DNA of 32,000 nucleotides from an uncultured archaeon. GTDB lineage: Archaea > Asgardarchaeota > Thorarchaeia > Thorarchaeales > Thorarchaeaceae. The notes under the pieces were generated by a model. That model saw only the letters and a list, made by a program, of their open reading frames with translations. It did no database searches and was not told the origin of the DNA. Location: positions 30,001 through 62,000 of the forward strand of contig CAYHAA010000017.1 of NCBI GenBank assembly GCA_964354495.1, in the 5' to 3' direction. The translations under genes and the position numbers were made by a program. Shown one piece after another: positions 1 through 32,000 of the stretch. Numbering within the stretch: the first letter of the stretch is position 1; each line of letters starts with the position of its first letter.

Positions 1-993
1 GGCATCCAACTGTTCCTGTGCAGCTACTATGAAGTCTTCTTTAGTAAAACCGAGCTTTGTACCAGTGGAATAAAGAAGGGGAGGATAGTCCTCAGGACTA
101 ACTGGTTGATCTCTCTTCAGTAGATTCTCTAAATCCCCCGGCAAATCCCATGAATCATTACTATACAATGTGATATCTGATTTTGCGCCCGATTGAGTCT
201 GGATATGTATGCTAGAGTAATCAAAGACAGATTTCCCAATCCCTCGGATTGATTTATTGAACAGCGGCATGTTTTCTTCGAAGTTGGGAATAAGGAACGT
301 CGCGTATCCCACATCAGTCATGGCAGTCCTGAGAATACTCTTTGTAAATGGATACCGAGATAGGTCTTGCTCGATTTGTTCCCATTCGACGCCCTTCTGA
401 AGGGTGAAAAAGACCATTACTGATTGAAGGTTAAATGCTGTGTAATCAACCAGACAAGACACTCGAAGATTGTTTCTCTCTCGAAGGCGCTCCAGAGAAC
501 GTGCAACAGTCCGGGGAGCCAAGTTGAGCAGATTGGAAACATCCACAAGAGAGATTAGTGGATCCCTGCATATCGCAGAGAGCACTGTAAGATCATTTTC
601 GTTAACCGGAGCGTCCTCAACCAAGAACACGAAGTTGTACGCAGACCTTATTGCACTCGCGGTGAATAGGTTGAATTTGCTGAGAGTCTTGAGATTCTCA
701 AGCATCTTCATCTTGTACCGCTCGTTTATCGGGACTAGTGTTGGATTAGTTGGAGAAACAGTGTACTCTGGATTCTCCTTCAATACATCAACAGCCTTCA
801 GGGCGGCTTCCATGGTAATCGAACCTGCACAGAGACCAAGGTATATTCTCATTGCATCCAGATAGAATTGCACCGATGGATCATCAACGTGAGGTATCAA
901 ATCATCATATGGCGTTTCTATGGAAATCTGATATGAACTGGAATCGCGATTTGCCTCTTCTGTTCCCGAACGAGTTTTATTCAATGTTTTCAA
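1..993 (-). CDS. Lrp/AsnC-like winged-helix protein with N-terminal helical extension (3' end runs off the window; not in ORF track)
   Basis: Hand translation gives an uninterrupted minus-strand frame from 1005 to position 1: ...DDPSVQFYLDAMRIYLG...NENDLTVLSAICRDPLISLVDVSNLLNLAPRTVARSLERLRERNNLRVSCLVDYTAFNLQSVMVFF... The middle has an AsnC-type HTH pattern. The start is uncertain (TTG 993, TTG 984, TTG 900 or ATG 852). Confidence 0.75.
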   Translation of the reverse strand, partial: MKTLNKTRSGTEEANRDSSSYQISIETPYDDLIPHVDDPSVQFYLDAMRIYLGLCAGSITMEAALKAVDVLKENPEYTVSPTNPTLVPINERYKMKMLENLKTLSKFNLFTASAIRSAYNFVFLVEDAPVNENDLTVLSAICRDPLISLVDVSNLLNLAPRTVARSLERLRERNNLRVSCLVDYTAFNLQSVMVFFTLQKGVEWEQIEQDLSRYPFTKSILRTAMTDVGYATFLIPNFEENMPLFNKSIRGIGKSVFDYSSIHIQTQSGAKSDITLYSNDSWDLPGDLENLLKRDQPVSPEDYPPLLYSTGTKLGFTKEDFIVAAQEQLDA

Positions 994-1005
994 CGCCGGA
1001 TGATT

Positions 1006-2178
1006 TCATCCAGAGGAAGCGCGAGATGCCAGATAGGACACCACACTCTCAAGTCGATTTGATTTCTCGCGTTGGTTGGCTATAAATGTACATATCTCCG
1101 AAGAATTCCCAGCGAGACCTGACATCACTTGTGAGAGAGGAAGCCAGTTGATGTTGCTCGGTACTTCTAAGTCGAGAAGTGTGAGACCAGGACCCGATAG
1201 AACTCGTGCCTTCGGAAAGGTGCTAGCTTGAGCGTGGAGAACGTGAGAGAATGCAGACTCTTTCAGGACATCGTCACGAAAGGAAATCATGATATGTTGA
1301 TCAAGACCAATATTGCCAATCTCAACATATGGCTCTGCAAGATTCTTCCTTGCGCGAGCGATTCTTCTCCGCAGCGTACGATCCGAAGGCGGTTTCAGTC
1401 CTAGTCCAGCATAGACAGATGCCAAGCCGGGAGCATCTATGCTGTAATCGCTTTCAATTGCTGCTGCAACAATGAGGTCGTCGATGATGGGAGCGCTTGG
1501 AGAACTCTGTTCAACGGTCCCGACTACAGGGAGGATATCTACATATCCTCTCGCTGCACCAATCGATGCCTCCAGTCGGAAGCTCTCAGGGAAGTTCCAG
1601 TTGGCTCCATCGAACAACCCCAGATTCAGATGGTGAGATATTTTCGAACAGTCACAGGTGTGTATTGTTAGTGCGTATGGTTTTTTTCTGAATCGGTCGA
1701 TTTGACTCTGGAACCAGCCATACTGACTATCTCGAGGTGACAATGCTTCAAAATAGACGAGAGAGTTGAATGTCGAAGAAATCATCGACTGTAGAGCTGA
1801 AGTGACCAACTTGCTAGACCTCAGCCACCGGTGAAACTTCTCAAGAACATCCGATTCCTCATTGGCGATGGCCCAACCGAAGACCATCTGAAGACCGACT
1901 TTGCCATGATCAAGGTTTCCTCTTATCTTGAGCTCATTCTCATGCTCTAGATTTTGCCAGATTTGATTCACAGCGGAACGTGTCACATGCAAGTCTCTCG
2001 CAAGCCCCGCTTGTCGCAACGATGGATTAATTGCCAGTCTACTGAGTAATCGAAGCTCGCCAGGATTCAATGCACGCATAGTGTTCCACCGAATACCTAG
2101 GTAATATGGCCACTTGTTAAGATATGAACGTGTTGTAAGACCAGTTTGTGATACTGCTGTAATACCTACATAAGACAT
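1006..2178 (-). CDS. Tandem Lrp/AsnC-like wHTH protein (two HTH plus effector-like modules)
   Basis: 390-aa ORF. N-terminal ELRLLSRLAINPSLRQAGLARDLHVTRSAVNQIWQNLE...GNLDHGKVGLQMVF has an AsnC HTH pattern; a second degenerate HTH lies around PSDRTLRRRIARAR...EIGNIGLDQHIMI. The real start may be the Met of MRALNP. Confidence 0.75.
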   Translation of the reverse strand: MSYVGITAVSQTGLTTRSYLNKWPYYLGIRWNTMRALNPGELRLLSRLAINPSLRQAGLARDLHVTRSAVNQIWQNLEHENELKIRGNLDHGKVGLQMVFGWAIANEESDVLEKFHRWLRSSKLVTSALQSMISSTFNSLVYFEALSPRDSQYGWFQSQIDRFRKKPYALTIHTCDCSKISHHLNLGLFDGANWNFPESFRLEASIGAARGYVDILPVVGTVEQSSPSAPIIDDLIVAAAIESDYSIDAPGLASVYAGLGLKPPSDRTLRRRIARARKNLAEPYVEIGNIGLDQHIMISFRDDVLKESAFSHVLHAQASTFPKARVLSGPGLTLLDLEVPSNINWLPLSQVMSGLAGNSSEICTFIANQREKSNRLESVVSYLASRASSG

Positions 2179-2331
2179 TCAATAGCCTCGAAAAACATGT
2201 GCCCCCTAGGGGCGTCTAGAAGCCATTCTAGTAAATTCCTCCGCACACCACTTGCTTATTATGCCAGATTCGGTTGTATGTGTTTGGATTCACACTGCAG
2301 ACTGAGCTCATAGGTTAGGTGATACTGACCG

Positions 2332-2410
2332 AATCAGGTCAGAGCATCGTACCTATCTAGTCAGAGGCAGGCGACTAACTATGATATATAAGGTCAATCA
2401 GGTCGCATCG
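2332..2410 (+). promoter_or_regulatory. TATA box (TATATAA 2385-2391) flanked by an imperfect direct repeat
   Basis: AATCAGGTC-AGA-GCATCG at 2332-2349 and AATCAGGTC-GCATCG at 2396-2410. The first ATG (2420) lies about 30 nt after the TATA box. Confidence 0.5.
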
Positions 2411-2419
2411 GCTAGAGCA

Positions 2420-2470
2420 ATGTCAGTGTGTCCACCATACCAGACTATGCCCAGCAATGAACGGAGGTGA
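2420..2470 (+). CDS. Putative 16-aa micro-ORF A (MSVCPPYQTMPSNERR)
   Basis: First ATG after the TATA box; its last codons form GGAGGTGA. Very short, so it could be chance. Confidence 0.25.
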   Translation: MSVCPPYQTMPSNERR

Positions 2471-2512
2471 AAAGCGATCAGCACAGACCGGATACGAACT
2501 CTCTATGAGAGC

Positions 2513-2614
2513 ATGACCAAGAATCGTGCCGCATTGGAGTTACTATCAATTGGTGTCGTGCGCGGTATCTCAACCGTTGTTCAGCCACCGTGCGAAGATC
2601 CGTGCCCATTCTAG
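2513..2614 (+). CDS. Putative micro-ORF B (MTKNRAALELLSIGVVRGISTVVQPPCEDPCPF; 45 aa if started at ATC 2477)
   Basis: Open frame 2471-2614; strong SD GGAGGTGA at 2463-2470. Confidence 0.3.
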   Translation: MTKNRAALELLSIGVVRGISTVVQPPCEDPCPF

Positions 2615-2626
2615 TGGATACTAGAC

Positions 2627-2797
2627 ATGGTAATCGGAATAAAGCACACATGTGAGCGAACAGCGATTGAAGATTCTCCGTTGCTGGACATTGGTTGGTA
2701 TGAGATTCTTAGCCATTCTCTGCAGTGTGAGAGTTCGAATAGAGAAACAACAGAGACTGGCGATGGGATCCTAGCATGGCTTCCAGAGTCAAAGTAG
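2627..2797 (+). CDS. Putative 56-aa small protein C (MVIGIKHTCERTAIEDSPLLDIGWYEILSHSLQCESSNRETTETGDGILAWLPESK)
   Basis: ATG-to-TAG frame starting 12 nt after ORF B, with protein-like composition. Below the ORF-track length cutoff. Confidence 0.4.
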   Translation: MVIGIKHTCERTAIEDSPLLDIGWYEILSHSLQCESSNRETTETGDGILAWLPESK

Positions 2798-2858
2798 GAG
2801 CCTAACGCCAACCATTCAAAAATCGAAAGAGAACATGAACAAAAGGAGAAAAACCAGA

Positions 2859-2900
2859 ATGAATCAAAAACCAGGCGATGAATCAACAGAACCATGGTAA
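2859..2900 (+). CDS. Putative 13-aa peptide D (MNQKPGDESTEPW)
   Basis: Preceded by AAAAGGAGAAA (2841-2851), identical to the SD-containing 11-mer (2941-2951) before the 83-aa gene. An alternative in-frame ATG is at 2835. Confidence 0.4.
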   Translation: MNQKPGDESTEPW

Positions 2901-2907
2901 ATTCAGG

Positions 2908-2940
2908 AACACGTGCAAACCCGTGTAGAACCGTGTAGAA
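2908..2940. repeat. 10-bp tandem repeat CCGTGTAGAA x2 plus a degenerate third copy
   Basis: 2921-2930 and 2931-2940 are identical; 2911-2920 (ACGTGCAAAC) is a degenerate copy. Confidence 0.8.
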
Positions 2941-2959
2941 AAAAGGAGAAAGAAGACAA

Positions 2960-3211
2960 ATGATAACTGAAAGAATTGAGCCAATACTCGGAAACATCAC
3001 GACTGCCGAAACAGGCCGCGAAGTGGATCCGTTTACTGACCCAGAGGTTGTTAGATTGACTGCAATCAATCTTGAACTTGCAGTTAGAAACCTCATGACA
3101 GCACACGCTCCTCCAGAGTGCCTAGTGATCACAGCTGACATATGCACGCACAGACTCATGGCTATTCCCACAGCAGATGGCGAGGTCAAGGTGCTTGTGT
3201 TTGAACTGTGA
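2960..3211 (+). CDS. Small hypothetical protein (83 aa)
   Basis: AAGGAG SD, ATG start, globular alpha/beta-like composition (DPFTDPEVV...PPECLVITADICTH). I recognise no domain. Confidence 0.85.
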   Translation: MITERIEPILGNITTAETGREVDPFTDPEVVRLTAINLELAVRNLMTAHAPPECLVITADICTHRLMAIPTADGEVKVLVFEL

Positions 3212-3240
3212 ACCGCCGGTAGTCAAGAAAGAGAGTAACT

Positions 3241-3274
3241 TCACATTCGAGAGATTGGGTCTCTCGAAGAGTGA
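3241..3274. terminator. Stem-loop downstream of the 83-aa gene
   Basis: TTCGAGAGA (3246-3254) pairs perfectly with TCTCTCGAA (3260-3268) around a 5-nt loop, extended by TCAC/GTGA. Confidence 0.5.
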
Positions 3275-3321
3275 GAATAAGATGAGATAAGGAGTCTAAA
3301 TAGCTTCGAACAGACATCTAG

Positions 3322-4833
3322 TTGCTCAAGTACCAAGTCAAGAGAGGACTTGGAGAAGCTTGGCTGAGATTGTTGTTCGGAGATAGACTAAAAATGAAAG
3401 TGGTCCGGAAGCATGAGGCGTGGAGTGACAACAGCGTGGACAGCAATCCATTGGATGATAAGGCACGCTTACCAGCCCATGACGAAGATACGGACCATTT
3501 GGGTGTTCAAGAGGGGCATGGACAACAGGATAATCTTAGAGCCTCTCTGAAAGCTGTTTTTTCATGGAAGAACTACAGAGTATATCTGCTTACGGCATGG
3601 ATATTCAATGCCTTTGAATATCTGGGGAGCTTCTTCAATCTGTATCTCTGGAGCTTGAATCTAGGTCTACTATTGATTGGCGCGATTGGCACGATTACTT
3701 ATGCTATATCAACCATTGCAAGGTTCTTTGGTGGATATGTAGGAGATACTTCCAACCGTAAGACCCTAGCAGTTATTTCGATGCTCCTAATGGCAACCTA
3801 TTATCTGATGATTGGGATATTTAGAGAGCCCATCCTGATTTTCGTTGCTCTTGCAATTTACTCTTCTATTGAGATTACCAAGGGCGGCTCAACGGCATAC
3901 ATAATGGACAATATACCTCGAGAACATAGTGGATTTGCTCTATCGATGTTTACTACGGGCAAGACGTTGTCGATTATCACACTTGCTGTCTTTGGTTTGC
4001 TGTATCCAATTATGGAGTTCGCGGCTTTCCGGCAACTTCACTTGGCGGGTGGTATCCTACTGCTGTTTTCTACCGCGCTGAGAGCAGTCTACTTGAAGAG
4101 CAGTCCTCAAAAGAAGAGAGAGGCCGGAACCAGACTATGGAGAACCTTCATCCAAGACAACAGGCGAGCACTGGGGATATTGCTATCTGTGATTCCAGGA
4201 ATGATTGTAGTGTGCATCTTCGATAGCATAAGTGATTCATTCTTCAAGCTGGGTGCTCTAATCTATCTGTATGAGGACCTGTATATCGATATTCCATCAA
4301 TGGTAATCATGCTAATTGCCACGCTTCTGATACAGGTTCCACTCCTACTGAAAGTAGGAAGACTCACCGATAGAAAAGGAGTGAAATCTACAGCACTCAT
4401 GGTTTATGCAATCATGCCAATATCTGCGGCTCTATTGATTCTAGCTTACTGGATTCCGGATTGGGTACCCCTGTCATTCTCAACTGCTGCAAACACACTT
4501 ATTCCTGGGCTTGGTGTGATCTTCAAGACGTCATTTCTTGCAGTCGTTCTCAAATATGTGAATGATACATTGTGGTACACCATTGTTCTGGTGCTCATTC
4601 GACAGAGGCTCCCAAGTCATGATACATCAAAAATCCTCAGTCTATTCTGGATTGTTGTATGGTTGTCCTCCTCATTAGGTCCTCTAGTGGGAGGAATAAT
4701 CTCTGAAGCAATAGGCATCTTGTATCTCTTTGTCGCTGTGTTCATTCTAAACATAATCATTCTTGCAGCAATAGCTCGTTATGACTTGACTGTAAAAGGG
4801 CAGACAGCCCAAGAAGTGCAGATAGGCGAATAG
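3322..4833 (+). CDS. MFS transporter
   Basis: About 12 hydrophobic segments; MFS motif A GYVGDTSNRK and second-half GRLTDRKGVK. The true start is probably downstream (3394 or TTG 3499). Confidence 0.9.
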   Translation: MLKYQVKRGLGEAWLRLLFGDRLKMKVVRKHEAWSDNSVDSNPLDDKARLPAHDEDTDHLGVQEGHGQQDNLRASLKAVFSWKNYRVYLLTAWIFNAFEYLGSFFNLYLWSLNLGLLLIGAIGTITYAISTIARFFGGYVGDTSNRKTLAVISMLLMATYYLMIGIFREPILIFVALAIYSSIEITKGGSTAYIMDNIPREHSGFALSMFTTGKTLSIITLAVFGLLYPIMEFAAFRQLHLAGGILLLFSTALRAVYLKSSPQKKREAGTRLWRTFIQDNRRALGILLSVIPGMIVVCIFDSISDSFFKLGALIYLYEDLYIDIPSMVIMLIATLLIQVPLLLKVGRLTDRKGVKSTALMVYAIMPISAALLILAYWIPDWVPLSFSTAANTLIPGLGVIFKTSFLAVVLKYVNDTLWYTIVLVLIRQRLPSHDTSKILSLFWIVVWLSSSLGPLVGGIISEAIGILYLFVAVFILNIIILAAIARYDLTVKGQTAQEVQIGE

Positions 4834-4899
4834 AATAAGACTACATCATACTAGATTTGAAGTACCACGATAGAATTCCGGAAATCTGAAGGGATACTA

Positions 4900-5547
4900 A
4901 TGAGCGAGGAAAGAAAGAGGGCTCTTGAGATTCTTCGTAGACTTGCTAAAGAATATCCTGACGCACCGCCAACATACTTGATGTTCAGCAGTCCATTTGA
5001 GATGGTCATAGCAACTATTCTATCAGCGAGAGCGACTGATGCTGGTGTAAACAAGGCGACTCCAGAGCTCTTTGGCAGATATCCAGACGCTGAGAGTCTC
5101 GCAAATGCCGATATTGATAGTGTAGCAAAGATCATTCGTTCCTGTGGTACTTACAATCGAAAGTCCGCATACATAAAGGCAACAGCCACAATGCTTGTGA
5201 AGGATTTCGGTGGGGAAGTTCCTAAGACTCTCGACGAACTCATTCGACTCCCCGGTGTAAATCGAAAGACCGCAAATGTAGTACTTCAAGTTGTATTTGG
5301 ACAAGCCGAGGGTGTTGTAGTAGATACTCACGTTATGAGAGTCAGCGTAAGACTTGGTTTCAGCCTGCATGATAAGAAACCGGACAAGATTGAGAAGGAT
5401 CTCATGCAACTTCTGCCAAAGAACAGATGGATTGACTATGCTCGACTCATCGGAACGCATGGCAGGCTGACGTGCAAATCAGCACGCCCCAGATGTTCAA
5501 CATGTCCCATCAACAACCTCTGCCCCTCAGCAGAGCTTTTCGTCTAA
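4900..5547 (+). CDS. nth: Endonuclease III (HhH-GPD DNA glycosylase/AP lyase with 4Fe-4S cluster)
   Basis: ILSARATD, LPGVNRKTANVV (HhH), VVDTHV, and C-x6-C-x2-C-x5-C. Confidence 0.96.
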   Translation: MSEERKRALEILRRLAKEYPDAPPTYLMFSSPFEMVIATILSARATDAGVNKATPELFGRYPDAESLANADIDSVAKIIRSCGTYNRKSAYIKATATMLVKDFGGEVPKTLDELIRLPGVNRKTANVVLQVVFGQAEGVVVDTHVMRVSVRLGFSLHDKKPDKIEKDLMQLLPKNRWIDYARLIGTHGRLTCKSARPRCSTCPINNLCPSAELFV

Positions 5548-5600
5548 GTGGTATCGGAAGATGTTAAAAGAGAAGACAGTCGAACCCTGAACCGGTTGCT

Positions 5601-6710
5601 GTGATTACAATGAGGATTGGATTGGTGAGCAAGTTTGGTGCTCCAGATGGGCTCTGCGTCATTGCCAATGCAGTCCTGAGAGGGTTGGCTGAACAGAATC
5701 ATGAAGTGCATGCGTTCACTCAATCCAAACGGGTGGAGGGACTTCCTGAGGAGAGAATACACAGATTTAGAGCAGTCCAGTTGAACCCGCATTTTTCCCT
5801 TGATACTGTCACAGCTCCGCGCGCTATCTCAAGGCAGTGTAGAGAATACAATATTGATGTGCTACACATTCAGATGAACTCAGGAAGCACGGAGTTCATG
5901 CTGCCATATTTCAAGAGATCATTGCCTCCACTTGTTGTCACTTACCACCTTGCCTATGCAGCAGGTGGCTCGCTCTATACAGCTCTATTTGGCATAGCAT
6001 GGAAAGCTTCACTCTTTGCCAGTAGAAAATACGATGAAGTCATTCTTGTTGATCCATCTCAGAAGCCATACTTTCTCAAGAGCGGATTCTCTGAAGATAA
6101 TGTATCTGTGATAAAGAACGGCGTTGACATCAACCTCTTCAAGCCAGACAATAGCAAGAGGCAGGACGATGGGACTGTGAATTTCGTATATGTTGGGCGT
6201 CTAAGCTATGACAAGGGTGTCCACCTATTGTTGGATGCCTTTCGGATGTACCATCGCGAGAACCCGAAGACCAAGCTCACACTCATTGGTGATGGCATGC
6301 TCAAGCACCAGATTGATGGTTGTGTGGACGATGGTTCACTCTGCTGGTTGGGCGCTATGAATCATGATGAGATTCCTGCAGTCCTGCAGAAGATGGATGC
6401 ATTCGTAATTCCACAGAATATTGGGGGGCTTGGGATGAGTGTCCTAGAGGCAATGGGTTGTGGTCTCCCAGTGATAACCACCGCAATCGGCGAAACGGTA
6501 AGACTACTTGACAAAGATGAGGGAATCTTGGTTGAGCCAGAGAATGTTCGAGCAATCGTTGGTGCTATGAATACCCTAGTAGAGGATAAAGAACTGAGAC
6601 AGAAGATGGGAAGGCATTGCAGAAAGAAGATTGAAGAGAAATACTCTTGGAATAATCAGATTGGTCAAATCGAACAAGTCTACAAGAGGGCCATAGAGCG
6701 CAGAAGATGA
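5601..6710 (+). CDS. Glycosyltransferase family 4 (GT-B)
   Basis: FVYVGRLSYDKGVHLLL, LEAMGCGLPVITT and YSW near the C-terminus. Likely start is ATG 5610. Confidence 0.92.
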   Translation: MITMRIGLVSKFGAPDGLCVIANAVLRGLAEQNHEVHAFTQSKRVEGLPEERIHRFRAVQLNPHFSLDTVTAPRAISRQCREYNIDVLHIQMNSGSTEFMLPYFKRSLPPLVVTYHLAYAAGGSLYTALFGIAWKASLFASRKYDEVILVDPSQKPYFLKSGFSEDNVSVIKNGVDINLFKPDNSKRQDDGTVNFVYVGRLSYDKGVHLLLDAFRMYHRENPKTKLTLIGDGMLKHQIDGCVDDGSLCWLGAMNHDEIPAVLQKMDAFVIPQNIGGLGMSVLEAMGCGLPVITTAIGETVRLLDKDEGILVEPENVRAIVGAMNTLVEDKELRQKMGRHCRKKIEEKYSWNNQIGQIEQVYKRAIERRR

Positions 6711-6785
6711 AGGACTTCGTAGATAGAGAGAACAACTTATGAGCACACATGCTCTGCTTGAATCAGCCAGACGATATAGGAGAGA

Positions 6786-8084
6786 TTGCCGTTGCTGGAT
6801 ATGCGATTCATCCGTGAAAATGTTGATTTGATTCGAAGGAACCTAGAACGACGCAGGGATAGCGCCAGACTCGAGACATTTGAACGATTCCTTGCACTGG
6901 ACGAAAAGAATAGAGCCCTGCAGAAGGAGGTACAGGACCTTAGAACCCAACGCAATAGACTCTCAAGAGAAGTTGGCAAACTGAAGAAATCTGGGCAGGA
7001 TAACCCGCAGCTTGTGAAACAGGCCAACCAAGTGAACAAGAGAATCTCCGAGATTGAGAAAGAAACTGACGAAGTCCAAGCGGAACTGAGGAAAAAACAG
7101 ATGAGTATTCCCAATATGCTTCATGAGAGCGTTCCGTATGGAGTAGACGATGAGGGCAATGACGTCGTGCGGGAATGGGGAGGCAGACCAGAGTATGCTT
7201 TCAAGGTGCAGAGTCATGTGGACCTACTGCAATCGCTCGACATTGGAGATCTGGAGAGAGCAGCCAAAGTTGCTGGGGCCAGATTCTACTATCTCAAGAA
7301 TGAACTTGTGATGCTCGATCTTGCTATGCAGCAGATGGCCCTAGAAATGCTCAGGAAGAAAGGATACACTCTCATCTATCCGCCATTCATGATAAGGCGT
7401 GAGCCCTACGAAGGAGTGACGGACCTAGCGGATTTTGAAGATGTTATGTACAAGATTGAGGGAGAAGACCTGTATCTGATTGCCACGTCTGAGCATCCGA
7501 TAGCTGCCATGTACATGGGAGAGATCCTCGAACCAGCTGAACTTCCACTCAAACTAGCAGGAGTCAGCACTTGCTTCAGAAAGGAAGCAGGCTCTCATGG
7601 TAAGGACACAAAGGGGATATTTAGAGTACATCAATTCAACAAGGTCGAGCAATTCGTCTTCAGTCATCCGGACGAATCATGGCAAATCCATGAGGAATTG
7701 ATTCGAAACGAGGAGGAGTATGTACAAGCCCTCAAGCTACCGTACCGCATAGTGAATGTCTGTACCGGTGATATTGGGATTGTTGCCGCCAAGAAGTATG
7801 ACCTTGACTACTGGTTCCCCGGACAGCAAAAATATCGTGAGGGTGGTTCCTGCAGTAACTGCACAGCATACCAGGCAACCCGTCTGGGCATAAAATACAG
7901 AGTCAAAAAAGGTGGCACTGAGAAGGCATTCCTACACACGCTGAATAGCACGATGATGGCCAATCCTAGAACCTTGGTTGCCATTCTGGAGGTCTACCAG
8001 CAGGAAGATGGCAGTGTCAAGATACCTTCTGGGCTTCACAGATATCTCCCCTCTGGGATGAAAGAGATTGCACCAAGAGCATAG
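6786..8084 (+). CDS. serS: Seryl-tRNA synthetase
   Basis: N-terminal coiled-coil arm, LIATSEHP, FRKEAGSHGKDTKGIFRVHQFNKVEQF, SCSNCT, HTLNST. Confidence 0.97.
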   Translation: MPLLDMRFIRENVDLIRRNLERRRDSARLETFERFLALDEKNRALQKEVQDLRTQRNRLSREVGKLKKSGQDNPQLVKQANQVNKRISEIEKETDEVQAELRKKQMSIPNMLHESVPYGVDDEGNDVVREWGGRPEYAFKVQSHVDLLQSLDIGDLERAAKVAGARFYYLKNELVMLDLAMQQMALEMLRKKGYTLIYPPFMIRREPYEGVTDLADFEDVMYKIEGEDLYLIATSEHPIAAMYMGEILEPAELPLKLAGVSTCFRKEAGSHGKDTKGIFRVHQFNKVEQFVFSHPDESWQIHEELIRNEEEYVQALKLPYRIVNVCTGDIGIVAAKKYDLDYWFPGQQKYREGGSCSNCTAYQATRLGIKYRVKKGGTEKAFLHTLNSTMMANPRTLVAILEVYQQEDGSVKIPSGLHRYLPSGMKEIAPRA

Positions 8085-8093
8085 ACTAACTGG

Positions 8094-9323
8094 TCACATG
8101 CCACCTTCCAGGCTCATCTTGATGGCATCGTCTATCGATTTCTGAAGTGTAGGTGGAAGATCTGGGACCTTCAACTTAACAAAGCCGCGAATGATGAGTG
8201 AAGTTGCCTCCTCTTCGTCCAACCCTCGGCTCATGAGATAACTGAGTTGTTCCGCTCCGACTTTCCCAATTGTAGCCTCGTGACTGAGCTCAGACCCCTC
8301 GGCCAGGGCAGCAAGCATAGGCACGGCTCTAATCACTGCTGAATTGCTGACAAGCAATCCATCGCACTCAAGCCTACCCTTTGTTTCGCTGGACAGGCCA
8401 ACCAAATCCCCCCGAGCGGTAATCTCGCACTCATCGGTCGCTATTGACCTTGAAATGACCTTGCCACTGGACTTGGTCGCTTCGAGACTCAGAGAACCTC
8501 CAATATCATACTTCGACTTCTTGCTTCCGTAGACAACCGAGTATAGGTCAGCCTTGGCTCCTGTTCCAATTAGCTTGACCTTGGGGAATGCTTGGATGGA
8601 CTTGGGAGAACTCAGTATTGCATAGCTTGAGATGAACGTGCCATTGTCCTCAACAAGAGTTGCCGTTCGCGGACGTACATCTGTCTTCTCACTCCACCTG
8701 TGAACCATGGTGAAAGTGAGCCGAGCCTTCTTCTTGACATAGAATTCTGACACTCCCAAATGCAGTGACTGCTCCACATTGGAGGGCGTCGCGCAACCTG
8801 TGATGACATGAAGTTCTGAGCCTTCTTCGGCTATGACAATATTATGGACATTCTGAACGAATCGGTTCTTCTTCAGTATCAGGCAACTCTGAACTGGCAT
8901 TTCGATTCTGGCTCCAGCAGCTGCCCGGACGAAGTAGCCATTGTACTGCTCTAGCTCACTTCTCGCTGTGTACTTATCTGTATCAACTGGTACAGCGTTC
9001 CAGAGATAGTCATGCAGCCAATCATATTTCTGAAGAGCCAAGTTCGTTGGTAAGACCTCAAGCCCTTTCTGTTGAATAAGAACATCTGCAAGGAGAGCTT
9101 CGTTGTCGAACTGTATGAAAGATCCCGAAACCCTCTCTTGTGAGGGGTCGAATCCCACCTCTCGTACCAGTGTACGATCCTTCTCTGAGAGGTCATCAAT
9201 TGATTCGAAGGCACCAAGTCTAGAGGAGGAGTATTCATACTTGTCCAGGTCTAAATCACTACCATATGGAGCTGTCTTCTCTTTTGCTGAACGTGCGCGT
9301 TTCTTGGTGTCGTCAGATGGCAT
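8094..9323 (-). CDS. sufB: SufB/SufD-family Fe-S scaffold (minimal SUF/SMS-type beta subunit)
   Basis: Beta-helix region with ITGCATP, ECDGLL and SHEATIGK (Cys/Glu positions typical of SufB), and YLMSRGL; directly downstream of sufC. Confidence 0.9.
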   Translation of the reverse strand: MPSDDTKKRARSAKEKTAPYGSDLDLDKYEYSSSRLGAFESIDDLSEKDRTLVREVGFDPSQERVSGSFIQFDNEALLADVLIQQKGLEVLPTNLALQKYDWLHDYLWNAVPVDTDKYTARSELEQYNGYFVRAAAGARIEMPVQSCLILKKNRFVQNVHNIVIAEEGSELHVITGCATPSNVEQSLHLGVSEFYVKKKARLTFTMVHRWSEKTDVRPRTATLVEDNGTFISSYAILSSPKSIQAFPKVKLIGTGAKADLYSVVYGSKKSKYDIGGSLSLEATKSSGKVISRSIATDECEITARGDLVGLSSETKGRLECDGLLVSNSAVIRAVPMLAALAEGSELSHEATIGKVGAEQLSYLMSRGLDEEEATSLIIRGFVKLKVPDLPPTLQKSIDDAIKMSLEGGM

Positions 9324-9336
9324 CAGATGGACCTCC

Positions 9337-10125
9337 TTATCCTGTCACTTCAGCCAAGAACTTCTCGTAGCCTTTCTCTTCTAATACAGGAATATCACTC
9401 ATGTCACCTGTGTAGACAAGTCTACCGCGCTGTAGTATGTAGACTGCATCCACCTCCAAGAACTCCAAGATATAGCGATGATGACTGATTATTACGAGGG
9501 TGACATCACGCTTCTCTTTGATTGCCTTGAGTTCTCTTCCGACTGTCTTGAGGGAGTCATAGTCAAGCCCACTGTCCGGCTCATCGAGGAACATTATCTT
9601 GGGGCGCATTGATAGAACTTGGAAGAGCTCGCTTCTCTTTGATTCGCCACCGGAGAATCCATCATTGAGGTCACGGTTTGCAAGATTCCTGATACCAAGT
9701 CTTTCAAAATCATCGTACAATATCTGCTTGCATGTACATGTTTCACCCATCAGGGCGTCGTGCACATCCGTACATTGGTAGTCAGGACAGACTCTACAGA
9801 TGAAATCATCGAGCTTGACACCCGATATCCGCGGGGGCGTTTGAAAAGCGTAGGCAATTCCCATCCGCGCACGCTCGGTAATCGATTTGTTCTGGATTGA
9901 TGTGCCATTGAAGAGAATATCGCCGCCGGTGACCTTGTACTCCGGCAAACCCATGATGGTCTTGGCAAGTGTGGACTTGCCAGAGGCGTTGGGCCCAAGA
10001 ATAGCATATACCTGCCCAGCTCGAAAAGCAAGATCCACTCCGACAAGGATTGGAATGCCGCTTACTTCGACCCGCAGGTCTCGTGTTTCGAGAAGGGGAT
10101 TATTATCCATTGAGATTGCCACCAT
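9337..10125 (-). CDS. sufC: Fe-S assembly ABC ATPase SufC
   Basis: Walker A GPNASGKS, Q-loop AFQTP, signature FSGGE, Walker B FLDEPDSGLD. Confidence 0.93.
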   Translation of the reverse strand: MVAISMDNNPLLETRDLRVEVSGIPILVGVDLAFRAGQVYAILGPNASGKSTLAKTIMGLPEYKVTGGDILFNGTSIQNKSITERARMGIAYAFQTPPRISGVKLDDFICRVCPDYQCTDVHDALMGETCTCKQILYDDFERLGIRNLANRDLNDGFSGGESKRSELFQVLSMRPKIMFLDEPDSGLDYDSLKTVGRELKAIKEKRDVTLVIISHHRYILEFLEVDAVYILQRGRLVYTGDMSDIPVLEEKGYEKFLAEVTG

Positions 10126-10314
10126 CAGAATCTATGAGCGTCATCGTTACGGATTGCTTCCATATGCAATTTCAGCCTCTTACTTTCTCGTATATGTACC
10201 AATTGTTTGAACTAAGAATCGAGATACAGATCGGTCTGCAATGTCAGACAGTTTGCTCTTCAAACATTATGCTTAAAACGACCTGCTGAATTCCGTCATT
10301 GCGGTGCATCACTA

Positions 10315-10782
10315 ATGAACGTACAACAGACTTTCGAGAAACTTGTTTCGCTTGCAATTCAGAGAGAGGAAGAATCATACCAGTTTTATATGAAGGCAGC
10401 CAAAGGCTCTGAATTCAAGCCATCAGCGAAACTACTCAAGGATCTAGCTCATCAAGAGGAAATTCATAAGAAGAAACTTCAGTCTGCTCAGAATGAGGGG
10501 GTCTGTCAAACATTCAAGTGCGGCACAGTAGAGGAACTTGAGAAGATGGATCTGAGTAGATATCTTGTCGATATTCCACTGGTGCCATCAGCCACTCCCC
10601 AAGAGGTACTCATAGTGGCAATCAAGAGAGAGGCTGCAGCACACAGTTTCTACAAATCTCTATCAGAACTGACTGGCAGCGGCAAACACCGCTCTGTATT
10701 CGAAATCCTGGCCAAAGAAGAGGAAGCACACAAGGATAGACTTCAGAATATGTATGACGACATCTTCCAGCCGGATATGTGA
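10315..10782 (+). CDS. Ferritin-like/rubrerythrin-family diiron protein (no rubredoxin domain)
   Basis: Duplicated pattern AIQREEESYQFY...LAHQEEIH and AIKREAAAHSFY...LAKEEEAH. Confidence 0.9.
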   Translation: MNVQQTFEKLVSLAIQREEESYQFYMKAAKGSEFKPSAKLLKDLAHQEEIHKKKLQSAQNEGVCQTFKCGTVEELEKMDLSRYLVDIPLVPSATPQEVLIVAIKREAAAHSFYKSLSELTGSGKHRSVFEILAKEEEAHKDRLQNMYDDIFQPDM

Positions 10783-10831
10783 GGAGAACCCCCAGACATC
10801 ATGATACGTAATAGCACGTGAGTAATCGTGA

Positions 10832-12112
10832 TTATAGCTCGTGAAGCTCAGGTGCCGCAATGAACGTCAGTCCACGTTTCGTCAGCTCCTCAGCTGTTCG
10901 ATTCAGTGCATGGTGCTTATCCAAGTAGTTCTGCAGAAGCAGAGGCATGTGCCCCGCTTTGAGGATGTCCTCTTTGGTTCGGAAGTAATCAAGGATATCG
11001 CTAGGATGTTCACGTACCGTTTCGTTCTCAATAACGCCGCCCTCGTGTTTTGCACTGATGTTCTTCACGTGATTTGCCAAATCAAGCAGGTCAGAAAGCC
11101 GGTCATACGGCTGCCGAACAATGGACTTGTAGGTTTCCGTAATGTGATGCTCGATTCGCACCACATCTTCAAAATCGAAGGACTTCCGGATTTGCGCGGC
11201 CACCTCTATGGTTTCTTTATTGACACTATTGGAGAGGTTGAATCCGATGAGAGGGCTTGTCCCATTAGGACGACTGAATAGTTTCGCCGTCATTAGCGTC
11301 CATAGACATGCATATGGATTGTCGTTGCCCATGAACACAGATATCTTGAACCCCATGTCGATACCGAGCTTATGCATCATGTAGCCGACTAGCACACTCC
11401 CGGGGTTGATATTGAGAACCTGTTGGACACCATACTTTGTATAATAATGCAAGAATTCGTCTGCCCACTTCAAGGGAAACTCATTCGGCATCCCAACGCC
11501 GCCGAAATAGCCGGTGATTGTCGCAGGACCGCCCAAATGGACATTCACTGGTGCTCCATCTGGACCTGGATAGGTGCCCTTGGTATCAAGCGTTTCAACA
11601 TATGAAGAACCGAATATCTGCATTGCTGCGGCAAACGCGATGACGTCATCATCTGCTGATTGTTCTGCCATTCGCCGAACCCTGATGAAGCGACTTGGCA
11701 TTATCTCATCCTTCTCTATAGCCTGTCTGGTTTCTGTGATGAGCCATGGAAAGTACTGGCATGCACTGATTTCAAGTGTAACAGCAAAACTATCATCGAA
11801 TTTCATGGAGTTTGCCTTGTCGCCGAGCACCCGCCGCCTATACTCAGGAATTGATATGAACACATGATTGTCACGCTGTTCTTGAAGCCACTGAAGATCT
11901 CTGATATACGGAGACTTCTTTGAGTCAAGCATTTTCAGTAGGTTATCGAGTTTGCGTGCCTCGCGTGCCTTTCTATTGATCTCTTTGACTCCTCCATACT
12001 TGTCGATCAAGACAAGAACATCGGTCACAAGTTGATTCTCATCGCTGAGAAAGAAATCATTGATTTCTCTTAGTTTGTCTTCATCAATCAGCAGTTTCTT
12101 TCTATTGGTCAT
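10832..12112 (-). CDS. Uncharacterised 426-aa soluble protein, possible TIM barrel
   Basis: Long ORF with protein-like composition and enzyme-like motifs (ETLDTKGT, HLGGPATITGYFGG, HHITET, KHEGG). No confident family assignment. Confidence 0.85.
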   Translation of the reverse strand: MTNRKKLLIDEDKLREINDFFLSDENQLVTDVLVLIDKYGGVKEINRKAREARKLDNLLKMLDSKKSPYIRDLQWLQEQRDNHVFISIPEYRRRVLGDKANSMKFDDSFAVTLEISACQYFPWLITETRQAIEKDEIMPSRFIRVRRMAEQSADDDVIAFAAAMQIFGSSYVETLDTKGTYPGPDGAPVNVHLGGPATITGYFGGVGMPNEFPLKWADEFLHYYTKYGVQQVLNINPGSVLVGYMMHKLGIDMGFKISVFMGNDNPYACLWTLMTAKLFSRPNGTSPLIGFNLSNSVNKETIEVAAQIRKSFDFEDVVRIEHHITETYKSIVRQPYDRLSDLLDLANHVKNISAKHEGGVIENETVREHPSDILDYFRTKEDILKAGHMPLLLQNYLDKHHALNRTAEELTKRGLTFIAAPELHEL

Positions 12113-12249
12113 TTCAATGCGCCACCTATCTAGTGCGGCATGCTACGGCAAGCACGATAGCACGAAGTGCTGAGCAGAGTGGAGCCTAAAAACCGTTCTG
12201 ACCACAGCTGGATTGCTAGGATTGCCCTCTGAACCAACATTCCAATTCC

Positions 12250-12834
12250 TCATTGGTCATGAGACTCCAATTCCTGAGTGTTCTCTTTGCTGTACCTCAA
12301 ATCTCGAAGGTAAGAGCGAACTATGGGACCTACCGTCAGCGAACCAAAGGAGCCTACAATGACCTGTATCGAGTTGATGGTCACCAGCTCAGTAAGAGCG
12401 ACTCCTATAGAATAGCCTAGGACAAGAACTTCTCCCAATAGGTAGCCCACCAACATGACACAGGAGGCAACTATGACAGCGATTATGTCCCATGGACTTA
12501 ACCTTGATTCTCGGCGCGTCCTGCTGCAGATAAGACCTACTGCCATTCCTTCAAAACCCTTCACAATCAATGTGATTGGGGCATACCAAGGCGCAAGTAT
12601 TAGGTCAGCAATGGCAGAACCAATCCCGCCTGCAACAAAGCCGCCAAGAGGCCCAAGAAGAAGCCCGCTCAGCATCACCAATACATCTCCAAGATTGAAG
12701 TAGCCACTCGTAGTTGGAAAGGGCACTACCAACACGACTGTTGCCACTGTTGTCAGGGCCGTTAGGATTGCGAGCAATGATAGATAGAGGGTCAAATTCG
12801 GATATCTCGGATGAAAGTACTCCATCGATCTCAT
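12250..12834 (-). CDS. ECF transporter S component
   Basis: PFPTTSGYFNLGD...GGIGSAIADL...WYAPITLIVKGFEG with about 5-6 TM segments. The likely start is ATG 12834 or 12825 rather than 12963. Confidence 0.88.
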   Translation of the reverse strand: MRSMEYFHPRYPNLTLYLSLLAILTALTTVATVVLVVPFPTTSGYFNLGDVLVMLSGLLLGPLGGFVAGGIGSAIADLILAPWYAPITLIVKGFEGMAVGLICSRTRRESRLSPWDIIAVIVASCVMLVGYLLGEVLVLGYSIGVALTELVTINSIQVIVGSFGSLTVGPIVRSYLRDLRYSKENTQELESHDQ

Positions 12835-12987
12835 CTTCCATACGCTGGACGTTTCAACGAAACGACAGAAAAGAAACAGCATATAACTCTGAGCCAAGAC
12901 AAAGAGAAGTATTTTAACAAGAGCTGCGCATAGGAGGGGATGGGTAGTTGAACAAACTCCCACTTCCTATACGAGAGGTAGGGAAAA

Positions 12988-13368
12988 ATGAGCCAAAAAT
13001 GGATACAGACTGCTGATTGGAAGACCGAGAAACATATCCCTGTGATTGAAATAGAGAAGGTCAAAGATGGTCGGGTCAATGTGAAAGTCACCGTTGGAAA
13101 GGAGATCCCGCATCCGAATACAACAGCTCATCACATAAAATGGATTGACTTGTTCTTATGGCCGGACGATGAGAAATTCCCAGTTGAGATAGGTTATGTC
13201 AGTTTTGATGCGCACGGAGAATCAGCCAAGGGGGCAGATACAAGCTCTGTGTACACAGAGCCATGCGCAGTGTTCACATTCATGACCAAGAAAGCGGGAA
13301 CTCTGATGGCGACCGCCTACTGCAACATTCATGGGCTTTGGAAGAGTGAGAAAGAGCTCAAGCTCTAG
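12988..13368 (+). CDS. sor: Superoxide reductase (neelaredoxin/class II SOR)
   Basis: EKHIP, HPNTTAHHIKWI and CNIHG iron ligands; no desulforedoxin domain. Confidence 0.95.
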   Translation: MSQKWIQTADWKTEKHIPVIEIEKVKDGRVNVKVTVGKEIPHPNTTAHHIKWIDLFLWPDDEKFPVEIGYVSFDAHGESAKGADTSSVYTEPCAVFTFMTKKAGTLMATAYCNIHGLWKSEKELKL

Positions 13369-13609
13369 TTTCACCAAGTTCAGTGACAGCGGTTGGAGCT
13401 TGCTCACAGAATAGAGTGGCAGGCTTCCACTGCTCTGCTTTTCATCCATACTGGGAGAACCAAATTCAGTTGCCTTCAGAGTCCTCGAAGGCTTCAAATG
13501 GGAGAATCATTCCTCACGGGCGTTTCAAGTTCCAAGGAGCACAATTCCGGAGAGAAGAATCTCCTCCATATCACCATACAGCCCGTCGACAGTGTCTTGA
13601 AACTAGTCA

Positions 13610-13659
13610 CATCTTGTGACTTCATCTTGTGTCCCTCAAGAGTGGCTTCGCTATATATA
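13610..13659 (+). promoter_or_regulatory. TATA box (TATATATA 13652-13659) with an upstream CATCTTGTG direct repeat
   Basis: CATCTTGTG at 13610-13618 and 13623-13631; AGTCAC/GTGACT inverted repeat around 13605-13621. ATG 13689 lies 30 nt downstream of the TATA box. Confidence 0.55.
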
Positions 13660-13688
13660 CTCTGTCTGAGCAGTATTTCTCGTGAACT

Positions 13689-13796
13689 ATGATGGCTCTA
13701 GCAACTAACAACCGAACGATATCTGCGCTGAAGAACAAGACCGGTCGAATTCTCTCGACCGAGGCAATCACCTACGCCTACCAGTATAGGAGGTAA
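13689..13796 (+). CDS. Small peptide P1, 35 aa (MMALATNNRTISALKNKTGRILSTEAITYAYQYRR)
   Basis: Positioned for leaderless translation after the TATA box; paralogous to P2 with mostly synonymous DNA differences. Confidence 0.75.
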   Translation: MMALATNNRTISALKNKTGRILSTEAITYAYQYRR

Positions 13797-13802
13797 AGAA
13801 TA

Positions 13803-13889
13803 ATGACTCAAGCTAAGAGAACAATCAGGAATTACCACGATAAGAGAATCTCCACTGATGCAATCACCTATGCATACATGTACAGGTAG
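13803..13889 (+). CDS. Small peptide P2, 28 aa (MTQAKRTIRNYHDKRISTDAITYAYMYR)
   Basis: SD AGGAGGT is supplied by the end of P1; 10 of 12 residues are identical to P1 in the C-terminal motif. Confidence 0.75.
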   Translation: MTQAKRTIRNYHDKRISTDAITYAYMYR

Positions 13890-13895
13890 ATCACG

Positions 13896-14003
13896 ATGAC
13901 CCCCGAGAAAATTGTTCTTGAAAATCACTCTAGCTCGCCCAACGACAATGCCAAGCGTTGTTGCATGACTCCTGAGGAAGTGCTCATGCTCGAAGCAACC
14001 TGA
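13896..14003 (+). CDS. Small peptide P3, 35 aa (MTPEKIVLENHSSSPNDNAKRCCMTPEEVLMLEAT)
   Basis: Starts 6 nt after the P2 stop; internal MTPE duplication; fills the gap up to the convergent gene. Confidence 0.45.
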   Translation: MTPEKIVLENHSSSPNDNAKRCCMTPEEVLMLEAT

Positions 14004-14036
14004 GCACTTCATTCTTTGTTTTCCGTACTTCAATCA

Positions 14037-14639
14037 CTACATATCTGCCTTCACGATCCAGCTGACAAGCTCAGAATTCAGAGGATTCTCCTTGACGAAC
14101 TCCTCGCGATAGGTTCCGCTCTTGAAGGCAAGAAGAACATTCTGCATCCCTCCATCGAAACCCACAATTCTCACTGCTCTTGCAAGCGAATTGGATCGGA
14201 AGGCAATCACTGTTGCAATCAGAGACACTGCAAAGATTACAGTAAAGGTGAATACCCATGGAGAGATAGAAGTCCCTCTTGATATCGAATCGCCCAACAA
14301 CAACAGACCGAAGAACATGAAAGCCATCGCAAGTCCATCTACTATGAGGCACAATGATTTGTAGCGATCTTCCCCCTCGTCGGTGTAGTAATGATCAGCA
14401 CATACTTGGATAGGCAGAACTCTCAGGTTAGGTTGTGGAATTCCTTGCTTTCTCCGAACCCGAGGGTCAAAGGAGGGGTCCCATTCACGTCGTAAGTACT
14501 GAGGCCTTCCGGATACAATGGTCAGGCGCGATGTTGTTGTTGCAGGATTTCCGCAGACAGGACATACTCTCGGGAAACGTGCTCTGGAGATGTCTACACG
14601 AACAATGGGTTCATCAAGGTAGAACTTCCTCGGGCTCAT
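14037..14639 (-). CDS. Membrane protein with N-terminal Zn-ribbon-like motif and two TM helices
   Basis: CPVC...CxxH motif, then two hydrophobic segments and a soluble C-terminal tail. Confidence 0.8.
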   Translation of the reverse strand: MSPRKFYLDEPIVRVDISRARFPRVCPVCGNPATTTSRLTIVSGRPQYLRREWDPSFDPRVRRKQGIPQPNLRVLPIQVCADHYYTDEGEDRYKSLCLIVDGLAMAFMFFGLLLLGDSISRGTSISPWVFTFTVIFAVSLIATVIAFRSNSLARAVRIVGFDGGMQNVLLAFKSGTYREEFVKENPLNSELVSWIVKADM

Positions 14640-14746
14640 GGCATGTAGACTCCCTCACGGAAGAGGAGAAGAGAAGTGGGATAAAGAGTGTATCGACCTA
14701 GGCATTACTGCAGCATTTTTAACTCTCAAGATACGAGCATTTCGCC

Positions 14747-15316
14747 ATGTACTACGGAGAGAAGGTTCATCTGAGAGCTCTAGAGCTTGAGGATTTAGAC
14801 GTCGTCATGGAAAACTGGAACAACCTTGAGATGAGGCAGTTCCTAGCCACTGCATGGCCTATGTCGAAAAACATAGAGAGAAAATGGTTGGAACGGGTGA
14901 CTACCATGGATCCATGGAAAGATGGTGGAATGGTGCTTGCCATCGAGGACAAGAAGACAAAGAAGTTCCTCGGCTCTACGAGTTTCTTTGATATATCAAA
15001 ACAGAATCAGAGAGCTGAATTCGGTATAGCAATTCATAGCCCAGATAATTTTGGAAGAGGTTATGGAACTGACGCTGTGAGGCTGATGCTTTGGGTCGGG
15101 TTTCATATCCTTGGTCTAAACAGCATATTCCTAGTGACGCTGGATACCAATGTGCGAGCTCAGCATGCGTACGAAAAAGCAGGTTTCAAACGGGCTGGGC
15201 TTTATAGACAGGCAACCTACATGATGGGAAAGTTCCACGATTTTGTAGTCATGGATGCCATTCGGGAAGACTTTCTCAAACAATACCCACCAGGAACACA
15301 GATCAGCGGGCCGTAA
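14747..15316 (+). CDS. GNAT N-acetyltransferase, RimJ/RimL family
   Basis: VHLRALELED, AEFGIAI, FGRGYGTDA, NVRAQHAYEKAGF. Confidence 0.93.
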   Translation: MYYGEKVHLRALELEDLDVVMENWNNLEMRQFLATAWPMSKNIERKWLERVTTMDPWKDGGMVLAIEDKKTKKFLGSTSFFDISKQNQRAEFGIAIHSPDNFGRGYGTDAVRLMLWVGFHILGLNSIFLVTLDTNVRAQHAYEKAGFKRAGLYRQATYMMGKFHDFVVMDAIREDFLKQYPPGTQISGP

Positions 15317-15407
15317 TCCGGCGAAAGAGTGAAAGGCAGGACAGTTCTGCGAAGCACAAGATGCAAAAGAAGGCTGACCGATACGAGATTATGCCTTTCA
15401 GGTGGGC

Positions 15408-15421
15408 ACTCGTCGACGAGT
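15408..15421. promoter_or_regulatory. Perfect 14-bp palindrome upstream of transketolase
   Basis: ACTCGTCGACGAGT is its own reverse complement and ends 26 nt before the tkt ATG. Function unproven. Confidence 0.35.
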
Positions 15422-15446
15422 CGACCAAAGCATGGAGCAGTTTCCA

Positions 15447-17450
15447 ATGACGGACGAATCACTCTTGAACCGTGCAATCAATACAATCCGATTTCTCTCC
15501 GCTGATGCGGTACAAAAGGCCAATTCTGGGCATCCCGGTATGCCAATGGGTGCTGCTGCAATGGCGTATGTTCTTTGGACCCGTCACCTTCGATTCAATC
15601 CCAAGAATCCTGACTGGTGGGATCGAGACAGATTCGTACTTTCGGGGGGACATGGATCAATGCTCCTGTATTCTCTTCTTCACTTGACGGGGTACGATGT
15701 CTCATTAGATGATATCAAGAACTTCAGGCAGTGGGAGAGTAAGACACCTGGACATCCAGAATGTTTCAGAACACCTGGTGTCGAAGTCACGACCGGGCCG
15801 CTGGGACAGGGATTTGCCAACTGTGTGGGCATGGCAATAGCAGAGGCACATCTATCGGCTGTCTTCAACAGGGAAGAGTACAAGGTGGTCAATCATAATA
15901 TCTACGGAATAGTGACTGATGGAGACCTCATGGAGGGAGTTTCCTCAGAGGCCGCTTCTCTTGCAGGGCATCTACGGCTAGGTAAGATCATACTGATGTA
16001 TGATGACAATCGAATCTCGATTGATGGCAGCACAGACTTGACATTCACTGAGGACCGAGGGGCAAGGTTTGAAGCATATGGCTGGCATGTTCAGAGGATT
16101 GCTGACGGAAATGATGTTGACCTAGTAGATTCGGCCATATCGAATGCGAAGAAGGATCCTCGTCCATCGCTGATAATCTGTAGAACCCATATCGGTTTTG
16201 GATTGCCCAAGAAGCAGGACAGCTCCAAAGCTCATGGTGAGCCCCCAGGGGAGGAGGAACTGGAGAGTGCCAAGAGAAACCTAGGCTGGCCTCTGCAGCC
16301 TCGTTTCTTCATACCTGATGATGTTCTTACTCACTTTCGAAAGGCTGTCAAGAAGGGAAAGAGCCTCGAATCAGAGTGGCAATCCAACTATTCTGCCTAT
16401 ACAAAGAAGTATCCCGATCTAGCAGAAGAACTCAAGAGACGCATGAAAGGAGAGCTAACCTCTGGTTGGGAAGATGCTCTTCCTACATTTCCGGCAGATG
16501 CAAAGGGGATGGCAACGCGAGCGGCATCTGGAAAGGTAATCAATGCTCTTGCAATGAAGCTTCCCGAACTCATCGGCGGCTCCGCGGACCTCACGCCTTC
16601 GAACAAGTCGTGGATTGATGATAGTCCCTCCTTTCAGGCGGTATCTTTGTCTGGTCGGAACATACACTATGGAGTTCGGGAGCACGCGATGGGAGGTGCC
16701 GTGAATGGCATGGCTGCCCACGGAGGAGTCATTCCGTTTGCAGCCACATTTCTGATGTTCTCAGACTATATGCGGCCAGCAATACGACTCTCTGCGTTGT
16801 CAGGGCACCGGAGCATTTGGGTATTCACTCATGACAGCATTGGCGTCGGGGAGGACGGTCCTACTCATCAGCCTGTAGAACACTTTGCTGCACTTCGTGC
16901 AATTCCAAATCTTACAGTTGTGAGACCCGGTGATGCAAATGAGGTGGTGGAAGCATGGAGAGTCGCAATCTCCAATAGAAAGGGTCCAACTCTTCTGGCA
17001 TTGACCAGGCAAAACGTACCAGTCCTAGACCGGAGTAAATATGCTGCTGCTACTGGACTGAAAAGAGGAGCATATGTGCTGGCAGACCTTGGCAAAGAAC
17101 CAGAAATAGTTCTAATGGCTTCGGGTTCAGAACTGGGAATAGTCGTTCAAGCTGGAGAGATGCTCCACTCGAAGGGCACTGCTGTACGTCTTGTGTCATT
17201 CCCAAGCTGGGAACTATTCAGAGCGCAGAGCCAAGACTACCGTGACTCAGTCCTTCCACCAAAAATGAAAAAACGCCTCGTCGTCGAAGCGGGAGTGGCT
17301 CAAGGGTGGGAGCGCTGGGCCGGAGAGAATGCGAGATATCTATGCATTGACAAATTTGGTGCCTCTGCGCCAGCAGAAGTCCTCTTTGAGAGGTACGGAT
17401 TCACTGTTGAGAACGTCGTGAAACGTGCTCAAGAACTACTCGCTGAATAA
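15447..17450 (+). CDS. tkt: Transketolase, single-chain form
   Basis: [27 protein letters not shown] motif GDGDLMEG...[24 protein letters not shown]. Likely start is ATG 15447 (the track starts at 15402). Confidence 0.97.
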
Positions 17451-17562
17451 GTGTGATGAAGGCCCCATGAATCTTTAGAAGCATTCATAAAACTTCTATG
17501 AGCATTTACAGGTCTTATAGGTCCAATTAGCACCCTAAAACCCGTTGCTAGTCAATATTGGC

Positions 17563-17570
17563 TATATATA
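17563..17570 (+). promoter_or_regulatory. TATA box of the secreted-protein gene
   Basis: TATATATA 30 nt upstream of ATG 17600; SD GGTGA at 17591-17595. Confidence 0.55.
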
Positions 17571-17599
17571 CTGAATTCGCAGTGGTTCTTGGTGATCTA

Positions 17600-18550
17600 A
17601 TGGACACTTACAAGAAAACCATCCTAGCAACCCTCGCATTGCTGATTGTGGGTATTGGTGTACCCCTAGCAGCTGCTCAGGGGAATAGCGTAGAGTATCA
17701 GTATTCAGCAGGTATTGTGACTCTGACTACAGATGATATCTCTATCAAAGTAACAGGCAATAATCAGGCTCCACACTTTCACTGGTGGGATCCCAATACG
17801 CCGGCAGTCGACTATCACGTCGTCTTTGTGAAGATGTTTGAGGCCAACGATACCAACGCAGATGGTGTCTACACTAATGGTACAGACAGAATCATCGGTG
17901 CTCCACTTGCCCTACCAAGTATCGGATGGGAGTTCAGTGGCTTTGAAGTTGAAGAGGAGGGTGGAAACACCACGGCTGTTCACTTCAATTTCACGACTAT
18001 CACAGAGTTCAATCCACGTCCTGAAGGCGCAGGAATGGACTATGGCAGTCTGCCGAACCTTCCGTCATTCAATGTTACAATTGAGGTAAGAGTCCATCTC
18101 TATTTGTCCACACCGGGCGAGATGAAGTTCGACCTTATTGTAGGAGGATGGCAATGGACCTATGAGGACTCCATTCTAGTGCTTCAGTTCAATCTGACTC
18201 AGAGCAATCACGGCGAAGTCCAAGGCGACCAGGACCCTGCTGGATTCCACAAGACAGGTACCAAGTTCCAGTTCGAGAACGGGTACTTCGAGTACAATGA
18301 AACTGCTCTGGCAGCCAATAACTCGTTGCAGGTCATGGCCAGCTATGGAACAAGCACTGGTTTGGAGGCGGGTCAAGCAATCTATCTAGCGTTCGAGAAC
18401 TTCGGCAGTGACACGCTCGAGTACGATCCTATCCTTGGTATTGGCTCATCAACATCCACCGCCTTCGTACTGGACCCAATGACTTTGGCAATTATCGGCG
18501 GAGCTGTTGTAGTTCTTCTCCTCGTTGCAGTGATTATCAAGAAACGATAG
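17600..18550 (+). CDS. Secreted/surface protein with signal peptide and C-terminal TM anchor
   Basis: MDTYKKTILATLALLIVGIG signal peptide; beta-rich body with eight N-x-S/T sequons; C-terminal hydrophobic helix ending in KKR. Confidence 0.88.
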   Translation: MDTYKKTILATLALLIVGIGVPLAAAQGNSVEYQYSAGIVTLTTDDISIKVTGNNQAPHFHWWDPNTPAVDYHVVFVKMFEANDTNADGVYTNGTDRIIGAPLALPSIGWEFSGFEVEEEGGNTTAVHFNFTTITEFNPRPEGAGMDYGSLPNLPSFNVTIEVRVHLYLSTPGEMKFDLIVGGWQWTYEDSILVLQFNLTQSNHGEVQGDQDPAGFHKTGTKFQFENGYFEYNETALAANNSLQVMASYGTSTGLEAGQAIYLAFENFGSDTLEYDPILGIGSSTSTAFVLDPMTLAIIGGAVVVLLLVAVIIKKR

Positions 18551-18564
18551 AAGTAGTCTGTCTT

Positions 18565-18599
18565 GGAAGCAGTTCTCCTGCTTCCTCTCTCCTTTTTCC
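18565..18599 (+). terminator. Hairpin plus pyrimidine/T tract
   Basis: GGAAGCAG/CTGCTTCC 8-bp stem with 5-nt loop, followed by TCTCTCCTTTTTCC, 15 nt after the stop. Confidence 0.6.
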
Positions 18600-18664
18600 G
18601 AGAAAACTCCTCTTCAGAAGTCTTTAGTATAGACGTAATATTCTTACGAGCAAGGGTAGCCCTA

Positions 18665-19090
18665 ATGGATGGTGCTCAAGTGCAAGAATCTTTTGATAGT
18701 GTTGTGAAGGGATGGTCTGAAGAGATATGGGATCTTGAAAAGTTCCATAAAATCACTGATGATATCAACAAAACGCTGATTGACATGGGTCATGGCAGCT
18801 CTCAAGTCGGAATCGCACTGAACAAACTCTGGACCTTTATGGATCAGATGATGTCCTCTTTTGGACTGATTATGACGGATGAAGAAATGCAAATGGATTT
18901 CATTGCATTGCTTAAGAAAGAGAACTTCGATGCGCTGCATGAAATCAAGGTTGAAGTCAATGGAAACACTGCAGTCATTGTGAATCTGAGGGAACTGAAG
19001 AAGACACACGACCCCGAAGCAGCAAGGCACGCAAGGATGAAGAAGTCTTTCGATGATTTCATGCCGACTTCTGGCCGCCGACCAAAGTAG
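18665..19090 (+). CDS. Hypothetical helical protein
   Basis: Open frame with natural composition from ATG 18665; the track's 18563 start overlaps the terminator. Confidence 0.7.
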   Translation: MDGAQVQESFDSVVKGWSEEIWDLEKFHKITDDINKTLIDMGHGSSQVGIALNKLWTFMDQMMSSFGLIMTDEEMQMDFIALLKKENFDALHEIKVEVNGNTAVIVNLRELKKTHDPEAARHARMKKSFDDFMPTSGRRPK

Positions 19091-19169
19091 ACATCCTTCG
19101 GAGTGGGTGTATACCGAGGTCGATGAGATGCAGTAAATCCAAGGAACTAATGTACGCTAAAGGCAAAAG

Positions 19170-19192
19170 ATATATAGTTCGGTACCGAACTA
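19170..19192 (+). promoter_or_regulatory. TATA box overlapped by a perfect 18-bp palindrome (probable MarR operator)
   Basis: TAGTTCGGTACCGAACTA (19175-19192) is self-complementary and overlaps ATATATA (19170-19176) upstream of the PNPOx-like/MarR operon. Confidence 0.75.
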
Positions 19193-19219
19193 GTTGGACA
19201 GTGTCGGAGCTGAGTCATC

Positions 19220-19684
19220 ATGAATGAAAAGGCAATCAAGGAACTGTGCCGCAATCTCTTGGAAAAGGGTTGGCCAGCCTACGTCACAACAGTTGACAGG
19301 AAAGGGTTTCCACAGACAAGGGCTATGTTCAATCTCAGAAACAGGAGACACTTTCCGAAACTAATGAAGTTCTTTGAGGAACAGAAAGATGATTTCACAC
19401 TGATATTCACAACCAATACGTCCTCCACTAAAATGGATGACATCAAATTGAACAGGGCGGTTTCGGTGTACTACTGCGACCCAGATACATGGAGGGGAGT
19501 GATGTTCAGCGGTCTCATCGAGATTGTCAATGATTCTCTTACCAAGAGAGCAATTTGGCAGCCGGAGTGGAACAAGTACTACCCAGAGGAGTATGACGAT
19601 CCGGACCACACTGTTCTTCGCCTACTACCAACTATGGCGAAAGGATGGAGCGCTGCAGAAACGTTCATGCTGGAGTTGAGGTGA
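19220..19684 (+). CDS. Pyridoxamine 5'-phosphate oxidase-like FMN-binding split-barrel protein (general stress protein 26-like)
   Basis: YVTTVDRKGFPQTRAM, FTTNTSSTKM, NRAVSVYY, DPDHTVLRL. Confidence 0.88.
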   Translation: MNEKAIKELCRNLLEKGWPAYVTTVDRKGFPQTRAMFNLRNRRHFPKLMKFFEEQKDDFTLIFTTNTSSTKMDDIKLNRAVSVYYCDPDTWRGVMFSGLIEIVNDSLTKRAIWQPEWNKYYPEEYDDPDHTVLRLLPTMAKGWSAAETFMLELR

Positions 19685-19690
19685 TCTAAG

Positions 19691-20155
19691 GTGATGTCGC
19701 AGAGAGCAGGTGGTTTTCTAATCACACAGATTCACCACCTAGGAAGAAGAGTGTTCACAGAACTTCTGAGGAAGCAGGAAATAGAGATAGGACCAGGGCA
19801 AGGCAGAATCCTATTTGCACTATGGCAGAGAGATGGTGTCCCAATCAACGATTTGGTCGAGAGGACCCTCCTAAGGAAATCTACGCTGAGTGAACTACTG
19901 GATAATCTAGAGAAAGCAGGATATGTCCGCCGAGAGCAGTCTGAAGAAGACCGAAGGAAGATTCTGATTAGATTGACAGAGAGAACGCAAAAGCTTCAGA
20001 AGGTGTACATCAATCTCTCTGTCGAGATGACAAAACTGTTCTACAAGGGGTTCACTGATGAGGAGATCGATGAGTTCGAAGCACTCCTCCATAGAATCCT
20101 GGACAATCTCCTTCCGCATGATTCCGAAGGGAATCTAGAGGAGGAAGTGCCCTAA
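19691..20155 (+). CDS. MarR-family transcriptional regulator
   Basis: QGRILFALW...LRKSTLSELLDNLEKAGYVRREQSEEDRRKILIRLT. Confidence 0.93.
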   Translation: MMSQRAGGFLITQIHHLGRRVFTELLRKQEIEIGPGQGRILFALWQRDGVPINDLVERTLLRKSTLSELLDNLEKAGYVRREQSEEDRRKILIRLTERTQKLQKVYINLSVEMTKLFYKGFTDEEIDEFEALLHRILDNLLPHDSEGNLEEEVP

Positions 20156-20235
20156 TCGATAGTCTTGGATGAACCTATTGAGACGTCTTTATGTAGCAGT
20201 AATGGCAGACGAGATTCCGTCTAGGTGAGTATTAG

Positions 20236-21807
20236 ATGAGCTCTGACGATGATTCATTGACACAGGACCAGAGAGAACTGGGCCTGCGCAAGATGACATG
20301 GCAGGGTATAACATCACAGGTCAGGATGACGCTCACTGAGAGCGTGTTTCTTGTCGGATTTGCTGTTGTCGTATTGAATGCCCCGAACACACTGATTGGC
20401 ATACTGGCAGCTATTCCGTTCCTAGCTCAGCTTCTTCAGATTCCTTCGGTCTACTTAATTCACAGAGCAGGCAAGAGAAAAATCATCAATGTTGTTACTC
20501 AACTGGGAAACAGATTAGCAATCTTGGGAATGGTGTTGATTCCCTTTCTCTCAGTTTCTGATGTCCGTCTTGTTCTCCTAGTCGTCTTCGTGGCAATTCA
20601 AGCCATCTTCAATGCTATAGGATCTCCGAGCTGGAACTCTTGGCTGAGAGACCTCGTACCAACCGATCGCTTGGGCAGATTCTTTTCGGTAAGGATGGCA
20701 GCAACAGGACTGGTCGCAATTATTGTATCTCTGCTTGGCGGTCAGTTCATCGGACTGTGGAATGAAGCATATAGCCAAGACCCAAGCATAGTATATTCAA
20801 TCCTCTTCTTTGTTGCCTTTGTATTTGGCATGATCGCAGTCTACTTCACGGCTACCACGCCCGAACCCAAACTGGTTGTTCCTGATCGGGGAATGAAGTT
20901 CTCACAGATTGTAGCAGAACCATTCAAAGATGACAACTTCAGGCAGCTAATATGGTTCTCAGTCGTATGGACATTCAGTACTGCCCTTGTTTCTCCATTC
21001 TTCACAGTCTATCTACTCACTCGCGCTGGACTGGACCTGCCCGCAATCACGATACTTGTCGCTGTTACCCAGTTTGTCAGCATTGCATTCTTCAGATTCT
21101 GGGGGCGACTCTCAGATAGATTCAGTAACAAATCCATTCTTCAGGTAGCATCCCCTCTCTTCATCATCAGCACAGTGATGTGGACCTTCACCGCAGTCGC
21201 GGACTTCTATTCTCTGAAAATTCCACTCCTGTTTCTAATACATGTTGTTTCTGGTTTTTCATCTGCGGGCATCAATCTTGCGACAAGCAATATTGGACTG
21301 AAACTTGCACCTAGGGGCGAAGCCACATCATATCTAGCATCTAGGGGAAGTGTTATGGCTGTAGCCGGAACCGCAGCTCCGCTGATTGGTGGAGCAGCTG
21401 CAGATATCTTCACAGAGTACGGATTCAGACTTGATCTCACATTTGAGTTTCCGGGGGGAAGCTTCAGCAACTTTCCAGCATATGATATCACAGGACTGGA
21501 TTTCATCTTCATCATTTCTGCCGTCATTGGATTCTATTCTTTGTATCGTTTGTCAAGGGTCAAGGAAACAGGTGAGGTGGAGGAACACATTGTAATAGAA
21601 GCCATCATGGAAGAAACGAGAAGAAATGTGAGGACACTATCGACTGTCGATGGATTACGGCACGCTTTTCACTTTCCAGTGTCCGAAGACTTAGATTCCA
21701 TAAGAAGAAGACGAAAGAAGAGAAACGTGATACAGAAGAAGACGGACGAAGAACTGAAGCAGACCTCTGAACATCCAGATGACAAGAATCATTCACAGGG
21801 CGCGTGA
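20236..21807 (+). CDS. MFS transporter
   Basis: About 12 TM segments; WLRDLVP-x-LGRFF and WGRLSDRFSNKSIL motifs; charged C-terminal tail. Confidence 0.9.
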   Translation: MSSDDDSLTQDQRELGLRKMTWQGITSQVRMTLTESVFLVGFAVVVLNAPNTLIGILAAIPFLAQLLQIPSVYLIHRAGKRKIINVVTQLGNRLAILGMVLIPFLSVSDVRLVLLVVFVAIQAIFNAIGSPSWNSWLRDLVPTDRLGRFFSVRMAATGLVAIIVSLLGGQFIGLWNEAYSQDPSIVYSILFFVAFVFGMIAVYFTATTPEPKLVVPDRGMKFSQIVAEPFKDDNFRQLIWFSVVWTFSTALVSPFFTVYLLTRAGLDLPAITILVAVTQFVSIAFFRFWGRLSDRFSNKSILQVASPLFIISTVMWTFTAVADFYSLKIPLLFLIHVVSGFSSAGINLATSNIGLKLAPRGEATSYLASRGSVMAVAGTAAPLIGGAAADIFTEYGFRLDLTFEFPGGSFSNFPAYDITGLDFIFIISAVIGFYSLYRLSRVKETGEVEEHIVIEAIMEETRRNVRTLSTVDGLRHAFHFPVSEDLDSIRRRRKKRNVIQKKTDEELKQTSEHPDDKNHSQGA

Positions 21808-21920
21808 TACAGCTTAGTCTGGAACCATGTCAAAGTCGTTTCGCTATCACCCAACATATGAGCGGCTCTCTTACAAAACTGATCGAGAGGATAGGGAGCT
21901 TCCACAATGATTCAGGAGAT

Positions 21921-22814
21921 CTATCTTGGATCTAATGTCCAACTTCGCTCGTCAATCAAGTATTTGGTGTTACGTCCTAGATTGTATACACGTTTCAAGG
22001 CCTTGTCAGCATCATAGTACCAGAGAGTCCTTGCAAGAGTCCATTTGAATTTGAGAATGCGATAACGTCGTAATGCAGCTGCTGACTTCTTCCTGAGACT
22101 GTCTGTAGAAACCTCTGGATTCTTGCTCAACTCACGAAGATTCTGAAGTCTGGATTCAATGGAAAGCAAATCCCTAGTGATAGTTCTCTCAATTGCCTCC
22201 TTGATCTGTGCTGCATCCAGTGGATCTACTAACTTTAGTCGCGACCACCGCTTGGAACTTGCTCCCATCAATTTGAGTTGATGATTGAATTCTTTCGAGT
22301 CTAGCAATGAATGCTCTTTTTCCTCATCAAGCACTCTTCTGCGCTCTTTGGAACGAAGCACGGGGAAGAGGAGAACCCCAGGTCTAAGTCGAATTGCTGC
22401 TGACCTTCTTATGAGGCGCTCAACACGCTTCTTCTGTTTCGCCGTGGGGCTATTGAAATTGTAAGTCACTATCGAATATGCTCGATAAGCATGAGGATCA
22501 TCGAGCCGATCCTTTCTTCTTGGTATCTCGCGGGTCCGGATGAAAGAGAGCGTGGGTATGGACTGAAGAATATCTGTGTACGGCCCCGTATTAGACCCTG
22601 CGATGAAGAGACCCTTTCTGACTCTCACAAAATCGTTGTACTGTCTGAGTCTTTTTGAAACTCCTTTGATTCCCTCTTTCGACCCAAGAAGTACAATCAG
22701 CTGCGATGTGCCCTTCAGATCCTGCCGTTCAAGATTGATGCTCTCAGTGTTTAGCTCGTTCACGACTGCTGAACCATCCATATTGGAGTCCGATTCTTGA
22801 CCCATGAAGTGCAC
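21921..22814 (-). CDS. Basic protein with ChrB-N/PaaX-central (Cas2-like ferredoxin-fold) pattern and a helical C-terminus
   Basis: YSIVTYNFNSPTAKQKKRVERLIRRSAAIRLRPGVLLFP follows the beta-alpha-beta pattern of PaaX/ChrB-N. The assignment is by eye. Confidence 0.65.
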   Translation of the reverse strand: MHFMGQESDSNMDGSAVVNELNTESINLERQDLKGTSQLIVLLGSKEGIKGVSKRLRQYNDFVRVRKGLFIAGSNTGPYTDILQSIPTLSFIRTREIPRRKDRLDDPHAYRAYSIVTYNFNSPTAKQKKRVERLIRRSAAIRLRPGVLLFPVLRSKERRRVLDEEKEHSLLDSKEFNHQLKLMGASSKRWSRLKLVDPLDAAQIKEAIERTITRDLLSIESRLQNLRELSKNPEVSTDSLRKKSAAALRRYRILKFKWTLARTLWYYDADKALKRVYNLGRNTKYLIDERSWTLDPR

Positions 22815-23034
22815 AAAAACCAGAGTGACACATAGATAGGATAGGCATAGTCGTTAAAATCTTTGTTGTGGCAACCTAATCATCTCAGTTCACGTAAATG
22901 AAGTTGATAGACCGTTTATTGATTTCTAATCCCTTCATACCATTCCTTTTAATGATTAGGGGGTTATGAAGTAGGAAATGTGCATTAGACATACTTTACA
23001 CATGTTGTTCATAACTATGTCAAGAGGTGAAGAA

Positions 23035-23115
23035 ATGGTCTTCGACGATGATGATTGGGACGACGATGACGAAGACTGGGACGACGATGATGATTTGGAC
23101 GACGATGATTTCTAG
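23035..23115 (+). CDS. 26-aa Asp-rich peptide (MVFDDDDWDDDDEDWDDDDDLDDDDF)
   Basis: SD GAGGTGA 4 nt before the ATG; the GAC/GAT codon mix stays in frame up to TAG. In-frame upstream ATGs at 23002 and 23017. Confidence 0.7.
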   Translation: MVFDDDDWDDDDEDWDDDDDLDDDDF

Positions 23116-23211
23116 TTCCATTCTGCATCGTTTCGTCACAGACCAATCAGCGGTCTGTACTAGTCACCTGAGCAACATCAACTAAGTGTACTAATGTATG
23201 GAGGTGACACA

Positions 23212-23313
23212 ATGGGAAGCAAGAAACCAATGACTAGAAAGCCGAAGAAGGGAGCAAAGGCGGCGCATAAAGAAGGACAGCCTGGGCCTAGTGAAGAGAA
23301 GCCCGCTGCATAG
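23212..23313 (+). CDS. 33-aa Lys-rich peptide (MGSKKPMTRKPKKGAKAAHKEGQPGPSEEKPAA)
   Basis: Ideal SD GGAGGTGA 4 nt before the ATG; followed by a structured element and a T tract. Confidence 0.65.
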   Translation: MGSKKPMTRKPKKGAKAAHKEGQPGPSEEKPAA

Positions 23314-23324
23314 TGCGGACAACT

Positions 23325-23396
23325 AGGGACTGGTGAGTCGGCTTTGTATGAAGTTCCAGTTCGCTGGAGGGACTCATCGGTCACCTTTCTTTTCTT
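23325..23396 (+). ncRNA. Structured RNA element (three-way junction) followed by a U-rich tract; terminator or 3' UTR element
   Basis: 15-bp outer stem (23325-23339 with 23371-23386; two G-U pairs, one bulge) enclosing two hairpins, one with a UUCG loop, then TTCTTTTCTT. Confidence 0.5.
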
Positions 23397-23485
23397 GTGA
23401 TAGATCTGCAGGAAGTACTTCGTGTTTCTTTGTTTTACATAATGCTAAAATCCTAGCTAGGCAGTCCTGCAGCAGACTGATTGAA

Positions 23486-23821
23486 ATGAACACTAGGAGG
23501 TATCCAGATTGTATCAAGGCTCTAGCGAGAGCTAGGGTTCCTTTGTCAGGAGTGCACGGTTGGGTCGCTCAAGGAAAAGAGTTCCAGATGGTGTTCTTTG
23601 AGATAGAATCAGGAGCGCAGGTCTCTCCACATAGCCATGGCGAGCAGTTCGGATATGTATTCGAAGGTGAGATAGTTCTCACAATTGGAGAGGACACTCG
23701 GACGTACAGAGGGGGAGATTCGTACCATATTCCAGCCGGAGTAGTTCATCAAGCAAAATTCATAACATTTGTCAGAGTGGTGGACTTCTTCTTGGAGCCG
23801 AATCGCTATAGAACTGAGTAG
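23486..23821 (+). CDS. Cupin-domain protein
   Basis: PHSHGEQFGYVFEG and YHIPAGVVH metal-binding motifs. Likely start is ATG 23486. Confidence 0.9.
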   Translation: MNTRRYPDCIKALARARVPLSGVHGWVAQGKEFQMVFFEIESGAQVSPHSHGEQFGYVFEGEIVLTIGEDTRTYRGGDSYHIPAGVVHQAKFITFVRVVDFFLEPNRYRTE

Positions 23822-23967
23822 AGTAGACTCATGATGCCTTGGAGAAATATACCTATGGCATCAATATGACCAGGCTGTTTCGAAATGACAGGTAGAATGA
23901 ACTTGGTACGGTATCAAAACACTTTAACCAGACAATTAGACGTAGCGGCAGTAGGAAGGACAAGGCT

Positions 23968-25260
23968 GTGGACTTCAAGGACCAAGACCGCTCTGATCAG
24001 AACTTTGCATCAGATGTTCTAAGATACTCCCAATTCGCCACAGTCCTCAACCTCTCCATAGTGACCTTCTTGGTACTACTAGGATTGAACATGGTTTCAC
24101 CGATTCTTCCTAGCTATGCAGAGAGATTTCAGGTTTCGTACACTCTTGTTGGCTTCGTGATATCCTCCTTCGCTGTCGCAAGAATGATATTGGATATTCC
24201 GGCAGGGCTCCTCTCAAGAAGACATGACAAGAAGAATATCATGATATTTGGCTTAGCCCTGCTTTATGCCTCGTCCATAATGGCAGGCCTTGCACCAGAC
24301 TACACTACTCTGGTAATAGCAAGGATGATTGAGGGAGCAGGTTCTGCATGCTACGTCACAGCAGCCACTGTCTTCCTCGCACAGATATCAGGAAAAGAAA
24401 AGCGGGGGCAGTGGATGAGCCTCTATTCAGGCATGCTGTTACTGGGAAGCATTTTTGGTCCAACCTTCGGAGGCCTCATAGCTTCAGCATCCGGAATACG
24501 AGCTCCATTCTTTGCCTATGCGGCAGTAGCAGGACTAGGTGTGATTCCTACTCTCGTCTTGCCTAAGATTGAGAACTCCTCGCGGGCATCTGTGCATGAC
24601 GGAAACAGATCGACCCTCCAAGACATGTGGCAGGTGCTGACCCATCCTTCATTCCTCCTCGCAACATTTGCCACCTTTGCTCTGTTCTTCATCCGAACTG
24701 GAGTGAGAAGTACCCTTGTTCCGTTGTTTTCTGCGAATAACTTGGGATTGGACACAAGCTACATAGGAGGAATTCTTACAGTGGCAGGAGTGGCGACTGC
24801 AGCCACCATGGTTCCGATGGGAAAGCTCTCTGATCGAATCGGAAGAAGAAATCCTCTGGTGCTATGTCTACTTCTGACAGCAGTCATCACAGTGTGGATT
24901 CCCTTCTCTAGTAATCTGCTCGAACTGTCGATTTCTATGGCGATCTATGGCTTAATCGTAGGTCTATCAGGGCCGATTGCCGCATACGTAACAGATGTGT
25001 CGCCGCAAGACAAGCTCGAGGTCTCGATGGGACTCTACCGAATGATAAGCGACATGGGATTCATTGCTGGGCCACTGCTCCTTGGCTACATAGCAGATGC
25101 AACAGCAATACCCGTAGCTGGAGCGACCCATTCGGGGCTCATCGGCATACTGCCTTTTGCAGCAGCTTCCCTAATCTTAGGGATGGCAGGTCTCTCACTT
25201 CTAAGAGCTCAGGACCCAATGAGGAAGACAGTTCGACGCGACTCAGAAGCAGTGGATTAA
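23968..25260 (+). CDS. MFS transporter (DHA1-like)
   Basis: GLLSRRHDKK and GKLSDRIGRR motif A copies, ARMIEGAG, GPTFGG; 12 TM segments. Confidence 0.92.
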   Translation: MDFKDQDRSDQNFASDVLRYSQFATVLNLSIVTFLVLLGLNMVSPILPSYAERFQVSYTLVGFVISSFAVARMILDIPAGLLSRRHDKKNIMIFGLALLYASSIMAGLAPDYTTLVIARMIEGAGSACYVTAATVFLAQISGKEKRGQWMSLYSGMLLLGSIFGPTFGGLIASASGIRAPFFAYAAVAGLGVIPTLVLPKIENSSRASVHDGNRSTLQDMWQVLTHPSFLLATFATFALFFIRTGVRSTLVPLFSANNLGLDTSYIGGILTVAGVATAATMVPMGKLSDRIGRRNPLVLCLLLTAVITVWIPFSSNLLELSISMAIYGLIVGLSGPIAAYVTDVSPQDKLEVSMGLYRMISDMGFIAGPLLLGYIADATAIPVAGATHSGLIGILPFAAASLILGMAGLSLLRAQDPMRKTVRRDSEAVD

Positions 25261-25398
25261 AGATTGAAGAAAGCGGATGACACCCAAAGAATAAGTCAAA
25301 TAACGGATATGCACAGTTGGAGAAGCAAGTCTAGCGGAGTACATTCTGCAGAATTCATGATTCGCGGGCAATTGAATTCTCTTGGGAGACTGGCAACT

Positions 25399-27126
25399 AT
25401 GAAGTATTCAATAGCAATTGCAGGAGCAGCAGGGCAGGGAATCGATACCGTAGCAGATTTTCTAGCAGCCATCCTGAAGGAATCGGGTCTACATGTTTTT
25501 GTTTGGAGAGAATTCATGTCTAGGATAAGAGGAGGTATCAATTCAGTGCAGCTCAGAGTGACAGATGAGAGAACAGGAGCCTATACATTCAGAACGAGTA
25601 TCGCAGTCGTCCTAGACAGTGGTGCTTCCGAGCATCTGAACAGACACTCTCGTATTAGCGATGACACAGTCATCGTGGGTGAGCAGAAAAACATCGAAAC
25701 CATTGACCATGACCCGAGATATGTGATAGCGGCACCATTCTCGGAGATTGCCAAGGAGGTTGGTGGTGCAATCTACTTGAACTCGATAGCAGCTGGCGTA
25801 GTTGCGGCATACTTCAACGTGAAGGAGTCGATTGTTCAAGCCTACCTCAGTGAGCGGTTTAGTTCAAAAGGGGAAGAAATCGTCAAAAAGAATACTGATG
25901 CGTATACGAGAGGATTTCAAATTGGGCAGAGAATTAGTGACATTCTGGGCCCCATGCGCATTAGATCAGATTCTGGTGTGCGTTCACAACTTCTGTTGAG
26001 CGGTAGCGAGGCCATAGCCTTGGGTGCACTTGCAGGCGGCTGCAACTTCATTTCCTCCTACCCAATGTCACCCTCAACGGGCGTTCTTACATTTCTAGCA
26101 CAGCATGCGAGATATTTCGGTGTTCTAGTAGATCAAGCTGAAGACGAGATAGCCGCAATGAACAAAGGTCTTGGAGCATGGTATGCTGGCGGACGTGCGA
26201 TTGTGACAACCTCAGGAGGAGGATTTGCCCTGATGACTGAGGGGCTCAGTCTTGCGGGTATGTTAGAGAGTCCGATGGTGATACATCTTGCACAAAGACC
26301 GGGACCCGCAACGGGATTGCCAACAAGAACGGGGCAGGAGGATCTTAAGCATGCCCTTGGTGCATCTCACGGCGAGTTTCCCAGAGTGATCTATACTCCG
26401 GGAACATACGAAGACGCATTCTTTCTCACCCAGAGAGCGTTCAACACGGCAGACCAATATCAAGTACCAGTCTTTGTTCTAACAGACCAATTTCTCCTTG
26501 ACTCATTGGGGACTCTTCCAATGTTGAAACTAACAGACACAAAGAGAGAGCAACATGTAGTCAAGACGAGGAGCAATTACAGAAGGTATCTCTTGACAGA
26601 AACGGGTATCTCTCCCCGAGGAATTCCCAGTTATGGAGAGGGCCTCGTCGTTGTAGACAGTGATGAACATGATGAGAGTGGGCACATAACAGAAGACCTG
26701 CACCTTCGAACCAAGATGGTAGACAAGAGGCTGAGAAAGAAGACCATACTGCTGCGCGAGAACACAATCCCTCCGACACTGGTAGGAGCAAAGGAGCCGA
26801 ACATTCTTGTCATCGCATGGGGATCCAACTATCATGTCGTCAAAGAGGCGATATCCGAGCTTGGCCAGGACAGTATCGCCATGCTCCACTTTAGCCAGGT
26901 CTATCCATTGCATGAGACCTCACTTGCGTATCTTCGTTCAGCAAAGAGAGTGGCAATCGTTGAGAATAATGCATCAGCTCAGTTCGCCGGACTGATTCAG
27001 AGAGAAACGGGATTTGCAATCGCTAGTGACAGCATGCTCCTGAAGTACAATGGACTTCCCTTTGCTGTGGAAGAGGTGGTGGACTTTCTGCGGGGTATAG
27101 CAAAACAGGAGATGATTATGAATTGA
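25399..27126 (+). CDS. korA: 2-oxoacid:ferredoxin oxidoreductase alpha subunit (gamma-alpha fusion)
   Basis: [44 protein letters not shown]. Likely start is ATG 25399. Substrate specificity cannot be determined from sequence here. Confidence 0.92.
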
Positions 27127-28010
27127 ACCCGGATGATTTTGAACTAATGAACGATGTTCAGTACGACATTGCCTGGTGCCCAGGCTGCGGCAACTACCAG
27201 ATCAGAAGTGCATTGATGCTCGCCCTTGCGGAGCTCAATTTGAGGCCCCAAGAGACTGTCATAGTTTCGGGCATAGGTCAGGCTGCAAAGACACCGCACT
27301 ATGTACGCACAAACGTGTTCAACGGGCTGCATGGAAGAGCCCTACCAGCCGCAATGGCAATCAAAGCAGCCAATCCGGGGTTGACAGTCATTGCAGAGAG
27401 TGGTGATGGATGTATGTATGGCGAAGGCGGCAATCACTTGATGCATACCATGCTCAGAAACCCAGTTATCACTGTCTTTGTGCATAATAACATGGTCTAC
27501 GGTCTGACCAAGGGCCAAGCATCTCCCACTAGCCAGAGAGGCTTTGAAACGCCTGTGCAGCCTGCTGATAGACAAGGCGTGACCTCTGAACCATTCAATC
27601 CACTTGCCCTTGGCGTGGCAATGAATGCGTCATTTGTGGCAAGGGCCTTCATTGGTGACACAGAGCAAACAAAGGAGATAATGAAGAAAGCAATCCAGCA
27701 CAAAGGGTTCTCGCTTGTAGACATCTTCCAGCCATGTGTCACATACAACAAGATCAACACATTTCGATGGTTCAAGAGCAACACATACTACTTGGACGAT
27801 GCATATGATCCTACAGACCGATTGGCTGCATTTGAGAAAGCCATCGAACGTGATAGGTATCCACTTGGTGTTCTCTACAGAAGTCTTCCAAGGGCCACAT
27901 TCGAGGAGAATTCAGGCATCTATGATGTGGACAAGAGACCTCTGTTTCAGCGTGCCATGGATAAGAAGAAGCTAAAGGATTTGATTCAAACAAAGGTCAG
28001 CGGACTATAG
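27123..28010 (+). CDS. korB: 2-oxoacid:ferredoxin oxidoreductase beta subunit
   Basis: WCPGCGN, SGIGQ, HGRA, GDG...[23 protein letters not shown]; overlaps the alpha-subunit stop. Confidence 0.93.
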
Positions 28011-28083
28011 AAACGCAGTACTTGCACTGCTCAGGCGTTAGAAGCGAACAGCTATCACAAAAATAGTAATCCAAGCGGGTCAT
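27997..28083 (-). CDS. Putative 28-aa zinc-finger micro-protein ([28 protein letters not shown])
   Basis: CxxC-x7-CxxC motif; ATGA overlap with the upstream micro-ORF; 14-nt overlap with the korB 3' end. Confidence 0.4.
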
Positions 28084-28133
28084 AGGCCTAGGACGCTCAT
28101 ACAACCCATTCTCGCAATGTCTTTGTGACCCAT
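28080..28133 (-). CDS. Putative 17-aa micro-ORF ([17 protein letters not shown])
   Basis: TGATG coupling upstream and ATGA coupling downstream. Confidence 0.25.
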   Translation of the reverse strand: MGHKDIARMGCMSVLGL

Positions 28134-28198
28134 CACTCTTCAGTCGTTTTGAGCGATGGGTTCAATGCGTAAATGCTCTGTGTCCTTTGCACACTCAT
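28133..28198 (-). CDS. Putative 21-aa micro-ORF (MSVQRTQSIYALNPSLKTTEE)
   Basis: First ATG after an AT-rich stretch at about 28210-28240; its stop overlaps the next ATG. Confidence 0.25.
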   Translation of the reverse strand: MSVQRTQSIYALNPSLKTTEE

Positions 28199-28304
28199 CC
28201 GTCTGGACTAATTAACTATAGTGAAAATTATGATTTAAACTCTCTGTTATCTGCAGTCCATTCGATCTTTTTCCAGAAGACTAAGGGATTGCTTAAGGCA
28301 TGAT

Positions 28305-28484
28305 TCACGAAGGAGCATAATAGCAATTCTTTGGGGATACCAGTTTCCCTTCCTTTTGCAGGGTCTTGATGATCTTAGAAACCTCAGCCTTTTCGATGCC
28401 TGTGATATCTGCCACCTCTCCGGCCTTCAGGGGTTTTGTGGACTTCTTGAACGCATTGTAGACGATTTCCTTGTTGTCAGGCAT
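28305..28484 (-). CDS. 59-aa stand-alone winged-helix protein (not in ORF track)
   Basis: MPDNKEIVYNAFKKSTKPLKAGEVADITGIEKAEVSKIIKTLQKEGKLVSPKNCYYAPS has a classic wHTH pattern; SD GGTGA upstream. Confidence 0.88.
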   Translation of the reverse strand: MPDNKEIVYNAFKKSTKPLKAGEVADITGIEKAEVSKIIKTLQKEGKLVSPKNCYYAPS

Positions 28485-28676
28485 TTAACTCTTCACCAGC
28501 AACTGGTACTGTACGTTGCCTTTTAAGGAGCCGCTGAAGCTCTTTCACAGTAATGTTGTACTTATAGCTAGATAGAATCATGAGATTCTCAGGCGTCAAA
28601 TCTCTTTAGAGGGCAAATCAGAGAATGACCAAGATTGAAGAAATCGCGGTCCGCCGCACGAAGCTGTGACATATCG

Positions 28677-28763
28677 ATGGATACAAGAGTGTTAGTTGCT
28701 GCAATTGTTGTGATGGCCCTGTTCATGGGCAGTATCGCAACAATCGTCTGCGGTATTTTATGA
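28677..28763 (+). CDS. Putative 28-aa single-TM micro-protein (MDTRVLVAAIVVMALFMGSIATIVCGIL)
   Basis: Uninterrupted hydrophobic helix after a charged N-terminus. Confidence 0.5.
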   Translation: MDTRVLVAAIVVMALFMGSIATIVCGIL

Positions 28764-28862
28764 TTGGGTAGAGAGCATGAAACATGTGGATGAATCATGA
28801 GCTGGATTGGAAGTGAAAGTATTGATCTCTAAGAGCCAATTACTGTGGGGTCGTACTATTGA

Positions 28863-29012
28863 TCCAAGACAAACCCTGATGTCGAAAGAGCCGGATTGTA
28901 TACTGATTCCATGAAGACAACTGAGGGGCAGTCTTAGATAATCCGACAAGCAAAAGCTCTCGCCCATTGTCTATGATACGGGAATTTGTTGATTACAGGT
29001 GGGGTGCTTTTG
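28863..29012 (+). pseudogene. Remnant of the N-terminus of a glycyl radical enzyme (PFL-like family)
   Basis: One frame reads SKTNPDVERAGLYTDSMKTTEGQS*IIRQAKALAHCL*YGNLLITGG, matching the GRE pattern ERAxLxTESxKxTEGEPxIIRxAKAL, with in-frame stops at 28935 and 28974. Confidence 0.75.
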
Positions 29013-29025
29013 AACAGCTCACCCG

Positions 29026-30024
29026 TCAATGCTTGACAGCACCAATGAGTCCATTCTCATTGGTCAACTCTGCTTGATTTCTACTTTGTAAGATTCTAAG
29101 AAGGTCATGACTCTCAGCCAAGGCTAGGACAAGCGAATTCGTATCATAGTCCCCATAGATTATTCTTGAGATCTCGTAGACTGTCTGAGGGCTGTGCGTC
29201 AAAGAGTCAGCGGCCTTCTGGAGTTTGCTGTCATATTCAGCACGCAATGTCTCGACTCTAGATGCAATGTCAAGTATTGGTTCTCTGTGACCAGGAAGTG
29301 CGATATAGCCTTCTCTGGATGAGATTCTGTTCAGCGAATCAAGGTAGGTTATCATGCCTATTCTTTCAGAACTGTCAAATGAGATACTTGGGTTTGAACT
29401 TATATCTCCCAAGACATGGTCTCCACTAAAGATGACTTGCTGTCCTTCACATACAAAGCATGTTGACCCAGGAGAGTGACCTGGGACCCAGACTGCAGTA
29501 ACTTCGCCAATACCTGTTTTGAAAGATGCGTTGTCTTCGAAACAGTGAACTGCTGGAACAGACTCTCCCATTGACTTGAAGAAGGCTGTGCGACCTTTTG
29601 CAAGCTTCAGGGCCTCATTCTTTGGGACACCAGATGTCATTATTAGCTTCACAATAGGCTCCAAGTAGTGCTCCATGTATCTCTCATAATTGAGAAGCGC
29701 CTCTGCATCCCTTCGATGAATCCATACCTCTGTAGCACCGCCATGAATACGCGCCCGTTCTCCAACGAATTGCGCCACTAGCCCAATATGATCAATGTGA
29801 TTGTGTGTTAGGAGAATCTGTTCAATCTCAGACAAATCATAGGACAATGCATGAAGTTCTCTCTGCATTGTTTCTAGACCCTTGGAGGTCTTTGGACCGG
29901 TGTCAATCAGAGTGAGTGGTTTGCCTTCTATCAAGTAACAATTGACGTTGCCAACAGGAAACGGTGTAGGTATCTCAATTCTAGATACTCTATCGATTGG
30001 ATTCGTCATGAGGGGGAAGACCAA
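29026..30024 (-). CDS. Metallo-beta-lactamase-fold hydrolase
   Basis: LIDTG, THNHIDHIG, PGHSPGS, FSGDH, PGH. Confidence 0.93.
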   Translation of the reverse strand: MVFPLMTNPIDRVSRIEIPTPFPVGNVNCYLIEGKPLTLIDTGPKTSKGLETMQRELHALSYDLSEIEQILLTHNHIDHIGLVAQFVGERARIHGGATEVWIHRRDAEALLNYERYMEHYLEPIVKLIMTSGVPKNEALKLAKGRTAFFKSMGESVPAVHCFEDNASFKTGIGEVTAVWVPGHSPGSTCFVCEGQQVIFSGDHVLGDISSNPSISFDSSERIGMITYLDSLNRISSREGYIALPGHREPILDIASRVETLRAEYDSKLQKAADSLTHSPQTVYEISRIIYGDYDTNSLVLALAESHDLLRILQSRNQAELTNENGLIGAVKH

Positions 30025-30249
30025 TTCAGATACTCTCTACATGGGTGATATAAAGAGGGCTGTTCAGCCAATCACTCAACACAGATCAAAAGACGGAGAG
30101 TCCATAGTACTAGTTGACTCGATGAGAATGAAAGGATGACTCAACAGTCGCAGCGAGGGCAAGTTCCCTATCCTAGCGTCGTTGGCGGTGCTTACTGTGT
30201 TGGTTCGGAGGACGCAAACTTAGCCTCGCAGCATAGATCTGTTGATGAC

Positions 30250-32000
30250 TCAGGTAAGCCTCCTTCGTACCACCACAGCGGCAACAACAAGAACTACAAC
30301 CCCGACTGTCAGGTAGACAAAGTGCGGCACGCCCATTGTGCTTGCAGTGATCCAATCGAGAATCGGATTGGATGCCAAGACCTCAATCGGTCCGCCTGGT
30401 TCTGACATCGAATCATAGTCCCTATACCAAGCCCTTGCGTCCGGTGCGACAGCGTCTATGCTGGCATTGAACCAGATGCATATGGCCCGCCTCTCTGTGT
30501 ATACGCCCGGATTAGTAGGCGTAATGTTGTATTGTGTTGACCAGCTCTCTCCTGGATCAAGTGACGCCAGCTTGAACAGCACTGGAGACGACGCATCGTA
30601 CGATCTGAGTCCAGGGCAGATTCCGTCAATGATTCTCACGTCATAAGCCGTTTCAACGCCCATGTTGGTGACAGTAATGTTGTACCACATAGTGTTCCCT
30701 GGGTAAAGTTGTTTCGTGACCTGTCCCAGACTACACGTCTTGGTTATCTTGAGGTATGACAGTGAAATCTCAAGTGTCGGTTCAGAATCAAGGCTGAACG
30801 ACATTCCAATGTCTGTGCTCATGAAGAGTTGTGGACTTGCCTTGTCATATGAGTGGGCAGTTTCATTGTATGTAGTGTCCAGATTGACCGCACAAAAGTC
30901 ATCAAGACCGTTCACAAGTGTAGGCCGAACATCGAAACCGTCACTGATAGTCTGATTGAACAGCAGCCAGAGCTCATCAGGTTCCTTGGCGATCCAAGTG
31001 CCATCAATCCGAGCAGACTGTGCCGAGAGACTTGATATGAGGCTGCCCGCGAAGACCTGCACAGTTTCATCCCAGTTCTCACTCAGAAACTTTTTCATCT
31101 CTTGCCGGTTCCAACCTGTGAGAGCAGGAAGCGATATCCCATATTCTGTAAACAGGCTATCTATAAAGCCAAAGCCCTTTGAGGCAATCGAAGCGTTGAA
31201 TTCCGCACCCCAGCTGCCATTCTCCAACAGTGAAATGAGACCGTAGCTGTCGATGCTCCTGAGCAGCGCGTCGAACAACACTGGGCCGAGCGCACCATCA
31301 GGATCTATCCAGTAGACTCCATCACCATTATCGAGATTCCCGAATATCGCAAGGCTAAGCAGAGGAGAGGGTATATCGAATAGGTGGCCTTGAGGATGAA
31401 TGAGAATGTCACGAATCATGTGTGAACCGGCTTGGCCTTCACCCCACGACCAGTCGAACGATGGCCCCCACGCATCATTGAACCACTTGACAATTCCACG
31501 ACCCTGCACCGTGTAGTTCGTTTCGGAACTGACCGAACCAAGTTGATTGACGAGTCTCATCAGGACATCATAGTCTTCAGTTCCAGGCATAATGACCCCT
31601 CCATCCTTCTCAAGAGGAATCTCGAACGGATAAGAGGGCATGTCATCCAATCGAAGCCATTCGTCTGGCACACCTTGGACACTCATGCCATTGGGTCCAG
31701 TCGCTCCGATGATTGACAGAGAACACGCAGATGGATCCTCGTACATCTTATTCATTAGAGGGCCATCATAATCAAGATAGTCGAGCAATGACCAGACTGA
31801 AACATCCTCCCAGCTATGGTAATGGTCAAGGTACAATGAGGCTCGACCCATAATCATACTGTCACAGTCTTCATCAGGACCCGGCGCAGTTTCAGCTTCA
31901 TGTCGAACAGCAATGGGTCCCGGATAGATGCCTATCCCGTTCATAAGCGAGGGACTGGCCCTGTCAACGCGCTTCAGAATCAGTCCGCATCCGCTATCAT
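30250..32000 (-). CDS. Large surface protein with DUF11-like Ig domain and C-terminal TM anchor (5' end beyond the window)
   Basis: The frame stays open past ATG 31944 to the window edge (DSGCGLILKRVDRASPSLMNG). LKITKT...PGNTMWYNITVTNMG...DVRIID repeat-domain pattern; hydrophobic C-terminus ending RRRLT. Confidence 0.85.
   Translation of the reverse strand, partial: DSGCGLILKRVDRASPSLMNGIGIYPGPIAVRHEAETAPGPDEDCDSMIMGRASLYLDHYHSWEDVSVWSLLDYLDYDGPLMNKMYEDPSACSLSIIGATGPNGMSVQGVPDEWLRLDDMPSYPFEIPLEKDGGVIMPGTEDYDVLMRLVNQLGSVSSETNYTVQGRGIVKWFNDAWGPSFDWSWGEGQAGSHMIRDILIHPQGHLFDIPSPLLSLAIFGNLDNGDGVYWIDPDGALGPVLFDALLRSIDSYGLISLLENGSWGAEFNASIASKGFGFIDSLFTEYGISLPALTGWNRQEMKKFLSENWDETVQVFAGSLISSLSAQSARIDGTWIAKEPDELWLLFNQTISDGFDVRPTLVNGLDDFCAVNLDTTYNETAHSYDKASPQLFMSTDIGMSFSLDSEPTLEISLSYLKITKTCSLGQVTKQLYPGNTMWYNITVTNMGVETAYDVRIIDGICPGLRSYDASSPVLFKLASLDPGESWSTQYNITPTNPGVYTERRAICIWFNASIDAVAPDARAWYRDYDSMSEPGGPIEVLASNPILDWITASTMGVPHFVYLTVGVVVLVVAAVVVRRRLT

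Follow-up and report, generated by a model that had tools for sequence, protein, structure and literature searches.

We analysed a window of 32,000 nt, i.e., the whole stretch of DNA at hand, with a focus on the interval between two divergent regulator genes and a transporter gene. As judged from its conservation among relatives, this interval is a folded mRNA that codes for a protein p45, a 13-residue peptide and a protein p83, and that is conserved in one Asgard archaeal family. The features of the locus are as follows (position in the window, strand, description).

1..993, - strand: regulator 1, a wHTH protein paralogous to regulator 2; 331 aa are visible since the ORF runs past the window edge
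1006..2178, - strand: regulator 2, 390 aa, a predicted tandem Lrp/AsnC-like protein of layout (wHTH + RAM)x2
2256..2263, + strand: conserved TATA-like box TTATTATG; the form TTATTAT[G/A] is shared by nearly all g1 loci and by several other genera
2290..2301, + strand: 5' arm TCACACTGCAGA of helix P1, pairs with 2719-2730
2435..2442, + strand: 5' arm of helix P2, pairs with 2696-2703
2451..2458, + strand: 5' arm CCAGCAAT of helix P3, a few nt 5' of the p45 Shine-Dalgarno (SD) sequence, pairs with 2680-2687
2463..2470, + strand: p45 SD GGAGGTGA; GGAGGTG is found 5' of codon 1 in 45/47 loci
2477..2614, + strand: p45, 45 codons with ATC at codon 1 and a TAG stop, previously overlooked
2680..2730, + strand: 3' arms of P3 (2680-2687), P2 (2696-2703) and P1 (2719-2730), from RNAalifold and the MFE fold
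2859..2900, + strand: micro-ORF MNQKPGDESTEPW, 13 codons plus TAA, with SD GGAG at 2845-2848
2909..2936, + strand: small stem-loop past the micro-ORF and ahead of the p83 SD, weak here, with a local CCGTGTAGAA x2 duplication
2960..3211, + strand: p83, 83 aa, an undescribed family, with SD GGAG at 2945-2948
3240..3275, + strand: strong stem-loop between p83 and the MFS transporter gene
3394..4833, + strand: MFS transporter (Pfam MFS_1, E 6.5e-16), the last conserved gene of the unit

According to the original prediction, the gap is tiled without overlaps by a cascade of five small genes. The ORFs in question do exist, i.e., 16 aa at 2420-2470 (ORF1), 33 aa (ATG 2513) or 45 aa (ATC 2477) up to 2614 (ORF2), 56 aa at 2627-2797 (ORF3), 21 or 13 aa (2835 or 2859) up to 2900, and 83 aa at 2960-3211. 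The same holds for three SD-like sites (ORF2 GGAGGTGA at 2463-2470, 13-aa ORF GGAG at 2845-2848, p83 GGAG at 2945-2948) and for the strong terminal hairpin, located at 3240-3275. The tiling, however, had been picked from ten overlapping ATG-ORFs of the + strand. Its best version covers 546 nt compared to 376 +/- 102 nt in shuffled sequences, 4.4% of which reach 546 nt, and at least five ORFs are observed in 26% of the shuffles.

Of the four small ORFs of the cascade, ORF2 (p45) and the 13-codon ORF are genes, while ORF1 and ORF3 are not conserved. The ATG of ORF1 (+ strand) is missing in the other 14 aligned genus sequences, which show lengths that are not multiples of 3, stops, and variable columns spread over the codon positions as 11/10/10. 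For ORF3 (+ strand), the ATG is absent from nearly all relatives, stops and frame shifts occur, the variable columns are distributed 41/41/42, and the 3' arms of all three helices (P3, P2, P1) fall within the ORF. Both were rejected as genes, and both sit on arms of the nested helices that enclose p45. The original prediction named a lack of conservation of the interval as its refutation, and this is not what the relatives show: the interval itself and two of its frames are retained. For ORF1 and ORF3, the alternative named there applies, as they are conserved only as RNA structure with broken frames. On the basis of these alignments, the small genes in the gap are three (p45, micro-ORF and p83) and not five. 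Opposite to them, an antisense ORF at 2611-3189 (192 aa) was also rejected as a gene, its ends varying from 19 to 252 codons among loci and its frame being broken inside p83 in 13 loci; that it reads through p83 results from the near-absence there of Tyr, His and Gln codons in the context required. The same applies to the minus-strand ORF 2478-2651, for which the wobble sites of p45 are the second codon positions and which contains stops in most loci.

p45 was found in 71/86 genomes of the family (14/16 genera) with an alignment spanning all 45 codons. Its frame is the sole one that stays open, the other five showing about 2-3 stops each. Within the genus, the variable columns by codon position are 3/6/30 (41 codons from 2492). 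Across the family, codons 14-45 show an entropy of 0.54/0.30/1.38 by codon position and codons 2-5 one of 0.73/0.66/1.33, i.e., the triplet signal extends back to codon 2. By this pattern of variation, p45 is coding.

Codon 1 of p45 is ATT, ATA or ATC in 44/47 loci, and its spacing from GGAGG is 8 nt in 39 loci and 9 nt in 5 loci. In 7 loci, an in-frame stop excludes every upstream canonical start. Furthermore, the stretch from the SD to codon 1 has gained or lost 1 nt in three separate lineages, and neither Met6 nor Met13 is universal. Taken from these comparisons, p45 apparently starts at a near-cognate AUU, AUC or AUA codon behind a perfect SD. An AUG-started product of 33-40 aa is conceivable, since every genome keeps at least one of Met6 and Met13. 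We found no case of established AUH initiation in an archaeon in the literature, and elsewhere in this genome AUH starts after GGAGGTG have too few sites for a general trend. For Saccharolobus, aIF1 was shown to discriminate against AUU (PMC4705826).

In terms of hydropathy (Kyte-Doolittle), the 19-residue maximum mean of p45 is 1.38 with an Arg within the stretch, and the tail is acidic and proline-rich. Searching 1.84 billion proteins with the p45 profile returned 13 small proteins (39-82 aa), mostly from its own family and with over-long N-termini, such that no informative relative emerged from this set. The same search also matched four long proteins on short repeated stretches, which we take as spurious. 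ESM Atlas feature searches with p45 and p83 gave no usable match.

The micro-ORF is present together with its SD in 47/47 loci and encodes 11-15 aa. Pro accounts for 30% of its product and Asp plus Glu for 22%. The N-terminus is variable and the C-terminus, beside the stop, is fixed; a signal peptide is absent. The last residue is W (37), F (12) or Y (2). Two copies of the micro-ORF occur in four loci, and identical tandem copies are found in two genera. Where the codons of the terminal Glu-Pro change at the third position, the amino acids stay the same. A [D/E]-P-x-P-[W/F/Y] tail is common to the micro-peptide and p45, and both tails co-vary within genomes (2.97 vs. 2.65 identical among the last six residues, median permutation p-value 0.008). 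This comparison took one locus per genus; the difference amounts to no more than 0.3 of 6 residues, and genomes of relatives do not count as independent. The common residues are written in different synonymous codons, so that the likeness of the tails is not accounted for by gene conversion.

The distance from the micro-ORF to the downstream p83 is 32-63 nt, with a hairpin in between in most loci. This GC stem-loop is observed in most but not all genera (several are without it), and its stem sequences differ. It never includes the p83 SD, so that no attenuator is evident. Around the micro-ORF, we found no alternative RNA pairing, and no Rho site is evident.

p83 was detected in 74/85 family genomes with one match per genome and in 0/315 genomes of other families in the phylum. 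Its relatives, mostly from Thorarchaeota, are annotated only as 'hypothetical protein'. In the AF2 model (pLDDT 82), the N-terminus is disordered, and the ordered part consists of a single helix and three strands. This predicted helix on a three-stranded antiparallel sheet is most similar, if only weakly, to Roadblock/LC7/LAMTOR and PAS-like domains, with a best Foldseek E of 0.09-0.4 (TM 0.46) and VIA-align Z values of 3.6-4.9 (Roadblock, LAMTOR) and 5.8 (PAS domain), where Z up to 5.8 lies within the range of chance arrangements. Compared to the Roadblock fold (alpha-beta-beta-alpha-beta-beta-beta), the p83 model is without the N-terminal helix and strands and would correspond to the second half only. 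It does not match the Pfam model PF03259 (Robl_LC7), for which 11 other genes of the genome score above the cut-off, and hhalign against the genome's own ten Roadblock paralogues yields a probability of 0.3-0.4%. We also considered a split Roadblock protein with p45 as the missing N-terminal half of p83. This was dropped as unsupported, with p45, p83 and their concatenate all showing less than 1% hhalign probability against these paralogues.

On the RNA level, the covariation of paired positions indicates that nested long-range helices join the 5' leader to a segment past the first cistron and thereby enclose the SD and p45 in a closed loop. P1 consists of 12 bp, in which RNAalifold on 17 genus sequences shows three U.G intermediates and a single compensatory change, CG-to-UA; the helix is recovered in the MFE fold of 2286-2740. 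P2 consists of 7 bp and shows AU-to-CG on both sides in 4 sequences (RNAalifold). P1 and P2 are clear in this genus only, while P3 is family-wide. For other genera, P1-type pairing of the extreme 5' end was no different from shuffles. P3 covaries across genera, whose arm sequences differ; its own-locus duplexes have a mean energy of -14.6 kcal/mol compared to -9.4 for cross-locus combinations, and the observed value was reached in 0/20000 permutations. G.U pairs are compatible with the + strand only. Sequestration of the SD by an extension of P3, as seen in the MFE fold of this genome, was dropped since the pairing partner is not conserved. A bulge-helix-bulge or circularisation reading was also discarded: the motif is absent from the inspected helices and no joints are seen in the RNA contigs, the latter being a weak argument since contigs hide rare forms. 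The Rfam 15 covariance models gave 0 matches at gathering score across the whole window and chance-level rows only at E up to 10 within 2100-3400, and no tRNA was found.

The TTATTAT[G/A] box is located 165-222 nt 5' of p45 codon 1, and TTGG follows about 21 nt 3' of the box. We infer that transcription starts at about 2286, in TTTGGATTC. The box at 2256-2263 is followed by a leader of about 190 nt. Originally, a different TATA box was proposed (ATATATAA at 2381 or about 2385), followed by a leaderless ORF1 whose RR-stop forms the next SD. This box is found in this genome only, RNA contigs from three studies begin upstream of it, and the layout as a whole is not conserved; the stop of ORF1 falls within the SD only in the two g1 genomes that have an extra A. 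The metatranscriptome contigs of these three studies start at about 2303-2311, where it should be kept in mind that they are assembled from close relatives, are strandless, and do not end at true transcript ends. Contigs of four RNA libraries span 2303-3587 and leave the regulator genes uncovered; 1900-2265 is covered by none of the RNA contigs. One contig (2601-3587) reads through the stem-loop at 3240-3275. A GC-rich hairpin 30-45 nt past the p83 stop is found in nearly all loci with differing stem sequences.

The gene order, i.e., regulators facing away from p45, micro-ORF, p83 and MFS transporter, is kept in 13/13 genera with loci examined. The predicted neighbourhood of divergent regulators and a small-protein operon thus holds in each of them, and the MFS transporter follows 3' of p83 in nearly all loci examined. 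By these comparisons, the interval forms the leading part of a single transcription unit, which is conserved, expressed and confined to one Thorarchaeota family. A RiPP reading was rejected, as the conserved unit is without a modifying enzyme.

Both divergent wHTH genes are present as originally described and are paralogous. Regulator 1 matches the Pfam models HTH_24 (E 1.7e-6) and HTH_AsnC-type (E 0.0017), and regulator 2 matches MarR (E 0.001), where all matches except HTH_24 are under the curated cut-offs. Regulator 1 shows cross-matches with regulator 2, and its position is conserved in other genera. The true start of regulator 2 is probably Met34 at 2079, given that its homologues begin near there. 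Its AF2 model (357 aa, pLDDT 88, pTM 0.87) contains two three-helix HTH domains, each followed by beta-alpha-beta-beta-alpha-beta. Using Foldseek, the full length matches NirDL (E 1e-7), and half-length matches include PH0061, NMB0573, Rv3291c, AsnC, Lrp and others at probability 1.00. The Pfam AsnC_trans_reg (RAM) model matches neither regulator at E up to 0.1, such that Lrp/AsnC (FFRP) membership follows from the predicted fold and not from the sequence. From the models, the regulators are predicted to be Lrp/AsnC-like, with confidence for the 390-aa one, and they may bind DNA. Their conserved divergent synteny suggests that they control or sense the operon. No RRNPP/Rgg-SHP-type receptor was found: the regulators are of Lrp/RAM type and without TPR, though a divergent small peptide gene is present.

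Leaving the mechanism aside, we consider the anatomy of the locus highly probable. When a mechanism is added to this anatomy, our reading becomes tentative, though quite possible, namely that of an operon under regulation, in which p45 is translated weakly and tunably and two products compete for one partner. Here, transcription would be set by the two divergent double Lrp/AsnC-like proteins. Owing to its near-cognate start, p45 would be synthesised slowly, at a level governed by start-codon fidelity (aIF1 stringency). The micro-peptide would be freely made and act in trans: by imitating the tail of p45 alone, it would compete with p45 for one lineage-specific partner, candidates for which are p83, the RAM domains of the regulators, and the transporter. 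The hairpins and the 5'-3' clamp may stabilise or partition the polycistronic RNA. A more specific form we regard as quite unlikely: p45 synthesis, from a near-cognate start behind a perfect SD in the mRNA loop that the long-range helices close, would report the aIF1 state, and the 13-residue tail mimic would compete for a lineage-specific receptor such as p83 or the regulators' RAM domains.

The make-up of the micro-peptide is that of known ribosome-destabilising leader peptides, so that a role in cis is as natural as one in trans. The main rival thus treats the micro-ORF as a cis-acting MgtL-like leader on which ribosomes pause or fall off and thereby set the output of p83 and the transporter. 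Triggers could be Mg2+, aIF5A activity or proline supply; the peptide itself would be functionless and the p45 tail a second pause site. Such a leader agrees with the length (11-15 aa) and composition (Pro 30%, Asp plus Glu 22%) of the micro-peptide, with its variable N-terminus and its fixed C-terminus at the stop, and with its location 32-63 nt before p83, mostly with an intervening hairpin. The EPDP motif of MgtL in fact destabilises ribosomes and controls a downstream transporter gene (PMC11282234, PMC12856214), and a separate note by the earlier reader had proposed a TnaC-like leader. On the other hand, the SD of p83 is in no case sequestered by the hairpin, which several genera do not have, and no alternative pairing was found. 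Identical tandem micro-ORFs in two genera suit a dosage effect better, and the lineage-specific co-variation of the amino-acid tail with p45 is hard to ascribe to a conserved ribosome. Overall, we rate the cis-acting leader as somewhat unlikely.

The remaining alternatives are far less probable. It is very unlikely that the two regulators are NirDL/AhbAB-like decarboxylases on an Lrp/AsnC fold and the locus is metabolic. The siroheme decarboxylase NirDL is the best full-length structural match (E 1e-7, TM 0.5-0.58), but its identity is 8-9% only and any tandem of two Lrp-like units would give this match; in addition, both predicted recognition helices keep motifs of DNA-binding HTHs (TRSAVNQ-W, ERTLRRRL) and Pfam finds HTH families only. 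We give even less credit to a type-I-toxin or hok-like unit at 2286-2735, i.e., a toxic peptide that is silenced by mRNA end pairing until the RNA is processed. While a small, weakly started ORF indeed lies within the long-range pairing of 5' end and 3' segment, a convincing membrane helix is missing from p45 (19-residue maximum 1.38) and its tail is acidic and proline-rich. Its SD is not conservedly sequestered, and it is single-copy, at a fixed position in all 13 genera with loci examined and in an operon with p83 and the transporter. Finally, the model of the original prediction, with a TATA box at about 2385, a leaderless 16-aa ORF and a five-ORF cascade in which stops create the next ribosome-binding sites, is almost certainly wrong. 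Its ORFs and ATATATAA exist in this genome, and the ORF1 stop lies within GGAGGTGA here; yet ORF1 and ORF3 are not conserved within the genus, nor is the TATA box, the RNA contigs start upstream, and the tiling barely beats chance.

The regulated operon with two competing products remains our preferred reading. Irrespective of its mechanism, the locus enlarges the core genes of an Asgard family by p45 and the micro-ORF, both unannotated or mis-annotated, and by p83, an orphan family. It further illustrates that a conserved gap tiled by small ORFs can hold a mix of real micro-genes and arms of RNA structures. As a comparative case for near-cognate initiation in archaea, the conserved AUH where p45 should start would be without precedent and, if true, it would be the first conserved non-AUG/GUG/UUG start in an archaeon. 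Among prokaryotes, archaea have the initiation machinery that best models the eukaryotic one. If the proposed competition is true as well, RAM domains that read peptide C-termini instead of free amino acids would represent a new peptide-sensing mode of the Lrp family. A covarying long-range mRNA clamp, a micro-peptide with a tail that co-evolves with that of its neighbour and fused double Lrp regulators are united in one locus, and each of them is testable in vitro without culture.

Parts of this architecture resemble known systems. In Corynebacterium Lrp/brnFE, an Lrp/AsnC-family regulator is divergent from an exporter operon, and here, too, regulators of Lrp/AsnC fold are divergent from an operon that ends in a transporter. 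Differing from Lrp/brnFE, the regulators here are a pair of paralogues, both of them fusions of two Lrp units in tandem, and three small proteins plus a structured leader of about 190 nt are placed between promoter and transporter. Bacterial infC has an AUU start codon and is subject to IF3 autoregulation. The near-cognate AUH start of p45 would likewise be under selection and sensitive to initiation fidelity, where the archaeal discriminator would be aIF1 (PMC4705826). In contrast to the AUU of infC, the p45 codon is any of AUU, AUC and AUA behind a perfect 8-nt SD, with its usage presumed; p45 is not an initiation factor, so no infC-like autoregulatory loop is evident.

The EPDP motif in MgtL of mgtA (Salmonella, E. 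coli) destabilises ribosomes early in the nascent chain (PMC11282234, PMC12856214), and ribosome-destabilising motifs are defined as mixtures of Pro with acidic residues that lie among the first 30 residues (PMC11282234). Like MgtL, the micro-ORF is very short, SD-led, rich in Pro and acidic residues, and upstream of a transporter-containing unit. However, its motif is C-terminal by the stop, while that of MgtL is at residues 2-5, the system is archaeal, and the tail recurs on a separate conserved protein (p45) with which it co-varies. Finally, the nested helices join the extreme 5' end to a segment past a short cistron as is the case for hok-type mRNAs and archaeal rRNA processing stems. Compared to hok-type mRNAs, the 3' arms are here inside a longer polycistronic RNA and not at its end, and p45 is without toxin features.

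The locus carries a previously undescribed operon, expressed and specific to one family, whose mode of action we infer. Its unusual features are a conserved AUH codon (AUU, AUC or AUA) at the putative start of p45, a 45-codon gene (2477-2614, plus strand), a covarying mRNA clamp, and a micro-peptide that has a co-evolving tail in common with p45. The original prediction had seen a cascade of five small ORFs, four of them tiling the gap that follows the divergent 390-aa regulator 2 gene (1006-2178, minus strand), the fifth being p83 (83 aa, 2960-3211), and had read it as a small-protein operon controlled or sensed by a regulator pair. Of this, the observation is confirmed in part, and the interpretation has partial support.

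The listed ORFs do exist, as do three SD-like (Shine-Dalgarno) sites, and positions 3240-3275 form a strong hairpin. The tiling itself is weak evidence. Ten ATG-ORFs of 13 aa or longer overlap on the plus strand of the gap, and the best non-overlapping set covers 546 nt compared to 376 +/- 102 nt in composition-matched shuffles, a value reached by 4.4% of the shuffles. Rfam and tRNA scans of the window gave no match. The small ORFs were told apart on a 15-sequence alignment of the interval and codon-position statistics for each ORF. Frames are conserved for the second ORF (p45) and for an inner 13-codon form of the fourth (the micro-ORF, 2859-2900, plus strand), but not for ORF1 and ORF3. That is, p45 shows no indels, a conserved stop and 2/6/24 variable columns at codon positions 1/2/3, and the micro-ORF retains an SD, an ATG and a conserved ...E-P-W/F-stop, with an indel of 3 nt. 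The 21-aa form of the fourth ORF is not kept among the aligned sequences. ORF1 (16 aa) and ORF3 (56 aa) were rejected as genes, both with lost ATGs, gained stops, length changes that are not multiples of three and variation without periodicity (11/10/10 and 41/41/42, respectively).

The latter two stretches are conserved without frame because they overlie the arms of RNA helices: P2 and P3 have their 5' arms in ORF1, and all three helices have their 3' arms in ORF3. RNAalifold on 17 sequences of the genus yields these nested, long-range helices:

2290-2301 with 2719-2730, plus strand, helix P1
2435-2442 with 2696-2703, plus strand, helix P2
2451-2458 with 2680-2687, plus strand, helix P3

Compensation is seen in P1 (CG-to-UA double change, with U.G intermediates present) and in P2 (AU-to-CG double change), and the abundant G.U pairs of P1-P3 are compatible with the plus strand only. 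P3 is found family-wide. In it, the 16 nt directly 5' of the p45 SD pair with a stretch 30-110 nt past the p45 stop. Its arm sequences are quite different from genus to genus. Arms from the same locus form duplexes of on average -14.6 kcal/mol compared to -9.4 for mismatched loci (0/20000 permutations as strong). Outside the genus, a counterpart of P1 at the extreme 5' end could not be demonstrated, and no conserved sequestration of the p45 SD by RNA pairing was found.

A TTATTAT[G/A] box (2256-2263), conserved in the genus and several others, lies 165-222 nt before p45 codon 1 and is followed after about 21 nt by TTGG, so that transcription would begin near 2286, at the base of P1. The TATA box originally proposed near 2385 turned out to be private to this genome. 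Expression was assessed on contigs assembled from four RNA libraries (wetland, sediment, soil), 90-97% identical to the window. They together cover 2303-3587, with leftmost starts at 2303, 2307 and 2311 in three studies; no library has contigs over 1900-2265, which includes the regulator gene. A single contig (2601-3587) starts at the 3' end of p45 and extends into the transporter. These contigs, which carry neither strand nor true ends, are compatible with both the proposed promoter and co-transcription. The near clade also conserves a block just 5' of the box, at 2215-2250 (TCTAG, 7 nt, ATTCTAGTAAAT, ... CCGCACACCAC). With its repeated TCTAG, this block is a candidate operator of the divergent regulators.

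For regulator 2, the AF2 model (pLDDT 88, pTM 0.87) has two consecutive units of wHTH plus beta-alpha-beta-beta-alpha-beta, matching NirDL over the full length and many Lrp/AsnC proteins on each half, and HTH-like motifs are retained in both recognition helices. The predicted tandem Lrp/AsnC-like, double-wHTH architecture is thus supported at the fold level. The first 33 codons (2079-2178) are not conserved, and homologues from other genera begin at the residue corresponding to Met34. Translation probably starts at 2079, giving an intergenic region of about 400 nt.

The arrangement of regulator, 746-790 nt gap and p83 is retained in about 20 genomes of the genus, with 69-95% DNA identity in the gap although regulator protein identity drops to 52-57%. 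Six-frame searches extend the unit family-wide: p45 is present in 71/86 genomes (14/16 genera) and p83 in 74/85, with a single match in each. None of 315 genomes from other families of the phylum had a p83 match. Gene order (regulators 1 and 2, divergent from p45, p83 and an MFS transporter) holds in 13/13 genera with the locus examined. Within 2179-2959, contigs of several MAGs of the genus terminate (G009, G012, G020, G021, G022), two ends overlapping by about 125 nt in G012. The variable stretches, after p45 and in the micro-ORF, may thus differ between strains (micro-diversity) or have caused assembly problems.

Every database copy of p83 is annotated as 'hypothetical protein' and lacks Pfam domains; most come from Candidatus Thorarchaeota. 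In the AF2 model of p83 (pLDDT 82), a disordered N-terminus is followed by a single helix and a sheet of three strands, for which the best structural matches, Roadblock/LAMTOR/MglB and PAS-like domains, score at chance level (Foldseek E >=0.09, Z <=5.8, TM about 0.5). Profile comparison of p83 with the Roadblock genes of this genome showed no similarity. Of the 12 Roadblock/LC7 matches in the genome, 11 genes pass the Pfam cut-off, including a cluster of three on contig C3 (4073-6669). The conserved N-terminal segment GREVDPFTDPE of p83 (residues 20-29, 3020-3045) holds Asp-Pro-aromatic and Asp-Pro-Glu elements resembling the p45 and micro-peptide tails. A hairpin 3' of p83 occurs in nearly all loci with varying stem sequence. 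Another hairpin between micro-ORF and p83 is common, not universal, and never contained the p83 SD in the loci inspected; an exact tandem duplication in this genome only (CCGTGTAGAA x2, 2921-2940) weakens it here. A 192-aa antisense ORF (2611-3189, minus strand) was rejected as a gene given its variable ends. It is open across p83 in many genera because p83 is nearly without Tyr, His and Gln codons, and since both frames have common wobble positions, codon periodicity alone cannot separate the strands.

The p45 frame is conserved family-wide 12 codons upstream of ATG 2513, back to codon 1 at 2477, which is ATT, ATA or ATC in 26, 10 and 8 loci (44/47), with the GGAGG of the invariant GGAGGTGA located 8 nt upstream in 39 loci and 9 nt upstream in 5. 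Codon-position entropies of codons 2-5 (0.73/0.66/1.33) and 6-12 (0.64/0.36/1.18) resemble those of codons 14-45 (0.54/0.30/1.38), with an unconstrained value of about 1.8 over 30 nt 3' of the stop; the other five frames have 2-3 stops each in most loci. The start codons known for Archaea are AUG, GUG and UUG. A GTG inside the SD is often in frame, and gene callers start there, giving 48-aa database entries. It is put out of frame in three separate lineages by 1-nt indels that fall between the SD and codon 1, and 7 loci have an in-frame TGA/TAA between it and codon 1 or immediately before codon 1. Alternatively, p45 may start at an AUG at codon 6 or 13; Met6 is missing in this genome's clade and several genera, and Met13 is replaced by Leu in one genus. 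The simplest reading of the alignments is that p45 would initiate at the near-cognate AUH codon placed by the perfect SD. In vitro, Saccharolobus aIF1 rejects AUU (PMC4705826).

Neither relatives beyond its own family nor a convincing membrane helix were found for p45, the C-terminus of which is nearly invariant (...VVQPPCEDPxPF). The micro-ORF is present in 47/47 loci with GGAGG/GGAGAG 8-11 nt upstream. It encodes 11-15 aa with 30% Pro, 11% Asp, 11% Glu and a mean net charge of -2, the final residue being W in 37 peptides, F in 12 and Y in 2; 36/51 peptides end in [D/E]-P-x-P-aromatic or P-[D/E/Q]-P-aromatic, the tail also seen in p45. Four loci of two genera (L064, L067 and L071 of g23, L080 of g15) carry tandem copies of micro-ORF and SD, spaced by about 180 or about 94 nt, with peptides identical or one residue apart. 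Using one locus per genus, the last six residues of p45 and micro-peptide share 2.97 identities within compared to 2.65 between genomes (median p 0.008). The common residues are often encoded by different synonymous codons, so gene conversion is not the cause. Lineage-specific co-variation of this kind is unlikely to be driven by the conserved ribosome, which tilts the comparison towards a common protein partner of both tails. A cis role of the micro-ORF as a ribosome-destabilising leader would stay a strong rival by analogy, because the composition of the micro-peptide matches that of MgtL-type leaders (PMC11282234, PMC12856214).

Follow-up and report, generated by a model that had tools for sequence, protein, structure and literature searches.

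A three-gene microprotein operon and the Y-peptide family of the Thorarchaeaceae

Among known prokaryotes, the Asgard archaea are most closely related to eukaryotes, and Asgard small proteins are scarcely known. The window analyzed here, a stretch of 32,000 nucleotides from an uncultured member of the Thorarchaeaceae, contains two very short tandem reading frames that an original prediction, made from the letters alone, had described as an unannotated pair of paralogous micropeptides. Are these frames genes, how far does the family extend, and what might the products do?

Layout of the transcription unit

The segment from 13606 to 14022 of the window is a complete, self-contained transcription unit coding three microproteins (Table 1); the mini-operon as such is solid, and how it works we infer. 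In the ORF listing, three tandem micro-genes, P1 (34 aa), P2 (28 aa) and P3 (35 aa), occupy positions 13692-14003 of the + strand, bracketed by a TATA promoter with an operator on the 5' side and by a hairpin and T-tract terminator on the 3' side, and the gene 3' of the cassette is convergent. The two predicted frames of 35 and 28 aa and their TATA box are present, with one correction to the start of P1. The P1 frame as first read (13689-13796, 35 aa, ending STEAITYAYQYRR) has in-frame ATGs at 13689 and 13692, and in orthologues ATT, ATC or ATA replaces the first of them, so the real P1 start is 13692 (MAL..., 34 aa). The P2 frame ends STDAITYAYMYR. As had been proposed, the two arginine codons and the stop of P1 double as the Shine-Dalgarno sequence of P2: AGGAGGTAA at 13788-13796 carries AGGAGG in the last Arg codons, 6 nt 5' of the P2 ATG, and relatives retain GGAGG (CGGAGG or AGGAGG). 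The window's P1, P2 and P3 are missing from a 15-billion-protein collection and are thus unannotated, as claimed (homologous P2 and P3 from the C16 locus of the same genome are in that collection, unnamed), but a pair was too few, since the third gene and the complete transcription unit had been overlooked.

Table 1. Elements of the mini-operon, in window coordinates.
Feature	Coordinates	Strand	Basis
Operator-like palindrome GTCACATCTTGTGAC (GTCACA-N3-TGTGAC)	13606..13620	.	nearly invariant in 27 A-type promoters
Third half-site TGTGTC	13628..13633	+	conserved column block, 27-promoter alignment
TATA box TATATATA	13652..13659	+	sequence and promoter alignment
P1, basic Y-peptide, 34 aa, MALATNNRTISALKNKTGRILSTEAITYAYQYRR	13692..13796	+	ORF; start from orthologues; family HMM
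AGGAGG Shine-Dalgarno for P2	13788..13793	+	last two Arg codons of P1
P2, basic Y-peptide, 28 aa, MTQAKRTIRNYHDKRISTDAITYAYMYR, TAG stop	13803..13889	+	ORF; omega
P3, acidic EAT-peptide, 35 aa, MTPEKIVLENHSSSPNDNAKRCCMTPEEVLMLEAT	13896..14003	+	ORF; omega; relatives
Terminator-like element, 10-bp hairpin and T-rich run	13977..14022	+	perfect hairpin, arms retained in orthologues

The spacers between P1 and P2 and between P2 and P3 are 6 nt each in this window. The P1-to-P2 spacer measures 4-7 nt across all cassettes, and in the cassettes tabulated P3 always starts 6 nt past P2 and in the same frame, the P2 stop being TAG in 24 of 25 three-gene cassettes. A lone Y-peptide without P3 makes up 27 of the 69 cassettes at the 59 loci counted.

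The A-type promoters that share the palindrome come from many genomes, and their flanks are unalignable. Seven nucleotides past the palindrome, the third half-site reads TGTGAC in most relatives and TGTGTC here, and a pattern for the full promoter module that includes it was found in 20 of the 22 genomes of the genus, compared with 0 matches for a reversed control pattern. A conserved GTGGCTTCGC stands 5' of the TATA box. Among the 30 loci examined, wherever sequence downstream of the module is available, a MAL... peptide has its ATG exactly 32 nt past the TATA box, which implies a very short 5' UTR; the usual archaeal TATA-to-start spacing would put the transcription start at about 13682. Conservation over the 85 bp upstream exceeds that of the ORFs themselves. 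One operator type of the Y-peptide operons also occurs, in this genome, at the promoter of a bactofilin gene.

At the 3' end, the hairpin arms GAAGTGCTCA and TGAGCACTTC pair perfectly over 10 bp across the P3 stop, a T-rich run follows at 14012-14022, and both arms are retained in orthologues L007 and L008. In RNA-labelled libraries from three studies, two of the three libraries probably being DNA, three short contigs lie wholly inside 13684-13995, and their ending before 13996 gives a weak hint of the transcript and its terminator.

The peptide family and the selection on it

P1 and P2 are paralogous (a repeat search returned a 38-nt repeat of 79% identity between them) and consist of a short conserved N-terminus, MAL..., a variable middle rich in Lys, Arg, Asn and Thr, and a conserved C-terminal core, S-T-(D/E)-A-(I/L)-x-(Y/H)-A-Y-x-Y-R. 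This bears out the predicted combination of a variable basic N-terminal part with a Tyr-rich C-terminal core, and the RTI...RI upstream of the core is indeed shared by both peptides. P3 ends in EEVLMLEAT, within a conserved C-terminal helix motif, (T)xEEVL(M/L)(L/W)EAT. Y-peptides have on average a net charge of +5 and a pI of 10.3 (P1, +5 and 10.5), and P3 peptides -2.5 and 5.3 (the window's P3, -3), with both classes hydrophilic at a GRAVY of about -0.7. The mean GRAVY of Y-peptides is -0.75, their hydrophobic fraction is 0.33, and Asn, Thr, Lys and Arg abound in their N-terminal half.

Whole-genome HMM searches revealed Y-peptides in 68 of 76 sampled Thorarchaeaceae genomes, with 1-12 copies each and ~400 open-frame matches in all, and in 0 of 224 genomes from 29 other families of the phylum. 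P1 matches the family HMM with E values of 3e-15 to 5e-19, and the genome under study harbors eight Y-peptides at five loci. P3 relatives occur in 43 of the 76 Thorarchaeaceae genomes versus 0 of the 224 others, and adjoin a Y-peptide match wherever coordinates are comparable. This distribution is far beyond chance, and in the sampled genomes the small-protein family is restricted to the Thorarchaeaceae. A strict DNA pattern run against 185,579 species genomes matched 26 stretches, 25 of them on contigs of Thorarchaeota, Promethearchaeota or unclassified archaeal MAGs; the remaining match, in Undibacterium, was taken as chance. Among 1.84 billion representative proteins there were 49 matches, most of them stand-alone proteins of 29-38 aa, and the approximately ten longer ones can be traced to starts called upstream or to TAG being read through. 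The library matches P0003 (1927 aa) and P0024 (229 aa, on a contig of 70 Mb that is presumably eukaryotic) were rejected as unrelated repeat proteins that sum weak matches.

The family had not been recognized in the original prediction, and database searches agree. P1, P2 and P3 have no recognizable domain and no match in Pfam or NCBIfam even at E 10, the best ESM Atlas score was 0.84, under the meaningful level, and a full-text literature search that included the motif strings returned no paper on the family. Judged by these comparisons, the Y-peptide family appears to be undescribed, and it has no Pfam, NCBIfam or Rfam match.

That selection maintains the peptides, acting on the peptide rather than on the DNA, is clear from several measures. 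The 12-codon cores of P1 and P2 differ, as read from the sequence and as first reported, at five synonymous third positions and at two non-synonymous codons. Over 53 distinct members, core entropy at codon positions 1, 2 and 3 amounts to 0.88, 0.60 and 1.44 and is thus highest at the third, with Ala encoded by all four GCN codons and Arg by AGG, CGG, CGT, CGC and AGA. Pooled pN/pS is 0.33 in the coding frame versus 1.15-1.39 in four other frames, the fifth alternative, an antisense frame that shares the wobble positions of the coding frame, containing 4-7 stops. For P1, eight of the ten pairs of orthologues give an omega of 0.06-0.47, and the two pairs with the least divergence give ~1; omega is 0.04-0.53 for P2 and 0.13-0.34 for P3. 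The listed family matches contain no internal stops and all their frames are open, and the prediction thereby withstands the refuting condition stated with it, an absence from related genomes of homologues with unbroken frames.

Neighborhood and locus history

At 25 loci, a gene for a PadR/HTH_20-like protein lies divergently ~290 bp away, an arrangement that persists in genera where the HMM no longer detects Y-peptides. This protein is the candidate regulator for the B-type operator, GGTTKG-N5-CAAACC, and candidates for the A-type operator, GTCACA-N3-TGTGAC, are an HTH_45 protein encoded upstream of the bactofilin gene and a TrmB-family protein encoded near the C16-type locus. This HTH regulator, a UbiE-like methyltransferase, SOR, a Zn-ribbon membrane protein, a GNAT protein and TrmB are the recurrent neighbors, with an ABC ATPase and an OPT transporter 2.4-2.5 kb away at some loci only. 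The synteny of the ancestral locus is stable across the whole family, and the ancestral operon copy would be the one head-to-head with the clade-specific winged-helix regulator, the copy in this window probably being a genus-level duplicate with a different operator. Synteny with the sor, Zn-ribbon and GNAT genes, suggested earlier as a check, holds for the orthologues of this one locus (13 loci) but not for the other copies, which have other neighbors; as a functional clue it was rejected, being merely the orthologous synteny of one locus. What emerges is a clade-wide, multi-copy micropeptide family under selection, with its own promoter, operator and terminator and a conserved neighboring regulator.

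Possible roles of the peptides

The best reading, to which we give about an even chance, is that the products are cytoplasmic helical microproteins, two basic and one acidic, that bind each other or a conserved target. A TATA promoter under a palindromic operator would yield a short, almost leaderless mRNA of ~340 nt, from which P1, P2 and P3 would be translated in series; since the Shine-Dalgarno sequence of P2 lies within the last P1 codons, the three peptides should be co-produced. The peptides would remain in the cytoplasm as small binding subunits, the basic Y-peptides docking through a conserved helical face onto each other, the acidic partner or a conserved cellular target, and dedicated transcription factors would switch production.

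The proposed helix is consistent with several features of the core. The conserved portion of the Y-peptides is the C-terminal 12 residues, and its conservation follows a helical periodicity, the conservation moment peaking at 100 degrees per residue (6.5) compared with 0.2 at 180 degrees. The core is thus predicted to be an amphipathic alpha-helix whose conserved face has Ile, Tyr and Arg on either side of two Ala spaced by four residues, a paired-Ala face that looks like a tight helix-packing surface; Ala26 is the sole invariant core residue among 53 distinct members. AlphaFold2 models P1 (53 sequences) as a helix over residues 2-31 with a pLDDT of 71, and the conserved core with 79 over residues 21-30 and 77 over 31-34. 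A P1-P2-P3 read-through chain (two stops as Gly, 12 naturally paired sequences) gave a pLDDT of 55 and a pTM of 0.21, with helices at the conserved cores only and no confident bundle, and is uninformative on binding; the complex prediction of P1 with P3 scored 0.03, which is no verdict either way.

Hints of pairing come from residue covariation and from partner classes that appear matched to Y-peptide tails. In 29 distinct cassettes, the residue before EAT in P3 varies with core position 28 of the first Y-peptide: where P3 has Trp, that position is Gly, Ser, Ala or Val but in no case Thr or Tyr, and where P3 has Leu or Met, it is Thr, Ala or Tyr but in no case Gly, a covariation that rests mostly on two deep lineages and hence on few independent events. 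A second partner class, the SGH-type peptide, follows Y-peptides with TVVR-like tails. An obligatory P1-P2-P3 complex cannot be the general rule, because many cassettes have a single Y-peptide and lack P3. The high copy number, patchy partner sets and fast-diverging middles also count against the binding-subunit reading, since conflict or signalling genes typically show such traits more than housekeeping regulators do.

A bolder reading, which we regard as unlikely, is a new archaeal class of diversifying, partner-matched micropeptide systems in which the Y-peptide is an effector, its tail (YRR versus TVVR-like) picks the partner (EAT versus SGH type), operators switch the system on, and the use may be in cell-cell contact, self/non-self recognition or a toxin-antidote pair. 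As a sub-variant, ribosomes may be programmed to read through the in-frame TAG that is conserved between P2 and P3, yielding a fused microprotein of ~66 aa. Four entries of the representative library (P0016, P0023, P0034 and P0051; 69-84 aa) look like P2-P3 fusions. P0016 translates only with TAG as Gln and is thus a gene-caller artefact rather than evidence of a gene fusion; P0023, P0034 and P0051 also have Gln at the junction and may be artefacts of this kind. In this genome, TAG terminates 42% of long ORFs, and aragorn, run with no intron handling, found 14 tRNAs and none with anticodon CUA.

Equally improbable in our judgment is a toxin-antitoxin-like conflict module, in which the Y-peptides are harmful effectors, binding for example nucleic acid or the ribosome, and the EAT or SGH-type peptide is a neutralizer held at a fixed ratio by translational coupling. 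Like type II toxin-antitoxin loci, the cassettes are small, self-contained and multi-copy (1-12 per genome), sit between unrelated genes, have tight promoter control and encode translationally coupled, charge-complementary products; their partner sets vary, the partner class follows the Y-peptide tail type, and the promoter module has spread inside one genus. The candidate neutralizer is nevertheless missing from the 27 lone-Y-peptide cassettes, and the ~30-residue products, predicted as single helices, resemble no toxin or antitoxin fold or family in Pfam or NCBIfam. Gene order and a regulator encoded by a separate divergent gene are also unlike classic type II systems, in which a DNA-binding antitoxin autoregulates the operon; viral contigs gave no match to the motif pattern, and the stable family-wide synteny of the ancestral locus also counts against this reading.

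It is also unlikely that the peptides are precursors of modified or exported products (RiPPs, signals or bacteriocin-like peptides) whose Tyr/His-x-Tyr-x-Tyr core is processed by an enzyme encoded elsewhere. Tandem paralogous genes with dispersed copies are typical of RiPP precursors, the core aromatics stand at i, i+2 and i+4 with Tyr/His interchange at one position, and 10 loci have an OPT oligopeptide transporter gene at a distance of ~2.5 kb from the ancestral locus. Against this, no modifying enzyme was found within ~8 kb in the window, in agreement with the earlier observation that the window holds no RiPP maturase, and no radical-SAM, YcaO, lanthipeptide, P450, ATP-grasp or peptidase maturase was found in the 15 recurrent neighbor families scanned (of the 19 most frequent, at 59 loci). 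The scanned neighbors likewise included no dedicated exporter or immunity gene adjoining the cassettes, Y-peptides carry neither a signal peptide nor a double-glycine leader, and the conserved part is C-terminal with a helical-face pattern rather than a conserved leader followed by a variable core. The precursor or signalling role inferred earlier from the sequence is demonstrated by none of these results.

Two groups of known peptides invite comparison on this point. PqqA carries an invariant Glu-x3-Tyr that is cross-linked by PqqE, and PqqA and the biarylitide/cittilin-type peptides with Tyr-x-Tyr/His motifs share with Y-peptides very short, often tandem or multi-copy ORFs, a C-terminal Glu/Asp-x3-Tyr and aromatics at i and i+2. 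Here, in contrast, there is no co-located maturase, conservation follows a helix face, and Glu and Tyr are not invariant; a PqqA-like reading was rejected on the column statistics of 53 members, in which the pair is not kept (first position Asp 30, Glu 12, Gln 4, others including Lys, Phe and Tyr; second position Tyr 27, His 23, Phe 3). Aureocin A70 (aurABCD), enterocin L50A/B and the staphylococcal PSM-alpha peptides are tandem paralogous leaderless peptides, hydrophobic, amphipathic and membrane-active, encoded beside ABC exporter or immunity genes. They resemble the present system in their tandem paralogous ~30-codon genes, short transcription unit and leaderless, cationic, predicted helical products, but the strong hydrophilicity of Y-peptides, which speaks against a leaderless bacteriocin, the acidic third peptide and the lack of sequence similarity set it apart.

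Far less probable is a role as proteasome gate modulators, in which the HbYX-like tail of P2 (Met-Tyr-Arg) would dock in the alpha-ring pockets of the 20S proteasome and P1, with its extra Arg, would be inactive or a competitor. P2 ends ...YMYR, and the PAN of this genome ends ...SMYC and one Cdc48 ...SMYG, which makes Met-Tyr-X the local form of HbYX; in vitro, short peptides from the HbYX C-terminus of PAN are able to open the 20S gate. No core column varies more than the Hb position, however (entropy 2.9, with Thr, Ile, Gln and Lys among its residues), a second Arg follows Tyr-Arg in 39 of 53 distinct members, so that Tyr is usually not penultimate, and the hydrophobic-Tyr-X end is absent both from these and from P1 (YRR). 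Other relatives end TVVR, SLR, RRS or REV, and 12 residues of upstream conservation with helical periodicity exceed the needs of a three-residue docking tail. As a family-wide rule, HbYX was set aside on the column statistics.

Scarcely credible, finally, is a non-coding reading in which the conservation belongs to a repeat element at the DNA or RNA level, to a uORF or regulatory leader, or to an ORF of 111 aa antisense to the cassette (13698-14033): the upstream conservation beyond the ORFs and the antisense frame itself would fit it, but codon periodicity and synonymous turnover mark the + frame, P1-type and P2-type peptides keep MAL... and the core through different codons, searching the region against Rfam (E up to 1) and for tRNAs returned nothing, and the antisense ORF, whose frame has a pN/pS of 1.34 and 3-4 stops in three of four orthologues, was rejected as a gene. 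An attenuator leader or uORF would have its regulated gene on the same transcript; here there is no downstream gene to regulate, because P3 is followed by a terminator-like hairpin and then by a convergent gene, and the neighbors also differ between copies.

Gene callers often miss genes of Y-peptide size, and annotation of Asgard genomes requires family-aware small-ORF calling. The Y-peptide operon is a concrete and cheap experimental target, its peptides being chemically synthesizable and testable outside the uncultured host, and the tryptic peptides expected from its products include ILSTEAITYAYQYR and ISTDAITYAYMYR.

Three tandem micropeptide genes and their control elements

The original prediction described two tandem ORFs of 35 and 28 aa behind a TATA box, with the end of the first doubling as the Shine-Dalgarno (SD) sequence of the second. 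The ORF listing places both on the plus strand (P1 and P2, encoding basic, Tyr-rich "Y-peptides"), and the TATA box and the junction sequence (AGGAGGTAA, 13788-13796) were both located. The two-gene account was incomplete, as a third ORF, P3, encoding an acidic "EAT" peptide, trails P2 by another 6-nt spacer. P1 and P2 form a 38-nt direct repeat with 79% identity in a repeat search, and direct reading of their 12-codon cores bears out the claimed five synonymous third positions and two non-synonymous codons. The first ATG of the listed P1 is replaced by ATT, ATC or ATA in orthologues, and we therefore moved the P1 start.

Features of the cassette, its flanks and the related peptide loci of the same genome (C-numbers are contigs)
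Feature	Position	Strand	Remarks
Palindrome	13606-13620		GTCACATCTTGTGAC; conserved upstream block
Further half-site	13628-13633		TGTG(A/T)C; conserved upstream block
TATA box	13652-13659		TATATATA, preceded by GTGGCTTCGC; conserved upstream block
P1	13689-13796 as listed; start moved to 13692	+	35 aa as listed, 34 aa corrected; MMALATNNRTISALKNKTGRILSTEAITYAYQYRR
P2	13803-13889	+	28 aa; MTQAKRTIRNYHDKRISTDAITYAYMYR; ORF listing
P3	13896-14003	+	35 aa; MTPEK...CCMTPEEVLMLEAT; ORF listing
Perfect 10-bp hairpin	13977-13986 / 14001-14010		Spans P3 stop; T-rich run next
Zn-ribbon membrane protein	14037-14639		Next gene, convergent to cassette
Peptide locus	C17 (window, C17:30001-62000)
Peptide locus	C3:180929-181135
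Peptide locus	C16:45107-45435		Carries its own P3 homologue
Peptide locus	C9
Peptide locus	C1

About 85 bp 5' of P1 are nearly identical between genomes, and no alignment is found further upstream. Of 22 genomes sampled from the genus, 20 carry this A-type promoter module (one of two promoter/operator and locus classes) in 1-5 copies each; a reversed control pattern gave 0 matches in the same sample. In every module with downstream sequence (within a set of 30 loci) the TATA box lies exactly 32 nt before the ATG of a MAL... peptide, so that the 5' UTR must be very short; from the usual archaeal spacing, transcription would start near 13682. The P1-to-P2 spacers measure 4-7 nt, relatives keeping GGAGG in the last P1 codons, and between P2 and P3 the spacing is invariably 6 nt and preserves the frame, with TAG as the P2 stop in 24 of 25 three-gene cassettes. 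Both hairpin arms are retained in orthologues; with its own promoter, the hairpin and T-rich run, and a convergent next gene, the unit is self-contained.

Three short contigs from RNA-labelled libraries of three studies lie wholly inside 13684-13995, and a DNA contig extends through both flanks of this interval; as assembled contigs are no proof of transcription, and DNA was probably the source of two of these libraries, the three contigs offer no more than a weak hint of it. The 10 nt directly before the P1 start (TCGTGAACTA, 13680-13689) are 90% complementary to the junction of P2 stop and P3 start (TAGATCACGA, 13887-13896), and in one orthologue (locus L007) a pair is altered on both sides (C-G to T-A). 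The complementarity could reflect long-range mRNA pairing or be a mere by-product of sequence resembling the SD or the 16S rRNA tail.

Purifying selection on the peptides

Across 53 distinct members, entropy in the 13-codon core is 0.88 at first, 0.60 at second and 1.44 at third codon positions, core Ala is encoded by all four GCN codons, and core Arg by AGG, CGG, CGT, CGC and AGA. Both MAL and the core are retained with differing codons in P1-type and P2-type genes. In five orthologous cassettes of equal length, omega is mostly 0.04-0.5 for P1, P2 and P3, and pooling gives a pN/pS of 0.33 for the annotated frame against 1.15-1.39 for four others; the last frame, on the antisense strand, has wobble positions in common with the coding frame and contains 4-7 stops. 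The genes are thus coding and under purifying selection, as the original prediction had claimed from synonymous codon turnover, and its own refuting outcome, a lack of conserved homologues or homologues with broken frames, did not occur, since homologues exist with open frames; we consider the cassette very probably a real translated operon. That the conservation belongs to a non-coding element or an antisense gene is highly improbable and is rejected, being contradicted by the codon-position entropy, the synonymous codon use and pN/pS. Of four orthologues, three break the window's antisense 111-aa ORF with 3-4 stops, and Rfam and tRNA scans of the region were empty.

Four library proteins of 69-84 aa appeared to be P2-P3 fusions and were discarded as evidence of gene fusion; the one checked (P0016) needs TAG to be read as Gln and is a gene-calling artefact. 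A public 70-aa gene call on an ENA metagenome scaffold (L069:1142-1354) joins P2 and P3 only through TAG as Gln. Automatic assignment of an alternative genetic code to short contigs places false fusion proteins in large protein collections. The genome encodes tRNA-Sec (anticodon TCA; 73844-73934, aragorn), and none of the 14 tRNAs found by aragorn without intron handling has the anticodon CUA.

Distribution, locus types and regulators

Five loci of the 3.3-Mb genome together encode eight related peptides. When sampled genomes were searched with an HMM of the peptides, each one from the genus gave 4-12 open-frame matches, and 35 of 36 from the family had matches. In an evenly drawn sample of the phylum, Y-peptides match in 68 of the 76 genomes that belong to the family and in none of the 224 drawn from 29 others; P3 relatives occur in 43 of the 76 and 0 of the 224, adjoining a Y-peptide match wherever coordinates are comparable. 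A strict back-translated pattern scanned over 185,579 species, one genome each, matched 26 stretches, 25 of them on Thorarchaeota, Promethearchaeota or unclassified archaeon MAG contigs; the other, from Undibacterium, was taken as chance. The representative library of 1.84 billion proteins gave 49 matches. Most are peptides of 29-38 aa that stand alone, about ten are calls lengthened by an upstream start or by reading through TAG, and the two repeat proteins among them are unrelated.

The 69 cassettes in 59 loci comprise 27 single Y-peptides, 25 Y-Y-EAT, 12 Y-Y and 5 others, and two syntenic contexts can be distinguished. At 13 A-type loci, including that of the window, superoxide reductase (SOR) lies upstream and the Zn-ribbon protein and a GNAT acetyltransferase-family gene downstream. 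The predicted synteny holds among these orthologous loci but not for the C3, C9 and C1 copies, which adjoin other genes, and it marks orthology of one locus. Beside the cassette, an oxidative-stress and Fe-S gene cluster (8094-13368) includes SufBD, SufC, a rubrerythrin-domain protein, an ECF riboflavin S-component and superoxide reductase (desulfoferrodoxin, 12988-13368).

In the B-type context (25 loci, C16 among them), the gene about 290 bp upstream is divergent and encodes a PadR/HTH_20-like protein of 248-291 aa; a UbiE-like methyltransferase gene is convergent, and a TrmB-family regulator and an OPT (oligopeptide) transporter lie at greater distance. Its promoter carries another palindrome, GGTTKG-N5-CAAACC, abutting the TATA box in the intergenic region common with the divergent regulator. 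HTH_20/PadR matches to this regulator (L003:314-1060, minus strand, equal to C16:44066-44809, with 24 further orthologous loci) are weak. The HTH protein occurs in 73 of 76 family genomes and elsewhere gives strong matches in two genomes only; in genera missed by the peptide HMM, diverged peptides remain head-to-head with it (MSSSKTNNKQKGARRKISTQAVAMAYFNR; a full triplet ending ...IAEVLAWEVT), which identifies the B-type locus as ancestral. The cassettes have dedicated conserved promoters and operators, with a conserved divergent regulator at the ancestral locus.

A conflict or toxin-antidote module would accommodate the copy number, the patchy partner sets and the self-contained cassettes, and is nonetheless unlikely given that Y-peptides also occur alone, that the ancestral locus keeps its synteny and that the viral contigs scanned contain no Y-peptide match.

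The A-type operator and TATA layout (GTCACAACTTGTGAC, TTCATTTTGTGAC, TTATATATAC) also occurs at C4:55832-55846 (L076:1033-1047), preceding a gene for a 413-aa bactofilin-domain protein (L076:1122-2363; PF04519, E 5.5e-12), and a 137-aa HTH_45 winged-helix gene ends just upstream. A-type cassettes and this cytoskeletal-polymer gene may share a regulator.

Predicted helical architecture, proposed function and candidate partner peptides

Y-peptides consist of a short MAL-A/T-K/T N-terminus, a variable middle rich in Lys, Arg, Asn and Thr, and the core S-T-(D/E)-A-(I/L)-x-(Y/H)-A-Y-x-Y-R, in most cases extended by a second Arg; conservation of P3-type peptides is confined to the C-terminal (V/L/I)T-x-E-E-V-L-(M/L)-(L/W)-E-A-T. 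The strongest periodic component of column conservation falls at 100 degrees per residue (6.5, versus 0.2 at 180 degrees), by which the core is predicted to be an alpha-helix with one conserved face and not a beta-strand. The two core positions that vary have a spacing of four residues, and invariant Ala26 forms with Ala30 a small-residue stripe flanked by Ile27, Tyr31, Tyr33 and Arg34. AlphaFold2, using a 53-sequence alignment, gave a single helix over residues 2-31 (mean pLDDT 71; 79 over residues 21-30 and 77 over residues 31-34); its model of the natural P1-P2-P3 read-through chain is of low confidence, a complex prediction for P1 with P3 scored 0.03, and neither says anything on binding. 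Mean net charge, pI and GRAVY of Y-peptides are +5, 10.3 and -0.75, and P3-type peptides average a net charge of -2.5 and pI of 5.3.

Pfam and NCBIfam contain nothing for the P1-P3 peptides, an ESM Atlas fold search returned nothing usable, and a literature search gave no paper assigning the peptide family a function. The family matches no described one and fails the defining features of every system that it superficially resembles, although short operons of tandem paralogous micropeptides are a known general kind. In our reading, which we hold at about even confidence as a whole, the three peptides would be produced together from one short mRNA, remain in the cytoplasm and serve as helical binding modules, the Ala-stripe face of Y-peptides packing against each other, acidic P3 or a conserved cellular target. 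The co-linear coupled gene arrangement, helical periodicity and charge complementarity are observed; the cytoplasmic location, peptide-peptide binding and nature of the target are what we infer.

Slightly less probable than a toxin-antidote module are RiPP or secreted precursors, a role that tandem paralogues and an aromatic core spaced i, i+2, i+4 would fit, and against which stand the hydrophilic composition, conservation following a helix face and a non-invariant Glu-x3-Tyr; a maturase, already reported missing in the original prediction, is absent from the 15 recurrent neighbour families scanned and within about 8 kb in the window. It is very improbable that the peptides are HbYX proteasome modulators, since no core column varies more than the Hb position and most members lack a penultimate Tyr, even though P2 ends in MYR, the genome's own PAN in MYC and one Cdc48 in MYG.

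Returning to helical binding modules, residues of P3 and of the first Y-peptide covary in 29 distinct cassettes. Where Trp precedes EAT in P3, core position 28 of the first Y-peptide is Gly, Ser, Ala or Val, never Thr or Tyr; where Leu or Met precedes it, that position is Thr, Ala or Tyr, never Gly. Two deep lineages account for most of this covariation. In place of the EAT peptide, another partner class, M..SER...W..SGH...VTNL, comes after Y-peptides with TVVR-like tails, which suggests that partner peptides may be tail-specific. The covariation and the partner-class switch are weak hints of direct contact between Y-peptide and partner. The SGH-type peptides, about 40 aa long (M..SER.V....SD....LWS.SGH..G...SE...P(V/L)T..), form a fourth conserved micropeptide class, following Y-peptides with TVVR, SFVR or SSLR tails in place of YRR; one lies in the same genome at about C9:82060-82190 (minus strand), downstream of the Y-peptide at C9:82157-82258, and others at loci L080, L083, L086-L088, L098 and L105.
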